NCBI RefSeq assembly: GCF_022846255.1
Contig: NZ_AP025682.1
Reading direction: 5' to 3' (one strand)
From: Escherichia coli
GTDB taxonomy: Bacteria > Pseudomonadota > Gammaproteobacteria > Enterobacterales > Enterobacteriaceae
Length of the DNA: 64,000 bases
In this document: piece by piece, positions 1-64,000 of the stretch
How the letters are laid out: each line of letters begins with the position of its first letter
How positions within the stretch are numbered: the stretch's first letter is position 1
The notes under the pieces: generated by a model
Told to the model about the DNA's origin: nothing
Seen by the model: only the letters and a program-made list of their open reading frames with translations
The model's database searches: none
Position numbers and translations under genes: made by a program

Positions 1-1228
1 CGAGCCCGAAGCCAACCTGGCACTCATTTCTGTACCGGGAGACTACGCCGCCGCCGAAGCAATTAAAGCGTTAAACCTCGGAATGAACGTGATGATGTTC
101 AGCGATAACGTCAGTATCGTGCAGGAAAAATCCATCAAAACGCTTGCCCGAGAACGTCAGCGCATCGTAATGGGACCTGACTGTGGAACCGCCATTGTTA
201 ACGGCATTCCGTTAGGCTTCGCTAATGTGGTGAAACGCGGAGCAATTGGTGTTATTGGCGCGTCAGGCACCGGGCTACAGGAAGTGACTTGCCGAATCGA
301 CCAGCTCGGAGCGGGTATTTCTCAGGCGTTGGGAACAGGCGGACATGATCTCAGTGAAGAGATTGGTGGAATATCGATGCTCTTCGCTTTAGATGCGCTG
401 GCGCAAGACGATGAAACTCGCGTGATTGTGCTTATTTCAAAACCGCCTTCACCGATCGTTGCCCGGACTATTCTGGAGCGTGCCGAGGCTTGTGGAAAAC
501 CCGTGGTGGTGAATTTCCTCGGTGCGAATCCGCATGATCTGGCACGTCCCAATATCACCGCGGCCACCACACTTGCCAGCGCCGCAAATATCGCCGTGGC
601 GTTACTGAATGATCAACCACTTCCGACTATCGAGACCGAAATTTCCTGCGACGATCTCACAATGTTACAAAACGCCTGCCAGCGCCTGCCAGCCCATCGC
701 CAGGCGATACGCGGTGTTTTCGCCGGAGGAACCTTCTGCTACGAAGCGCAACTTATCTGCCAACAAAAGGGATTCATCGCAGCCTCCAATACGCCAGTTG
801 CGGGTAATCGTGCTCTGGCAAATATCTGGCAAATCGAAGATCACACGTTGATCGATATGGGCGACGATGATTTCACCCGTGGCAAACCGCATCCAATGAT
901 CGACCCGACTCTGCGCAATCAACGTCTGCTCAACGAACTCAACGACTCACACACTGCCGTCGTGTTATTCGACCTGGTACTTGGTTATGGCGCTTCCACG
1001 ACGCCTGCCAGCGAATTACTGGACCAACTTTCACACATCGACATGAATAACGCACCGTTGCTGATTGCGCACGTTTGCGGAACGGAAGCTGATCCGCAAA
1101 TACGCAGTCAGCAGATAAGCGCACTACAAAATGCAGGGGTCATCATCGCCAGCAGCAATGCACAGGCGGCGCTATGGGCCAGCACCGTTGCACAGACTCA
1201 GTTGCAGAAAAAGGGGCTAAACGCATGA
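1..1228 (+). CDS. FdrA-like protein (CoA-binding, NDP-forming acyl-CoA synthetase-like), 5'-truncated by window edge
   Basis: ORF 83..1228 stays open in frame back to position 2; Gly-rich GxIGxSGTG motif; stop overlaps next start (ATGA at 1225-1228). Confidence 0.65.
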   Translation, partial: EPEANLALISVPGDYAAAEAIKALNLGMNVMMFSDNVSIVQEKSIKTLARERQRIVMGPDCGTAIVNGIPLGFANVVKRGAIGVIGASGTGLQEVTCRIDQLGAGISQALGTGGHDLSEEIGGISMLFALDALAQDDETRVIVLISKPPSPIVARTILERAEACGKPVVVNFLGANPHDLARPNITAATTLASAANIAVALLNDQPLPTIETEISCDDLTMLQNACQRLPAHRQAIRGVFAGGTFCYEAQLICQQKGFIAASNTPVAGNRALANIWQIEDHTLIDMGDDDFTRGKPHPMIDPTLRNQRLLNELNDSHTAVVLFDLVLGYGASTTPASELLDQLSHIDMNNAPLLIAHVCGTEADPQIRSQQISALQNAGVIIASSNAQAALWASTVAQTQLQKKGLNA

Positions 1229-2649
1229 ATACCTTATTTAATCAGCCTTTGAAGGTCGTGAACGCGGGACTACACAGTTTTGCTGACAATATTCAACATG
1301 CCGGGGGAAGCGCAATTGCACTCAACTGGCAGCCACCAGCACAAGGCGATATTGACGCTGGATTGGATCTGGCATCGTTGCTACGTCATCCCCTGGTAGA
1401 AAATGCCAACCAAATCGCCATGACACGTTATCTCGAAGCACAGCCCGTGCTGGTGGATGTCATGCTCGCTAAAGAGGCCATTCCAGCAATGGCTGAACAA
1501 AAACGTATTTTGCACTCTGGCCCGCCGATTGCCTGGGAAGAGATGTGTGGTCCGGTAAAAGGGGCGATTATTGGTGCCATGCTGTACGAAGGTTGGGCCA
1601 CCAGCCAGCAAGACGCTGAAAACCAAATAAACGCAGGCGAAATCGACCTTGCCCCTTGTCATCATTATCACGCGGTTGGCCCAATGGCAGGCATCATCAG
1701 CCCGTCGATGCCGTTATGGGTGGTAGAAAACAAAACCAACGGCCATCGTACTTTTAGCAATTTCAATGAAGGGCTGGGTAAGGTTCTCCGTTTTGGCGCC
1801 AATAACGATGAAGTTCTCAATCGTCTGGCCTGGATGCGCGATGAACTGGCGCCGGCAATGAAAGCAGCAATCGCACAACACGGCGAGCTGGAACTCAAGC
1901 CATTAATGGCGCAGGCGCTGCATATGGGGGATGAAGTTCATAACCGCAATGCTGCCGCTACCGGTTTGCTGATTAAGCGCCTGCTCCCGGCATTGCTGGC
2001 CTGCTCTCTTCCACAGGAACATATCCAGCGCGTCGTGGCATTTATCACCGGTAACGATCACTTCTTCCTCAATCTTTCGATGGCCGCCTGTAAAGCAATG
2101 ATGGATGCCGCCGCCAATGTACCGTTCAGTTCAATGGTTACGGTGATGGCGCGTAACGGGGTGAATTTTGGTATTCGGCTTTCCGGTACTGGCGATCGCT
2201 GGTTCCAGGCTCCTGCCAATGCCGTTGAAGGTCTGTTCTTCCCCGGATTTGGCGTCGACGATGCCGCTGCTGACCTGGGTGATAGCGCAATTACTGAAAC
2301 CGCAGGTGTGGGTGGCTTCGCGATGGCGTCATCTCCAGCGATCGTCAAATTTGTGGGAGGCACCCCTGCCGATGCCACCAATAACAGCCGTAGGATGCAA
2401 GCAATCACCCTCGGTGGTAACCCCGCATTTACACTTCCTGCCCTCAATTTTGCCCCCACCGCAGCAGGGATTGATGCGCGTAAAGTGACCGATCGCGGCA
2501 TTTTACCGGTCATCAATACGGGTATCGCCCACAAACAAGCGGGGGTCGGGCAAATTGGTGCCGGGATCACCACTGCGCCGATGGCCTGTTTTGTCGCCGC
2601 TGTACGTGCACTGGCGGAGATCGTCGCAAAGGAGAACCATCATGGTTAA
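1225..2649 (+). CDS. DUF1116 family protein (YlbE/YahG-like)
   Basis: ATG at 1225 preceded by AAAAAGGGG; ORF-track product resembles E. coli YahG/YlbE; translationally coupled to neighbours. Confidence 0.7.
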   Translation: MNTLFNQPLKVVNAGLHSFADNIQHAGGSAIALNWQPPAQGDIDAGLDLASLLRHPLVENANQIAMTRYLEAQPVLVDVMLAKEAIPAMAEQKRILHSGPPIAWEEMCGPVKGAIIGAMLYEGWATSQQDAENQINAGEIDLAPCHHYHAVGPMAGIISPSMPLWVVENKTNGHRTFSNFNEGLGKVLRFGANNDEVLNRLAWMRDELAPAMKAAIAQHGELELKPLMAQALHMGDEVHNRNAAATGLLIKRLLPALLACSLPQEHIQRVVAFITGNDHFFLNLSMAACKAMMDAAANVPFSSMVTVMARNGVNFGIRLSGTGDRWFQAPANAVEGLFFPGFGVDDAAADLGDSAITETAGVGGFAMASSPAIVKFVGGTPADATNNSRRMQAITLGGNPAFTLPALNFAPTAAGIDARKVTDRGILPVINTGIAHKQAGVGQIGAGITTAPMACFVAAVRALAEIVAKENHHG

Positions 2650-3598
2650 GCCACTGGCTGTCGTCGCGGTTGGCGGCAATGCGCTCATTCAGGACGAGCA
2701 ACGCAATAGTATTCCCGATCAATATGTTGCAGTGATGGAAAGCGTGCAACATATCGTTGATATGGTTGAAGCCGGATGGGACCTGGTACTAACCCACGGT
2801 AATGGCCCGCAGGTGGGCTTTATTCTGCGCCGCTCTGAACTCGCCAGTAACGAAGTTTCTCCGGTTCCACTTGATTACGCCGTGGGTGATACACAAGGTG
2901 CAATTGGCTACATGTTCCAGAAAGCGCTGCATAACGAATTGGCTCGCCGTGGCATAAACAAACCGGTAATTGCCCTGGTGACACAAACGCGAGTCAGCCC
3001 ACATGACGATGCTTTCGCCAGCCCCAGTAAACCAATTGGCGCGTTTCTCGATGAAGCAACGGCCCAACAACGCCAACAACAACTCGGCTGGACGCTGATG
3101 GAGGACGCCGGGCGTGGTTGGCGGCGTACAGTTCCCTCTCCTGCACCACTGGAAATTATTGAGCACGACACCATCGCTCACCTGGTGCGCCAGGGATATC
3201 TGGTTATTGCCTGCGGCGGCGGCGGTATTCCGGTGGTGCGAGACGGGCAACAACTGAAAGGTGTGGAAGCCGTGATCGATAAAGATCTGGCCTCCGCGCT
3301 GCTCGCCAGTCAGTTAGGCGCAGATCTGCTGGTGATCCCCACCGGTGTAGAAAAAGTAGCGATTAACTTTGGTACACCACAACAACAGTGGCTCGACGCT
3401 ATCAGCGTTGCCGAAGCGCAAACGCTGTTGCGGGAAGGTCAGTTTGGTGTCGGCAGTATGCAACCCAAAGTGGAAGCCATTGTTGATTTCATCAATGCCA
3501 GCCAGCAACAAGGCAAACAGGCCAGCGGCCTGATTACTTCACCGCAAACCATAAAAGCAGCCCTGGCGCATCAGAGCGGTACATGGATAACCCTTTAA
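2642..3598 (+). CDS. carbamate kinase (ArcC/YahI/YqeA-like paralog)
   Basis: MVKPLAVVAVGGNALI N-terminus, THGNGPQVG and CGGGGIPVV motifs typical of carbamate kinase; ATG 2642 overlaps upstream stop by 8 nt. Confidence 0.85.
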   Translation: MVKPLAVVAVGGNALIQDEQRNSIPDQYVAVMESVQHIVDMVEAGWDLVLTHGNGPQVGFILRRSELASNEVSPVPLDYAVGDTQGAIGYMFQKALHNELARRGINKPVIALVTQTRVSPHDDAFASPSKPIGAFLDEATAQQRQQQLGWTLMEDAGRGWRRTVPSPAPLEIIEHDTIAHLVRQGYLVIACGGGGIPVVRDGQQLKGVEAVIDKDLASALLASQLGADLLVIPTGVEKVAINFGTPQQQWLDAISVAEAQTLLREGQFGVGSMQPKVEAIVDFINASQQQGKQASGLITSPQTIKAALAHQSGTWITL

Positions 3599-3614
3599 TT
3601 CTCTGGAGAACACA

Positions 3615-4004
3615 ATGACTACAACGCTTTTAGCCGTTAACGGAACGCTGATGCGCGGCCTGGAACTCAACCCAAATATGCAAAAAGCGGGCGGTATTTT
3701 TGTCCGTGAAGACCGAACTGACGCCCATTACCGGTTGTGGAGTATTAATGATCGCCATCCGGGAATGATTCGCGTGAATGAAGGAGGAACACACGTCGAC
3801 GTAGAAATTTGGCAATTACCGCTGGCCAGTTTTGCCGCTCTGTTAATGAGCGAACCCGCTGGGCTGGCAATTGGCAAAATCAAACTTGCCGATGGTAGCG
3901 AAGTGCTGGGCGTACTGGCAGAAAACTGGCTGACCGAAGGCCAACGGGAAATTACAGAACTGGGTAGCTGGCGCAAATACACCGGGCATTTTCATACTGT
4001 GTAA
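3615..4004 (+). CDS. small hypothetical protein, possibly gamma-glutamyl-cyclotransferase-like fold
   Basis: 129-aa ORF with GGAGA Shine-Dalgarno 8 nt upstream; weak resemblance to AIG2/GGCT-like N-terminus; in operon context. Confidence 0.45.
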   Translation: MTTTLLAVNGTLMRGLELNPNMQKAGGIFVREDRTDAHYRLWSINDRHPGMIRVNEGGTHVDVEIWQLPLASFAALLMSEPAGLAIGKIKLADGSEVLGVLAENWLTEGQREITELGSWRKYTGHFHTV

Positions 4005-4029
4005 CGCGCATTTATAAAGGGAACATACT

Positions 4030-5253
4030 ATGCGTAAAAAAGAAGAGAATCTGAATACGGCATCAGGATTGCGTATTGCCATGATTTTGCTGGGTATTGC
4101 CGTCACACCTGTGCTGTTGTCATCCTCAAGCCTCGGCAATCAACTTTCCAGCGGCAGTTTAATTAGCGTCGTATTGTTAGGCGGCGTCATTCTGACCTTA
4201 CTTTCAGCCATCACCATTAGCGTGGGAGAAAAAGCCCGCCTGCCAACGTATGGCATTGTGAAATATTCGTTTGGCGAAAAAGGGGCCATCGCCATTAACA
4301 TTTTGATGGCGATAAGTCTGTTCGGCTGGATTGCCGTTACCGCCAATATGTTTGGTCATTCGGTACATGACTTACTGGCTCAACATGGACTGGAAGTTCC
4401 ACTGGCACTGTTAGTGGCGGCTGGCTGTGTCATTTTTGTCGCCTCTACGGCATTTGGCTTTGCCGTTCTGGGAAAAATTGCCCAGGTTGCCGTGCCGGTT
4501 ATCGCGCTGGTGCTGTGTTACATCCTCTATGTGGCAACCCATACCGAAGTGGCAGTACCAGCGGCGATTGTGGAGATGAATACAGGTGTCGCCGTTTCCA
4601 CCGTTGTTGGCACCATTATTGTGCTGGTTGCCACACTGCCTGATTTCGGTAGTTTTGTGCATAACCGCAAACATGCGCTGATTGCCGCAGGCGTGACGTT
4701 TCTGGTTGCCTACCCTCTGCTCTACTGGGCGGGTGCAACGCCGAGCGCCATTAGTGGTCAGGGATCTTTACTGGGTGCGATGGCGGTATTCGGTGCGGTT
4801 CTGCCTGCGGCGCTGTTGTTGATTTTCGCCTGCGTCACCGGTAACGCGGGCAATATGTTCCAGGGCACGCTGGTGGTTTCCACACTGCTTACCCGCTTTC
4901 CCAAATGGCAGATTACCGTGGCGCTGGGTATCCTTTCCGCCATCGTAGGCAGTATGGATATTATGGCGTGGTTTATTCCGTTTCTGCTGTTCCTGGGTAT
5001 CGCCACGCCACCCGTTGCCGGAATTTATATCGCTGACTTTTTCCTTTATCGCCGTAATGGCTATCAAGAGTCAGTGTTAGCCCAGGAGTCACAGATTAAA
5101 GTGCTGACATTCGCAGCATGGATCATAGGCGCAGCGGTTGGCTTTATGACCGTAAAAGGCTTATTCACCCTGACGACGATCCCTTCGGTAGACTCGATTC
5201 TGGTGGCATGTATCGCGTATGCGATTCTCAGTCGGGCAAGTCAACACCGCTAA
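4030..5253 (+). CDS. NCS1-family permease (cytosine/purine/allantoin permease-like)
   Basis: 407-aa polytopic membrane protein with CodB-like sequence; AAGGGA Shine-Dalgarno. Confidence 0.75.
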   Translation: MRKKEENLNTASGLRIAMILLGIAVTPVLLSSSSLGNQLSSGSLISVVLLGGVILTLLSAITISVGEKARLPTYGIVKYSFGEKGAIAINILMAISLFGWIAVTANMFGHSVHDLLAQHGLEVPLALLVAAGCVIFVASTAFGFAVLGKIAQVAVPVIALVLCYILYVATHTEVAVPAAIVEMNTGVAVSTVVGTIIVLVATLPDFGSFVHNRKHALIAAGVTFLVAYPLLYWAGATPSAISGQGSLLGAMAVFGAVLPAALLLIFACVTGNAGNMFQGTLVVSTLLTRFPKWQITVALGILSAIVGSMDIMAWFIPFLLFLGIATPPVAGIYIADFFLYRRNGYQESVLAQESQIKVLTFAAWIIGAAVGFMTVKGLFTLTTIPSVDSILVACIAYAILSRASQHR

Positions 5254-5330
5254 TTCCTGGGTATACTCAGGCAATGATTACGGCTGAATCTGGAGAGATT
5301 CAGCCACTTTACCACTGACCAGGGAGCCTT

Positions 5331-6227
5331 ATGTTCATCTCAGACGAAACGCTTCGTGTTATTCATCTGGTCGCCAGACACCAGAGCATTACCACCGCAG
5401 CCGAGCAGTTAAATAAAGTCCCTTCCGCCATCAGTTACACCATCAAGAAAGCGGAAGAGAGCCTGGGCGTTGAACTGTTCATTCGTAAGGGACGCTATAT
5501 TGAATTATCGCCAGCGGGAAGTTACTTCATCGAACATAGCAAAACTATTCTTGGCGACCTGGAAGCATTAAAGCGCAACACAGTGCTGATTCACGATGGT
5601 ATTGAGCGTGAACTGACAATAGCGGTAAACAATATTATTCCTGGTGATTTGCTGGTGGCATTTATTCGAGATTTTGAACGGCAATTCACATCAACAACAC
5701 TGACGGTAGATCTTGAGGTATACAACGGCTGCTGGGATGCGCTGTACAGTAAGCGTGCTGATCTGGTCTACGGTGCTCCTCATGCAGTACCAAGCAGTGA
5801 AGGCATCATTAGCGAACCGGTCGGACAAATGGAATGGGATTTTGTCGTCAGCCCACTCCACCCACTGGCAGCGAAGCGGCATCCATTAGAAAACAGTGAA
5901 TTGCGTCATTATCCAGCGGTTTGTATCCGCGATACCTCCGTTAACTTCCCCCCGATGCAAGCCTGGTTGTTGGAAGGACAAAAACCCATTTTTGTTCCTG
6001 ACTTCGCTACGGCAATCGCCTTAATAGAACAAAACGTCGGTATTGGTTATATTCCACATCATCTGGCATTGCCGTTATTGAACAGCGGTAAATTGCTTAA
6101 AAAGCCAATGCGCGAACATAAACACGCCACCAAGTTATTTCTTGCCGCTCGTTCCGATGGTATGGGCAAAGCCTGTCAGTGGTGCATAGAATATTTAAGA
6201 AATCCGCAATTAATTTTCTGTTCCTGA
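5331..6227 (+). CDS. LysR-family transcriptional regulator
   Basis: N-terminal helix-turn-helix (ITTAAEQLNKVPSAISYTIKKAEESLGVELF) and LysR substrate-binding domain length. Confidence 0.85.
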   Translation: MFISDETLRVIHLVARHQSITTAAEQLNKVPSAISYTIKKAEESLGVELFIRKGRYIELSPAGSYFIEHSKTILGDLEALKRNTVLIHDGIERELTIAVNNIIPGDLLVAFIRDFERQFTSTTLTVDLEVYNGCWDALYSKRADLVYGAPHAVPSSEGIISEPVGQMEWDFVVSPLHPLAAKRHPLENSELRHYPAVCIRDTSVNFPPMQAWLLEGQKPIFVPDFATAIALIEQNVGIGYIPHHLALPLLNSGKLLKKPMREHKHATKLFLAARSDGMGKACQWCIEYLRNPQLIFCS

Positions 6228-6256
6228 AGATCCACATCATACCTGGCATACATAGC

Positions 6257-6286
6257 AAAATGGCTTCCGGTGTTGGAAGCCATTAT
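6257..6286. terminator. bidirectional hairpin between LysR gene and metE 3' ends
   Basis: 10-bp perfect inverted repeat AATGGCTTCC / GGAAGCCATT with 6-nt loop, A-run on one side and T-rich on the other. Confidence 0.45.
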
Positions 6287-6320
6287 TGTGCTGCAATTTA
6301 CAATGACTCGTTAATACTCA

Positions 6321-8582
6321 TCATCCCCGACGCAAATTCTGCGCCGCCTGCACCATGTTCGCCAGTGCCGCGCGGGTTTCTGGCCAGCCGCGCGTTTTCA
6401 GGCCACAGTCCGGGTTGACCCACAGACGCTCTGCCGGAATGCGTTTTGCCGCTTTCTTCAGCAAGGCTTCAATCCATTCCACGCTCGGTACGTTTGGCGA
6501 GTGAATGTCATAGACGCCAGGACCGATTTCATTTGGATAATCAAACTCTTCAAACGACTCCAGCAACTCCATGTCGGAACGCGAGGTTTCGATGGTGATG
6601 ACGTCTGCGTCCAGCGCCGCAATCGAATCCATGATGTCGTTGAACTCGCAGTAACACATGTGAGTGTGGATTTGTGTGTCATCTTTCGCCACGGCGGCGT
6701 TGATACGGAAAGCCTCCACGCCCCACTGGAGATAGGCATCCCAGTCGCTGCGACGCAGTGGTAAACCTTCGCGCAATGCCGGTTCGTCAATCTGAATGAT
6801 GCCAATTCCAGCGGCTTCCAGGTCCGCCACTTCATCACGCAGCGCCAGCGCAATTTGTTTGGCGATGGTTTCACGGCTGACATCTTCACGCGGGAACGAC
6901 CAGCAGAGAATAGTCACCGGGCCGGTCAACATCCCTTTCACCGGTTTATCAGTCAGGGATTGCGCATATTTTGCCCACTCCACGGTAATCGGTGCCGGGC
7001 GGCTAACGTCACCAATAACAATCGGTGGCTTCACGCAGCGGGAACCGTAGCTCTGTACCCAACCGTTTTGCGTAAAGACAAAGCCATCCAGATGCTCGCC
7101 AAAGTATTCCACCATGTCATTACGCTCGGCCTCGCCATGTACCAGCACATCCAGTCCCAAACGTTCCTGCTCAACAATGGCCTGCTTGATATGTTCCGCA
7201 ATGCCCGTGCGGTAGTTATTGGCGTCGAGATTACCCTTTTTGAAATCCAGACGCAGGGTACGAATCTCCGTGGTTTGCGGGAAGGAACCAATCGTGGTGG
7301 TCGGCCACGCGGGCAGTTTAAAACGCGCACGCTGGGCTTCAGCACGCACTTCATAGACATTCGCACGCTGACTGTCCTGAGCGGTGATCGCCGCCAGACG
7401 CTTTTCTACTGCCGGATTATGTACACGAGTAGAGTGACGACGCGCCTGAATCGGAGCGCTCCACTCTGCCAGAGCTGCCGTATCACCACTGTTCAGCGTA
7501 TCGCGCAGCAATGCCAGTTCATGACATTTTTGCAGGGCGAAGGCAAACCAGCTTTTCACTTCTGCATCAAGACGCGTTTCCACGCTCAGGTCGATGGGGC
7601 TGTGCAGCAACGAGCAGGAAGATGCCACCCACAAATCGCGTTTGCCGACAATGTCCTTAATTTGCGCATATTTCTCGGTAAGATCGGCGCGCCAGACGTT
7701 ACGACCATTGATAAGACCCGCAGACAGCAGCCAGTCAGAAGGCAGACGCTTGTGCAGTTCAGCAACGTCATCTTTACCATGTACGAGATCGACATGCAGA
7801 CCCTGAACAGGCAGCGCAGTAATCGTGTCGAGGTTTGGCGTTACGCCTTCAAAATAGGTAGTCAGCAGCAGTTTCACCTGCCCCTGCAGAGCATCGTAAG
7901 CGGGTTTGTACGCATCCAGCCACGCCTGCGGCAGTTCCAGAACCAGCGCGGGTTCATCAATCTGTACCCACTCGATGCCGCGTTTTGCCAGTTCTGCCAG
8001 CACTTGCTGATAAACCGGCAGAATGTCGTTCAGCAGGCTCAGGCGATCAAACTGTTCACCTTTCACTTTACCCAGCCACAGGTAGGTAACCGGCCCCAGC
8101 AGCACAGGTTTCACCTTGTGGCCCAGCGCCAGCGCCTCGTCCACTTCCTCCAGCAGCTGCGTCCAGGTCAGTTTGAACTGTTGGCCTTTAACGAACTCCG
8201 GCACCATGTAGTGATAGTTGGTGTTAAACCATTTGGTCATTTCCGCTGCCGCCGCAGGTTCGCCAGTCGGTGCACGTCCACGACCAATACGGAACAGGGT
8301 GTCGATATCTACCGAACCATCTTTGTTCTGGTGACGCGCCGGAACGTTACCCAGCAGCAGGCTGGTGGTCAGGACATGATCGTACCAGGCAAAATCACCC
8401 ACCGGCAGCAGGTCGATACCTGCTTGCTTTTGTTGATCCCAGTGACGAGCACGCAGTTCACGCCCTACCGCCAGCAGTTCTTCACGCGTGGAGTTCCCCG
8501 CCCAATAACTCTCTTGCGCTTTTTTCAGCTCGCGACGCAGGCCAACGCGAGGGAAACCGAGGGTGTGATTAAGAATTGTCAT
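6321..8582 (-). CDS. metE: cobalamin-independent methionine synthase
   Basis: 753-aa product matching E. coli MetE ([29 protein letters not shown]...). Confidence 0.97.
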
Positions 8583-8687
8583 TATATGCCCCTTATGGAA
8601 TTTTTAGTATTTAGCCGTCCAGATGTTTACACATCCATAATTGGCGGTTACTGTATATTCCTCAAGCGCAAATTATTCATGCCGAAG

Positions 8688-8700
8688 TGAAGGACTTTCA
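8688..8700. promoter_or_regulatory. candidate MetR box (TGAA-N5-TTCA) in the metE-metR divergent control region
   Basis: TGAAGGACTTTCA matches the MetR consensus as I recall it; adjacent degenerate tandem met-box-like octamers at 8621-8636. Confidence 0.35.
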
Positions 8701-9653
8701 TGATCGAAGTAAAACACCTGAAAACGCTACAAGCGTTGCGGAACTGCGGCTCACTCGCAGCCGCTGCGGCGACGTTGCATCAAACGCAATCCGCCCTGTC
8801 TCACCAGTTTAGCGATCTGGAACAACGCCTTGGCTTCCGGCTATTTGTGCGTAAGAGCCAGCCGCTACGCTTTACACCGCAGGGAGAAATCCTGTTGCAA
8901 CTGGCAAACCAGGTACTGCCGCAAATTAGCCAGGCACTGCAAGCCTGCAATGAACCGCAGCAGACGCGTCTGCGCATTGCCATAGAGTGCCATAGCTGTA
9001 TTCAGTGGCTGACGCCCGCATTAGAAAGTTTCCATAAGAACTGGCCGCAGGTGGAGATGGATTTTAAATCGGGCGTAACGTTTGATCCGCAGCCTGCGTT
9101 GCAACAGGGCGAGCTGGATCTGGTGATGACGTCCGATATTCTGCCGCGCAGTGGCCTGCATTATTCGCCGATGTTCGACTATGAAGTGCGTCTGGTGTTA
9201 GCACCTGACCATCCACTGGCGGCAAAAACGCGTATTACACCGGAAGATCTCGCCAGCGAAACGCTGTTGATTTATCCGGTGCAGCGTAGCCGACTGGATG
9301 TCTGGAGGCATTTTCTTCAGCCAGCAGGCGTCAGCCCGTCACTGAAAAGCGTCGATAACACCTTATTGTTGATTCAGATGGTTGCCGCACGGATGGGTAT
9401 TGCCGCACTACCGCATTGGGTGGTGGAGAGTTTTGAACGCCAGGGTCTGGTGGTCACCAAAACCCTGGGCGAAGGCTTGTGGAGCCGACTGTACGCCGCC
9501 GTGCGCGATGGCGAGCAGCGTCAGCCGATTACAGAAGCGTTTATTCGTTCAGCGCGCAATCACGCCTGCGATCATCTGCCGTTTGTGAAGAGCGCGGAGC
9601 GACCCACTTACGATGCACCCACAGTGAGGCCAGGATCACCAGCGCGCCTGTAA
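8700..9653 (+). CDS. metR: LysR-family methionine regulator MetR
   Basis: 317-aa product matching MetR ([45 protein letters not shown]...). Confidence 0.95.
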
Positions 9654-10440
9654 TAAACGTTGGCCAGTGCGGCTGTTGGTGCCAGATAGCCAGGTTTACC
9701 AGCAGCCCTGCCGGAACGTGCATATTATTCATAATGCCCAGCGTTCCGGCGTCCACCTGCGTCGCGCCGTAGTTCCACATAAAGTAGCCAATCCCGGAAG
9801 CCACCACGCCAAGAAACACCAGAATGCCCCATTGCAACGTGGTTTGCGGCATTTTCTGCGCATTTCCCAGCAAGAACCATGCAATCACTGCCACCAGGAA
9901 CGCGCCAAGATAGAACCACGCAAAGGCGTTATGCTGCGGCATCGGGCGAGTTTCCATCAGACGTTTGTAACCCACCATGCCGATGGCAAAAGTGATATTG
10001 GAGAGTTGCACCAGCAATAAGCCAGTCCAGAAATGGTCGGTGACCTGATCATAGCGAATAATCCCGGCACCAATCACCGCCAACAAGGCGCTAAAAGCAT
10101 AGCCCCAGCGCAGACGGCGCTTACTCATGATGTCATAAATCAGCGTGATGTAGAGCGGCGTCAGTACGGTGAACAGCAACAGTTCGGAGACCGTCAGGTA
10201 GAGATAGGCGCGGAAACTCAGCATATACATCACACCGAGCTGCATCGCGCCCACCAGCATACACAGGCCAACCGTTTTCAGGCTATTGCCACGGGTGCGC
10301 AGAAACGGCAGAAAAACGAGTGCCGCCAGACCAACGCGCACCAGCACCGCAAAATAGCTATCGACGTGCCCCGCAAGGTACTCGCCATAAAAGCTAAAGG
10401 AGAAGGCCCACAGAATCGTGGTGATGATAAGTAGCGCCAC
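9541..10440 (-). CDS. yigM: EamA/DMT-family inner membrane transporter YigM (biotin transporter BioP)
   Basis: ORF 9541..10515; start placed at in-frame GTG giving about 299 aa as I recall for K-12; 3' end overlaps metR 3' end convergently. Confidence 0.8.
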
Positions 10441-10515
10441 AATGGAAAACTCTTTGATTAACGAGTATCCATTGTAGCGAAGTATCAGGTTGACAACTGA
10501 CCAAATAAAGAACAA

Positions 10516-11316
10516 TTACGATAAATAGAGCTTACGCAGATAATGCGGCACTGCGTCTTCGGCGTTAGTACCAATCACTTCCAGCTCTGGATGCAGATCT
10601 TTCAGCCGTTGATGCGCGCTGCCCATAATGCAGCCTTTCCCCGCCATCGACAGCATTTCGGCATCGTTCATTCCATCGCCAAAGGCAATACAATCTTGCA
10701 GGCTGTAGCCCAGTTTCTTCGCCACCGCTTCCAGCGCATGGCCTTTTGAAACGCCGCCCGCCATCACTTCCAGGCAGGTTAAGGTAGAGAAACTGACATT
10801 GACGCGATCTCCCCAGCGAGCGTTAATCGCCTGCTCCAGTGGCAGAAGTTTTTCATGGGAATCGCAGGTGAAGAACACTTTGCTGACGCCTTCCGGCTCC
10901 AGCAATCCCGGCTCATACAGCGCATATTTGAACACCGCTTCTTTAAAAAAGCGCATCTCTTCCGGGCGATGGCGATTCATAAACCATTCGTCGTCGCGAT
11001 AAACGTTAGTAATGATGTCCGGATTGTCGTTGACTACGCCAAACAGGTCACTGGCAATGTCGCGATCCAGGTTATGAGCAAAAATCAGGTTGCCATCGAG
11101 GTCGTGAACGCGCGCGCCATTGGAGGTAATCATGTAAGACTTAATCTCCAGATTATCGCGAATTTGCCCCACATCAACGTGGTGACGACCGGTCGCAAAC
11201 ACAAAGTTGATGCCGCGCGCGGTGAGCAGCTTCAGAGTTTCTTTGGCGTAAGGGGATAACGTATGGTCGGGAGAAAGTAACGTGCCATCTAAATCAGACG
11301 CAACAACCTGGTACAT
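10516..11316 (-). CDS. yigL: HAD-family sugar phosphatase YigL
   Basis: MYQVVASDLDGTLLSPDH... 266 aa from internal ATG of ORF 10516..11442; 7 nt downstream of pldB stop. Confidence 0.9.
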   Translation of the reverse strand: MYQVVASDLDGTLLSPDHTLSPYAKETLKLLTARGINFVFATGRHHVDVGQIRDNLEIKSYMITSNGARVHDLDGNLIFAHNLDRDIASDLFGVVNDNPDIITNVYRDDEWFMNRHRPEEMRFFKEAVFKYALYEPGLLEPEGVSKVFFTCDSHEKLLPLEQAINARWGDRVNVSFSTLTCLEVMAGGVSKGHALEAVAKKLGYSLQDCIAFGDGMNDAEMLSMAGKGCIMGSAHQRLKDLHPELEVIGTNAEDAVPHYLRKLYLS

Positions 11317-11323
11317 AAGAAAT

Positions 11324-12346
11324 TTAAACCTCTGTAGAGCGGTTTCCGCTGGGTGAGTTATGCCTGTTGAAAAAATCAACGATAGCGTGGAGCGCGACTG
11401 AGCGCATTGCGTCCTTTTCAAAAAGGATCTCATGGTACGCACCTTTAATTACCAACGGCCGTCCTCCTTCGACAGGATGGCCCGCAGCGGTGCGTAGTTC
11501 ACAAAAACGGTCGTGCATGCGGTTATCCACCACGCGTTCCTCTTCAGCTTGTAAGAGAAGCGTTGGCGTGGCGTCATCACCCGCACCGGCTAACACCTGT
11601 TCGCCAGCCAGAATACTTTCGCGTACCCAATGGTAGGTCGGCCCACCGACGCGAATCGTTGGGTCATCAGCATAGAAACGTAAGTTACGTCGATATCGCT
11701 GTCTGCTGTGGGTCAGTACGTTGATAGCAAACGGCAACGCGCGCCAGCGCCCGGTGCCTATCGCATAGCCATCACGGAAACGTGGATGCGCTTCGGCCCA
11801 GTTAAGGATCTGCCGTGCCATAAATGACGGCATACGAATCACAATCCCAAACATTGGCGCAGTTAGCGCAATGGCGTCACATACACCTGGATGGCGTTGC
11901 AGAAATAATGTGGAGATCGCACCGCCCATCGAATGTGCCAGTATATAGCGTTTACGCCACGGACCGGGCTGAACCTCCTGTTGCCAGAATGCCGCCAGAT
12001 CATCAACATAATCATTAAAGCGATTAACATGCCCGAGATGTGGATCGGCTAACAGGCGACCGGAACGTCCCTGCCCGCGATGGTCGATGATTAAAACATC
12101 AAACCCCAAATGGAACAGGTCGTAGGCCAGTTCCGCATATTTTACGTAGCTCTCAATACGCCCCGGACAGATGACTACCACCCGGTCATGGTGCTGTGCG
12201 CGAAAACGGACAAAGCGAACCGGAATGTCATCCACACCAGTAAATTCTGCTTCATCACGCTGACGCCAGAAATCAGTCAGCGGTCCCATGGTAAAAGCAG
12301 CAAACGCGTTTTCTCTTGTTTCCCAGTCTTTTTGCTGCTGAAACAT
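11324..12346 (-). CDS. pldB: lysophospholipase L2
   Basis: 340-aa product with alpha/beta-hydrolase HSMGG motif matching PldB. Confidence 0.9.
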   Translation of the reverse strand: MFQQQKDWETRENAFAAFTMGPLTDFWRQRDEAEFTGVDDIPVRFVRFRAQHHDRVVVICPGRIESYVKYAELAYDLFHLGFDVLIIDHRGQGRSGRLLADPHLGHVNRFNDYVDDLAAFWQQEVQPGPWRKRYILAHSMGGAISTLFLQRHPGVCDAIALTAPMFGIVIRMPSFMARQILNWAEAHPRFRDGYAIGTGRWRALPFAINVLTHSRQRYRRNLRFYADDPTIRVGGPTYHWVRESILAGEQVLAGAGDDATPTLLLQAEEERVVDNRMHDRFCELRTAAGHPVEGGRPLVIKGAYHEILFEKDAMRSVALHAIVDFFNRHNSPSGNRSTEV

Positions 12347-12456
12347 CGGGTAATCTGCCTCTTAAACCACGTAAAATCGTTTTTTTAAGCGTGCCTGACA
12401 CAACGCTGCGACAGTAGCGTATTGTGGCACAAAAATAGACACACCGGGAGTTCATC

Positions 12457-13077
12457 ATGACCTTAGAATGGTGGTTTGCCTACCTGCTGACATCGATCAT
12501 TTTAAGCCTGTCGCCAGGCTCTGGCGCAATCAACACCATGACCACCTCGCTCAACCACGGTTATCGCGGCGCGGTGGCGTCTATTGCTGGGCTTCAGACC
12601 GGACTGGCGATTCATATTGTGCTGGTTGGCGTGGGGTTGGGGACGCTATTTTCCCGCTCAGTGATTGCGTTTGAAGTGTTGAAGTGGGCAGGCGCAGCTT
12701 ACTTGATTTGGCTGGGAATACAGCAATGGCGCGCCGCTGGCGCAATTGATCTTAAATCGCTGGCCTCTACTCAATCGCGCCGACATTTGTTCCAGCGCGC
12801 AGTTTTTGTGAATCTCACCAATCCCAAAAGTATTGTGTTTCTGGCGGCGCTATTTCCGCAATTCATCATGCCGCAACAGCCGCAGCTGATGCAGTATATC
12901 GTGCTCGGCGTCACCACTATTGTGGTCGATATTATTGTGATGATCGGTTACGCCACCCTTGCTCAACGGATTGCTCTATGGATTAAAGGACCAAAGCAGA
13001 TGAAGGCGCTGAATAAGATTTTCGGCTCGTTATTTATGCTGGTGGGAGCGCTGTTAGCATCGGCGAGGCATGCTTAA
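12457..13077 (+). CDS. rhtB: homoserine/homoserine-lactone efflux protein (LysE family)
   Basis: 206-aa LysE-family membrane protein matching RhtB. Confidence 0.9.
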
Positions 13078-13106
13078 AACTGGAATAAAGCTCACGTAAA
13101 TTAATG

Positions 13107-13141
13107 TGCCTCGAGAGATTGTTACATCCGCGCTCGAGGCA
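13107..13141. repeat. inverted repeat at the left edge of the rhtB-rhtC insertion
   Basis: TGCCTCGAG ... CTCGAGGCA, 9-bp perfect stem with 17-nt loop, no T-run. Confidence 0.4.
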
Positions 13142-13235
13142 TCTCGTAATAAGCGTAATCTGTTAATTTATTTACTATTTACTTCTCTTTGTTAGTGCCA
13201 GAATGCCGCCATATTTCACCCACGGATGATGAAAA

Positions 13236-14096
13236 ATGACGGAAGCAACGACACCACATGACGCAATCTTTAAGGCTTTTTTATCCCGACCAGAAACGGC
13301 CCGTGACTTTATTGAAATTCATCTGCCGCCTTCTTTAGTTAAACTCTGCAATCTTGATACGCTCCATCTCGAGTCCAGCAGTTTTGTAGAGGAAAACCTA
13401 CGCCAGTATTACAACGACGTACTTTATTCAGTAGAGACGACGAAAGGGTGCGGATATATCTATGTGTTGATTGAGCATCAAAGTTCACCTGATGAAAATA
13501 TGGCGTTCCGTATGCTTCGCTATGCTATTGCCACCATGCAGCGGCATCTTGAAGCGGGACATGATTATCTGCCTCTGGTGATCCCCATTCTTTTTTACCA
13601 GGGAAAGCGTAGCCCATATCCATGGTCAACAAACTGGCTCGATGGTTTTCCGGATCCGGACATTGCACGCGATCTCTATTTCCATGCTTTTCCGCTGGTT
13701 GATATTACGCTAATTCCTGATGACGAAATCATGCAACACCGCAGCATGGCCGCCTTTACGCTGGTACAGAAGCATATCCGTCAACGGGATATGACAACGC
13801 TGTTAGATAAGTTATCCCGCTTAATGATTCTGGGGCAGATGAGCGGACAGCAAATACGCATGTTGATAAACTACATGGCGCTGGTAGGTGAAGCACAGGA
13901 TGTACGAACATTAGTACATGGTCTGGCACAACGAGTGCCTCAACAAGGAGAGGAACTGATGACTTTAGCGGAAGAACTTCGGCGCGATGCCCTTCTCAAT
14001 GTCGCAAAAGCAATGCTACAGCGTGGCTTTGATTTGCAGTTGATTATGGAAATGACCGGGCTTTCTCAGGAAGACCTTTATCAATTGCAATCCTGA
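13236..14096 (+). CDS. Rpn-family recombination-promoting nuclease (YhgA-like, PD-(D/E)XK, transposase_31 family)
   Basis: 286-aa product closely resembling E. coli RpnA/YhgA N-terminus (TPHDAIFK..., LHLESSSF, VLIEHQS, MAFRMLRY, LPLVIPILFYQG, PLVDITLIPDDEIMQHR); lower GC than flanks. Confidence 0.85.
   Translation: MTEATTPHDAIFKAFLSRPETARDFIEIHLPPSLVKLCNLDTLHLESSSFVEENLRQYYNDVLYSVETTKGCGYIYVLIEHQSSPDENMAFRMLRYAIATMQRHLEAGHDYLPLVIPILFYQGKRSPYPWSTNWLDGFPDPDIARDLYFHAFPLVDITLIPDDEIMQHRSMAAFTLVQKHIRQRDMTTLLDKLSRLMILGQMSGQQIRMLINYMALVGEAQDVRTLVHGLAQRVPQQGEELMTLAEELRRDALLNVAKAMLQRGFDLQLIMEMTGLSQEDLYQLQS
13959..14096 (+). CDS. candidate nested in-frame small ORF (45 aa, RpnS-like) inside the Rpn-family gene
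   Basis: consensus AAGGAG at 13945-13950, 8-nt spacer, in-frame ATG at 13959; would express the C-terminal 45 residues separately. Confidence 0.4.
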   Translation: MTLAEELRRDALLNVAKAMLQRGFDLQLIMEMTGLSQEDLYQLQS

Positions 14097-14103
14097 TGTT
14101 ATT

Positions 14104-14126
14104 CCCCCTGATAGCGTATCAGGGGG
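14104..14126. terminator. strong hairpin between convergent Rpn-like gene and rhtC
   Basis: CCCCCTGATA gcg TATCAGGGGG, 10-bp perfect stem with 3-nt loop. Confidence 0.5.
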
Positions 14127-14132
14127 AAGTGC

Positions 14133-14753
14133 TTAACGCGAAATAATCAAATGAATGCCAAATCCGGCAAATAACGCCCCGGCAAAACCATCAATCCACT
14201 TCGCCAGACGCTGATAACCACGGCGCATTTGCGGCAGGGCAAACAGGCTGGCAACGACGGTAAACCACGCCAGTGTTTCGACAATAATCAACGCGAAAAT
14301 GCCCCAGCGTTCGGTGGTGCCAACGTTATCGCCGACAAACAGCGAGAATACCGAACCAAAGTAGATAATCGCTTTCGGATTGGCGAGATTGGTCAGTAAG
14401 CCTTTCAGGAAACTGCGCCCGCTTTTTGCCAGCTCAACCTGTGGTGCAGGCGCAGAAACCGCCTCTTTTTTCAGTGCACCGCGTAGCATCTGGTAACCCA
14501 TCCAGCAGAGATACAGGCCACCGCCCACCATAATCAGCGTATGCAGCCAGGCCATTTTTTCGATAATCAAATGCAGGCCAAGCAACGCAATCCCAGCCCA
14601 AACCATTACGCCGCAGGTAATGCCCAGCACGCCCATCATCGCTTCTTTACGGGAACGACTGACAGCGGTCTGAGAGACAAAAAAGAAATCGGGACCGGGG
14701 CTCATAAGCGCCACAATGTGCACCATGGCGACGGTGAGGAATAACATCAACAT
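14133..14753 (-). CDS. rhtC: threonine efflux protein (LysE family)
   Basis: 206-aa LysE-family protein matching RhtC. Confidence 0.9.
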   Translation of the reverse strand: MLMLFLTVAMVHIVALMSPGPDFFFVSQTAVSRSRKEAMMGVLGITCGVMVWAGIALLGLHLIIEKMAWLHTLIMVGGGLYLCWMGYQMLRGALKKEAVSAPAPQVELAKSGRSFLKGLLTNLANPKAIIYFGSVFSLFVGDNVGTTERWGIFALIIVETLAWFTVVASLFALPQMRRGYQRLAKWIDGFAGALFAGFGIHLIISR

Positions 14754-14816
14754 ACATTAGACTCGCGGGGGAAACGTTTACGGAGTCTTCATCCTGGCAC
14801 TTTTTTATCCTGCTGA

Positions 14817-16652
14817 CTACTCTTCGTCATCGCCATCGACATGCGCACGAATCAGCGCCATAAACGGTTTGCCAAAGCGTTCCAGCTTGCGCATCCCAAC
14901 GCCGTTAACGCTGAGCATTTCGCTGGCAGTGATCGGCATCTGTTCCGCCATCTCAATCAAGGTTGCGTCGTTAAATACCACGTACGGCGGGACATTGCTT
15001 TCATCGGCAATCGATTTACGCAGTTTGCGTAATTTGGCGAACAGTTTGCGATCATAGTTGCCGCCGAACGATTTCTGCATCGCTTTCGGTTTGAGCGCCA
15101 CGATACGCGGCACGGCAAGTTGCAAAGAGGATTCGCCGCGCAGCACCGGACGCGCAGCCTCTGTCAGTTGTAGGGCAGAATGCTGGGCAATATTTTGCGT
15201 CACCAGGCCGAGGTGAATCAGCTGGCGGATCACGCTCACCCAATGTTCATGGCTTTTATCACGGCCCATGCCATAGACTTTCAGTTTGTCATGACCATAG
15301 TCGCGGATACGCTGGTTATTAGCGCCACGAATCACTTCCACCACATAACCCATCCCAAACCGCTGATTCACCCGACCAATGGTGGAAAGGGCAATCTGAG
15401 CATCGGTTGAACCATCGTATTGTTTCGGCGGATCGAGGCAGATATCGCAGTTCCCGCACGGCTCCTGCCGCCCTTCGCCAAAGTAGTTCAGCAGCACCAG
15501 ACGACGGCAAGTTTGCGCTTCGGCAAACGCGCCCATCGCATTGAGTTTATGGCGCTCGATATCCTGCAATTGCCCCTGCGGCTTCTCTTCCAGACAACGG
15601 CGTAGCCACGCCATATCGGCCGGATCGTAAAACAGCATCGCTTCCGCGGGCAGGCCATCACGCCCGGCGCGTCCAGTTTCCTGATAATAGGATTCGATAT
15701 TGCGCGGAATATCAAAGTGGACCACGAAGCGGACGTTAGGCTTGTTGATGCCCATGCCAAACGCCACGGTCGCCACCACAATTTGCAGGTCATCGCGCTG
15801 GAATTTTTCCTGCACATCGGCGCGAACATTATTTTCCAGCCCGGCATGATAGGCCGCCGCGCTAATTCCCTTGCTTTGCAGGCGCGCAGCGGTGTCTTCT
15901 ACTTTCGCGCGGCTGTTGCAGTAGATAATGCCTGACTTACCGCGCTGTTCCTGCACGTAGCGCATCAACTGATCGAGCGGTTTGAATTTCTCCATCAGCA
16001 TGTAGCGAATGTTCGGACGGTCAAAACTGCTAATTTGAATCAGCGGATCGTTCAGCCCCAGCAGGCGCACGATATCCTGCCGCGTGGTGTCGTCGGCGGT
16101 GGCAGTCAGCGCCATAAACGGCAGCGTCGGAAAACGCTGACGCAGCTGACCGAGGGCAGCGTATTCCGGGCGGAAATCGTGCCCCCATTGGGAGATACAG
16201 TGCGCTTCATCAACGGCTAATAACACCGGATTCCAGTGCGCCAGATGCTCAAGGAAGTTATCCAGCATCAGGCGTTCCGGCGCGATATACAGCAGGCGGA
16301 TTTGCCCGGTGCGACAGCCTGTCATCACGTCAAGTTGCTGCTCGCGGGTTTGCGTCGAGTTAAGGCACGCCGCCGCCACGCCGTTGGCTTGCAGTTGATC
16401 CACCTGATCTTTCATCAACGAAATCAGCGGTGAGACAACCACGGTAAGGCCGTTTAGCAATAAGGCAGGGATTTGATAGCAAAGGGATTTTCCGCCACCA
16501 GTGGGCATGACGACCAGGCAATCGCGACCGGAAAGTACGGTGTCGATAATCTCTTCCTGGCCGGGGCGAAACTGTTGGTAGCCAAAGGTTTCTTGTAAAA
16601 CCTGTTTAGCCCCGGACTCCAGATTCAACACTTCCGCCTGCGCCACATTCAC
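14817..16652 (-). CDS. recQ: ATP-dependent DNA helicase RecQ
   Basis: product matches RecQ ([29 protein letters not shown]...); annotated start may be the GTG two codons downstream of the ORF start. Confidence 0.95.
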
Positions 16653-16660
16653 CCCGATTG

Positions 16661-16695
16661 CCTGAAATAAAAACAGGCGCTATTTTCAGCGCCTG
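16661..16695 (-). terminator. rho-independent terminator downstream of pldA
   Basis: CAGGCGCT / AGCGCCTG 8-bp stem with 6-nt loop, followed on the minus strand by TTTTTATTT. Confidence 0.55.
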
Positions 16696-16770
16696 CGCGA
16701 GAAACTGCAATGCTTTTAGTCTCTGAGAGGGTAATCCTGGATGCTGGATTCCAGATTTGCCAACCATTCA

Positions 16771-17640
16771 TCAAAACAGGTCGTTTAGCATAACTCCCAC
16801 ACCAACGCGGGTCTGGTTGAAGTTATAGTCGATGAGCGATTCGCCGTAACCACTGTAAACCTGAGTATAAAGGCGCACATGTTTGGTGATCGGGTAACTT
16901 AAGCCTAACTCCGCACCACCGTAACCGGTGTTCCAGTTGTACTGCCCTTTCGCGCTCAGTACCGCATCACCGAGGTGATAGCCGATTTTAAGCTGGTAAT
17001 AGCCCATATATTTGGTGATATCCGGGTTATCGTCAGTATTACCCACCACATACCACGGCTTCACCTCTACCAGCCAGTTACCGTTTTCTGCCATCAGGCG
17101 GGTATAAAGGCGGTTCCAGCTGCGGGAAGTCGGGTCAGAACGCCCGTTTGAGTCGTGGTTGTAGCCCATTTCCACATCGCGCAGCGTCCAGCCAGCAAAG
17201 TTGTAATCCGTGGCAAAACCGAGGAACAATTGCGGTTCGTAGTTGGTTTCACGAAACGGTGAAGACTCTTCGCTATTGGACAGTTGCCACCAGGATTTTT
17301 GCGTGTAAGACGCACCCAATACCGAGTTCGGGCCTAAAATCCCACGCCACAGCGGAAATGCCAGGCTCAACTGAAACTTTACTTCATCCTTACGCGCATT
17401 TTCCGCCCAGTCGTAACTGGCAATCGCTTCTTTATTCAGATCGCTGGTTTGGGTGTAGATGATGTAGTTGGTGTCATAAGGATAAAGGGTGAACGGATTG
17501 TCATGCTCCTGCAGCATATTCGCAATAATACTGCCACGCACCGCAGGCGCGTCATGCACCTCTTTTACCGTTGCCTCTTGCGCATACACTGCCATTGGCA
17601 ACATAAACACCGGCAACAACCAGCCCTGCAGAGTCCGCAT
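16771..17640 (-). CDS. pldA: outer membrane phospholipase A
   Basis: 289-aa product with signal peptide, matching PldA. Confidence 0.95.
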   Translation of the reverse strand: MRTLQGWLLPVFMLPMAVYAQEATVKEVHDAPAVRGSIIANMLQEHDNPFTLYPYDTNYIIYTQTSDLNKEAIASYDWAENARKDEVKFQLSLAFPLWRGILGPNSVLGASYTQKSWWQLSNSEESSPFRETNYEPQLFLGFATDYNFAGWTLRDVEMGYNHDSNGRSDPTSRSWNRLYTRLMAENGNWLVEVKPWYVVGNTDDNPDITKYMGYYQLKIGYHLGDAVLSAKGQYNWNTGYGGAELGLSYPITKHVRLYTQVYSGYGESLIDYNFNQTRVGVGVMLNDLF

Positions 17641-17804
17641 CGGTCGTGTTCTCCGTAACGAATTATTGATTAGATGAATATTTTTCTGCGGGCTATTTTA
17701 CATACTTAACTCCTTTGCCGTTAGTTATCCCTTCCTAAAGTAGAAAACCACAATTAAGAAGCATAAAATCAACATTTCATTAACCAATGAGGTGTAAGGA
17801 TGAT

Positions 17805-18272
17805 ATGTCTGCCGTACTGACCGCTGAACAAGCCCTGAAATTAGTGGGTGAGATGTTTGTTTATCACATGCCATTTAACCGCGCATTGGGGATGGAACTG
17901 GAGCGTTACGAAAAAGAGTTCGCACAGCTGGCCTTTAAAAATCAGCCAATGATGGTGGGTAACTGGGCGCAAAGCATTTTGCACGGCGGGGTCATTGCGT
18001 CGGCGCTGGATGTCGCCGCAGGTCTGGTGTGCGTGGGAAGTACCTTAACCCGCCACGAAACCATCAGTGAAGATGAACTACGCCAGCGGCTATCGCGGAT
18101 GGGGACCATTGATCTTCGCGTCGATTATCTGCGCCCAGGCAGGGGCGAGCGTTTTACTGCTACCAGTAGCCTGTTGCGGGCAGGCAATAAAGTCGCCGTC
18201 GCCCGCGTTGAATTACACAATGAAGAACAGCTTTATATTGCCAGCGCTACCGCCACCTATATGGTAGGTTGA
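17805..18272 (+). CDS. yigI: PaaI-like thioesterase YigI
   Basis: 155-aa hotdog-fold thioesterase from internal ATG of ORF 17787..18272. Confidence 0.8.
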
Positions 18273-18323
18273 TAACGTAAAAGCAGGTAAACTGCTGTTA
18301 CCAATTAAAAATGAGTATTCCCG

Positions 18324-19211
18324 ATGGATGCAAAACAAACGCGGCAAGGCGTATTACTCGCTCTTGCCGCTTATTTTATTTGGGGTATTGCGCCAGCGTA
18401 CTTCAAGCTGATTTACTACGTGCCCGCCGATGAGATCCTGACGCATCGCGTGATCTGGTCGTTTTTCTTTATGGTGGTGCTGATGAGCATCTGCCGCCAG
18501 TGGTCCTATTTAAAAACGCTGATTCAGACGCCACAGAAAATTTTTATGCTGGCAGTCTCTGCCGTGCTGATTGGTGGCAACTGGCTACTGTTTATCTGGG
18601 CGGTGAACAATCACCATATGCTGGAAGCGAGTCTTGGTTACTTTATTAACCCGCTGGTGAACATTGTGCTGGGGATGATTTTCCTCGGCGAGCGATTCCG
18701 CCGGATGCAATGGCTGGCGGTGATTCTGGCGATATGTGGAGTGCTGGTTCAGTTGTGGACTTTTGGTTCACTGCCGATCATCGCGCTGGGGCTGGCGTTT
18801 AGTTTTGCTTTCTATGGCCTGGTGCGCAAGAAGATTGCTGTTGAAGCGCAAACCGGCATGTTAATCGAAACTATGTGGTTGCTGCCCGTGGCGGCGATTT
18901 ACCTGTTTGCTATTGCCGACAGCTCAACCAGTCATATGGGGCAAAACCCGATGTCGCTGAATTTACTGCTGATCGCCGCCGGTATTGTCACTACCGTACC
19001 GCTGTTGTGTTTTACTGCGGCTGCGACACGCCTGCGTCTCTCAACGTTAGGCTTTTTTCAGTACATTGGCCCGACGCTGATGTTCCTGCTGGCTGTGACG
19101 TTTTATGGTGAAAAACCGGGTGCCGATAAGATGGTGACCTTCGCCTTTATTTGGGTGGCGCTGGCAATTTTTGTGATGGATGCGATTTATACGCAGCGTA
19201 GAAAAAGTTAA
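18324..19211 (+). CDS. rarD: EamA-family transporter RarD
   Basis: 295-aa 10-TM DMT protein matching RarD. Confidence 0.9.
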   Translation: MDAKQTRQGVLLALAAYFIWGIAPAYFKLIYYVPADEILTHRVIWSFFFMVVLMSICRQWSYLKTLIQTPQKIFMLAVSAVLIGGNWLLFIWAVNNHHMLEASLGYFINPLVNIVLGMIFLGERFRRMQWLAVILAICGVLVQLWTFGSLPIIALGLAFSFAFYGLVRKKIAVEAQTGMLIETMWLLPVAAIYLFAIADSSTSHMGQNPMSLNLLLIAAGIVTTVPLLCFTAAATRLRLSTLGFFQYIGPTLMFLLAVTFYGEKPGADKMVTFAFIWVALAIFVMDAIYTQRRKS

Positions 19212-19257
19212 GCATTAACATGGGTAGGCCGTTTAAAGAGCCTACCCACTGACTTAT

Positions 19258-19575
19258 TTATCTTTTTTTGAAAAAAATTAAGATAAGAAAAAGAACAATA
19301 TTTGTTACAGGAAATACCCCCAAAGCTCCCCAGTACTTACTCCATCCTAGAGACATCGTATATCTACCAAGGATTTGACAAAATCCAAAACTTAACCCTA
19401 TACCTATACTTCTTAAATTTAATGTCGTAGTCAGGCTTAAAATAAATAGAACAAGGATGGTAATAGCCCACCACAATAACCACGCCTTAACAAAATCAGA
19501 TTTTTTGCTGTAAGGTTCTTTACCCAAGAACAACTGCCAAAAGTTACTATTTTCCATATAGAATACATTCACCAA
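19258..19575 (-). CDS. small hypothetical inner membrane protein in AT-rich islet (position of yigG in the K-12 layout)
   Basis: 105-aa ORF with two hydrophobic segments; about 30% GC; start codon uncertain. Confidence 0.4.
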   Translation of the reverse strand: MVNVFYMENSNFWQLFLGKEPYSKKSDFVKAWLLWWAITILVLFILSLTTTLNLRSIGIGLSFGFCQILGRYTMSLGWSKYWGALGVFPVTNIVLFLILIFFKKR

Positions 19576-19772
19576 AAATATTATTCATAGAAACAAATAT
19601 TATTTAATTATATTTAATTAAATATAGTTCCCCTCAATAAAAACTTATACACTCTAAATTACTACTGTATAGTTATCAATACAAAGGCTGTCATATTGCA
19701 TGGATATAACAAGCTATATGTTCTAAATAATGTATATACACTTAAACCAATCATATACAAAACAATATAAAA

Positions 19773-20159
19773 ATGTTTAAATCATCTATTAGAAATATAT
19801 TATACCCATCCAGGCTTAAGCATTTATCACGTTTGCAGTTTATAATCTACACATTAACATCATGGACAATATTAATAACTTTGAATGATATCAACCTGGC
19901 TTTGAGTTTCATTCTGGTCATCACTAATACGTATGTGAATATCAATATCGGAGCTAAAAGAATAAGAGATACTGGATGTAAGGCAATCTATTTTGTATTG
20001 ATTTCATTGGGTTTGACACTTTTTTCTATTATCTCGGCAGTAATTGAAGGGGTGAGATGTGATTCATTAAGCGTCCAACTCAACGTAGCATGGATATTAT
20101 TCACAACAATTATGTTATCTGCGATTCCCTCGGCTAAAATGTCGCTGTCAGCACACTAA
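19773..20159 (+). CDS. small hypothetical inner membrane protein in AT-rich islet (position of yigF in the K-12 layout)
   Basis: 128-aa ORF, hydrophobic segments; about 30% GC. Confidence 0.4.
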   Translation: MFKSSIRNILYPSRLKHLSRLQFIIYTLTSWTILITLNDINLALSFILVITNTYVNINIGAKRIRDTGCKAIYFVLISLGLTLFSIISAVIEGVRCDSLSVQLNVAWILFTTIMLSAIPSAKMSLSAH

Positions 20160-20183
20160 CTTACTCACAGCGACATCGTAAAG

Positions 20184-21134
20184 TTACAACCAGTTCTTCC
20201 GCTTAAAGTAGAGATACGGTGCCAGGCCCGCGAGGATCATAAAGATAATCGCGCCTGGGTAGCCGAAGCTCCACTTCAGTTCTGGCATAAACTCAAAGTT
20301 CATCCCGTAGCTGGAAGCAACCAGCGTCGGCGGCAGGAACACGACGGATACCACCGAGAAGATTTTGATGATGCGGTTCTGCTCGATATTGATAAAGCCC
20401 ATCGCCGCCTGCATCAGGAAGTTCACCTTCTGGAACAGGGATTCGTTATGCGGCAGCAGGGATTCGATATCTCGCAGGATTTCACGCGCCTGCTCCAGTT
20501 GCCCACCCGGTAAACGCGCCTTGCGTACCAGGAAGTTGAGCGCACGCTGGGTATCCATCAGACACAGGCGAACTTTCCAGCCGATATCTTCCAGTTCCGC
20601 CAGCGTAGAGAGCGCTTCGTCATACTCATCGCCCTGATGCCCTTCCATAATCACCCGGCTCAACTGCTCCAGGTCGCTATAGATATTTTCAATTTCATCT
20701 GCCAGCTGTTCGATTTTGGTTTCGAACAGATCCAACAGCAGCTCGTAGGCGTTACCGTCTACCATCGACTGGCTACGGGCACGCATACGATACAGACGAA
20801 AAGCGGGCAGTTCACGCTCACGCAAAGTAAACAGACGACCATCACGGATGGTAAATGCCACAGTGGAGTTACCGGCGTGATCTTCCGCATCTTCAAAGAA
20901 GAAGAAGGAGTGAATATGCAGGCCGTCATCGTCTTCAAAGAAACGTGCCGATGCTTCGATGTCTTCCAGTTCCGGGCGGGTTGCCAGGCTCTGGCCAAGT
21001 TCAGATTGTACGCGCAGTCGCTCGTCGTCGTCCGGTTCGACAAGATCAATCCATACTGCATTTACAAGGGGTTGTGACTCTTCGACTTCCAGCCGGGTCA
21101 GTCGGTTATTTTCCAGTTGAAATGCGCTCAGCAT
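20184..21134 (-). CDS. corA: magnesium/cobalt transport protein CorA
   Basis: [17 protein letters not shown]... 316 aa with the GMN motif ([11 protein letters not shown]); start at the internal ATG of ORF 20184..21149. Confidence 0.97.
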
Positions 21135-21503
21135 GACCGGGACTCCCAATGCTTAAAATATCGGACAGTTCGGTGGGCACACAGAAACAAATTGGGTTTC
21201 AGACCATTAAACAGCCTGACTCAGCGCGACGGGAAAAATTGAGGTCGCTGACAACCGCTAAGGCTATCAGCAAAAAGGGATAGCCTTAGGAGTTGATCCT
21301 GGATGACAGGATAGTGAGCCAGTATCTACTGGGTGTGTCCAAGGCGAATGTCCTCTTAGAGTGATCGTGCGCGCATGTTACGCCAGCAAAATTTTGCCGT
21401 CAACACGCAACAGAACACCACAGAACAATAGTTGAACTTCGCGCTTTTTGGTACTCGTCAAGGTCGCTAACAGGATAAAAAAATCCCACATCCAGGACCT
21501 ATA

Positions 21504-22268
21504 ATGGCGCATCGGCTACTCATTGGTAAAGGAATGATCACCTTGAATCTCAAACGGATTTTTCTCGCCCTCACCTTACTTCCCTTGTTTGCTGTTGCCG
21601 CTGATGATTGCGCACTCTCAGATCCGACGCTGACCGTACAGGCGTATACCGTTAATACTCAAACAGAGCGGGTGAAAATGTACTGGCAAAAAGCCAATGG
21701 CGAAGCGTGGGGAACGTTACATGCGCTGCTGGCGGATATGAATAGTCAGGGTCAGGTGCAGATGGCGATGAACGGCGGCATCTATGATGAAAGCTATGCG
21801 CCGCTCGGTTTGTACATCGAAAACGGTCAGCAGAAGGTGGCGTTAAATCTCGCTTCAGGTGAAGGGAATTTCTTTATTCGTCCTGGCGGCGTGTTTTATG
21901 TCGCGGGAGATAAAGTCGGCATCGTTCGTCTGGATGCCTTTAAAACCAGTAAAGAGATTCAGTTTGCGGTGCAGTCAGGGCCATTGTTGATGGAAAACGG
22001 TGTAATTAATCCGCGTATTCATCCCAACGTCGCCTCACGTAAAATTCGTAACGGTGTTGGGATTAATAAACATGGGAACGCCGTGTTTTTGTTGAGCCAG
22101 CAGGCGACAAATTTTTATGATTTTGCCTGTTATGCCAAAGCAAAACTGAACGTTGAGCAGCTGCTTTATCTTGATGGCACAATTTCACATATGTATATGA
22201 AAGGCGAGGCAATCCCGTGGCAACGCTATCCTTTTGTCACCATGATTTCCGTCGAGCAGAAAGGTTAA
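21504..22268 (+). CDS. yigE: DUF2233 (phosphodiester glycosidase-like) protein YigE
   Basis: 254-aa ORF with N-terminal signal-like segment; length and position match K-12 yigE as I recall. Confidence 0.75.
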   Translation: MAHRLLIGKGMITLNLKRIFLALTLLPLFAVAADDCALSDPTLTVQAYTVNTQTERVKMYWQKANGEAWGTLHALLADMNSQGQVQMAMNGGIYDESYAPLGLYIENGQQKVALNLASGEGNFFIRPGGVFYVAGDKVGIVRLDAFKTSKEIQFAVQSGPLLMENGVINPRIHPNVASRKIRNGVGINKHGNAVFLLSQQATNFYDFACYAKAKLNVEQLLYLDGTISHMYMKGEAIPWQRYPFVTMISVEQKG

Positions 22269-22350
22269 ACATTGTACACTCGAGGAGGCCAGACAAACTG
22301 GGGCTGGCTACACAGCTGGAAAATCATCAGATAAATGAAGGGAAACAAAA

Positions 22351-23253
22351 ATGAAAAAAACGCTCGCAACATTATTTTTATTAACCTGTCTGGGGTCATC
22401 ATCCGCTTATGCGGATAACGCTTTGATTTTACAAACGGATTTTAGCCTGAAAGATGGTGCCGTCTCGGCGATGAAAGGGGTCGCTTTCGGCGTTGACCAT
22501 AATCTTAAAATATTTGATTTAACACACGAAATTCCACCGTATAACATCTGGGAAGGCGCTTACCGCCTGTATCAGACTGCCAATTACTGGCCGCAAGGTT
22601 CGGTGTTTGTTAGCGTGGTCGATCCTGGTGTTGGTACAGAGCGTAAATCGGTAGTGCTGAAAACCAAAAATGGTCAGTACTTCGTTTCACCAGATAACGG
22701 TACGCTCACGTTGGTGGCGGAATCGCTGGGTATTGAGAGCGTCCGGCAAATCGATGAAAAAACCAACCGTCTGAAAGGTTCCGAAAAGTCATATACCTTC
22801 CACGGTCGTGACGTGTATGCCTACACCGGTGCACGTCTGGCTTCCGGGGCGATCACGTTCGAGCAGGTGGGGCCAGAGCTTCCTGCAAAAGTTGTCGAAC
22901 TTTCTTATCAGAAAGCCAAAGCAACAAAAGGTGAAGTGAAGGGCAATATCCCGATTCTCGATATTCAGTACGGCAACGTCTGGAGCAATATCAGCGACGA
23001 GTTGCTGAATCAGGCAGGAATCAAACTCAACGACACGTTGTGTGTGACCATTTCCGAAGGTTCCCAGCAAAAATACGCAGGGAAAATGCCGTATGTCGCA
23101 AGCTTCGGCGATGTGCCGGAAGGCCAGCCGATGGTGTATCTGAACAGCTTATTGAATGTTTCCGTGGCGCTGAATATGGATAATTTCGCGCAGAAACATC
23201 AGGTTGCGTCTGGTGCTGACTGGAATATTGATGTGAAGAAGTGCGCTAAGTAA
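22351..23253 (+). CDS. DUF62 / SAM hydroxide adenosyltransferase-like protein with Sec signal peptide
   Basis: MKKTLATLFLLTCLGSSSAYA signal peptide with AxA cleavage site; ILQTDFS...MKGV and VVDPGVGTERK motifs characteristic of the SAM hydrolase/fluorinase-like family. Confidence 0.75.
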   Translation: MKKTLATLFLLTCLGSSSAYADNALILQTDFSLKDGAVSAMKGVAFGVDHNLKIFDLTHEIPPYNIWEGAYRLYQTANYWPQGSVFVSVVDPGVGTERKSVVLKTKNGQYFVSPDNGTLTLVAESLGIESVRQIDEKTNRLKGSEKSYTFHGRDVYAYTGARLASGAITFEQVGPELPAKVVELSYQKAKATKGEVKGNIPILDIQYGNVWSNISDELLNQAGIKLNDTLCVTISEGSQQKYAGKMPYVASFGDVPEGQPMVYLNSLLNVSVALNMDNFAQKHQVASGADWNIDVKKCAK

Positions 23254-23262
23254 GTTACTGAT

Positions 23263-23293
23263 GCCGGATGCGGTGTGGCGCACCGCATCCGGC
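23263..23293. repeat. REP-like palindrome between convergent DUF62 gene and uvrD
   Basis: GCCGGATGCGGTG tggcg CACCGCATCCGGC, 13-bp perfect stem. Confidence 0.6.
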
Positions 23294-23307
23294 AACGGAA
23301 TCGTAAA

Positions 23308-25470
23308 TTATACCGTCTCCAGTCGGGCGTAAGCCGCCACCAGCCATTTAATACCCTGGCCCTGGAACGCCACCTGCAAACGGCTATGCTCACCGCTGCC
23401 TTCCATATTGACGATGGTGCCTTCACCAAACTTAGCGTGGCGTACGCGCTGGCCGAGCTTGTAGCCGCTGTCGTTCTCGACCATCGGCGTACCCATCCGT
23501 TGATGGCTGACCGGGCGGCTTACCGTGGCGCGCAGGCGCACCTCTTCCACACACTCTTCCGGCAACTCACCGATAAAGCGCGACGGGCGATGGTAAACCT
23601 CTTTGCCATATAGACGGCGGGTTTCCGCGTAGGTCAGCGTCAGTTTCTGCATCGCGCGGGTTACGCCAACGTAGGCCAGACGGCGTTCTTCTTCCAGACG
23701 CCCGCCTTCATCCAGCGACATCTGGCTTGGGAACATGCCCTCTTCCATACCAACGATAAACACCTGCGGGAATTCCAGACCTTTCGCCGAGTGTAGCGTC
23801 ATCAACTGCACAGCATCCTGCCAGGTATCCGCCTGCCCCTCGCCCGCTTCCAGCGCCGCATGGGAGAGGAATGCCTGCAGCGGCATTAAATCTTCGTCTT
23901 CTTCGTTGTAGCTGAACTGGCGCGTTGCCGTCACCAGTTCCTCTAAGTTTTCGATACGCGTCTGACCTTTTTCGCCCTTCTCCTGCTCGTACATGGTGCG
24001 CAGGCCGGAGTCTTTAATTACCCGGTCAGTCTGTACATGCAGCGGCATATCGGCAGTTTCCTGCGCTAAGGCGTCGATTAATTCCATAAATCGCTGTAAG
24101 GCGCTGGCAGCACGTCCGGCGAGGGCTTTTTCCTGCAACAGTTCACGGCACGCTTGCCACAGCGTTAACTGTCGATCGCGCGATGCCTGACGTACCACGT
24201 CCAGCGTCCGGTCACCAATACCCCGCGTTGGCGTATTCACCACACGCTCAAAGGCCGCGTCGTCGTTACGGTTGGCAATCAGGCGTAAATACGAGAGCGC
24301 ATCTTTGATTTCCTGGCGTTCGAAGAAGCGCATCCCGCCGTAAATACGGTACGGCATACTCGCCTGCAACAGTGCTTCTTCCAGCACGCGCGACTGGGCG
24401 TTGCTGCGGTAGAGAATGGCGCACTCGGCAAGCGCCCCACCATTGTCCTGCCAGGTTTTGATGCGGTTAACGACAAAACGCGCTTCGTCGAGTTCGTTAA
24501 AAGCGCAATAGAGGGAAATCGGCTCACCGTCCGCGCCATCGGTCCACAACTTTTTACCCAAACGCCCGTTGTTGTTTTCAATCAGGGCGTTAGCGGCGCT
24601 CAGAATGTTGCTAGTGGAGCGGTAGTTTTGCTCCAGACGAATGGTTTCGGCACCGGGGAAATCATTGAGGAAACGCTGAATATTCTCTACCTGCGCCCCA
24701 CGCCAGCCGTAGATTGACTGGTCGTCATCGCCAACGATCATCACTTTGCCAGTATCGCCCGCCAGCAGGCGGATCCACGCGTACTGAATGTTGTTGGTAT
24801 CCTGGAATTCGTCCACCAGGATGTTAGTAAAACGTTCGCGGTAGTGTTGCAGGATATGCGGCTTGTTAAGCCACAGTTCGTGGGCGCGTAGCAGTAGTTC
24901 AGCGAAGTCTACCAGGCCCGCGCGGTCGCACGCTTCCTGATACGCCTGGTACACCTTCTGCCAGGTCTGCTCCACCGGATTACCGTAGCTTTGAATATGA
25001 TGCGGACGCAGCCCTTCATCTTTCTGGCTGTTGATGTACCACATTGCCTGGCGCGGCGGCCACTGCTTCTCGTCGAGGTTCATGGCTTTGATCAGACGCT
25101 TAAGCAGGCGCAACTGGTCTTCGCTGTCGAGGATCTGGAAATCCTGCGGCAGGTTGGCGTCCATATGGTGCGCACGCAGCAGACGGTGTGCCAGCCCGTG
25201 GAAAGTGCCGACCCACATACCGCCCTGGCTGGTACCCATCAGTTGCCCGATACGATGGCGCATTTCCGCCGCCGCTTTGTTGGTAAATGTCACCGCCATA
25301 ATCGAGTACGGCGAGCAGTTTTCCACGCTCATCAGCCAGGCGATACGATGCACCAGTACGCGCGTCTTACCACTGCCCGCGCCCGCCAGCACCAAAAGGT
25401 TGCTGCGTGGCGCGGCCACCGCTTCGCGCTGTTTGTCATTAAGGCTGTCGAGCAGGTAAGAAACGTCCAT
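23308..25470 (-). CDS. uvrD: DNA helicase II
   Basis: MDVSYLLDSLNDKQREAVAAPRSNLLVLAGAGSGKTRVLVHRIAWL... 720 aa from internal ATG of ORF 23308..25656. Confidence 0.97.
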   Translation of the reverse strand: MDVSYLLDSLNDKQREAVAAPRSNLLVLAGAGSGKTRVLVHRIAWLMSVENCSPYSIMAVTFTNKAAAEMRHRIGQLMGTSQGGMWVGTFHGLAHRLLRAHHMDANLPQDFQILDSEDQLRLLKRLIKAMNLDEKQWPPRQAMWYINSQKDEGLRPHHIQSYGNPVEQTWQKVYQAYQEACDRAGLVDFAELLLRAHELWLNKPHILQHYRERFTNILVDEFQDTNNIQYAWIRLLAGDTGKVMIVGDDDQSIYGWRGAQVENIQRFLNDFPGAETIRLEQNYRSTSNILSAANALIENNNGRLGKKLWTDGADGEPISLYCAFNELDEARFVVNRIKTWQDNGGALAECAILYRSNAQSRVLEEALLQASMPYRIYGGMRFFERQEIKDALSYLRLIANRNDDAAFERVVNTPTRGIGDRTLDVVRQASRDRQLTLWQACRELLQEKALAGRAASALQRFMELIDALAQETADMPLHVQTDRVIKDSGLRTMYEQEKGEKGQTRIENLEELVTATRQFSYNEEDEDLMPLQAFLSHAALEAGEGQADTWQDAVQLMTLHSAKGLEFPQVFIVGMEEGMFPSQMSLDEGGRLEEERRLAYVGVTRAMQKLTLTYAETRRLYGKEVYHRPSRFIGELPEECVEEVRLRATVSRPVSHQRMGTPMVENDSGYKLGQRVRHAKFGEGTIVNMEGSGEHSRLQVAFQGQGIKWLVAAYARLETV

Positions 25471-25553
25471 TGGCACCGCCGCGTAAAAATAGGTTGGGCG
25501 GAGAAGCGCAACGCCCTCCGCCAAAAAGCTGGGTATATATACAGATTTGCTGA

Positions 25554-26270
25554 TTATATCAGCGAGGTCAGAGATGCCAACCGGGAAATTTCCAGATGCG
25601 GGAGTAAACGGCTGTCCCAGGTTTGCATCAGATCGCCATTTTCCGGTCTGATCCAACAGGCCTGCATTCCGCTTCGAATTGCCCCACCCACGTCAGTGGT
25701 GAGATCGTCCCCAACATGTAAGATCTTGCCGATCGGCACGTTGAGTTTTTCCGCCGCCAGGAAGTACATATCGCTGAACGGTTTTGAGCGCCCGTGCGGG
25801 CCAGCACGCAGCACAAACTCAAAATAATCCCCCAAACCAAACAGCTCCGGCTGGGCGTTACCGTTGGTGATCGCCACCAGCGGCCATTTCTTCGCCAGCT
25901 GTTTTAAGGTGTCGTGCGTTTGCTGCGGAACGTCGATCCGGCTACGCCATTTGGCAAAGTTGATCATTGCCGCGTGTGCGCCTGCACTGGCTTCTTCTGC
26001 GCTCAGCCCGGCGTCGAGCATCGCTTGTTCTATTGAGCGAAAACGCCAGCGCGTCACATCATGATAAATCTCGGGTTCCGCTTCCCGTACCGCCTGACGC
26101 AGACGTTGCAGATCTTCATTCTGGAAGCTGCGCAGCGCCGGATGGTAATTTTGCACAAAGGTAAGCGCCTCCTGCTCAGTGCGCAAAATCACCGGACGGT
26201 TATCGTAAAGGGTATCATCCAGGTCAAAGGTGAGCGCCGAGATGCGCCCCAAAGGCCGGTAAAAACGCAT
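25554..26270 (-). CDS. yigB: HAD-family phosphatase YigB
   Basis: 238-aa HAD hydrolase ([12 protein letters not shown] motif). Confidence 0.9.
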
Positions 26271-27166
26271 TATTTCCCCCGTTTGGCGCGTGGATGCGCC
26301 GCATCGTACACCGAGGCAAGGTGTTGAAAATCAAGATGAGTATAGATTTGCGTGGTAGAAAGGTTGGCATGACCCAGCAGCTCCTGTACACCACGAAGAT
26401 CACCGCTCGACTCCAGCATATGCGTAGCGAACGAGTGACGTAATTTATGCGGGTGAACGTGATTATTCAGCCCTTGTTTGATGCCCCATTCGGCAAAGCG
26501 TTTCTGCACATTACGCGCGGAGATACGCTTGCCCAGTTTCGACAGAAAAAGCGCGTCGTCTTCGCTACCAAACAGGTCGCGCAAATCAAGCCAGTGCTCA
26601 ATCCACGCCACAGCGTTGCGACCAATCGGCAGGCGGCGCTCTTTGCTGCCTTTCCCCATCACCCACACTTCGCCGGACTCCAGGTCGAGGTGTTTGATAT
26701 CGAGCCCCACCAGTTCGGAAAGACGCAGACCCGCACCGTACATTACTTCCAGCATTGCCCGATCGCGCACGGCGAGGGGATCGTTGATATCAATATCCAG
26801 CAGCCGATTTATATCATCGACGTCGATATTTTTCGGCAGATGACGCGGCGCTTTCGGTGCCGAAACACCTTTCGCCGGGTTAGCTTTGAGTTCGTTCTGG
26901 CTGACCAGCCAGTCAAAAAAGCTACGTAGCGCAGAAAGCCGTAACGCCAGACTTGCTGCTCCCAGCCCTTTACGGCGACTGCGTACAGCAAAATTGCGTA
27001 CCATCGTCACATCACATTGCTGCCAGCTTTGCAGGCCGTTTTCGCTGGCAAAATGGATGATCGCCTCAAGCTGTCGCTGGTAGTTAAGCAGGGTTATCGG
27101 GCTAAGCTGGCGCTCCACACTCAGATAACGTAGGTAGCGTTCTACATCGGTGTGTAAATCGGTCAT
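26270..27166 (-). CDS. xerC: site-specific tyrosine recombinase XerC
   Basis: 298-aa product, [33 protein letters not shown]...; catalytic R-H-R-Y context. Confidence 0.95.
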
Positions 27167-27870
27167 ACGCGTTCAATCCAACGCGCCAGAAGCTCCGGCA
27201 ACATCAGTGCAATTTCATGAAGTAACTGCGTTCCCTGCCCTTGTTGATAGTGACTGGCATCGCGACTGGTAAACAGCACAACACCCAAATCAGCATCGCT
27301 TCCCAGCATCGACATCGCCACCGATCCCACCGCTTTCGCTTCCGGTAGCACCACCAGAAGCTCCGGTCCGTTAAGCGGCCCCAGATAGTGCTGTTCCTGC
27401 CCCAGACGCTGAATACGCAGCGGTTCGAAAGACTGACGGCTTAATGCCAGATGAGTGTAGTTCGACGGCGCACCTAAGCGCCAGCGATCCGGAAACAGGC
27501 GCAGACTCGCACCTGCCAGGCCGAGATCGCGCGCCCAGCGGTGAAAGCGCATCAGCATATCATCGAGACTGCTGGCGGCGGTGAGACTGCGCTGCAGGTA
27601 GAGTAGACGATAAAACAGGCCTTCGTTGGCGATTGCCTGTTCCATCAACAGCGCCATGTTCTCTTCCAGAACATGAATATGATTACGTGCGCGGGCCATG
27701 TGCCACTCGACCAACGAAACGGTGCCGCGTACCGGATGCGGCACACGTATCGCTTCTACTGCGCGCGCATTGCGGATAAAAAACTCAGGATTTTTAATCA
27801 GATAATCGACAACCGCCCGGTCATCAAGCTCCGTGAGTGTTTCCTGCAGTTCTTCCCCTGGTTGCTTCAT
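27163..27870 (-). CDS. yigA: DUF484 protein YigA
   Basis: 235-aa ORF overlapping dapF and xerC by 4 nt each (operon dapF-yigA-xerC-yigB). Confidence 0.85.
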
Positions 27871-28691
27871 AGATGAATAAATCCGTCGTAGACATGTACC
27901 GCCGGGCCAGTCATATATAACGGGTGACCCGGACCTTTCCAGGCGATATCAAGACGACCGCCGGGGAGTTCCACGCGTACTTCTTCGGCCAGCAAACCTT
28001 GCTGAATCCCTACCGCCACCGCCGCACATGCGCCGCTGCCGCAGGCCTGGGTTTCTCCTGCCCCACGCTCATAAACGCGTAAACGAATATGCTCGCGCTT
28101 AACCACTTGCATAAAACCGATATTGGCGCGCTCCGGGAAACGTTCGTGGCTTTCCAGAACAGGACCAAGCGTTTCTACCGCCGCGGTATCGACATCATCG
28201 ACCTGAATCACGCAATGCGGATTTCCCATCGACACCACGCCGCATAAGATTGTCTGCTCGGCGGCGCGCATAATATAGGTCTTTTCCGCTTTGTTAGCGC
28301 GAAACGGCACGGCAGAAGGTTCGAAGTTGGGTTCGCCCATATTTACGCGGACCAGATCATCATCGGTGACGGTAAGAACCATCCGCCCGTTGGCGGTGCT
28401 GACGCGGATATCGCGCTTATTGGTCAGCCCTTTCAGACGCACAAAACGGGCAAAGCAGCGTGCTCCGTTGCCACACTGCGCCACTTCACTGCCATCAGCA
28501 TTGAAAATGCGATAGTGAAAATCCAGTTCAGGATCATACGGCGGCTCAACCACCAGCAGTTGGTCAAACCCTACCCCCAGGTGCCGATCAGCCAGGCGAC
28601 GAATCAGCTCCGGTGAAAAAAAGACATTCTGCGTTACCGCGTCGACGACCATAAAATCGTTGCCAAGGCCATGCATTTTCGAGAACTGCAT
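27867..28691 (-). CDS. dapF: diaminopimelate epimerase
   Basis: [21 protein letters not shown]... 274 aa from second ATG of ORF. Confidence 0.95.
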
Positions 28692-28727
28692 CATTTACTC
28701 CAATCACGCGGGTACAGAAACTGACTT

Positions 28728-28931
28728 TTAGTAATTCACCTGGGATGGACCATCGCCAGTGGCGCGGTCGTTTTTATCCGGCACCGTGGATTGCGTTTGC
28801 GTCTCTACCGGTTTGGTCGGCGGCGGTGCGTTTTTATCTGCAGGCGGGAAATAGAGCGGACCTTTCAGACCGCAGCCCGTCAGGCTGAAGAGAGTAAGTA
28901 ATACAGTGAGTGCCTTAAACACGTTTTTCAT
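28728..28931 (-). CDS. yifL: small lipoprotein YifL (LptM)
   Basis: 67 aa with lipobox LTGC and Pro-rich tail. Confidence 0.85.
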   Translation of the reverse strand: MKNVFKALTVLLTLFSLTGCGLKGPLYFPPADKNAPPPTKPVETQTQSTVPDKNDRATGDGPSQVNY

Positions 28932-29119
28932 TATGGATTGCCTGTAAAGTTCATCGCTTTCTGCTTTCTATCATCGCAGGAGAAGGCGTAAAAGCAAGCG
29001 TTTAGCGACTCTTTATGAAGTCTGAAAAGTGAGGAAATGCTGCGAGTATAACGCTTACTCGTGGCGATTTATGTTTTGCTGGTAGTTTCGTGATCGGCAC
29101 CTCGCGCCAGGATGGCTTT

Positions 29120-31147
29120 ATGCACTATCGCAATGTGGTTTGTTTGTTGGCTTGTTCGTTGTTTTTATCGTCGGCATGGGGATGTCGGCTTTCCGCGCCT
29201 GAACATAATATTTACCAGAAACAGGGAAAAGGCGTGGTGTACCTGCGCCCTTATCAGAAAACAAATCTTTCTCTACCTGACGTGAAATACAAGAGATTGC
29301 GTCGTTTACCCAATTTATTAATAGACCCAACAACACTAGACGAATGGGATAAAGAACCTCCTCTGACCGATCTGACAACCGACTACCTCTATGAAGGCGC
29401 ACAAGCCTGGTATCCTCATTATTCCTGGCATAGCGATGGTCGCTATATCCTCTACGCAGGTGAAGTTGTGCAAAACCCTCCCGGCACTCCTCCCGTCGAT
29501 GTCGCCTCGTTCAAGGCATGGGGTGATTTTGCCGCAGATAAACACAGTCTCTATTTCGAAGGCAAGCGCACCGATGACAATGGCGGGGGAAATAGCTTAG
29601 ATATCAAAACACTGCATCAGGTGAAATTCCGTTTCCCCTGGAAACCTGACGTTCTGGGGCTGATATTACGTGACGCTAATTTCTTATATGTTGATGGACA
29701 TCGCCTCGCTGACCCCGAGAGTTTTCGCGTGCTGGCGCAAAAATCCTGGGATCAGCGAGGAAAGTTTTCCACCACGTTTAACCCCTGCGTTGCCGTACCA
29801 TTTGGCCCCTGGGATACATTAGCCCGTACACACACGGAAATGATGATCAACGGCGAACAGCTTGATGCCGACCCGGAGACATTTACTGTCGTACGCTGGA
29901 TGCCCGGTTCGTTATTAACCTGGCGAGATAAAAGCGGCCTGCACCGGAAGGTGCTGAATCAGGGAAATCTGGACAAAGATAGGGCAAATAGCTGCGCGGC
30001 GTTCAATTTGCAGGAACACTCTGTTTCATGGCGCAAAGGGCCTGAATGCCAGCAAGAAGTCCTACCCGGCCTCGATCCAGAACAATTTCACCCTCTTAGT
30101 AATACCGTCGCGCAGTATCAGGACAAACTGTACACCATCAAAAAAACAGAATTTGGCGAAAACAGGCTGGATATCGTCACGCTGGATAATCCTGCTTTGG
30201 TGATTAATAAACGCTTTAACGCGGGAAGAACTCACGGCTATTTACTGACCAAATTACAAGTTCGTGGTGAAGAAGAAGATGGTCTCCAGGTATTCGAGTC
30301 TTCCGGGCCGCTTATCCTGATGGATTATCGTGTTCCTGACGAGCGTGAGGCTCACCTTAGCGATAGCTCCCATTACAAGAAATGGTATGCACACGACGAT
30401 CGTTATGTTTACGCATTCGATGGCTCACAGCTTTGGCGCTACCCAACACCCAATACCAGGGCCGTGCGGGTGAACTGGAAAACCGGACATTCAGGATATG
30501 GCTATTGGGCAGACTACCGTAGTGGAGAGTTAGACGGCAGACTTCTTGAGGATGGTGCGTTTATTCCAACGGGAATCCCCTATAACTCATCCGTTAACAT
30601 TGCTCAATATTCTGCTGGCGAGAGCGCTTTTCTCGTCGGCGAAACCGATGTTAGCTGGCGTAAGCTTCGCTCTACAGACCAGCAATGGAGTCAATGGGGG
30701 AAACTCCGCGATATTGACCCAAAAGCATTTCACCCCATCACCGATCGTATCGCGCAGTACAAAAATACTCTGTACATTGCGAAATTGTCTCCTTTTGGTG
30801 AAGACATCCTGGAAACCCTAACGCTCGACTCTTCTGCACCTTTCCTGAACCAACGCATTAACGCAGGGAAAGACCATGGCTACTTTATGCGCTCTTCCCG
30901 ATTACGCGACGATATTCAAATTTTTGCCATTGATGGACCATTGAAGACCACCGAACGCTTCGCTTATGACAATCGCTATGTTTATACCTGGATCGGTAGC
31001 CAACTTTATCGAACCGCGTCGCCCTGTCCGGCAAAGACACGTAATCTGGATCAGAACATGTTTTCATCCAATGATGACATCATCATCCTGAAGACGGATG
31101 AAGAGTGCCGCAAAGCACCAGACATTGAGCAAACTTTGAAGCCCTGA
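29120..31147 (+). CDS. DKNYY-repeat family secreted protein
   Basis: ORF 29090..31147 begins at GTG; ATG at 29120 has an AGGA Shine-Dalgarno 7 nt upstream; signal-peptide-like N-terminus; repeated DK.(S/T)LY / D.RYVY motifs and a duplicated internal module. Confidence 0.7.
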   Translation: MHYRNVVCLLACSLFLSSAWGCRLSAPEHNIYQKQGKGVVYLRPYQKTNLSLPDVKYKRLRRLPNLLIDPTTLDEWDKEPPLTDLTTDYLYEGAQAWYPHYSWHSDGRYILYAGEVVQNPPGTPPVDVASFKAWGDFAADKHSLYFEGKRTDDNGGGNSLDIKTLHQVKFRFPWKPDVLGLILRDANFLYVDGHRLADPESFRVLAQKSWDQRGKFSTTFNPCVAVPFGPWDTLARTHTEMMINGEQLDADPETFTVVRWMPGSLLTWRDKSGLHRKVLNQGNLDKDRANSCAAFNLQEHSVSWRKGPECQQEVLPGLDPEQFHPLSNTVAQYQDKLYTIKKTEFGENRLDIVTLDNPALVINKRFNAGRTHGYLLTKLQVRGEEEDGLQVFESSGPLILMDYRVPDEREAHLSDSSHYKKWYAHDDRYVYAFDGSQLWRYPTPNTRAVRVNWKTGHSGYGYWADYRSGELDGRLLEDGAFIPTGIPYNSSVNIAQYSAGESAFLVGETDVSWRKLRSTDQQWSQWGKLRDIDPKAFHPITDRIAQYKNTLYIAKLSPFGEDILETLTLDSSAPFLNQRINAGKDHGYFMRSSRLRDDIQIFAIDGPLKTTERFAYDNRYVYTWIGSQLYRTASPCPAKTRNLDQNMFSSNDDIIILKTDEECRKAPDIEQTLKP

Positions 31148-31194
31148 CACCATGCCGCTATACTGCCGCCATCACTTAAAAACAGGATACAACA

Positions 31195-31515
31195 ATGAAC
31201 GACAGTGAATTTCATCGCCTGGCTGATCAACTGTGGCTGACCATTGAAGAACATCTGGACGACTGGGATGGCGACAGCGATATCGACTGTGAAATCAACG
31301 GCGGTGTACTAACCATTACCTTTGAGAACGGCAGCAAAATCATTATCAACCGCCAGGAACCACTGCACCAGGTGTGGCTGGCAACCAAACAGGGTGGCTA
31401 CCATTTTGATCTGAAAGGCGACGAGTGGATTTGCGATCGTAGCGGTGAAACCTTCTGGGATTTGCTGGAACAGGCGGCGACGCAGCAGGCGGGTGAAACA
31501 GTTAGTTTCCGCTAA
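31195..31515 (+). CDS. cyaY: frataxin homolog CyaY
   Basis: 106-aa product [33 protein letters not shown]... matching CyaY. Confidence 0.95.
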
Positions 31516-31554
31516 GATTGCATGCCGGATAAGCCTCGCTTTCCGGCACGTTCA

Positions 31555-34101
31555 TCACGAAAAATACTGCTGCAACAGCGGCGCGTCATGCTCCTGATTG
31601 GCAGGTGGCATGTTACCGATAGATTTGGTGCGAAACGGAATCACCTGTTCACGACCATCAACCTTCACAATCTGATAGAACTGCGGCAGGTTGAAGTTGA
31701 TGAAGCTTGAGCCGTAGGTGAAACGGTCGTGCGAAGACGAGTAGAAGCGACTGACGTCACGCACCAGTTCCTCTTTGCTGCCTTCGCAGTGGTGATACAC
31801 CTCAACCCGGTTGCTTTCGTCGAGAATGTAGATATTAAAGCCATTCTCGTCTTGCGTTTCTTCGAAGAAAAACTGGATGATCCCTTCGCTGGCAAAGCCG
31901 TCCACCACCGCCGGTAATTTGACGTGATTGGTTTCAACCTGCACTGACAGGCCGTGCAGTTTGTTATGCGAAATAGCGCCATAAAACTCGATGGCGTTTT
32001 CCAGTTTCTGTACCGAGACATTCAGCCGTTCGAAGAACAAGCCCCAGGTTTGACCGGAGACGCGCAGCGCCTTGAAGCGCCCGGTTTCCTGGCGGGTGCT
32101 GGAAAGACGCAGTTCAATACACTCAGAAACCAGTTGCTGCACGCGAGTACGGATTAACCCGCGCAGATGCTGGCTATAACAGAAGACTTCCACACTATCT
32201 GGCGGTGCGGCGTCCTGATGCATTTTGCCGAGAATGGTTTTCAGGGCTTCAATCATCGACTGCTCACCGTTGAAGTGCAGCGTACGCACTTCGTTCCACG
32301 AGTTGCGATACAGCAGGTCAACGCTACCCACCAGGCAATTTTGATTCTCGCCAAAGCTGAAGACATCCAGCTTACGGAAATCAAAATGCACCACCTGATT
32401 GCGGAAGGCTGCCGTCGGGTCATATTCCAGGTTAACGATAATCGCCAGATGGCGGATCTCACACGGGCTGTAGAGCGCCTTCGGTGTCGGTGCAGGTAAG
32501 CGCAGCGGGAAATGGTGCGACACGTCGGCGACCATCTCCTGCAACTTAGGCAAATCGACAATGCCGTTACCTTTAATATACAAGCGGGTGCGCGAGGTCA
32601 GCAGGCCGTTAAACCATGCCCACGCCACCAGTTTATTCAGGTAACGGTTATATTCCAGCGGCTGATGGCTGATGATCGACTCAATATTTGGCGCGCGGTT
32701 ATACAGATACCAACCTGAACGGTTAGCCCGGCCCGGCGGCACATAAATAAAGGTCAGATTCGGTTCCGAGAGATCGGGTGAAATCTGCGGGTTTACCAGC
32801 GTCACTTTACCCGGTAACGCTTCAAACGCGGCGTACAGTTTACGTGTCAGAACACCGATATCCTGCGGGCTGGCGGAAACGCTAAGGTTATTGCGACGCG
32901 CAAAGCGGATCAGATTGCGGTAGCTCTGCATCATCGCGTCGAGCAACTCGTTGTGCGCCTCACGCACCTGATCAATCTTCCAGTTAGCGCGATTATCAAG
33001 CATTGCCAGACGAGAATCGTCCCATTCCCACTCTTTCACCAACTGGCTTAACACTTCACGACGCCAGCCTACGCAGGCGCGTTCACGGCTGAGTTTTTCG
33101 CAAACTTTTAAATAGAAGCATCGGCGAACTAAATCCAGACGAGTAAAATCTTCGATCGCCGTCAGATATTCAGTGACGCGCTCCAGCATCATGCAATACG
33201 GGTCGAGACCAAACGACACTATTTCGCCGTCGTGCAAACGCTGTTTGATATCTTTCGCCAGCAGACGTGGGTTCGGGTATTCCCAGGAATAGGCTTCCAG
33301 CAGCAGTGTTTTCAGCACCGCTTTGTATGGGGAATCGATACTCTTGTAGAGCTGCCAAAGGCTGGCACCAAAGTACTCTTCAGCAGAAAGCGAGCTTAAG
33401 CCACCAAGATCCAGCCATTCATTTGGCGTCAACACGCCCTGCGCGTAAAGCGTCATCACATAGTCGTCGTAATGCTCTTCTTCGTCGCACGGCACCATAT
33501 TCCACAGAATACGCTTACCGGCGAGACGCACGGCGGTACGATAAAATTCGTCAAGCAGCAGTATATGCTGGGTGGAGCCACAATCTTCGCCCCCCAGGCT
33601 GCCGCTTTCATTATGACGGAAGCGGTTTTCATCAATCAGGAAGAAGCTGACTTCCACACCCAGCGAGGCGGCCCAGCTTTCCAGCAGACTACATTTACGT
33701 TGTAGCAACTGGCGCTCTTCGCTATCGAGCCAGGATTGATGACAGACCCAGATATCCAGGTCAGAGGAACAACTTTGCCCTACGGACGAGGTGCTGCCCA
33801 TGGTGTATACACCAGTAATTGGAAGCTCACCTTTCGGTGGGTCCTGTACTGACATTCCACGATACAGTTCAAGCTCGTTCAGGTAGTGGCGTTGAGTTTC
33901 ATCAGGCGTGTAAAGGCAAATGCCTTTGGGAACGTTACCATCAAGGTAACCCGGCATTAGCGGATGGTGATAGTGCAACAATGTCGGCAGTAGACTGTAG
34001 ACCTGTTGGAATGCAGGCCCCATAGCAGCAAGCGCGCGATCCACACGCAATTGATTTATGGCATCCAGTCTCTGTTTCAGAGTCTCAATATAGAGGTACA
34101 A
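31555..34101 (-). CDS. cyaA: adenylate cyclase (class I)
   Basis: 848-aa product matching CyaA; initiation codon at 34099-34101 reads TTG on the minus strand. Confidence 0.97.
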
Positions 34102-34487
34102 GACGTATCGCCTGATTTGCTACCCGTCATGACTGTGATTCCGCCAACATCAACGGTAACACGCGGCATTCGGGATATTTCGTATGTCAAAGGTAACCGT
34201 TACCACTTTTCGCGCCTGGTTTTTTTAGTTTCACGACGAAAAAATGGTCTAAAACGTGATCAATTTAACACCTTGCTGATTGACCGTAAAGAAAGATGCG
34301 CTACATACAAGTGTAGCACCGTTTATTCTCTGTAAATTCCTTATTACGAAGGCTCAAAGCGCCTGTCAGGATCCACTGCCAGACCTCATTTTACGGTTTG
34401 CGCAGGCGTCTACGTTTCACCACAACACTGACATCGCTCTGGCAAGGATGTTAGGATGGACCACGGATGATAATGACGGTAACAAGC

Positions 34488-35429
34488 ATGTTAGACAATG
34501 TTTTAAGAATTGCCACACGCCAAAGCCCACTTGCACTCTGGCAGGCACACTATGTCAAAGACAAGTTGATGGCGAGCCATCCGGGCCTGGTCGTTGAACT
34601 GGTACCGATGGTGACGCGCGGCGATGTGATTCTTGATACGCCGCTGGCGAAAGTAGGCGGAAAAGGCTTATTTGTGAAAGAGCTGGAAGTCGCGCTCCTC
34701 GAAAATCGCGCCGATATCGCCGTACATTCAATGAAAGATGTGCCGGTTGAATTCCCGCAAGGTCTGGGGCTGGTCACCATTTGCAAGCGCGAAGATCCCC
34801 GCGATGCCTTTGTATCCAACACCTATGACAGTCTGGATGCGTTACCGGCAGGCAGTATCGTCGGGACGTCCAGTTTACGTCGCCAGTGCCAACTGGCTGA
34901 ACGCCGCCCGGATCTGATTATCCGCTCCCTGCGCGGCAACGTCGGCACTCGTCTGAGCAAACTGGATAACGGCGAATATGATGCCATCATTCTTGCCGTA
35001 GCCGGACTAAAACGTTTAGGTCTGGAGTCCCGCATTCGCGCCGCGTTGCCACCCGAGATTTCTCTTCCGGCGGTAGGGCAAGGTGCGGTGGGCATTGAAT
35101 GCCGCCTTGATGATGCACGCACTCGCGAGCTGCTCGCCGCGCTGAATCACCACGAAACTGCACTGCGCGTTACCGCCGAACGCGCCATGAATACCCGTCT
35201 CGAAGGCGGATGTCAGGTGCCAATTGGTAGCTACGCCGAGCTTATTGATGGCGAAATCTGGCTGCGTGCGTTGGTTGGCGCGCCGGACGGTTCGCAGATT
35301 ATTCGCGGTGAACGCCGCGGTGCGCCGCAAGATGCCGAACAAATGGGGATTTCGCTGGCAGAAGAGCTACTGAATAACGGCGCGCGCGAGATCCTCGCTG
35401 AAGTCTATAACGGAGACGCCCCGGCATGA
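34488..35429 (+). CDS. hemC: porphobilinogen deaminase (hydroxymethylbilane synthase)
   Basis: [20 protein letters not shown]... 313 aa from internal ATG of ORF 34467..35429. Confidence 0.95.
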
Positions 35430-36166
35430 GTATCCTGGTCACCCGTCCGTCTCCCGCAGGAGAAGAGTTAGTGAGCCGTCTGCGCACACTGGGGCAGGTG
35501 GCCTGGCATTTTCCGCTGATTGAGTTTTCTCCGGGTCGACAATTACCGCAACTTGCTGATCAACTGGCAGCGCTGGGAGAGAGCGATCTGTTGTTTGCCC
35601 TCTCGCAACACGCGGTTGCTTTTGCCCAATCACAGCTGCATCAGCAAGATCGTAAATGGCCCCGACTACCTACTTATTTCGCCATTGGACGCACCACCGC
35701 GCTGGCACTACATACCGTAAGCGGACAGAAGATTCTCTACCCGCAGGATCGGGAAATCAGCGAAGTCTTGCTACAATTACCTGAATTACAAAATATTGCG
35801 GGCAAACGTGCGCTGATATTACGTGGCAATGGCGGTCGTGAGCTAATTAGGGATTCCCTGACGGCGCGCGGTGCTGAGGTCACTTTTTGTGAATGTTATC
35901 AACGATGCGCAATCCATTACGATGGTGCAGAAGAAGCGATGCGCTGGCAATCCCGCGAGGTGACGACGGTCGTTGTTACCAGCGGTGAAATGTTGCAGCA
36001 ACTCTGGTCGCTGATCCCACAATGGTATCGTGAGCACTGGTTACTACGCTGTCGACTATTAGTCGTCAGTGAGCGTTTGGCGAAACTCGCCCGGGAACTG
36101 GGCTGGCAAGACATTAAGGTCGCCGATAACGCTGATAACGATGCGCTTTTACGGGCATTACAATAA
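35426..36166 (+). CDS. hemD: uroporphyrinogen-III synthase
   Basis: 246 aa; start overlaps hemC stop (ATGA). Confidence 0.95.
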
Positions 36167-36187
36167 CTCTCATAACAGGAAGCCATA

Positions 36188-37423
36188 ATGACGGAACAAG
36201 AAAAAACCTCCGCCGTGGTTGAAGAGACCAGGGAGGCCGTGGACACCACGTCACAACCTGTCGCAACAGAAAAAAAGAGTAAGAACAATACCGCATTGAT
36301 TCTCAGCGCGGTGGCTATCGCTATTGCTCTGGCGGCGGGCGTCGGTTTGTATGGCTGGGGTAAACAACAGGCCGTCAATCAGACTGCCACCAGCGATGCC
36401 CTGGCTAACCAACTTACGGCACTGCAAAAAGCCCAGGAGAGCCAAAAAGCCGAGCTGGAAGGCATTATCAAGCAACAAGCTGTACAGCTTGAGCAGGCGA
36501 ATCGTCAGCAAGAAACGCTGGCAAAACAGCTGGATGAAGTCCAACAAAAGGTCGCCACCATTTCCGGCAGCGATGCTAAAACCTGGCTGCTGGCCCAGGC
36601 CGATTTTCTGGTGAAACTCGCCGGACGGAAGCTGTGGAGCGATCAGGACGTCACGACCGCTGCAGCGTTGCTGAAAAGTGCAGACGCCAGCCTGGCGGAT
36701 ATGAATGACCCGAGTCTGATTACCGTTCGCCGGGCAATTACCGATGATATCGCCAGCCTTTCTGCGGTATCGCAGGTGGATTATGACGGTATCATCCTTA
36801 AGCTTAATCAGCTTTCAAATCAGGTAGATAATCTGCGTCTGGCCGATAATGACAGCGATGGTTCGCCGATGGATTCCGACGGTGAAGAGCTTTCCAGTTC
36901 CATCAGCGAATGGCGTATCAATCTGCAAAAAAGCTGGCAGAACTTTATGGACAACTTCATTACGATTCGCCGTCGTGATGACACCGCCGTACCGCTGTTA
37001 GCGCCAAATCAGGATATCTATCTGCGCGAAAATATTCGCTCTCGCCTGCTGGTCGCAGCACAAGCTGTACCGCGTCACCAGGAAGAGACTTATCGCCAAG
37101 CGCTGGAGAACGTCTCCACCTGGGTACGTGCTTACTACGATACTGATGATGCCACCACCAAAGCGTTCCTCGACGAGGTGGACCAGTTAAGCCAGCAAAA
37201 TATCTCGATGGATCTTCCGGAAACCCTGCAAAGCCAGGCGATGCTGGAAAAATTGATGCAGACCCGCGTGCGTAACCTGCTGGCACAACCGGCAGCAGGG
37301 ACAACGGAAGCTAAACCTGCACCTGCACCTGCACCTGCACCTGCACCTGCACCTGCACCTGCACCTGCACCTGCACCTGCACCGCAAGCTGATGCTCCGG
37401 CAGCCGCGCCGCAAGGAGAATAA
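36188..37423 (+). CDS. hemX: HemX (uroporphyrinogen-III C-methyltransferase-like membrane protein)
   Basis: 411-aa product with a single N-terminal TM segment, coiled-coil region and a C-terminal (PA)n repeat. Confidence 0.9.
37316..37381 (+). repeat. hexanucleotide tandem repeat (CCTGCA)x11 encoding (Pro-Ala)11 within hemX
   Basis: 11 perfect tandem copies counted directly in the sequence. Confidence 0.95.
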
Positions 37424-37425
37424 CC

Positions 37426-38622
37426 ATGCTAAAAGTGTTATTGCTCTTTGTGTTGCTGATTGCGGGGATCGTGGTTGGCCCGATGATTGCCGGCCATCAG
37501 GGTTACGTGCTGATCCAGACCGACAACTACAATATTGAAACTAGCGTCACGGGCCTCGCGATTATTTTGATTCTGGCGATGGTAGTGCTGTTTGCCATTG
37601 AGTGGCTACTGCGGCGAATCTTCCGCACAGGCGCGCACACCCGTGGGTGGTTTGTCGGACGTAAGCGTCGCCGTGCACGTAAGCAGACCGAACAGGCGCT
37701 GCTGAAACTGGCGGAAGGCGATTATCAGCAAGTTGAAAAGTTGATGGCGAAAAATGCCGATCACGCTGAACAACCGGTGGTGAACTATCTACTGGCAGCC
37801 GAAGCCGCGCAACAACGTGGTGATGAAGCACGCGCCAACCAACATCTGGAACGCGCAGCGGAGCTGGCCGGCAATGACACCATTCCGGTAGAAATCACCC
37901 GTGTACGTCTGCAACTGGCCCGTAATGAAAACCATGCAGCACGTCACGGCGTGGATAAGCTGCTGGAAGTTACGCCACGCCATCCGGAAGTATTACGTCT
38001 GGCGGAACAGGCGTATATCCGCACTGGTGCATGGAGTTCGCTGCTGGATATCATCCCATCAATGGCGAAAGCCCATGTTGGTGATGAAGAACATCGTGCA
38101 ATGCTGGAACAACAGGCATGGATTGGCCTGATGGATCAGGCGCGTGCCGATAACGGTAGTGAAGGTTTGCGTAACTGGTGGAAAAACCAAAGCCGGAAAA
38201 CGCGTCATCAGGTGGCCTTGCAGGTGGCAATGGCGGAACATCTTATTGAGTGTGACGATCATGATACTGCCCAGCAAATTATCATCGATGGCCTGAAACG
38301 CCAGTATGACGATCGCCTGCTGCTGCCGATCCCGCGTCTGAAAACCAATAACCCGGAACAGCTGGAAAAAGTGCTGCGCCAACAGATCAAAAACGTGGGC
38401 GATCGCCCGCTGTTGTGGAGCACACTGGGTCAGTCGCTGATGAAACACGGAGAATGGCAGGAAGCATCGCTCGCCTTCCGCGCAGCGCTGAAACAACGTC
38501 CGGACGCCTACGATTACGCATGGCTTGCCGACGCGCTGGACAGACTGCACAAGCCGGAAGAAGCCGCAGCGATGCGTCGCGACGGTTTGATGTTAACGTT
38601 GCAGAACAACCCGCCACAGTAG
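37426..38622 (+). CDS. hemY: HemY (TPR-containing heme biosynthesis-associated membrane protein)
   Basis: 398-aa product matching HemY; begins 3 nt after hemX stop. Confidence 0.95.
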   Translation: MLKVLLLFVLLIAGIVVGPMIAGHQGYVLIQTDNYNIETSVTGLAIILILAMVVLFAIEWLLRRIFRTGAHTRGWFVGRKRRRARKQTEQALLKLAEGDYQQVEKLMAKNADHAEQPVVNYLLAAEAAQQRGDEARANQHLERAAELAGNDTIPVEITRVRLQLARNENHAARHGVDKLLEVTPRHPEVLRLAEQAYIRTGAWSSLLDIIPSMAKAHVGDEEHRAMLEQQAWIGLMDQARADNGSEGLRNWWKNQSRKTRHQVALQVAMAEHLIECDDHDTAQQIIIDGLKRQYDDRLLLPIPRLKTNNPEQLEKVLRQQIKNVGDRPLLWSTLGQSLMKHGEWQEASLAFRAALKQRPDAYDYAWLADALDRLHKPEEAAAMRRDGLMLTLQNNPPQ

Positions 38623-38632
38623 CTCTTTCTCA

Positions 38633-38654
38633 CCCGGAGGCAAGCACCTCCGGG
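38633..38654 (+). terminator. hairpin downstream of hemY
   Basis: CCCGGAGG caagca CCTCCGGG, 8-bp stem, followed by a pyrimidine-rich tract. Confidence 0.4.
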
Positions 38655-38670
38655 GCCTTTCTGATATATA

Positions 38671-38876
38671 AAAAAACGCCTGCTCTTATTACGGAGCAGG
38701 CGTTAAAACAGGTCTGTATGACAACAAGTGGGTGCTTCACTCAACGTTGTGTCCATGGTGTCTGATGAGGCATAAGCGACATCTGTCAGTGGACGATAAG
38801 CACCGTAAACGGCTCTGCGTCATTCCGGAGTTTATGAGGCACTAAGGCGAACATAAGAGATGGAATGAGCATCTAC
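38671..38876 (-). ncRNA. glmZ: GlmZ small regulatory RNA (SraJ/RyiA)
   Basis: minus-strand sequence GTAGATGCTCATTCCATCTCTTATG ... AACGCCTGCTCCGTAATAAGAGCAGGCGTTTTTT matches GlmZ as I recall it; terminator hairpin plus U-run at the 3' end; lies in the hemY-aslA intergenic region. Confidence 0.8.
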
Positions 38877-39300
38877 TCGTTTATTATGCCACAGAGAACC
38901 GGGAAATAACATCCCTTAACACTTGTTATGAGATAATTCTGTAATCCTCTTTGCTTCCTGAGTAATAACTTCCTGAGTGAATATTTCTCCTGCGCACAAT
39001 TCTACACATATATATAATGAATAATAAAAGTCATTCAATTAATAACATATATATTAATTGCCGTTAAAACTAAAAACAGCATCAATAATCAACGCGATAT
39101 AACATCACCGCCTTACATATCACCTGCGCCAGAGGTAGGATTGCAAACGCTCTCCTGATTTTCCAATTCATTTTCTGGATAAATAAATAATTTATTTTTA
39201 TCACTATTATTTATGCAATCATCCTGTCAGGGAGAGGGATCTCAATTATCAATGCTTAATTACGTCATCATTTTGACGACATGAAACCGGAGCATTTTGC

Positions 39301-40956
39301 ATGGAATTTTCGTTTTCACCCAAACTTCTTGTTGTTGCTGTCGCCGCAGCTCTTCCTCTCATAGCCAGCGCAGCAGATACCCCGTCAACCGCCACCGCAC
39401 GCAAAGGCTTTGCCGGATACGATCACCCAAACCAGTATCTGGTTAAACCGGCGACCACTATTGCCGACAACATGATGCCGGTGATGCAGCATCCTGCACA
39501 AGACAAAGAAACCCAGCAGAAACTGGCGGAACTTGAGAAAAAAACCGGTAAGAAACCGAACGTGGTTGTTTTCTTGCTGGATGATGTGGGCTGGATGGAC
39601 GTTGGCTTTAACGGCGGCGGCGTGGCGGTGGGTAACCCTACACCAGATATCGACGCCGTTGCCAGCCAGGGGCTGATTTTAACTTCGGCGTATTCTCAAC
39701 CGAGTTCTTCCCCAACCCGCGCCACGATTCTCACCGGACAATACTCCATCCACCACGGCATTCTGATGCCGCCAATGTACGGGCAACCGGGCGGTCTGCA
39801 AGGGTTAACCACGCTGCCGCAGTTGCTGCACGATCAGGGCTACGTCACTCAGGCCATCGGGAAATGGCATATGGGGGAAAACAAAGAGTCGCAGCCGCAG
39901 AACGTTGGCTTTGATGATTTCCGCGGCTTTAACTCGGTATCCGATATGTATACCGAATGGCGTGATGTTCACGTCAACCCGGAAGTCGCCCTGAGCCCGG
40001 ATCGTTCTGAATACATCCAAAAACTGCCGTTCAGCAAAGATGACGTTCATGCCGTGCGCGGCGGTGAACAGGAAGCCATTGCCGACATTACGCCGAAATA
40101 TATGGAAGACCTGGATCAACGCTGGATGGAATATGGCGTTAAGTTCCTCGACAAGATGGCGAAGAGTGATAAGCCTTTCTTCCTCTATTACGGCACTCGC
40201 GGCTGTCACTTCGATAACTACCCAAATGCGAAATATGCGGGTAGCTCTCCGGCGCGCACCTCTTACGGCGACTGCATGGTGGAGATGAACGATATCTTCG
40301 CCAATCTGTATAAAGCACTGGAGAAAAACGGTCAGCTTGATAACACGCTGATTGTGTTCACCTCTGATAACGGTCCGGAAGCCGAAGTTCCGCCGCACGG
40401 TCGCACGCCGTTCCGCGGTGCGAAAGGTTCTACATGGGAAGGCGGCGTTCGTGTGCCAACCTTCGTTTACTGGAAAGGCATGATCCAACCGCGTAAATCT
40501 GACGGCATTGTCGATCTGGCGGATCTCTTCCCTACGGCACTGGATCTGGCGGGGCACCCTGGGGCGAAAGTAGCGAATTTAGTACCGAAAACCACCTTTA
40601 TCGATGGTGTGGACCAGACATCTTTCTTCCTGGGAACAAATGGTCAGTCTAACCGTAAGGCCGAGCACTACTTCCTCAACGGCAAACTTTCTGCTGTGCG
40701 TATGGATGAGTTCAAGTATCACGTCCTGATCCAGCAACCGTACGCGTATACCCAGAGCGGGTATCAGGGTGGATTCACCGGCACAGTAATGCAAACGGCG
40801 GGATCGTCGGTGTTTAACCTGTACACCGATCCGCAGGAAAGCGACTCCATCGGCGTGCGCCATATCCCAATGGGTGTACCGCTACAGACCGAAATGCACG
40901 CGTATATGGAGATCCTGAAAAAATATCCACCACGCGCGCAGATTAAATCTGATTAA
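39301..40956 (+). CDS. aslA: arylsulfatase
   Basis: 551-aa product with signal peptide and sulfatase motif region ([13 protein letters not shown]). Confidence 0.9.
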
Positions 40957-40984
40957 GCCGGCGCTATCGCTGAGATCTACCTTT

Positions 40985-41010
40985 GCCGGATGCGATGCTG
41001 ACGCATCCGG
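40985..41010. repeat. REP-like palindrome downstream of aslA
   Basis: GCCGGATGCG atgctga CGCATCCGGC. Confidence 0.55.
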
Positions 41011-41023
41011 CAATCAACCGCAG

Positions 41024-41048
41024 GCGGCCACAAAATGGCCGCTTTTTT
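41024..41048 (+). terminator. rho-independent terminator of aslA
   Basis: GCGGCCA caaaa TGGCCGC followed by TTTTTT. Confidence 0.6.
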
Positions 41049-42282
41049 ACTTATTCACCACCAGCAAATGCGCCTGCATAATGTCGCTGGCCGGACGACC
41101 GTGCGCCAGTAAATCAACCATTGCTTTAAGATATGGCGGTAGATGGCGGAAATAACGCTGATACCCGGCACACAAATAATTCAGCCCGGGTTTGCCGCTG
41201 GCATCGAGCATAAAGCGGTGTTTCGGGCAGCCTCCCCAGCACGCTTTTAACACGTTGCAACTGCGACACTGTGCCGGTAACTGCTTGAATTTATCTTCAC
41301 CAAATGCCTGCTGTTGCGGGGAATCAATCATTTCTGCAATCATCTGCTGAAGCATATTCCCTAGTCGATACTGCGGATAAACATAGTGATCGCAGGCATA
41401 AACGTCACCGTTGTGCTCAACAATCACCGAGCGCCCACAGGTTGGCTGATGATGGCAAACCGCGCCCGGTGCGCCGACAAAATTGGCGAACGCCCATTCG
41501 ATATTCATTACGAAAATCTTGCCGACGTCGCGCTTAATCCAGTGGTCGAAAATCGCCACCAGAAACTCACCGAACTCTTGCGGGCACACCGACCATTCCG
41601 TCAGTTCGCCCTGAATATCGCCGGGAGCATGTAGCTTAAGTCCAGCATGAGCAGCCGTTTCATCAGCCAGGCGCTCGACCACCGGAATAAACTGGATGAA
41701 CTCAACACCTGCATCACACAGAAAATCATAGACTTGCAAAGGTTGTAACGCACTGGTGCGATTGACGCAGACCAGCACGTTATAGTCGACATGATGTTTT
41801 TGCAGGAGCGTCAGAGCACGCATCACCAGCTTATGCGTTGGTCTGCCACCTTTGGTCACGCGATATTGATTGTGGATCTCAGCCGGACCATCCAGCGATA
41901 ACCCTACAAGAAAATGATTTTCTGCCAGAAATGCACACCATTCGTCATCGAGCAGCACGCCGTTAGTCTGGAAGCTATTACTTATCTTCCTGCCAGCACC
42001 ATATTTCGCCTGTAGCGCCACGGCACGGCGGTAAAAATCCAGCCCGAGTAACGTTGGTTCGCCGCCCTGCCAGGTAAAAGCCACTTCGTTTTGGGTTTCG
42101 CTGGCAGCGATATAGTGACGGACATACGCTTCCAGCGTGTCATCGTCCATATGCGTGACTGGCTTTTCGTGGTAAAGGGATTGTTTTTCGAGATAAAAAC
42201 AGTAGTCACAGTTCAGATTACAATCAGAACCGCTCGGTTTCGCCATCACATGAAAAGCACGCGTTGGAACCTGTTGCTGCAT
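41047..42282 (-). CDS. aslB: anaerobic sulfatase-maturating enzyme homolog (radical SAM)
   Basis: CxxxCxxC radical-SAM motif (CNLNCDYCFY); 411 aa from internal ATG of ORF 41047..42312. Confidence 0.9.
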   Translation of the reverse strand: MQQQVPTRAFHVMAKPSGSDCNLNCDYCFYLEKQSLYHEKPVTHMDDDTLEAYVRHYIAASETQNEVAFTWQGGEPTLLGLDFYRRAVALQAKYGAGRKISNSFQTNGVLLDDEWCAFLAENHFLVGLSLDGPAEIHNQYRVTKGGRPTHKLVMRALTLLQKHHVDYNVLVCVNRTSALQPLQVYDFLCDAGVEFIQFIPVVERLADETAAHAGLKLHAPGDIQGELTEWSVCPQEFGEFLVAIFDHWIKRDVGKIFVMNIEWAFANFVGAPGAVCHHQPTCGRSVIVEHNGDVYACDHYVYPQYRLGNMLQQMIAEMIDSPQQQAFGEDKFKQLPAQCRSCNVLKACWGGCPKHRFMLDASGKPGLNYLCAGYQRYFRHLPPYLKAMVDLLAHGRPASDIMQAHLLVVNK

Positions 42283-42395
42283 GGTCGCTCCTTGCCTGAA
42301 GTCATCCTTCAATAAGTTAAGGGCGAAATCATACCGTGGCGCAATACGTTATTACGGGCGTTTATTGCGAAGGGAAAGTGACGAAATGCACAGAA

Positions 42396-42420
42396 AACAA
42401 AAAACCCCGCCGAAGCGGGG
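42396..42420 (-). terminator. terminator of the argX-hisR-leuT-proM tRNA operon
   Basis: CCCCGC cgaa GCGGGG hairpin followed on the minus strand by a T-run. Confidence 0.6.
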
Positions 42421-42428
42421 TTCAAAAT

Positions 42429-42505
42429 TGGTCGGCGAGAGAGGATTCGAACCTCCGACCCACTGGTCCCAAACCAGTTGCGCTACCAAGCTGCGCTACT
42501 CGCCG
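42429..42505 (-). tRNA. proM: tRNA-Pro (anticodon UGG)
   Basis: reverse complement folds as a 77-nt tRNA with ...TTTGGGA... anticodon loop and encoded CCA. Confidence 0.9.
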
Positions 42506-42547
42506 AAATACTGCTTTTTGAATTTTTAGTTCAATTCTTTAAAGTCG

Positions 42548-42634
42548 TGGTGCGAGGGGGGGGACTTGAACCCCCACGTCCGTAAGGACACTAACACCTG
42601 AAGCTAGCGCGTCTACCAATTCCGCCACCTTCGC
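42548..42634 (-). tRNA. leuT: tRNA-Leu (anticodon CAG)
   Basis: 87-nt type II tRNA with long variable arm, anticodon loop CTTCAGGT, encoded CCA. Confidence 0.9.
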
Positions 42635-42654
42635 ATTGTCACAACTTCTAATAA

Positions 42655-42731
42655 TGGGGTGGCTAATGGGATTCGAACCCACGACAACTGGAATCACAAT
42701 CCAGGGCTCTACCAACTGAGCTATAGCCACC
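42655..42731 (-). tRNA. hisR: tRNA-His (anticodon GUG)
   Basis: 77 nt including the extra 5' G(-1); anticodon loop ATTGTGA; encoded CCA. Confidence 0.9.
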
Positions 42732-42788
42732 ACTACAAATCTTGTTACGCGGTATTACTACCACCGCAGCTCAAGCGCCGGGACTAAA

Positions 42789-42865
<77 letters not shown>

Positions 42866-42886
42866 TTAGCGCCGTTGCGGGGGTGG

Positions 42887-42935
42887 ATAATACGGACTTC
42901 CCACCCCTCTGTCTAGTCCCTTTTTAAATAAATTG
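42887..42935 (-). promoter_or_regulatory. candidate sigma70 stable-RNA promoter of the tRNA operon
   Basis: minus strand: -35 TAGACA, 17-bp spacer, -10 TATTAT, GC-rich discriminator CCACCCCC, A/T-rich upstream tract. Confidence 0.5.
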
Positions 42936-42967
42936 CGCGTTTGGTTACGGTTTGTGCGTTTTGCTGC

Positions 42968-44353
42968 TTATTCCTCCAGTTTATGCGCTTTACCGTGGCG
43001 ATTAAGCCCAAAAACTTTATAAATCGCCGTCACCACCAGCATAAAGATGATGCCGACAAACAGCGACATACGCGTATCTTCATTAAAGTACATGCCGATC
43101 AAAACGCAAATCAGGAATGCCATTGTTACGTAGTTGGCCCAAGGGAACAGGATTGAGCGGAACGGATGGCTGGCAATTGCTGCTTTATGCGCACGACGAA
43201 AACGCAGCTGGCTTATCAATATCACAAACCATGGCACCATCCCCGGAAGCACGCTGGCACTGTAGACGTAAACAAACACACGCTGCGGATTGGGAATGAT
43301 GTAGTTCAGGCATGAGCCAATTAGCAGAATAGCAATAGATACTGCCACACCCGCAACCGGTACGCCGTGACGGGAAACTTTCGCCATTGCCGCCGGTAAC
43401 TGACGGTTTTTCGCCAGTGCATAGAGCATACGTCCGCAACTGTACATGCCGCTGTTACAGCCAGAGAGCGCAGCCGTCAGCACCACAAAGTTGATAATGC
43501 CCGCCGCTGCGGTAATGCCGATTTTGGCGAAAGTCAGTACGAACGGGCTACCGTTGCTGCCTATTTCATTCCACGGGAAGATAGTAACGATAACGAAAAT
43601 CGCGCCAACGTAGAAAATCAGGATTCGCCACAGCACCTTGCCTACGGCACTGCGCAGCGTCACCTGCGGATTCTTCGCTTCACCGGCAGTAATGCCAATC
43701 AGCTCCACGCCCTGGTAGGACGCCACCACAATACACAATGCGGTCAGGAACCCTTTCCAGCCACCAGCAAAGAAACCGCCATGCTCTGTGAGATTGCTAA
43801 AACCAATCGACTGCCCGCCATTGCCAAAGCCAAAGAAAATCACACCCAGGCCAATGACAATCATCACGATAATCGTGGTGACTTTGATCATCGCGAACCA
43901 GAACTCGATTTCGCCGTACAACCTCACCGCAGCCAGATTCGCCAACGCCACCAGCGCCACCGCGATCAATGCGGGTATCCACTGCGCCATCTCCGGGAAC
44001 CAGAACTGGACATAAACGCCAATGGCGGTGATTTCTGAGATCCCCACCGCCATCCACATAAACCAGTAAGACCAGGCGGTGAGATAACCAAAGAACGGGC
44101 TCATATAACGATGCGCGTAAACGGCGAACGAACCGGTAACCGGTTCGAGGAACAACATTTCGCCCATTGAACGCATGATGAAAAAGACGAACAGCCCGGC
44201 GATGATATAGGCCAACAATACGGATGGCCCGGCCCATTTCAGGGTACTGGCGGCCCCCATAAACAGGCCGACGCCAATGGTGCCCCCCAGGGCGATGAGT
44301 TCGATATGTCGAGCTTCCAGCCCACGCTGTAGCTCTGGTTTGTTATCTGCCAT
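42968..44353 (-). CDS. yifK: APC-family amino acid permease YifK
   Basis: 461-aa 12-TM amino-acid permease matching YifK. Confidence 0.9.
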
Positions 44354-44543
44354 AAATCCTCGTGTTGTGTTTGCATGCTTTCCGGTGTTACCGGTTATCG
44401 TTATGGGTACATCGAGTGTTGCGAATGTTTTCGTAATTCAGGAGAAATGGCAAATAAAGCATTAAAAATTTGAATGCTTTGTGTAATAAAAAAGCAGACA
44501 GGCGACGAAGTGACCACTCCGTCGCTTTACAAAGAGAGGAAAA

Positions 44544-45284
44544 TCAGAGGTTGCCGGTGTAATGCCAGCGTAAATAACGCAGCAAACGAAGCTGACGCTT
44601 AATGCGGCTCGGCTGCGAAAGCAGGCGGTAGAGCCACTCCAGCCCCAGCGTTTGCCAGATTTTCGGTGCGCGTTTTACGTGACCGGTGAAAACATCGTAG
44701 GTCCCGCCAACGCCCATATACAGCGCATCTGGATGCACCAGACGGCAGTCGCGCATGAAGATCTCCTGCTTTGGCGATCCCATCGCAACGGTGACGATTT
44801 GCGCTCCGCTGGCATGAATGCGTTCAAACAGCGCCTGACGCTGCTCGGGTTTAAAATAACCATCCTGACTGCCAACGATATTCACATTCCACTGGTTGCG
44901 CAGTTTAGCTTCAGTTTGCGCCAGCACTTCAGGTTTACCGCCCACAAGAAATACCGGTGTCCCTTCTTTGCCTGCGCGCGCCATCAGCTCTTCCCAGAGA
45001 TCGGCACCGGCAACGCGGGAAACCTGCGCCTGCGGGTACTTTTTACGTACTGAACGTACAACGCTGATGCCATCCGCATATTTAAATTCGGCAGCGTTAA
45101 TTAGCTCCCTGACCTCAGCATTATCTTCAATGGTCAGCATTTTTTCGGCATTAATGGCAACCAGCGTTCCCTGCTTAAGCTGCCCGTCAGCGAACAGATA
45201 ATCGAGGGCGTGCTGCATATCACGCCAACCGATCAACTGTAAGCCACGCAGCGTATAGGTCGGTGCCGTGGTGTTGTTATTCAT
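44544..45284 (-). CDS. wecG: UDP-N-acetyl-D-mannosaminuronic acid transferase (ECA biosynthesis)
   Basis: 246-aa product; last gene of the wec cluster. Confidence 0.92.
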
Positions 45285-45286
45285 TG

Positions 45287-46639
45287 TTATCCTTCAACCT
45301 GCGTCCGGAGCGATGATTTTGTACGTTTATGAATGAGTCCGGCGCTTTCAAAAAGCCAGTACAACAGTTTTGCGATCATCAGACATGCGCCGAAGACCAC
45401 GATAAAAAAGACCACGCGTGAGACAAACGAATCCAGCCCTTCACGCGCCAGCACGATCATATTGAAGATCGCCCCGAAGCAGAAACTGTGCAATATCGCA
45501 GCCTTATAGCGATTAGTCTCGCGGTTGCCCAGCTCATACAGCCAGTCGAACCATTTGATAATCAGTCCAACCACAATCGCCCCGAGCGGGATGAACAACG
45601 CGCCGCCCATCACCACCAGTGAGCCTATAAGCGTAGGCGAGATCGCCAGTCCGGAGTGGTTATTCAGCACTTCCCAGGTAAAGTAGTTGGCGGAGTTCAG
45701 CACCATACTCGGGCGACCCGGCCACAGCCAGGAAGGGATAAAGACATAGAAATCGCGGACAATGGGAGCCAGGCCCTGGAAGTCGATGTTGTCGTAGTTC
45801 TGCAACAGCAACGCCAGATTCTCCCACGGCGAGAAGGTGTCGCGAGTGAGATAGAGAAACGTATAGAACGCTTCATCGCCGCTCACATTCATTCCATAGC
45901 GTTTTAGCGCCAGCCAGAACATGCCCACAATCCCCAGCACGCCCGCCGCCGCCAGCATCCACAACGAAATCCAGCCGCGAATAATGCCAATAAAGAGGAA
46001 GATAGCGAATGCGATAATGATATTGGCGCGAGTGCCGCCGACAATCATGTAAGTCAACAAGCCAAAGGCAACCGTGCTGACGAGGAAAAACAGCCACGCT
46101 TTGCTGTCCTGGCGCAGAAAGTAGACCACCAGCATCGCCGGGATGAAAAAGTAAAAGAAGCGTTTTAACGCCACGCCGGAGACTTCACTGGAGAAGATCT
46201 GACTGTAGGAGTTAAGCCGGAACAGCAAAAAGCCGTTGTGCATGAAGAAGATGCCGACGCTTACCAGCGCGATGCCCATCAGGATCACCCACGTGAGATT
46301 GGTTTCCACGCGGTTCATGGTAAACAGCGGACGGCGCGGTACATCAGCAACGCGTTTGCGTAGGCGGGTTTTGTAGGTGACGTAGTAAACCGCGTAGAAG
46401 CAGCCCGCAGAAAGCAACGCCTGCAACAAGATTTCTGGCGGCGCGACACCAACATCAAAGCGAAAAACCAGCACGCTGGTCAGCGGGAAGCCGAAGAAAA
46501 AGGTGAGCAAAAACAGCAATGAAAAGAAGACATTGAAGTTAAAGCGCACACGGCGAAACTCAAACCAGGTCAGCGTGGCAATAAACAGCGTGCAGAGCAG
46601 CCAGACAACAAACAGGCCACTGAATTGCAGCAGACTCAT
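45287..46639 (-). CDS. wzyE: ECA polysaccharide polymerase
   Basis: 450-aa polytopic membrane protein. Confidence 0.9.
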
Positions 46640-47715
46640 GCGACCTCCCCGGCGGCAATCGCCAACGCCCGCTGCCAGCCTTGTAGATAGTTAGGGCTAA
46701 AGAAGGCAATGGTGTTTTTATCCACCGACGCCAACTGGCGCTGCGCTTCACGCACAATATCCTCGTTGAGATCGTCGGTAGTAAACAGCACTGGCAAATG
46801 CTGTTCCGTCATATCCTGCCAGAACGGATTTTCCCGGTTAAGCACACAAGGAATGCCCGCCTGAATCAGTAAGCACAGCGTACCAATGCCCTGCTGGCGG
46901 GCAAAAATAAAGTAACCAAGATCGCACTGACGAAGTAGCGTCAGATAGGCGTCAAATTCCAGTTTTTCGCTCAGAACTTGCAGATTTTCTTCGCTGAATA
47001 ACTCCAGCCCCGCCTGACGAACTTCCTCAATGTACGCTTCGTTATTGGGCGGATATCCCATCGGCACCACCACTTTTACCGTATCGCCAAATTGCTGATG
47101 AACGGCACGTAAGGCGGCGACATGCTCATTGCTGCGGTCGCCGGAGTTCCCCACCAGAATGGTCATTTTCCCTTCACGTTGCCGATCGTTCGCCATCGTA
47201 TTAAGAGAAGGGTCCATCCGCGTCGGGAAGTACAGCAGTTCTCCCCGCACCTTTGGATGCGTTTTGGCAAAAAAGCTCAAATCACCGCGGGTGGCAAATA
47301 CACAGCCGACTCTCTTTTGCGCCAGGCGGCGTAGCGGGTAAAAAAGCTTATATCTCAAGCCACTGGAAAGCTCATACAGGTCTGCTCCCCAGATATGCCA
47401 GAAAAACTGGCTGGGCTTAATGCCACCACTCAGCAGAGCCAGCCACAGTTTGGGATTGAACTGACCGTGGAAAAAAAATCGCTGCTGACGGTTAGCTTTT
47501 GCTTTCGCGATGACCGCTTCCGCCAGCGATTTTTTCCCAGGGAAAAATTGCACAGAAAGCGCCGGACAGCTATCACTTAAGCCGTCGTCCTTGCCAACAA
47601 CCATAAACTCGCGCGCGTGCTCGCTCGTCGCGGCCAGCGCGTCGTTGAAAAACCGCAGAACGGTTCGGTTATGGTGAGGGATATCCGATCCCAGTACGTG
47701 AATCAGTACAGTCAT
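46636..47715 (-). CDS. wecF: TDP-Fuc4NAc:lipid II 4-alpha-L-fucosyltransferase
   Basis: 359 aa; 4-nt overlaps with both neighbours. Confidence 0.9.
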
Positions 47716-48962
47716 GCCCGCCTACGCCAGAGTAAAAACACGCCACAACAAAGAGAAAAATAGACGATATAGGTTGCCATATAGGCCTGTGCTGCGCCCA
47801 GTGCGCCATGCGCAGGGATTAGCCAGTGGGCAAATACCATCAATAAAGTGAACTGGCTGATTTCCGCCAGAATATAAAACCGCAGTGACGCTTTGGCGAT
47901 CACCAGATAACCAAAGACATAAGCGCCCACTTTTAACACATCACCCACTAACTGCCAGGCAAAGAGATCGCGCATAGCGGTAAATTTATTCGACAACAGC
48001 AGCCAGATAGCAAAATCACGCAGCAACCAGACGGTAAAACTCGCCGCCGCCACTGCCGGTAAGACGAATTTTAGCGATTTAACCACTTCCCGGGTGATAT
48101 CGCGCTTTTCCGTTAGCCGCGACAACGTGGGCAGCAAATATACGCTGAACGATGCCGTAATAAATTGCAGGTAGGCATCGGAAATACTGCTCACCCCTTG
48201 CCAGATCCCCACCTCATCCCAGCTATACTGCGCCGCCAGCAGTTTACGCATCATGATGTAAGCAACAGGCAAGGTCACCGACGTAATCAACGCCATGAGC
48301 GTAAATTTGCTCAACTGCCCTGCCAGACCGTTATCCCAGCTGGGTTTCAGATAGCTTAACGGGATGACACCACGTTTGATCAACATGATGGCGGCAGGAA
48401 TTACCACCAGCGCGGGAATCAGCGCCAGACCCAGCAACGCCCCTTCATAACCGCCCAAACGGTAACTGACGTAGTACGCGAGAACGCCAATCAAGCTGCC
48501 GACAATCAGCGATAACGCATTACCTGCGGCATCGCGAAAGCCTTTCATCAGCGCCAGTAACAGGTTGCCCCAGGCGATCCCCATTTGCACCAGCGCCACT
48601 AAACGCACCAGCCCCTGATAGTCGGTATTACCAAACAATCCCTGGCTGATTGGCGCAGCTGCCAGCACAAAAACCAGCGCCATCAGCGTAGAGAAACCAA
48701 GTACCATCGCTGATGAAGTGCCGACCACGCGGCGCAGCTGTTGCGGATTATCATGGTACTGGGCAACGTATTTGGTTACACCGTTAAAGATGCCAGCCCC
48801 GGCAAGCACGCCGAGCACGGTAATCAACTGGCGGAAATTTGCCGCCAGCCCAAGCCCCGCCGGACCAAATGACACTGCCAGCAACTTACCGACCAGTAAC
48901 CCGGCACCAATCTTGACCAGTGTACTGGCCGCCGTCCACAAGGACGCTTTTGCCAACGACAT
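47712..48962 (-). CDS. wzxE: ECA lipid III flippase
   Basis: 416-aa polytopic membrane protein. Confidence 0.9.
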
Positions 48963-48963
48963 A

Positions 48964-50094
48964 TCAGGAGAAGTAGTTCAACAAGGTCGCAATTACCGTA
49001 CGCTGATTGACGGGCGACAGGTTGTAGAACAACGGCAGGCGCAGCAGGCGCTCGCTCTCTTTGGTGGTGTAGCGATCTTCACCGTGGAACTCACCAAAGC
49101 GTTCCCCCGCAGGGCAACCGTGCAGCGGAATGTAATGGAACACCGCCATGATTTCCGCTTCTTTCAGAAAGTTAATCAATGCGCTCCGGTCATCAATATC
49201 CCGCAGTTTAATGTAGAACATATGCGCGTTCTGCACGCAGCCATCGGGAATCGACGGCAGCTCGATACGCCCGGCTTTCGCCAGAGGTGCTAACGCATCG
49301 TAGTAGTTTTGCCACAGCGCCAGACGCTGCTGATTGATACGATCCGCTGCTTCCAGTTGCGCCCACAGGTACGCAGCTTGCAGATCGGACATCAAATAGC
49401 TGGAGCCAATATCGCGCCAGGTATATTTATCGACCTGACCACGGAAGAACTGGCTGCGGTTTGTGCCTTTTTCACGGATGATCTCTGCTCGTTCGATCAA
49501 CGCTTTATCGTTAATCAGCGTCGCGCCGCCTTCACCACCCGCCGTGTAGTTTTTGGTTTCATGGAAGCTAAAGCAGCCAATATGACCAATGGTTCCCAGC
49601 GCACGCCCTTTGTAAGTGGACATCACGCCCTGAGCGGCATCTTCCACCACAAACAGATTATGCTTCTTCGCCAACGCCATAATGGTGTCCATTTCGCAGG
49701 CCACACCCGCGTAATGGACCGGCACGATAACGCGCGTTTTGTCGGTGATCGCCGCTTCAATCAGCGTTTCGTCGATGTTCATGGTGTCCGGGCGAACATC
49801 CACAAAGACGATTTTCGCGCCACGCAGCACAAAGGCATTGGCGGTGGAGACAAAGGTGTAGCTCGGCATGATCACTTCATCGCCAGGCTGGATATCGAGC
49901 AGCAGCGCCGCCATCTCCAGCGAAGCGGTGCAGGATGGCGTCAGTAACACTTTGGCGCTGCCAAAACGTTGCTCCAGCCACTGCTGGCAGCGACGGGTAA
50001 AACCGCCATCGCCACACAGTTTGCCGCTACCCATTGCCGACTGCATATAGTCGAGTTCGGTTCCCACCACCGGCGGTGCGTTAAATGGAATCAT
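48964..50094 (-). CDS. wecE: dTDP-4-amino-4,6-dideoxygalactose transaminase
   Basis: 376-aa DegT/DnrJ/EryC1-type PLP aminotransferase. Confidence 0.93.
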   Translation of the reverse strand: MIPFNAPPVVGTELDYMQSAMGSGKLCGDGGFTRRCQQWLEQRFGSAKVLLTPSCTASLEMAALLLDIQPGDEVIMPSYTFVSTANAFVLRGAKIVFVDVRPDTMNIDETLIEAAITDKTRVIVPVHYAGVACEMDTIMALAKKHNLFVVEDAAQGVMSTYKGRALGTIGHIGCFSFHETKNYTAGGEGGATLINDKALIERAEIIREKGTNRSQFFRGQVDKYTWRDIGSSYLMSDLQAAYLWAQLEAADRINQQRLALWQNYYDALAPLAKAGRIELPSIPDGCVQNAHMFYIKLRDIDDRSALINFLKEAEIMAVFHYIPLHGCPAGERFGEFHGEDRYTTKESERLLRLPLFYNLSPVNQRTVIATLLNYFS

Positions 50095-50098
50095 GTGA

Positions 50099-50773
50099 TC
50101 ACCTGTATAACCAGTACGCGGTGCTTTCTACATTCGCACCACTTTGTATGTATCGTTTAAGCGCGGCGGTGTTGCCCATCTGGGTCGCCACCCGCAAAGT
50201 TGTTTTACCGCGAGCATACGCCCAGTTTAGCGCTGTTTGCATTAGCTCAGCACCTGCACCGCGTCCAGCCAGCAGGCCAATTCGCGCATCTGTCGCATTG
50301 AGTTCCCGTAAAGAGACATAGCCGCGAATATCGCCGGACGCCGCACGTAAAATCAGACATTGATGATCAAAGGTGCCGCGCACGGCATTTTCAATCCACT
50401 GCGCATAAAAGCGACCGCTGGCGTCAGGCGCATACCATGGCGCACGAAAACGGCTTTGCGCAAATGCGGCGCTGGCTAACTGACGTAATGCGGGAATATC
50501 GGTCTCTTGTGCCACTACAGCACCGCTATCACTGACATTGTTCACGGGTAGCGCCAAATCAACTTCACCTTCTACCAGGGAGAATCCCAGCTGTTGCAGG
50601 GCATCCAGTTCACCCGTATTTGATGCCGCAATTTTGGCCTGCACCCGTGACCACGGCGCTAACGCGTCTGGCGTCAGGAGCGGTGCTTCAGACGTAATGC
50701 GCACAATGGCACTGTTAACACCAAAGAAGGCGTTTTCCCAGGTTAGTGGCTCAATACTGGCGCGGACGGGCAC
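50099..50773 (-). CDS. wecD: dTDP-fucosamine acetyltransferase
   Basis: 224-aa GNAT-like ORF between rffH and wecE. Confidence 0.85.
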
Positions 50774-51632
50774 GAAGTAACTCCAGCAGATATTGGCCGT
50801 AGCCAGTTTTCGCCAGCGAGCTGGCGGCGCGCTTCACGCCTTCGTCATCAAGCCAGCCGTTACGCCAGGCGATCTCTTCCAGGCAGGCAATCTTAAAGCC
50901 CTGGCGTTTTTCCACCGTCTGTACAAAGGTGCTGGCTTCAATCAGGCTGTCGTGAGTGCCAGTGTCCAGCCAGGCAAATCCGCGCCCGAGCAGTTCAACG
51001 GTCAGGTTGCCCGCCTCGAGGTACATCTGGTTGATGGAGGTAATCTCCAGTTCACCACGCTCCGACGGCTTCACCTGCTTTGCGTACTCCACAACTTTAC
51101 TGTCGTAGAAATAAAGCCCGGTCACCGCCCAGTTTGATTTTGACTGTTTTGGCTTTTCTTCCAGAGAGATAGCGCGGAAATTGTCGTCAAACTCCACGAC
51201 GCCAAAGCGTTCTGGATCCATTACCTGATAGCCAAATACCGTCGCCCCTTGCGTGCGCGCCGCAACATGACGCAGCTTCGGACTGAAGCCCTGACCGAAG
51301 AAGATGTTATCGCCCAGCACCAGACAAGATGGCTCACCATTAAGGAAGGTTTCACCGATGATAAATGCCTGCGCAAGACCGTCCGGGCTGGGCTGTTCGG
51401 CATATTCCAGCTGGATACCGAACTCACTACCATCGCCCAGCAGGCGCTGGAAATAACCTTTGTCTTCCGGCGTAGTGATGATGAGAATTTCGCGGATACC
51501 GGCCAGCATCAGCACCGACAGCGGATAGTAAATCATTGGCTTATCGTAAATCGGCAACAGTTGCTTCGATACGCCGCGCGTAATCGGATGCAATCGGGTG
51601 CCGGAACCGCCCGCCAGGATAATACCTTTCAT
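50751..51632 (-). CDS. rffH: glucose-1-phosphate thymidylyltransferase
   Basis: [18 protein letters not shown]... 293 aa. Confidence 0.95.
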
Positions 51633-51650
51633 GTTTGCCTCCGCTGAGAA

Positions 51651-52718
51651 TTAGCCGTTCAGACCTAAACGCTCGCCCTGATAGCTGCCGTCCTGCACCT
51701 GCTTCCACCAGCTTTCATTAGCCAGATACCACTGAACCGTTTTACGCATTCCACTTTCAAAGGTTTCCTGCGGCAGCCAGCCAAGTTCACGGGCAATTTT
51801 CGAAGCATCAATGGCATAGCGTAGGTCATGCCCTGGACGGTCAGCGACAAAGGTGATCAGATCGCGATAGTGCACCACGCCGTGCGGCTTGTTCGGAGCC
51901 AGTTCTTCCAGCAGCTCGCAGATGGTTTCCACAACCTCGAGATTCTTACGCTCGTTGTGACCGCCAATATTATAGGTTTCACCGACTTTCCCGGTGGTCG
52001 CCACGCAATACAGCGCGCGGGCATGATCTTCAACATACAGCCAGTCACGGATTTGCTGCCCGTTGCCATATACCGGCAGCGGTTTACCCGCCAGCGCGTT
52101 GAGGATCATCAGCGGGATCAGTTTTTCCGGAAAGTGGTAAGGACCGTAGTTATTCGAGCAGTTGGTGATAAGCGTCGGCAAACCATAGGTCCGCAGCCAG
52201 GCGCGCACCAGATGGTCGCTGCTGGCTTTTGACGCGGAATAAGGGCTGCTCGGCGCATACGGCGTGGTTTCGGTGAAGAAATCATCCGTCGAGTGCAGGT
52301 CACCATATACTTCGTCGGTGGAGATATGATGAAAACGGAACGCTGATTTTTTATCTTCCGTCAGCGCAGTCCAGTAAGCCCGCGCCGCTTCAAGCAGTGT
52401 ATAAGTCCCGACAATGTTGGTTTCAATAAACGCTGCCGGGCCGTCAATAGAACGGTCAACATGGCTTTCGGCTGCCAGATGCATGACACAGTCTGGCTGA
52501 TACTCAGTGAATACGCGCGCCAGTTCTGCCCGATCGCAGATATCAACTTTCTCAAAGGCAAAGCGCTCGCTTTGCGCGACCGGTGCCAGCGACATCAGGT
52601 TTCCGGCGTAGGTCAGCTTATCGACCACCACCACCGCGTCGCTCGTTTCGTTGATGATATAACGCACCAGCGCCGAGCCAATAAACCCGGCACCACCTGT
52701 TATCAGAATCTTTCTCAT
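51651..52718 (-). CDS. rffG: dTDP-glucose 4,6-dehydratase
   Basis: [19 protein letters not shown]... 355 aa. Confidence 0.95.
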
Positions 52719-53980
52719 CAGCGCCAGACTCCTTTGGCATCGACGACATACTGCTGATGGACGTTGTCGCCATTGATAACTTTGAACTGACTATGATCGA
52801 CCAGCATCACCAGCACATCTGCCGTTGCCAGCGCCTCGTCAAGCTGCGCCAGAGTACAAAGCCCGGTCAGTTTCTTCGGCAACTGGTGGATGTTAGGCTC
52901 AACAACCAGCGTTTCGCCGCTGTGCCACTGGGCGATCAGTTCAGCGATTTCCATCGCAGGGCTTTCACGCAGGTCATCAATATTCGGTTTAAACGCCAGA
53001 CCAAAGCAGGCGATTTTCAGTTCACTGGCGCGTTTATCGGTAGCAGCAAGGCAGTCGGCAACCGCCGCTTTCACCTGATCGATAACCCAGAACGGTTTGT
53101 GATCGTTCACTTCGCGCGCGGTACGGATAAGCCGCGCCTGCTGCGGGTTCTGTGCCACGATAAACCACGGATCAACAGCAATGCAGTGACCGCCCACGCC
53201 AGGACCAGGCTGAAGAATATTAACGCGAGGGTGACGATTCGCCAGGCGAATCAGTTCCCAGACGTTAATTCCCTGATCGGCACAAATCAGCGACAGTTCG
53301 TTAGCAAAAGCGATATTCACATCGCGGAAGCTGTTTTCGGTGAGCTTACACATTTCCGCCGTCCGCGAGTTAGTGACGACACACTCACCTTCGAGGAAAA
53401 TTTTGTACAGTTCGCTGGCGCGGGCCGAACAAACCGGCGTCATACCACCAATCACGCGATCGTTTTTAATCAGCTCGACCATAACCTGGCCCGGTAACAC
53501 GCGTTCCGGGCAGTAAGCAATGTTGACGTCCGCCAACTCGCCCACCTGCTGTGGGAAAGTGAGATCTGGACGCATCTCTGCTAACCATTCTGCCATCTTC
53601 TCGGTTGACCCCACCGGCGAGGTGGATTCAAGGATCACCAGCGCGCCTTTTTTCAGCACTGGCGCAATGGAGCGAGCAGCCGATTCAACGTAGGTCATAT
53701 CTGGCTCATGATCGCCTTTAAACGGCGTGGGTACAGCAATCAGCCAGGCATCCGCTTCAACCGGCGTCGTGCTCGCTCGTAAAAAACCGCCTTCTACGGC
53801 AGTTTTTACTACGCTCGCCAAATCAGGCTCGACGATATGGATTTCGCCACGATTGATGGTATCAACTGCGTGTTGGTTGATATCGACACCAATCACCTGT
53901 TTTTGCCGAGAGGCAAACGCAGCTGCTGTAGGCAGCCCGATGTAACCCAGTCCGATAACAGAAATGGTCGCAAAACTCAT
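52718..53980 (-). CDS. wecC: UDP-N-acetyl-D-mannosamine dehydrogenase
   Basis: 420 aa with NAD-binding Rossmann N-terminus ([16 protein letters not shown]). Confidence 0.95.
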
Positions 53981-55107
53981 AGTGATATCCGATTATTTTT
54001 TAACGCTTCCAGAATGCGAGAGCATGCCTGACCATCACCATACGGGTTATGGGCGCGGCTCATAGCTTGATATTCGTTTTCGTCTTTTAAAAGACGCGTC
54101 ACTTCCTCGACAATTCGCTGCTTATCCGTGCCTACCAGACGCACCGTACCCGCCGTCACCGCTTCCGGACGCTCAGTGGTATCGCGCATTACCAGCACCG
54201 GTTTCCCCAGCGAAGGCGCTTCTTCCTGAATGCCGCCTGAGTCGGTCAAAATCAGCCAGGCGTGGTTCATCAGCCAGACAAACGGTAAATACTCCTGGGG
54301 ATCGATCAGAATGACATTTTTCACGTGCCCCAGAATGCGATTGACCGGCTCTCTGACGTTCGGGTTGAGATGCACCGGATAGACAATCTGGATGTCCTGG
54401 TGCGTGGTGGCGATGTCTGCCAGTGCATGGCAGATTTCTTCAAAACCACGACCAAAGCTCTCACGCCTGTGACCGGTCACCAGAATCATTTTTTTATCAG
54501 GGTCGATAAACGGATAATTTGCCGCCAGTTCTGAACGCAGCGTATCGCTGCTCATCACCTGGTCACGCACCCATAACAGTGCATCAATAACGGTATTACC
54601 GGTAATGAAGATTCGGCTGTCAGCAACGTTTTCACGCAGCAAGTTTTGCCGGGAAGTTTCGGTTGGAGAGAAGTGATACATCGCCAGATGCCCGGTCAAT
54701 GTACGGTTAGCCTCTTCCGGCCACGGCGAATAGAGATCGCCCGTGCGCAGACCAGCCTCAACGTGACCAACAGGAATACGCTGATAAAACGCCGCCAGGC
54801 TGGTTGCCAGCGTTGTAGTAGTATCACCGTGAACCAGCACGACGTCTGGTTTGAACTCGGCAAGAATTGGTTTTAGCCCTTCCAGAATCCGACAGGTTAT
54901 CTCTGTCAGGCCCTGTCCTGGCTGCATTATGTTGAGATCGTAGTCAGGTACAATGGAAAAGAGTTTCAGCACCTGATCGAGCATCTCCCGATGCTGCGCA
55001 GTGACGCAAACTTTAGCCTCAAAAAAAGGATCTTTTGCCAACGCATGCACCAACGGAGCCATCTTGATGGCTTCCGGGCGCGTACCAAATACAGTCAGTA
55101 CTTTCAC
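53977..55107 (-). CDS. wecB: UDP-N-acetylglucosamine 2-epimerase
   Basis: 376 aa from GTG at 55107 ([20 protein letters not shown]...), matching the K-12 N-terminus as I recall; an upstream in-frame ATG at 55149 would give 390 aa. Confidence 0.9.
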
Positions 55108-55162
55108 ATCGATTCTCTTCGAATAAGCGGCGAGCGCCTTTGCGCTCACCGCAGCAGTGTTG

Positions 55163-56209
55163 CTATTTCGAGCAACGGCGGGTTAATGCGACACCAGCCC
55201 CGATCAGCCCCCCGACAATGCCCCACATAATCATCAGGAAGGCACGACGTGGGCTATCGCGTTTTACCGGTTCTTCCGGCGTACGCAAATAGCGATAGGT
55301 CTGAAAACGCGGATCCAGGGTTGGACCAACATTCAGGGTGTTTAACATGGCCCGATTCTGATCATAGTCGAGATCAAAGGCCGGACCGACGGCCTGTAAA
55401 TTTTCCAGTCGAGCCTGGAGCATTGGACGTCCAAGCAGGAACATTTCTGAATCAGGTAGCTCCTCGGCAGGCACATCTGTCGCACTGCGCGAAATATTAT
55501 GCTGCTCAGCAATTTTCAGCGCCTGTTCAATACTGTTCATCCGGCGATCGTAGATGGCTTTCGCCACCTCTTCCTGACGCTTCACCTGAGCTTTCATCTG
55601 GATGGTGCGTGCCGCCCATGCGCCTTTCAGCTCATCATTCAGATGGCTGGCTGCACGCTGGCTGGCAAAAGCAACATACTGACGTAACAGGTTATTAGCG
55701 TCAGGCGCAGTTTCGGCAATCAGCTTCACGCTGTCATTGACCGCGCGGGTGAAGTCACCGGGAATAAACACGATGTTGTTGATCATTTCATCCAGCAACG
55801 CCGCATCGGCTTTGCTATTGCCCACCATCCGCTGTTTGTAATAGTCGGTTTGCAGCCAGAACTCTCTGCGGGTATCCCACGAGGCCAGTTGCATAACAAA
55901 CTCTTTATAGGCTTCGTCCATGACCGATGGTTGGTCGGCAGAAGCCATGTTTGAACGGACATCCAGGTTACGCAAAAATTGCTGCTGTGAGTAATATCCC
56001 CCCAGCATATTCACCGTTGGACGATCGGTAATCGCTGTCGAGCTCCACTCCTGGCGAGCAAAAAAAGTATACGCCAGCGCGATTAACGCAAACGCCAGCC
56101 CCATGCCAATAATCCACAGCTTCCCAGCCCACAAGGTACGAAACAACCCACGAATATCCAGTTCATTTTCAGCGTCTTCGGCCGGTTTCCCAGGCATTGG
56201 TTGTGTCAT
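55163..56209 (-). CDS. wzzE: ECA polysaccharide chain-length modulator
   Basis: [23 protein letters not shown]... 348 aa from second ATG of ORF. Confidence 0.9.
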
Positions 56210-56220
56210 CACATCCTCAT

Positions 56221-57324
56221 TTATTTGGTTAAATTGGGGCTGCCACCACGATTTCTACGCAGTCTGCGTTTTACGCGCTTAATAAAGCGAGCAACTTTCC
56301 AGGCACGCTTAATGCAATATCCATAGAGGAAGAATGCTAGTAAAAAGAGCACCAGCATGACCCACTCCGGGACAAAATGAGAATATTCTGCCAGCACCCC
56401 AATGGAGGCGAGCAGAGCTGCGGCAAGGGTAATCAGCACAAACGCCTGGCGGGAAGTAAACCCGGCACGCATGATCAAATGGTGAATATGCTGACGGTCA
56501 GGAGAGAATGGGCTCATGCCTTTACGCAGGCGACGGTACATAATCGCCACCATATCCATTAGTGGAATGGCGATTATCCACAAAGCGGTAACCGGGCTGA
56601 TGGGATGAGTTTTGCCCTGGGTCGTTTCGAGCAGGATCCAGATAACGGTAAAACCAATCAGCGTACTGCCCGCATCCCCCATAAAGACTTTGTAGCGGCG
56701 ACCCAGGATACCAAGGTTAAGCATGATGTATGGCAGGATGGCGGCGATCATCGCAAAGCACCAGATTGCGAGACTGGTTTGCCCGTCGAACCACAAAATC
56801 ATACCGATTGCTGCAAACGAGACGCAGGACAACCCGCCCAGCAAGCCATCAATGCCATCAACCATGTTGAACGCATTAATGGCCGCCCAGACGGCAAATA
56901 GCGTCAGGAAGTAACCAAACGGTCCGAGCACCATCTCCCAGGAGCCAAAGATATAACCCAGGCTACTGAGATAAAGTTTGCCGAACACCATCATAACAAT
57001 GCCAACAGCGGCCTGTATGGTGGCACGGATTTTTACGCTGATATCAAAACGGTCATCCAGCGCGCCAATGAAAACAAGCACACCAGCACAAGCGAGATAG
57101 AGAGATGCATGCGGAATATAGTAATCAACAATTCCGAACGTGAAGCAAATCCCTGCGTAAACCGAAATCCCCCCAACGAGAGGTATCAATCCCTGGTGAC
57201 GTTTGCGGAAGTTTGGTTTATCCACTAAACCGACTTTTTTTGCCACCTTACGGGCAAAAAACAGAAACAGTGTCGTGAATAAAAAAATACTGATGAGATC
57301 AGTACTCACTGTCAGTAAATTCAC
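56221..57324 (-). CDS. wecA: UDP-GlcNAc:undecaprenyl-phosphate GlcNAc-1-phosphate transferase
   Basis: 367-aa polytopic MraY/WecA-family protein; first gene of the wec cluster. Confidence 0.95.
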   Translation of the reverse strand: MNLLTVSTDLISIFLFTTLFLFFARKVAKKVGLVDKPNFRKRHQGLIPLVGGISVYAGICFTFGIVDYYIPHASLYLACAGVLVFIGALDDRFDISVKIRATIQAAVGIVMMVFGKLYLSSLGYIFGSWEMVLGPFGYFLTLFAVWAAINAFNMVDGIDGLLGGLSCVSFAAIGMILWFDGQTSLAIWCFAMIAAILPYIMLNLGILGRRYKVFMGDAGSTLIGFTVIWILLETTQGKTHPISPVTALWIIAIPLMDMVAIMYRRLRKGMSPFSPDRQHIHHLIMRAGFTSRQAFVLITLAAALLASIGVLAEYSHFVPEWVMLVLFLLAFFLYGYCIKRAWKVARFIKRVKRRLRRNRGGSPNLTK

Positions 57325-57520
57325 AATGCATGCTCTCAGAGAAAATTATTAGCAGAAGTATAACCACGAAGACCTTTATTCAGAAGGGAAAGTCCGTTCC
57401 GAACCCACCAGCCCTGTGCAAAAATTAACCATTTGATATGCAAATTGCATAACACACCAGCAAATTCCAGGAATTTTCCTAGCATCGCCAGCGCGGCATT
57501 AAGATTACAGATATAAAAGC

Positions 57521-57549
57521 AAAACGCCACGTAAACACGTGGCGTTTTT
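57521..57549 (-). terminator. rho-independent terminator downstream of rho
   Basis: perfect palindrome AAAACGCCACGT aaac ACGTGGCGTTTT. Confidence 0.6.
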
Positions 57550-57563
57550 GGCATAAGACAAAT

Positions 57564-58823
57564 TTATGAGCGTTTCATCATTTCGAAGAAATCGTCATTG
57601 GTCTTGGTCATTGCCAGTTTATTAATGAGGAATTCCATTGCATCGATTTCGCCCATCGGGTGAATGATTTTGCGCAGGATCCACATTTTCTGCAGTTCTT
57701 CCTGAGTCGTGAGCAGCTCTTCTTTACGGGTACCGGAACGGTTGTAGTCGATAGCCGGGAAGACGCGTTTTTCAGCGATCTTACGAGAGAGGTGCAGTTC
57801 CATGTTGCCTGTACCTTTAAACTCTTCGTAGATAACTTCGTCCATTTTAGAACCGGTATCGATAAGCGCCGTCGCGATAATGGTCAGGCTGCCGCCCTCT
57901 TCCACGTTACGCGCCGCACCAAAGAAGCGTTTCGGACGATGCAGAGCATTGGCATCCACACCACCGGTCAACACTTTACCTGACGCCGGAACAACGGTGT
58001 TGTAAGCGCGCGCCAGACGAGTGATGGAGTCGAGCAGAATGATAACGTCTTTCTTGTGCTCAACCAGGCGTTTCGCCTTCTCGATCACCATTTCCGCAAC
58101 CTGAACGTGGCGAGATGCGGGTTCGTCAAAGGTAGAAGCAACAACTTCACCTTTTACCAGACGCTGCATCTCGGTTACTTCTTCCGGACGTTCGTCGATC
58201 AGCAGAACCATCAGCACACAATCCGGGTGGTTGTAAGCAATGCTCTGAGCAATGTTCTGCAGCAGCATGGTTTTACCGGCTTTCGGCGGTGCCACAATCA
58301 GACCACGCTGACCACGACCGATAGGTGATGCCAAGTCCAGTACGCGAGCGGTTAAATCTTCAGTAGAACCGTTACCACGTTCCATGCGCAGACGAGAGTT
58401 TGCGTGCAGCGGGGTTAAGTTCTCAAAGAGGATTTTGTTGCGGGCGTTTTCAGGTTTGTCGAAGTTAACTTCGTTAACTTTCAGCAGCGCAAAATAGCGT
58501 TCACCTTCTTTCGGCGGGCGAATCTTACCAGAGATGGTATCACCAGTGCGGAGGTTGAAACGGCGGATTTGGCTAGGGGAAACGTAGATGTCATCAGGAC
58601 CGGCGAGGTAGGAGCTGTCTGCGGAACGGAGGAAACCAAATCCATCCTGCAATATCTCCAGTACGCCATCACCAAAGATATCTTCGCCACTCTTTGCGTG
58701 CTGCTTCAGGATGGCAAAAATAATGTCCTGCTTACGCATACGAGCCAGGTTTTCCAGCCCCATATTTTCGCCGAGAGTGATCAGCTCAGAAACCGGCGTA
58801 TTCTTTAATTCGGTAAGATTCAT
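57564..58823 (-). CDS. rho: transcription termination factor Rho
   Basis: [44 protein letters not shown]... 419 aa from internal ATG of ORF 57564..58895. Confidence 0.98.
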
Positions 58824-58907
58824 AGTGGTGTGAGTTCTTAAACTTGGGGTAAATCTCGAACTTAATGTTGTGAATGGTATGGCAGGATCATCCATGCCTG
58901 TTTACGG

Positions 58908-59009
58908 TCATCGACTCATGTCTTTTCGCTGCCTGGTCACAGGAGAGTACGCAGAACTGAAACGACAAGACGGATTGAGTGACGAGCCAGAAATCTGTTC
59001 ACTTCGCAT
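58908..59009 (-). CDS. rhoL: rho operon leader peptide
   Basis: 33-codon ORF MRSEQISGSSLNPSCRFSSAYSPVTRQRKDMSR immediately upstream of rho. Confidence 0.7.
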   Translation of the reverse strand: MRSEQISGSSLNPSCRFSSAYSPVTRQRKDMSR

Positions 59010-59051
59010 TTAAGATAAAACGGGAAGCGTTGGAAATTACAAGATTCAAAC

Positions 59052-59080
59052 TTAATAAGGTATGTTTAATACGAAGTCAA
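59052..59080 (-). promoter_or_regulatory. candidate sigma70 promoter of rhoL-rho
   Basis: minus strand: -35 TTGACT, 17-bp spacer, -10 TATTAA, about 40 nt upstream of rhoL. Confidence 0.5.
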
Positions 59081-59149
59081 CACTAAGTTAGCATGACTCA
59101 CGCCGGGCGTCCAGTTTTTAGCGACGGGGCACCCGAACATGAAATTCCC

Positions 59150-59479
59150 TTACGCCAGGTTAGCGTCGAGGAACTCTTTCAACTGACCTTTAGACAGTGC
59201 GCCCACTTTGGTTGCCGCCACTTCACCGTTTTTGAACAGCAGCAGAGTCGGGATACCACGGATGCCATATTTCGGCGCAGTGCCAGGGTTTTGATCGATG
59301 TTCAGTTTTGCAACGGTCAGTTTGCCCTGATATTCGTCAGCGATTTCATCCAGAATCGGGGCGATCATTTTGCACGGACCGCACCACTCTGCCCAGAAAT
59401 CGACGAGGATCGCCCCGTCCGCTTTGAGTACATCCGTGTCAAAACTGTCGTCAGTCAGGTGAATAATTTTATCGCTCAT
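59150..59479 (-). CDS. trxA: thioredoxin 1
   Basis: [41 protein letters not shown]... 109 aa with WCGPC active site. Confidence 0.97.
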
Positions 59480-59609
59480 ATATAACTCCACAGGAATAAG
59501 CCTGGCGTGTTGGTTTCGTTGTTGGTGTAACATTAACCAACTAAAGGTTGACTTTATTTCACCGGATACGCTTTCGTAAAGCAATAGTAAGCTGATATTC
59601 TACCACACT

Positions 59610-60875
59610 ATGAGCAAAACACATTTAACAGAACAGAAGTTTTCCGACTTCGCCCTGCATCCGAAGGTTGTAGAAGCCCTTGAAAAAAAAGGGTTTCATA
59701 ACTGTACGCCCATTCAGGCACTGGCCCTTCCGCTGACGCTGGCGGGTCGTGACGTAGCCGGGCAGGCGCAAACCGGTACCGGGAAAACGATGGCGTTTCT
59801 TACGTCAACGTTTCATTATCTTCTCTCTCATCCCGCGATTGCCGATCGCAAGGTGAATCAGCCGCGTGCCTTAATTATGGCACCGACGCGTGAACTTGCC
59901 GTGCAGATCCACGCCGACGCGGAACCGCTGGCGGAAGCTACCGGCCTGAAGCTGGGTCTGGCTTACGGTGGTGATGGCTACGACAAACAGCTGAAAGTGC
60001 TGGAAAGCGGCGTTGACATTCTGATTGGCACCACGGGTCGTTTAATTGACTACGCCAAGCAGAACCACATTAACCTCGGTGCCATTCAGGTGGTGGTACT
60101 GGACGAAGCCGATCGCATGTACGATCTGGGCTTTATTAAAGATATCCGCTGGCTGTTCCGCCGTATGCCGCCTGCAAACCAGCGCCTCAACATGCTGTTC
60201 TCCGCCACGCTTTCGTACCGGGTACGTGAACTGGCGTTCGAGCAGATGAACAATGCCGAATATATTGAAGTGGAACCGGAACAGAAAACGGGCCACCGTA
60301 TTAAAGAAGAGCTTTTCTACCCTTCTAACGAAGAAAAAATGCGTTTGCTGCAAACGCTGATCGAAGAAGAGTGGCCAGACAGAGCGATTATTTTCGCCAA
60401 CACCAAACACCGTTGTGAAGAGATCTGGGGCCACCTGGCGGCAGATGGTCATCGTGTCGGTTTGTTGACAGGCGATGTCGCGCAGAAAAAACGTCTGCGT
60501 ATTCTTGATGAATTTACCCGTGGTGATTTGGATATTCTGGTTGCCACCGATGTTGCCGCGCGTGGCCTGCATATCCCGGCTGTGACGCACGTCTTTAACT
60601 ACGATTTACCCGATGACTGTGAAGATTACGTTCACCGTATTGGTCGTACAGGTCGCGCTGGCGCAAGTGGTCATTCCATCAGCCTGGCATGTGAAGAGTA
60701 TGCATTGAATTTGCCTGCTATTGAGACCTATATTGGTCACTCAATTCCGGTAAGCAAATACAATCCGGACGCATTGATGACCGATCTGCCAAAACCGCTG
60801 CGCCTCACGCGCCCGCGTACAGGCAATGGTCCGCGTCGTACTGGTGCTCCGCGTAATCGTCGTCGTTCAGGTTAA
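59610..60875 (+). CDS. rhlB: ATP-dependent RNA helicase RhlB (DEAD-box)
   Basis: 421 aa with Q-motif, GTGKT and DEAD (VLDEADRM) motifs and Arg-rich C-terminus. Confidence 0.97.
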
Positions 60876-61008
60876 ATAAAATGTCATACTCAAAATCATT
60901 CAAACTGTATCAAGATGGCAAGAGAATGAATCCCGATGCGCATGCTGTAGTAAGTGATTTGGGTGAAAGAACGCAGCCAACACAGAGACAGATTGAAGGA
61001 TGAAGAGT

Positions 61009-62493
61009 ATGGGTTCCACCTCGTCGCTGTATGCAGCCATTGATCTCGGTTCGAATAGTTTTCATATGCTGGTTGTGCGCGAGGTGGCTGGAAGCATCCA
61101 GACGCTGACGCGAATTAAACGCAAAGTGCGTCTGGCTGCTGGCCTGAATAGCGAAAATGCCCTGTCTAATGAAGCAATGGAGCGCGGTTGGCAATGTCTG
61201 CGCCTGTTTGCTGAACGTCTGCAAGATATCCCTCCCTCGCAAATTCGCGTTGTCGCTACGGCGACATTACGACTAGCCGTCAATGCGGGTGATTTTATCG
61301 CCAAAGCACAGGAAATCCTTGGCTGCCCGGTACAAGTCATCAGCGGTGAAGAAGAAGCCCGCCTGATTTATCAGGGGGTGGCCCACACAACAGGCGGTGC
61401 CGATCAGCGCCTGGTGGTGGATATAGGCGGTGCCAGTACTGAACTGGTAACCGGCACGGGTGCACAAACCACCTCGTTGTTCAGCCTGTCGATGGGCTGC
61501 GTCACCTGGCTGGAACGCTATTTTGCCGATCGTAATCTGGGGCAGGAAAATTTTGATGCTGCAGAAAAAGCGGCACGCGAAGTGTTACGTCCGGTTGCCG
61601 ATGAATTACGGTATCACGGCTGGAAAGTGTGCGTTGGCGCTTCCGGCACCGTGCAGGCGTTACAGGAAATCATGATGGCACAGGGGATGGATGAACGCAT
61701 TACCCTGGAAAAGTTGCAGCAACTGAAACAGCGAGCCATTCATTGCGGTCGGCTGGAGGAACTGGAGATTGACGGGCTGACGCTGGAACGTGCGTTAGTG
61801 TTCCCGAGTGGTCTGGCAATCCTGATAGCCATTTTTACCGAACTGAATATTCAGTGTATGACCCTGGCGGGTGGTGCGCTGCGTGAAGGCCTGGTCTACG
61901 GCATGTTGCATCTGACCGTCGAGCAGGATATTCGCAGCCGTACGCTGCGTAATATTCAGCGCCGCTTTATGATCGATATTGATCAGGCACAGCGCGTAGC
62001 CAAAGTTGCGGCTAACTTCTTCGATCAGGTGAAAAACGAATGGCATCTTGAAGCAATAAGCCGCGATTTGCTCATCAGCGCCTGCCAGCTTCATGAAATC
62101 GGCCTGAGCGTTGACTTCAAACAAGCGCCGCAACACGCTGCTTATCTGGTACATAATCTGGATCTTCCCGGTTTTACCCCCGCACAGAAAAAACTGCTGG
62201 CGACGCTACTGCTCAACCAGACTAACCCGGTCGATCTCTCATCGCTGCATCAGCAAAATGCCGTACCGCCGCGCGTCGCAGAACAACTCTGCCGTTTACT
62301 CCGCCTGGCCATCATTTTTGCCAGCCGTCGTCGTGACGATCTCGTGCCAGAGATGACATTACAGGCTAACCATGAACTGTTGACCTTGACGCTTCCGCAA
62401 GGTTGGTTAACCCAACATCCGCTGGGTAAAGAGATTATTGCTCAGGAAAGCCAGTGGCAGAGCTATGTCCACTGGCCGCTGGAAGTGCATTAA
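61009..62493 (+). CDS. gppA: guanosine pentaphosphate phosphohydrolase / exopolyphosphatase
   Basis: [25 protein letters not shown]... 494 aa from internal ATG of ORF 61000..62493. Confidence 0.95.
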
Positions 62494-62502
62494 TGAGTAA
62501 GT

Positions 62503-62525
62503 GCCGGATGCGATGCTGACGCATC
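62503..62525. repeat. REP-like palindrome between gppA and rep
   Basis: GCCGGATGCG atgctga CGCATC, same palindrome family as at 40985 and 23263. Confidence 0.5.
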
Positions 62526-62539
62526 TTTTCCGGCCTTGA

Positions 62540-64000
62540 TTATTTCCCTCGTTTTGCCGCCATCATAGCTTTCAGATTCGCCAGATGGCTTTGCCCTTTC
62601 TGCATCCGTTCTTCGGCGCTGACCACTTTGCGCTCCTGTTCCCAAATCAGATCATCCTGCGGCAGCTCCAGCAAAAAGCGGCTCGGCTCCGGGCGCACCA
62701 GTTCGCCGTACTGACGGCGTTCTTTACACAGCGTAAAGGTCAATTCCTTCTGGGCGCGGGTAATGCCGACATAGGCCAGCCGCCGCTCCTCATCGATATT
62801 ATCTTCATCGATGCTGCTCTGGTGCGGCAAAAACCCCTCTTCCATACCGACCATGTAGACATAAGGAAACTCCAGCCCTTTCGACGCGTGGAGAGTCATC
62901 AGTTGCACCTGATCCAGCTCTTCTTCACTCTCACCACGCTCCATCATGTCGCGCAAAGTAAAGCGCGTCACCACCTGGGTGAGCGTCATCGGCTCATCCA
63001 GTTCGCTGCCTTCCAGCATCTCCGTCATCCAGCTAAACAGTTGGTTGACGTTCTTCATGCGCATTTCGGCGGCTTTCGGGCTGGGCGATGTTTCGTACAG
63101 CCAGGATTCATAATCCATGCCGTGGATCAGATCACGCACCGCGGCAATCGGCTCCCGCTCCGCCAGACGCTGGATTTCTGCCAACCAGTGAGTGAAGCGG
63201 GTCAATGCTTCATAACCACGTCCGCTAAGCGTCTGACTCAGGCCCATATCAAAGCTGGCGGTAAACATGCTTTTATTGCGCGTCATCGCCCATTCACCCA
63301 ACTTTTTCAGCGTCGCCGGGCCAATCTCTCGCTTCGGCGTGTTAACGATACGCAGGAACGCACTATCATCGTCCGGGTTAGTCAGCACGCGCAGATAAGC
63401 CAGCAAGTCCTTGATTTCAGGACGAGAGAAAAACGACGTACCACCAGAAATTTTGTACGGGATGCGGTTTTGCATCAGGAATTTTTCAAACACCCGCGAC
63501 TGATGGTTACCGCGATAAAGAATGGCGTAATCTTTGTACTGCGTTTTATTGACGAAGTGATGGGCGATCAGCTCGCCGGTGACGCGCTCGGCTTCATGTT
63601 CCTCGTTATTCGCGCTTAAAACTTTTAGCTCTGTGCCGTAACCCAGTTCGGAGAACAGACGCTTTTCAAAGACGTGCGGATTATTGGCGATCAGGATGTT
63701 CGCCGCTTTCAAAATACGTCCGGAAGAGCGGTAGTTCTGCTCAAGCTTAATCACCTTCAGCGCCGGAAAATCCTGACTCAGCAGCACCAGGTTTTGCGGA
63801 CGTGCGCCGCGCCAGGAGTAGATCGACTGGTCATCGTCACCCACCACGGTAAAGCGCGCGCGGCTGCCCACCAGCAGTTTCACCAGCTCATACTGGCTGG
63901 TGTTGGTGTCCTGATATTCGTCCACCAGCAGGTAGCGAATTTTGTTCTGCCAGCGCTCGCGGACTTCTTCATTGCGTTGCAGAAGTAGCGTCGGCAATAA
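62540..64000 (-). CDS. rep: ATP-dependent DNA helicase Rep, 3' portion (N-terminus beyond window edge)
   Basis: UvrD/Rep-family C-terminal helicase motifs; frame stays open to the window end. Confidence 0.93.

Follow-up and report, generated by a model that had tools for sequence, protein, structure and literature searches.

The glmZ-aslA spacer of Escherichia coli as a probable two-part divergent control region

Introduction

In Yersinia, Salmonella and the majority of Enterobacterales (groups I and II), glmY and glmZ depend on sigma-54, GlrR (QseF) and IHF. Their promoters carry the element TGGCAC-N5-TTGCA, in which GG lies at about -25 and GC at about -13; farther upstream, at about -250 to -120, an enhancer contains two to three GlrR sites of the form TGTC-N10-GACA, and IHF sites lie between this enhancer and the promoter. 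E. coli K-12 glmZ belongs to group III, for which a single constitutive sigma-70 promoter has been described (Göpel et al. 2011, NAR 39:1294, PMC3045617). In that study, GlrR failed to bind a fragment extending from -424 to +32, i.e., the entire spacer upstream of glmZ, in electrophoretic mobility shift assays, and neither deletion of glrR or rpoN nor overexpression of glrR affected a glmZ'-lacZ fusion (PMC3045617). Full activity was retained after 5' truncation to -40 and abolished at -20, and mutation of either the -35 or the -10 hexamer abolished expression (PMC3045617).

The gene on the other side of this spacer, aslA, appears among the invasion factors listed for meningitis-causing E. coli K1, in which aslA mRNA is measurable and indirectly RpoE dependent. 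The spacer itself is routinely used by K-12 engineers as a neutral integration site. Among H-NS-repressed genes, proU and bgl have regulatory elements both upstream and downstream, and trapping of RNA polymerase is known at hdeAB and rrnB P1.

Here, the glmZ-aslA spacer is described from a stretch of E. coli DNA of 64,000 nucleotides (contig NZ_AP025682.1), referred to below as the window. The spacer is an ordinary, already characterised E. coli intergenic control region, and the additions made here are small: its two-module anatomy, the insertion history of aslAB and a conserved candidate for the aslA promoter. Experimental evidence for the spacer comes entirely from K-12 and none of it from the window strain. 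An earlier sequence-only reading of the window had considered the promoter architecture worth defining; for K-12, this had already been done in 2011 (PMC3045617).

Results and discussion

Identity and conservation of the spacer

The interval 38877-39300, which the sequence-only reading had picked out as AT-rich and without a plausible ORF, coincides exactly with the glmZ-aslA intergenic spacer as delimited by Rfam and ORF boundaries (Table 1); it has a GC content of 33.7% and no conserved ORF. The aslA ATG at 39301 is preceded by a Shine-Dalgarno (SD) sequence, GGAG, 8 nt upstream. A stretch of 801 bp around the spacer is 100% identical to NZ_CP031215, and of 5426 complete E. coli genomes, 5415 contain it. 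In K-12 MG1655, the region is likewise laid out as aslA (b3801), a 424-bp spacer, glmZ (b4456) and hemY. The two spacers are collinear, equal in length and alignable without gaps, and they differ at 24 of 424 bases (94.3% identical, 5.7% differing). Substitutions cluster at 38987-39030 and 39103-39144, and the gap-free alignment contains no difference within the glmZ gene.

Table 1. Features of the glmZ-aslA region, in window coordinates
Feature	Position	Strand	Basis or remarks
glmZ (GlmZ/SraJ sRNA gene)	38670..38876	-	+1 at 38876; Rfam RF00083, 218.4 bits, model 1-214 (full length)
glmZ-aslA intergenic spacer, 424 bp	38877..39300	.	glmZ 5' end to aslA ATG
glmZ promoter module, to about -70	38877..38946	-	sole part of the spacer resembling glmZ upstream regions of other genera
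glmZ -10 CATAAT (38888..38883), preceded by TGG; extended -10 TG (38891..38890)	38883..38891	-	sequence; invariant in six Escherichia
glmZ -35 ATGTTA, 3/6 consensus matches, 18 bp to -10	38907..38912	-	matches published ATGTTA-N15-tggCATAAT
aslA-associated AT-rich upstream region, ~354 bp	38947..39300	+	GC content in 8 aslA-adjacent loci; drop in conservation
Tandem 15-bp direct repeat, CTTCCTGAGTAATAA / CTTCCTGAGTGAATA	38954..38983	.	in window and K-12 only; within the least conserved stretch
AT core 1, 22-23% GC	38977..39101	.	ATATATATAAT, AATTAATAA and ATATATATTAATT tracts; inside K-12 H-NS ChIP-chip regions, aerobic and anaerobic
Conserved distal block AAACTAAAAACAGCATCAATAATCAACGCGATATAA, candidate regulator site	39066..39101	+	conserved in Escherichia, recognisable in Pseudocitrobacter
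Candidate aslA promoter, CTTACA (39112-39117)-N18-TAGGAT (39136-39141)	39112..39141	+	conserved hexamers; pattern in 10 spacers
AT core 2, 28-29% GC	39152..39276	.	23-nt A/T run at 39179-39201; inside K-12 H-NS regions
Most conserved aslA-proximal block, with inverted repeat and SD GGAG (39289-39292)	39227..39300	+	80-90% invariant in Escherichia
aslA (arylsulfatase, 551 aa)	39301..40956	+	ORF; RefSeq annotation of identical sequence

The spacer is far poorer in GC than the whole window (52.0%), and only 1.07% of all 424-bp segments of the window are equally low. The frequency of TpA steps is 0.099 in the spacer versus 0.043 in the window (2.3-fold), and nine runs of at least 7 nt consisting only of A and T amount to 21 per kb versus 4 per kb (5-fold). 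The AT richness is concentrated in two AT cores, which flank an island of 43% GC. The tandem 15-bp repeat (38954-38983) is probably a recent duplication. Two other low-GC stretches occur in the window. The corA-rarD tract (19025-20290) is more AT-rich still, with a minimum of 25% GC over 424 bp, and contains a hypothetical gene; at least 80% of its length is common to only 1431 of 5426 E. coli genomes, identifying it as a variable accessory segment. The third stretch, at 57197-57700 with 39% GC, corresponds to the region between rho and wecA, which is conserved.

Structural variants of the locus were encountered in other strains. In strain PSS-16 (NZ_AP027713.1; locus L124, 6343-7828), an IS1A element lies at about -50 of glmZ, with the breakpoint near window position 38926; the associated deletion has removed the remaining spacer and the 5' part of aslA, and glmZ and its core promoter are retained. 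Some E. coli strains (e.g., NZ_CP128916.1; locus L123, 5414-6004) carry an insert of ~640 bp, with a CDS for a 196-aa hypothetical protein, between the hemY stop codon and the glmZ terminator. Its junction corresponds to window position 38668, and similarity resumes exactly at the glmZ 3' end.

The glmZ promoter

On the minus strand, positions 38912..38883 read ATGTTA-TTTCCCGGTTCTCTG-TGG-CATAAT, with the -10 hexamer at -12 to -7, ending 6 nt before +1. The sequence-only reading had placed the glmZ promoter in the spacer and taken CATAAT as its -10 hexamer, which is borne out, both hexamers being identical to those of the mutationally validated K-12 promoter (PMC3045617). Across six Escherichia sequences, the hexamers are invariant at 12 of 12 positions, compared with 10 of 18 positions in the sequence between them. 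The window and K-12 agree from +1 to -22 and throughout the -35 hexamer, and the promoter module is at least 95% identical in 5418 of the 5426 E. coli genomes. The window locus therefore shares with the K-12 group III promoter its motif, its position and the absence of sigma-54/GlrR elements and differs at -23 only, where it has G and K-12 has A.

Because constitutive sigma-70 transcription was demonstrated in K-12 and the promoter elements are identical in the window, the first part of the spacer (38877 to about 38946) is read as a constitutive, extended -10 sigma-70 promoter, which would fire on the minus strand from 38876 and would need nothing beyond -40.

Other promoter predictions on either strand were rejected. 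Scans of the single sequence for sigma-70 promoters were uninformative: the validated glmZ promoter ranked only sixth on its strand and was missed by a generic scanner. The in silico glmZ promoter of Shimada et al., TTGAGA-17-GATGAT (39245..39218), lacks conservation and, relative to the true start, sits 342 bp too far upstream. Two plus-strand candidates, TTATGC-17-TAACAT and ATGCCA-15-TAACAT, are conserved only through their overlap with the glmZ hexamers of the opposite strand.

Cross-genus comparison and history of the spacer

Species-representative genomes were scanned with a DNA pattern for the 19-nt GlmZ 5' end, which yielded 120 loci, and the analysis was confined to the 107 Enterobacterales loci for which 300 nt or more of upstream sequence was available. 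Matches on two MAG contigs, of Bacteroidetes and Caldilineaceae, had no GlmZ-like promoter context and were excluded as chance occurrences. At 82 of the 107 loci, TGGCAC-N5-TGCA is present at -27 to -12 together with at least two GlrR sites at about -246, -214 and -151; seven loci are intermediate, and 18 have neither the sigma-54 element nor GlrR sites. These 18 comprise all four Escherichia clusters, Kluyvera, Pseudocitrobacter, Klebsiella/Raoultella, some Citrobacter, Pluralibacter and Superficieibacter. The survey, in which the test that is negative for the window comes out plainly positive at most other loci, reproduces the published three-group scheme of glmZ promoters on more genera. 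Four loci of the Citrobacter freundii complex, which keep TGGCAT-N5-TGCA and have no recognisable GlrR sites, are intermediate in the loss of sigma-54 control.

The window shares the glmZ gene with groups I and II, and the -10 regions (TGTGCAATAAT against TGTGGCATAAT) and the -35 regions, (A/G)TGCAA in those groups and ATGTTA in the window, are apparently homologous. Unlike those groups, the window has no GG in register at -24 and neither the TGTC-N10-GACA sites nor the IHF sites, and beyond about -70, it has aslA-associated DNA in place of the enhancer region.

Among the surveyed loci, aslA adjoins glmZ divergently only in Escherichia (four clusters), Kluyvera (three loci) and Pseudocitrobacter. 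The distance from the 3' end of the proM tRNA gene to the GlmZ +1 is 306 bp in Salmonella, 329 bp in Citrobacter R56 and 297 bp in Enterobacter, all of the sigma-54 type, and 146-270 bp in sigma-54-less genera without aslA; with aslAB lying in between, it is 3552 bp in the window, 3617 bp in E. albertii and 3477 bp in Kluyvera. In Kluyvera cryocrescens (locus L057, 3932-4183), the tRNA-Pro(TGG) gene is duplicated in the tRNA cluster beside aslB.

Upstream of glmZ, the similarity between Escherichia and other genera fades at about -70 in alignments. Conservation within Escherichia falls sharply at this same point, where 20-bp bins are 60-85% invariant at 38867-38946 and 0-45% invariant at 38947-39026. 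The GC content of the 424 nt upstream of glmZ is 30-36% at the eight aslA-adjacent loci, versus 46-54% at the other sigma-54-less loci and a mean of 45% at loci of the sigma-54 type. The length of the whole spacer (402-436 bp) and its GC content (30-36%) are kept in the three aslA-adjacent genera, the sequences of which are barely alignable. Because similarity and conservation end near -70 and low GC is restricted to aslA-adjacent loci, the spacer is, judged by sequence comparison, an ancestral glmZ promoter module of ~70 bp joined to an aslA-associated AT-rich module of ~354 bp, and among the compared loci, the AT-rich tract goes together with aslA.

These distances are consistent with a history in which aslA-aslB and an AT-rich leader came to lie between proM and glmZ, where they would have replaced an enhancer of ~300 bp containing three GlrR sites and the -24 element. 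Such a replacement would suffice to explain how GlrR control was lost in Escherichia, where glmZ would be unregulated because the aslAB block took the place of the enhancer. Klebsiella and some Citrobacter have lost the GlrR enhancer without gaining aslA; because Klebsiella did so by shortening, insertion of aslAB is not the sole route to enhancer loss.

A candidate promoter for aslA

When 33 candidates were ranked by their worst score in six Escherichia sequences, CTTACA-N18-TAGGAT was the top candidate on the aslA strand. Its hexamers are invariant at 12 of 12 positions in the six sequences, versus 7 of 18 for the sequence between them, the same signature as at the validated glmZ promoter. 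Each hexamer matches the consensus at four of six positions (in TAGGAT including A2 and T6), the spacing is 18 bp, and the position weight matrix score is 6.4, compared with 6.9 for the validated glmZ promoter. The pattern [CT]TTACA-N18-TA[AG]GAT, which was defined post hoc from the aligned Escherichia sequences and later relaxed at two positions so as to admit Kluyvera, occurs exactly once per aslA-glmZ spacer in all 10 spacers, from three genera with unrelated spacer sequences, and in 8 of 20,000 shuffles of the window spacer. Both hexamers of Pseudocitrobacter are exactly those of Escherichia, and Kluyvera has TTTACA and TAAGAT. In the 10 spacers, the -10 hexamer of the pattern ends 101-159 nt before the aslA ATG.

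CTTACA-N18-TAGGAT is, on these sequence criteria, the best candidate for the aslA promoter, a strong lead rather than proof. Transcription is predicted to start at about 39147-39149, giving a predicted leader of ~152-154 nt that would contain AT core 2, which would fall 3' of the candidate start. No aslA 5' end was found in the transcription start site data searched, and Kim 2012 has no aslA entry. The in silico aslA promoter of Shimada et al., TTAACA-18-TGTAAT (38916-38945), was rejected, as its -10 hexamer is not conserved. Upstream of the candidate, the conserved distal block contains an IHF-like site with one mismatch at 39087-39099.

H-NS binding and proposed silencing of aslA

The U00096.2 and U00096.3 versions of the MG1655 sequence are offset by 1977 bp, and in U00096.2, the spacer occupies 3984031-3984454. 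The H-NS ChIP-chip coordinates for MG1655 (Myers et al. 2013, PMC3688515, Table S3) are read as U00096.2, which is supported because this offset separates them from U00096.3 and because position 3984609 is labelled "glmZ/hemY" in the same paper. Under aerobic conditions, a continuous H-NS region (3983614-3984895) covers the entire spacer plus glmZ and 417 bp of aslA. Under anaerobic conditions, two regions (3983553-3984164 and 3984258-3985271) leave a gap of 93 bp, which corresponds to window positions 39074-39166, i.e., the GC-richer island with the candidate aslA promoter; the aerobic region being continuous, this gap may be noise. In genomic SELEX with K-12, the aslA<>glmZ spacer binds RpoD holoenzyme and carries an H-NS site (Shimada et al., PMC3946193). 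The H-NS binding that the sequence-only reading had suggested from composition is, then, supported for the collinear K-12 spacer both by genomic SELEX (PMC3946193) and by ChIP-chip (PMC3688515), and by analogy, H-NS would also occupy the spacer in the window strain. The H-NS nucleation motif TCGATAAATT has one site with two mismatches in the spacer, TGGATAAATA (39176-39185), at a density (2.4 per kb versus 1.0 per kb in the window) not above chance.

The ChIP study also reports an FNR peak "5' of glmZ/hemY" at U00096.2 position 3984609, which corresponds to window position ~38722, inside glmZ, with no change in expression (PMC3688515).

The second part of the spacer (about 38947 to 39300) is the aslA upstream region, in which two AT tracts, occupied by H-NS in K-12, flank a GC-richer island with a weak, strongly conserved sigma-70-like element, CTTACA-N18-TAGGAT. 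We infer that this element is the aslA promoter; H-NS on both sides would hold aslA low ("latent"), and the glmZ promoter, situated where the tract ends, would escape H-NS silencing. This arrangement resembles silencing of the proU/bgl type in that two AT-rich tracts surround a weak promoter-like element and both sides are occupied by H-NS in K-12 ChIP-chip. Unlike in proU and bgl, the aslA promoter is a candidate, H-NS repression of aslA is proposed by inference, and the divergent glmZ promoter at the edge is constitutively active.

Taken together, the spacer is probably a divergent control region in two parts, in which a constitutive sigma-70 glmZ promoter is combined with an H-NS-bound upstream region that carries a candidate promoter, would keep aslA latent and would have replaced the enhancer. 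A more specific proposal is tentative, and we would not expect it to hold in every part: that aslA is transcribed from CTTACA-N18-TAGGAT (unreported in the sources searched), notched between bridging H-NS tracts and thereby kept latent, and that the arrival of aslAB, bringing a self-silencing leader, displaced the GlrR enhancer and made GlmZ constitutive in Escherichia.

Alternative explanations

The AT-rich tract could instead be the neutral junction of the aslAB insertion, drifted under AT bias, with H-NS bound passively and aslA kept low by a weak promoter or by its need for some activator. Most of the tract is indeed poorly conserved, with bins that are 0-50% invariant across 38947-39066; it is unalignable between genera, and it has been deleted or interrupted without a reported phenotype. 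Sigma-70-like matches are enriched 3- to 4-fold in the spacer, as expected of any AT-rich DNA. No hns-dependent aslA expression was found in the hns/stpA data sets searched; aslA is missing from the Higashi 2016 list, which includes aslB and hemY, and Srinivasan 2015 gives for aslA only a point mutation in evolved lines. Pure drift, however, is difficult to reconcile with the retention of spacer length and low GC in three genera despite sequence turnover, with H-NS occupancy of the K-12 spacer in vivo under two conditions as well as in vitro and with the conserved blocks and promoter-like element inside the tract. On balance, the neutral explanation is considered unlikely, and the two-part control region is preferred.

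An unannotated gene or RNA within the spacer (an sRNA, a small protein or an aslA leader whose structure gates translation) is more improbable still. Transcription from the candidate promoter would yield a leader of ~150 nt, and just before the SD sequence there is an inverted repeat, GTCATCA-TTT-TGACGAC (39264-39280), in whose 7-bp stem E. albertii has one compensatory change and strain E69 has G-U pairs. Outside this stem, AAUGCUU (39250-39256) could pair with GAGCAUU (39290-39296), which would cover part of the SD sequence. However, the outer stem is invariant and thus uninformative, the window strain has an A-C mismatch within the hairpin, and the fold z-scores (-0.78 and -0.97) are not significant. 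A structured leader and a long-range pairing of 39140-39155 with 39231-39246 were rejected on these z-scores and for want of convincing covariation, and the hairpin at 39264-39280 is an unproven lead from sequence. No RNA family in Rfam matches within the spacer at an E value of ≤1. The longest spacer ORFs encode 40 aa, and all ORFs of at least 20 aa are interrupted by stops in other Escherichia species; small ORFs were rejected as genes, including a 23-aa upstream ORF (39213-39284) that is reduced to ATG-TAA in K-12. Least probable of all, with next to no likelihood, is that some or all glmZ transcription comes from a sigma-54 promoter activated by GlrR/QseF at sites in the spacer, in the manner of Yersinia or Salmonella, a possibility that the sequence-only reading had raised. 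This architecture is the prevalent one among the surveyed Enterobacterales loci, and the G at -23 creates a GG near -24 in the window. That GG (-24/-23), though, is shifted by one base from the register set by the GC at -13/-12, the remainder of the -24 element is absent, and the region from -27 to -12 contains no -24/-12 element even when four mismatches are allowed. The best sigma-54-like string in the spacer, TGACAGGATGATTGCA (39229..39214), is located 340 bp upstream of glmZ and does not contain the essential GG. No TGTC-N10-GACA GlrR site with two or fewer mismatches was found in 38768-39451, and the spacer has no exact IHF site (WATCAANNNNTTR) and four one-mismatch matches, as expected for AT-rich DNA. 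In K-12, experiments rule out both GlrR binding to -424..+32 and dependence on rpoN or glrR (PMC3045617). Sigma-54/GlrR control of glmZ at the window locus is refuted.

Implications

The questions raised about glmZ and H-NS had already been answered for K-12, and the window sequence agrees with those answers, i.e., no sigma-54/GlrR control and binding of H-NS. The candidate promoter and the flanking H-NS tracts bear on how aslA, a cryptic sulfatase gene, is switched on. In addition, the insertion history of aslAB could explain in simple structural terms why GlmZ is no longer under GlrR control in Escherichia and, if true, would mean that GlmZ was turned from an envelope-stress-regulated into a constitutive sRNA in the Escherichia lineage.

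Follow-up and report, generated by a model that had tools for sequence, protein, structure and literature searches.

Anatomy, conservation and promoter class of pArgX, the sigma-70 promoter upstream of argX-hisR-leuT-proM, a tRNA operon in Escherichia coli

The 64-kb stretch of E. coli DNA analyzed here (hereafter the window) holds only four tRNA genes, which follow one another on the minus strand just downstream of a protein-coding gene, and the short interval between that gene and the first tRNA raises the question of which promoter serves the operon and to what class of promoter it belongs. An earlier note, made from the raw sequence, had described positions 42887-42935 as a textbook stable-RNA promoter. 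We conclude with near certainty that 42887-42935 is pArgX, a sigma-70 promoter formerly called pArgT, driving argX-hisR-leuT-proM. This promoter is already known; work on it goes back to the 1980s, and the assignment accordingly adds little new biology. The genes and the terminator of the locus are as follows.

42968 to 44353, minus strand: thrP (yifK) coding sequence of 461 codons, from the ORF list and the RefSeq annotation, with its TAA stop codon at 42970 to 42968
42865 to 42789, minus strand: argX, tRNA-Arg(CCG), from ARAGORN, Rfam and the K-12 annotation
42730 to 42655, minus strand: hisR, tRNA-His(GUG), from ARAGORN, Rfam and the K-12 annotation
42634 to 42548, minus strand: leuT, tRNA-Leu(CAG), from ARAGORN, Rfam and the K-12 annotation
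42505 to 42429, minus strand: proM, tRNA-Pro(UGG), from ARAGORN, Rfam and the K-12 annotation
42423 to 42392, minus strand: intrinsic terminator from the terminator scan, with a 9-bp stem (six G-C pairs), a 4-nt loop and a T-run

A RefSeq record that is 100% identical here calls the coding gene thrP, the new name of yifK, and the gene order given by RefSeq is thrP, tRNA-Arg, tRNA-His, tRNA-Leu, tRNA-Pro, aslB. The reverse primer that Kime et al. (2014) used for the full precursor sits on the terminator hairpin (PMC3985628). Our terminator scan found no terminator in the yifK-argX interval, and likewise none is reported to separate yifK from the tRNA operon in the Salmonella orthologue (PMC3879156). 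A search of the intergenic region against Rfam at a permissive E-value gave no family match; the four tRNAs alone pass, and the sub-threshold hits on the terminator and tRNAs are noise.

Read on the minus strand from 42938 to 42866, the promoter region has the layout GCGCAATTTATTTAAAAAGGGAC-TAGACA-GAGGGGTGGGAAGTCCG-TATTAT-CCACCCCC-GCAACGGCGCTAA, and the 5' end of tRNA-Arg(CCG), GCGCCCGTAGC..., comes next. Its parts, from upstream to downstream, are these.

42962 to 42939, minus strand: candidate curved UAS with A-tracts (AAAA at 42962 to 42959, AAA at 42953 to 42951 and AAA at 42942 to 42940)
42938 to 42917, minus strand: UP-like element GCGCAATTTATTTAAAAAGGGA, with a distal subsite at about 42936 to 42926 and the proximal subsite AAAAAGGGA at 42925 to 42917
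42934 to 42921, minus strand: A/T-rich tract AATTTATTTAAAAA, upstream of the -35
42915 to 42910, minus strand: -35 hexamer TAGACA, five of six bases matching TTGACA
42909 to 42893, minus strand: spacer GAGGGGTGGGAAGTCCG, 17 bp, fixed in length and freely variable in its 5' part
42892 to 42887, minus strand: -10 hexamer TATTAT, five of six bases matching TATAAT
42886 to 42879, minus strand: G+C-rich (C-rich) discriminator CCACCCCC, 88% G+C
42877 to 42879, minus strand: transcription start, from published K-12 positions mapped to the window, the best single estimate being the G at 42878
42878 to 42866, minus strand: 5' leader GCAACGGCGCTAA, 13 nt, removed by RNase P

The -35 TAGACA, the 17-bp spacer and the -10 TATTAT all lie on the minus strand exactly where the earlier note had put them, and together they score 10 of 12 hexamer matches in a consensus scan. 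The GC-rich discriminator of that note is indeed present as CCACCCCC, and is exactly the stretch it named if +1 is 42878; its 88% G+C stands beside 71% in the spacer, 32% in the UP-like element and 52% in the window. An A/T-rich UP-like tract had also been claimed, and was found: of the 14 positions that the full UP consensus specifies, 42938 to 42917 agrees at 10, placing it in the top 0.2% of the window's 22-mers, and the proximal subsite AAAAAGGGA agrees with AAAAAARNR at 8 of 9 (subsite consensus sequences as quoted in PMC4132738). The distance of about 20 nt to tRNA-Arg proves to be 21 nt between the last base of the -10 and the first base of tRNA-Arg(CCG) at 42865. As for the position just downstream of the yifK stop, the thrP/yifK TAA ends 52 nt before the -35. 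The tRNA genes are directly driven by a promoter in which a G+C-rich discriminator separates the -10 from +1, as is characteristic of the discriminator class of stable-RNA promoters.

A scan of both strands over the whole 64-kb window turned up just two sites that match the hexamers at 10 or more of 12 positions. At the 9/12 level the number of matches equals that in shuffled sequence (2 found, 2.0 expected). The chance that a 10/12 site falls in the slot of about 36 nt before the first tRNA (defined as a -10 within 5–40 nt of that tRNA, on the correct strand) is about 6e-4 from the observed density of such sites and about 2e-3 from the density in Markov-1 simulations of the window. Apart from one inside yifK at 43698, the operon and its surroundings contain no further promoter-like site scoring 9/12 or better.

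Two observations on the window as a whole may be recorded here. The Markov-1 simulations yielded 7.5 ± 3.1 sites at 10/12, so that the real sequence, with 2, is depleted of strong sigma-70-like sites, a deficit consistent with selection against spurious strong promoters. The second site of at least 10/12 is TTGGCA-16-TATAAT, with 11 of 12 matches, at 25529 to 25580 on the minus strand (-35 at 25580); after it come a LexA-type box, CTGTATATATACCCAG, and then the uvrD ORF, beginning MDVSYLLDSLNDKQREAV... with its ATG at 25470. This site is the SOS-regulated uvrD promoter region. Since the two strong matches of the window lie directly upstream of the tRNA operon and of uvrD, both are placed where a promoter is needed.

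For the comparative scan, a 44-nt stretch of tRNA-Arg(CCG) was searched against species-representative genomes, giving 120 loci, none of them from Salmonella. The main set of orthologues was defined by a tRNA-His within 520 nt downstream, with upstream DNA ignored in the choice, and comprises 42 distinct upstream sequences from genera that include Citrobacter, Enterobacter, Klebsiella, Serratia, Yersinia, Erwinia and Pantoea, as well as Photorhabdus, Xenorhabdus, Providencia, Morganella and Edwardsiella. Conservation by column was tabulated for 47 orthologues picked by the in-register leader GCAACGGCG, and the nine columns of that leader are therefore invariant by construction.

T[A/G]GACA, a spacer of exactly 17 bp and TAnTAT are found in all 42 orthologues of the main set, and in 40 of them the end of the -10 lies 21 nt from the tRNA. 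Within this rigid frame the spacer drifts, with 34% pairwise identity at positions 2-10, and all four bases occur at the third position of the -10. The -35 columns are 98-100% conserved amongst the 47 orthologues except at position 2 (42914), where the main set has A in 26 sequences, G in 16 and the consensus T in none. Also conserved amongst the 47 are a CCG directly before the -10 (42895 to 42893), which is not a TGn extended -10, and an A at 42899 (91%). The C at 42885, the second base past the -10, is present in 47 of 47, as is the CC at 42880 to 42879 in this leader-picked set; further conserved blocks are the A-tract at 42925 to 42921, a GCAC just before the -35 and a G after it. Discriminators in the main set average 76% G+C and 68% C. 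Near-consensus hexamers 16-18 bp apart, with hexamers and spacer length conserved and spacer sequence free to drift, are the pattern expected of a functional sigma-70 promoter and not of another type of element.

Beyond the Enterobacterales, T[A/G]GACA followed by a 17–18-bp spacer and a -10-like hexamer is kept in Aeromonas (loci L018, L036, L037, L061, L065, L086, L109 and L120), Marinobacter (L019, L074 and L112), Aliidiomarina and others (L006, L073 and L119), and also in Zobellella. These distant gammaproteobacterial loci have a G+C-rich discriminator (for example GCGCCCCG), a different leader and no downstream tRNA-His. Because the unusual -35 variant is retained outside the Enterobacterales where no tRNA-His follows, it appears to be older than the four-tRNA operon arrangement.

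All functional evidence for this locus is transferred from K-12, whose promoter sequence is identical, and from Salmonella. Every base from the yifK stop through argX agrees with E. coli K-12 MG1655, the sole mismatch in a 241-nt alignment lying inside yifK about 25 nt before the stop (synonymous-region), and K-12 pArgX has the same gene order and terminator; the two are one element carried by different E. coli strains. Over the surrounding 1 kb the sequence is 100% identical to that of ATCC 11775 and of many B2-type isolates from humans, and the strain of the window is nearer to these than to K-12. Of 5426 complete E. coli genomes, 5425 have this region, and in 5405 of the 5425 the 102-nt intergenic stretch shows 99% identity or more. 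At a larger scale, the stretch of the window from the uvrD promoter to the end of proM falls about 774 bp short of its length in ATCC 11775 (NZ_CP033092.2), which locates an indel relative to NZ_CP033092.2 somewhere in 25600 to 42380 and marks the window as coming from a different strain.

Where does transcription start? The earlier note had proposed that its call be compared with the K-12 argX promoter and that a mapped start far from the predicted position would count against it; the published start maps to 42877-42879, near the prediction. Three readings of the literature can be carried over. The cloned fragment -265..+135 (SmaI/HindIII primers) corresponds to 43142 to 42743 of the window, exactly 400 bp, which puts +1 at 42877 (C), and the footprinting text of the same paper gives the initiating nucleotides as C, CG and CGA, which implies a transcript CGCAA… starting from 42879 (C) (PMC5137449). 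A second paper puts the start at g(-13), counted from mature argX, that is 42878 (G) (PMC8643618, citing PMC5137449). The literature on the pArgX start is thus not fully self-consistent, differing by up to 2 nt, and all three readings for this identical K-12 sequence fall 8-10 nt past the -10, sigma-70 starts typically lying 6-9 nt past it. No 5' end of the argX primary transcript is reported in the tRNA-processing papers PMC7049720 and PMC2190699.

With these data in hand, two readings that would deny the hexamers their role can be weighed. Were the hexamers a chance match, the conserved blocks would have to be a protein-binding site or an RNA element of the yifK 3' end. The abundance of 9/12-level matches, no lower in shuffled sequence than in the window, lends this some color, but just two matches in 128 kb of strand reach 10/12; what is fixed amongst orthologues (hexamers and spacer length) and what is free (spacer sequence and the third position of the -10) is the sigma-70 pattern; the intergenic region matches no Rfam family; and there is direct biochemistry on the identical K-12 sequence (PMC5137449). 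On rarity, conservation pattern and K-12 biochemistry we rejected the chance match and leave it practically no credence. It could also be supposed that the tRNA operon is fed mainly by read-through from the yifK/thrP promoter, with the hexamers upstream of argX minor or inactive. No terminator separates yifK from argX, and in Salmonella a 2.0-kb yifK RNA does reach the tRNA operon, though only with a promoter-up mutation in the yifK promoter (PMC3879156). From the wild-type promoter, however, yifK mRNA was undetectable in Salmonella, and most transcription of the tRNA operon came from a strong promoter just upstream of argX (PMC3879156); moreover, a pArgX fragment of -40..+5 is active in vitro (PMC5137449), and the hexamers are under strong purifying selection. 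Given the undetectable wild-type yifK mRNA and the strong argX promoter, we rejected read-through as the main source of these tRNAs and hold it to be highly improbable. The preferred reading is a sigma-70 promoter at 42887-42935.

We turn now to the class of this promoter. The earlier note's claim of a stringently controlled stable-RNA promoter is borne out by the identical K-12 pArgX, which is inhibited by ppGpp in vitro and under stringent control in vivo (PMC5137449, Łyżeń et al. 2016), shows a DksA requirement in vivo, and remains regulated by ppGpp and DksA as a minimal -40..+5 fragment (PMC5137449). Growth-phase dependence has been reported as well (PMC5137449), and growth-rate regulation is attributed, by secondary citation, to Rowley et al. 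1993. The promoter called the hisR promoter in Salmonella enterica is the orthologous promoter, driving the same four-tRNA operon downstream of yifK. According to PMC8422995, sensitivity to supercoiling parallels stringent control there, and changing C/G to A/T in the discriminator shifted the response to supercoiling and abolished the sensitivity (Figueroa-Bossi 1998, as summarised there). The C-rich discriminator of pArgX is likely to act as the sensor for supercoiling and for ppGpp/DksA.

Whether such a promoter also works as the rRNA promoters do is a separate matter. The classic mechanism of rrnB P1 has a short-lived open complex that is destabilised by ppGpp/DksA and sensitive to the initiating NTP. 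Much in pArgX recalls it: an A/T-rich UP element lying in register with that of rrnB P1 and identical to it at 10 of 22 positions, a G+C-rich discriminator with a C two bases past the -10 in 47 of 47 orthologues (42885), a start 8-10 nt past the -10, and inhibition by ppGpp together with DksA. A C at that position is reported, in work credited to Haugen et al. 2006, to bind sigma region 1.2 poorly at rRNA promoters, and by analogy the invariant C at 42885 would correspond to this position of non-optimal binding. The stringent sensitivity of the Salmonella orthologue, too, follows its discriminator (PMC8422995). Against this stand the reported kinetics. Open complexes at pArgX show hardly any decay over 3 h, whereas those at rrnB P1, in identical conditions that included ppGpp and DksA, decayed within minutes; DksA alone stimulates transcription from pArgX; and inhibition by ppGpp with DksA acts after open-complex formation, at the step of productive-complex formation, with dead-end complexes (PMC5137449). 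The same authors find the behavior to resemble lambda pR, which likewise forms stable open complexes, is inhibited by ppGpp and is stimulated by DksA (PMC5137449); pArgX differs from pR in that DksA and ppGpp together inhibit it strongly and in that pR drives an mRNA whereas pArgX drives stable RNA.

The spacer speaks the same way. In rrn P1 promoters it has a sub-optimal length of 16 bp, whereas pArgX combines its -35 TAGACA with the optimum of 17 bp, a length kept by all 42 orthologues. This invariant spacer fits a stable complex better than it fits the rrn P1 design. We therefore regard an rrnB P1 mechanism at this promoter as unlikely. Because of the 17-bp spacer and of open complexes that in the literature are stable for hours, pArgX works as a stringent promoter outside the rrn P1 kinetic class. 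The word textbook thus holds for a stringent stable-RNA promoter and fails for rrnB P1 likeness (17-bp spacer, stable open complexes, stimulation by DksA alone).

Our picture of how pArgX works is accordingly that of a stable-complex stringent promoter. On the evidence of promoter anatomy and published in-vitro work, RNA polymerase holoenzyme with sigma-70 would recognize and bind TAGACA-17 bp-TATTAT, aided by the A/T-rich UP-like element through the alpha C-terminal domains and probably also by curved DNA further upstream. Initiation 8-10 nt past the -10, at 42877-42879, would give the 13-nt leader; transcription would stop at the hairpin 42423 to 42402, and the four tRNAs would be cut out by RNase P and RNase E. 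The C-rich discriminator would make both the opening of the strands and productive initiation respond to negative supercoiling and to ppGpp with DksA, and because it confers these sensitivities the operon would be shut off in starvation and be highly active in fast growth.

The upstream tract deserves separate comment. The A-tract of the UP-like element is 87-100% conserved and the AAA blocks upstream of it 74-98% (both amongst the 47 orthologues), and the proximal subsite that most orthologues have, AAAAAAGCA, matches the subsite consensus at 9 of 9. From this tract we infer a contact with the alpha C-terminal domain. The centers of successive A/T-tracts, UP tracts included, are spaced 8.5, 11, 9 and 9 bp apart, roughly in helical phase, and such phased A-tracts may bend the DNA. 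Bossi and Smith (1984) are said to have described curved DNA, with a conformational promoter mutation, at the Salmonella orthologue. Judged from its letters, the A/T-tract spacing would fit intrinsically bent DNA, that report and the published UAS. The UAS was important for pArgX activity in the work of Hsu et al. 1991, as cited in PMC5137449.

The tRNA promoter tyrT makes a useful comparison at this point. Like pArgX it drives tRNA from behind a G+C-rich discriminator, which in tyrT confers sensitivity to supercoiling and to stringent control. The UAS of tyrT contains well-defined Fis sites, whereas upstream of argX no convincing Fis core is seen: the scan of the upstream region for a Fis core found one loose G-N4-W5-N4-C, at 42977 to 42963, where about 0.3 are expected per strand for this very degenerate motif, a yield no higher than background, and no match to a stricter core.

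Finally, the leader between promoter and tRNA is itself conserved. The argX leader GCAACGGCGCUAA (42878 to 42866) is near-identical in 40 of the 42 orthologues defined by gene order. The nascent 28-mer (42878 to 42851) has a predicted folding energy of -11.3 kcal/mol, which 1 of 200 shuffles equals; the predicted hairpin pairs the leader with the 5' acceptor strand of argX as GGCGC-UAA-GCGCC plus outer pairs. Folding of the whole leader with argX did not differ from shuffles (z = −0.53), and its MFE structure is without the cloverleaf. The adaptive mutations g(-5)a (42870) and g(-8)a (42873), obtained by selection in E. coli deficient in trmD (PMC8643618), weaken the predicted hairpin to -6.4 and -7.1 kcal/mol, respectively; in a natural C-to-U variant a G-U pair preserves it, at -9.9 kcal/mol. 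On this modeling, it is possible, if doubtful, that the hairpin transiently hides the RNase P site and so throttles or times the maturation of the only tRNA-Arg(CCG). Conservation of the leader could alternatively reflect an initial-transcribed-sequence effect on promoter escape, direct recognition by RNase P, or a requirement of RNase E direct entry; for the last of these, deletion of the leader lowers E1 cleavage about 8-fold, in a study in which the T7 precursor carried a leader of equivalent length (Kime et al. 2014, PMC3985628).

Taken together, this check validates a promoter call that had been made from raw sequence alone, and it cautions that "textbook stringent promoter" is not to be read as "rrnB P1-like" in the case of pArgX. 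Across the Enterobacterales, the footprint of pArgX highlights conserved positions that depart from consensus: the second position of the -35, the CCG before the -10 and the C two bases past it.
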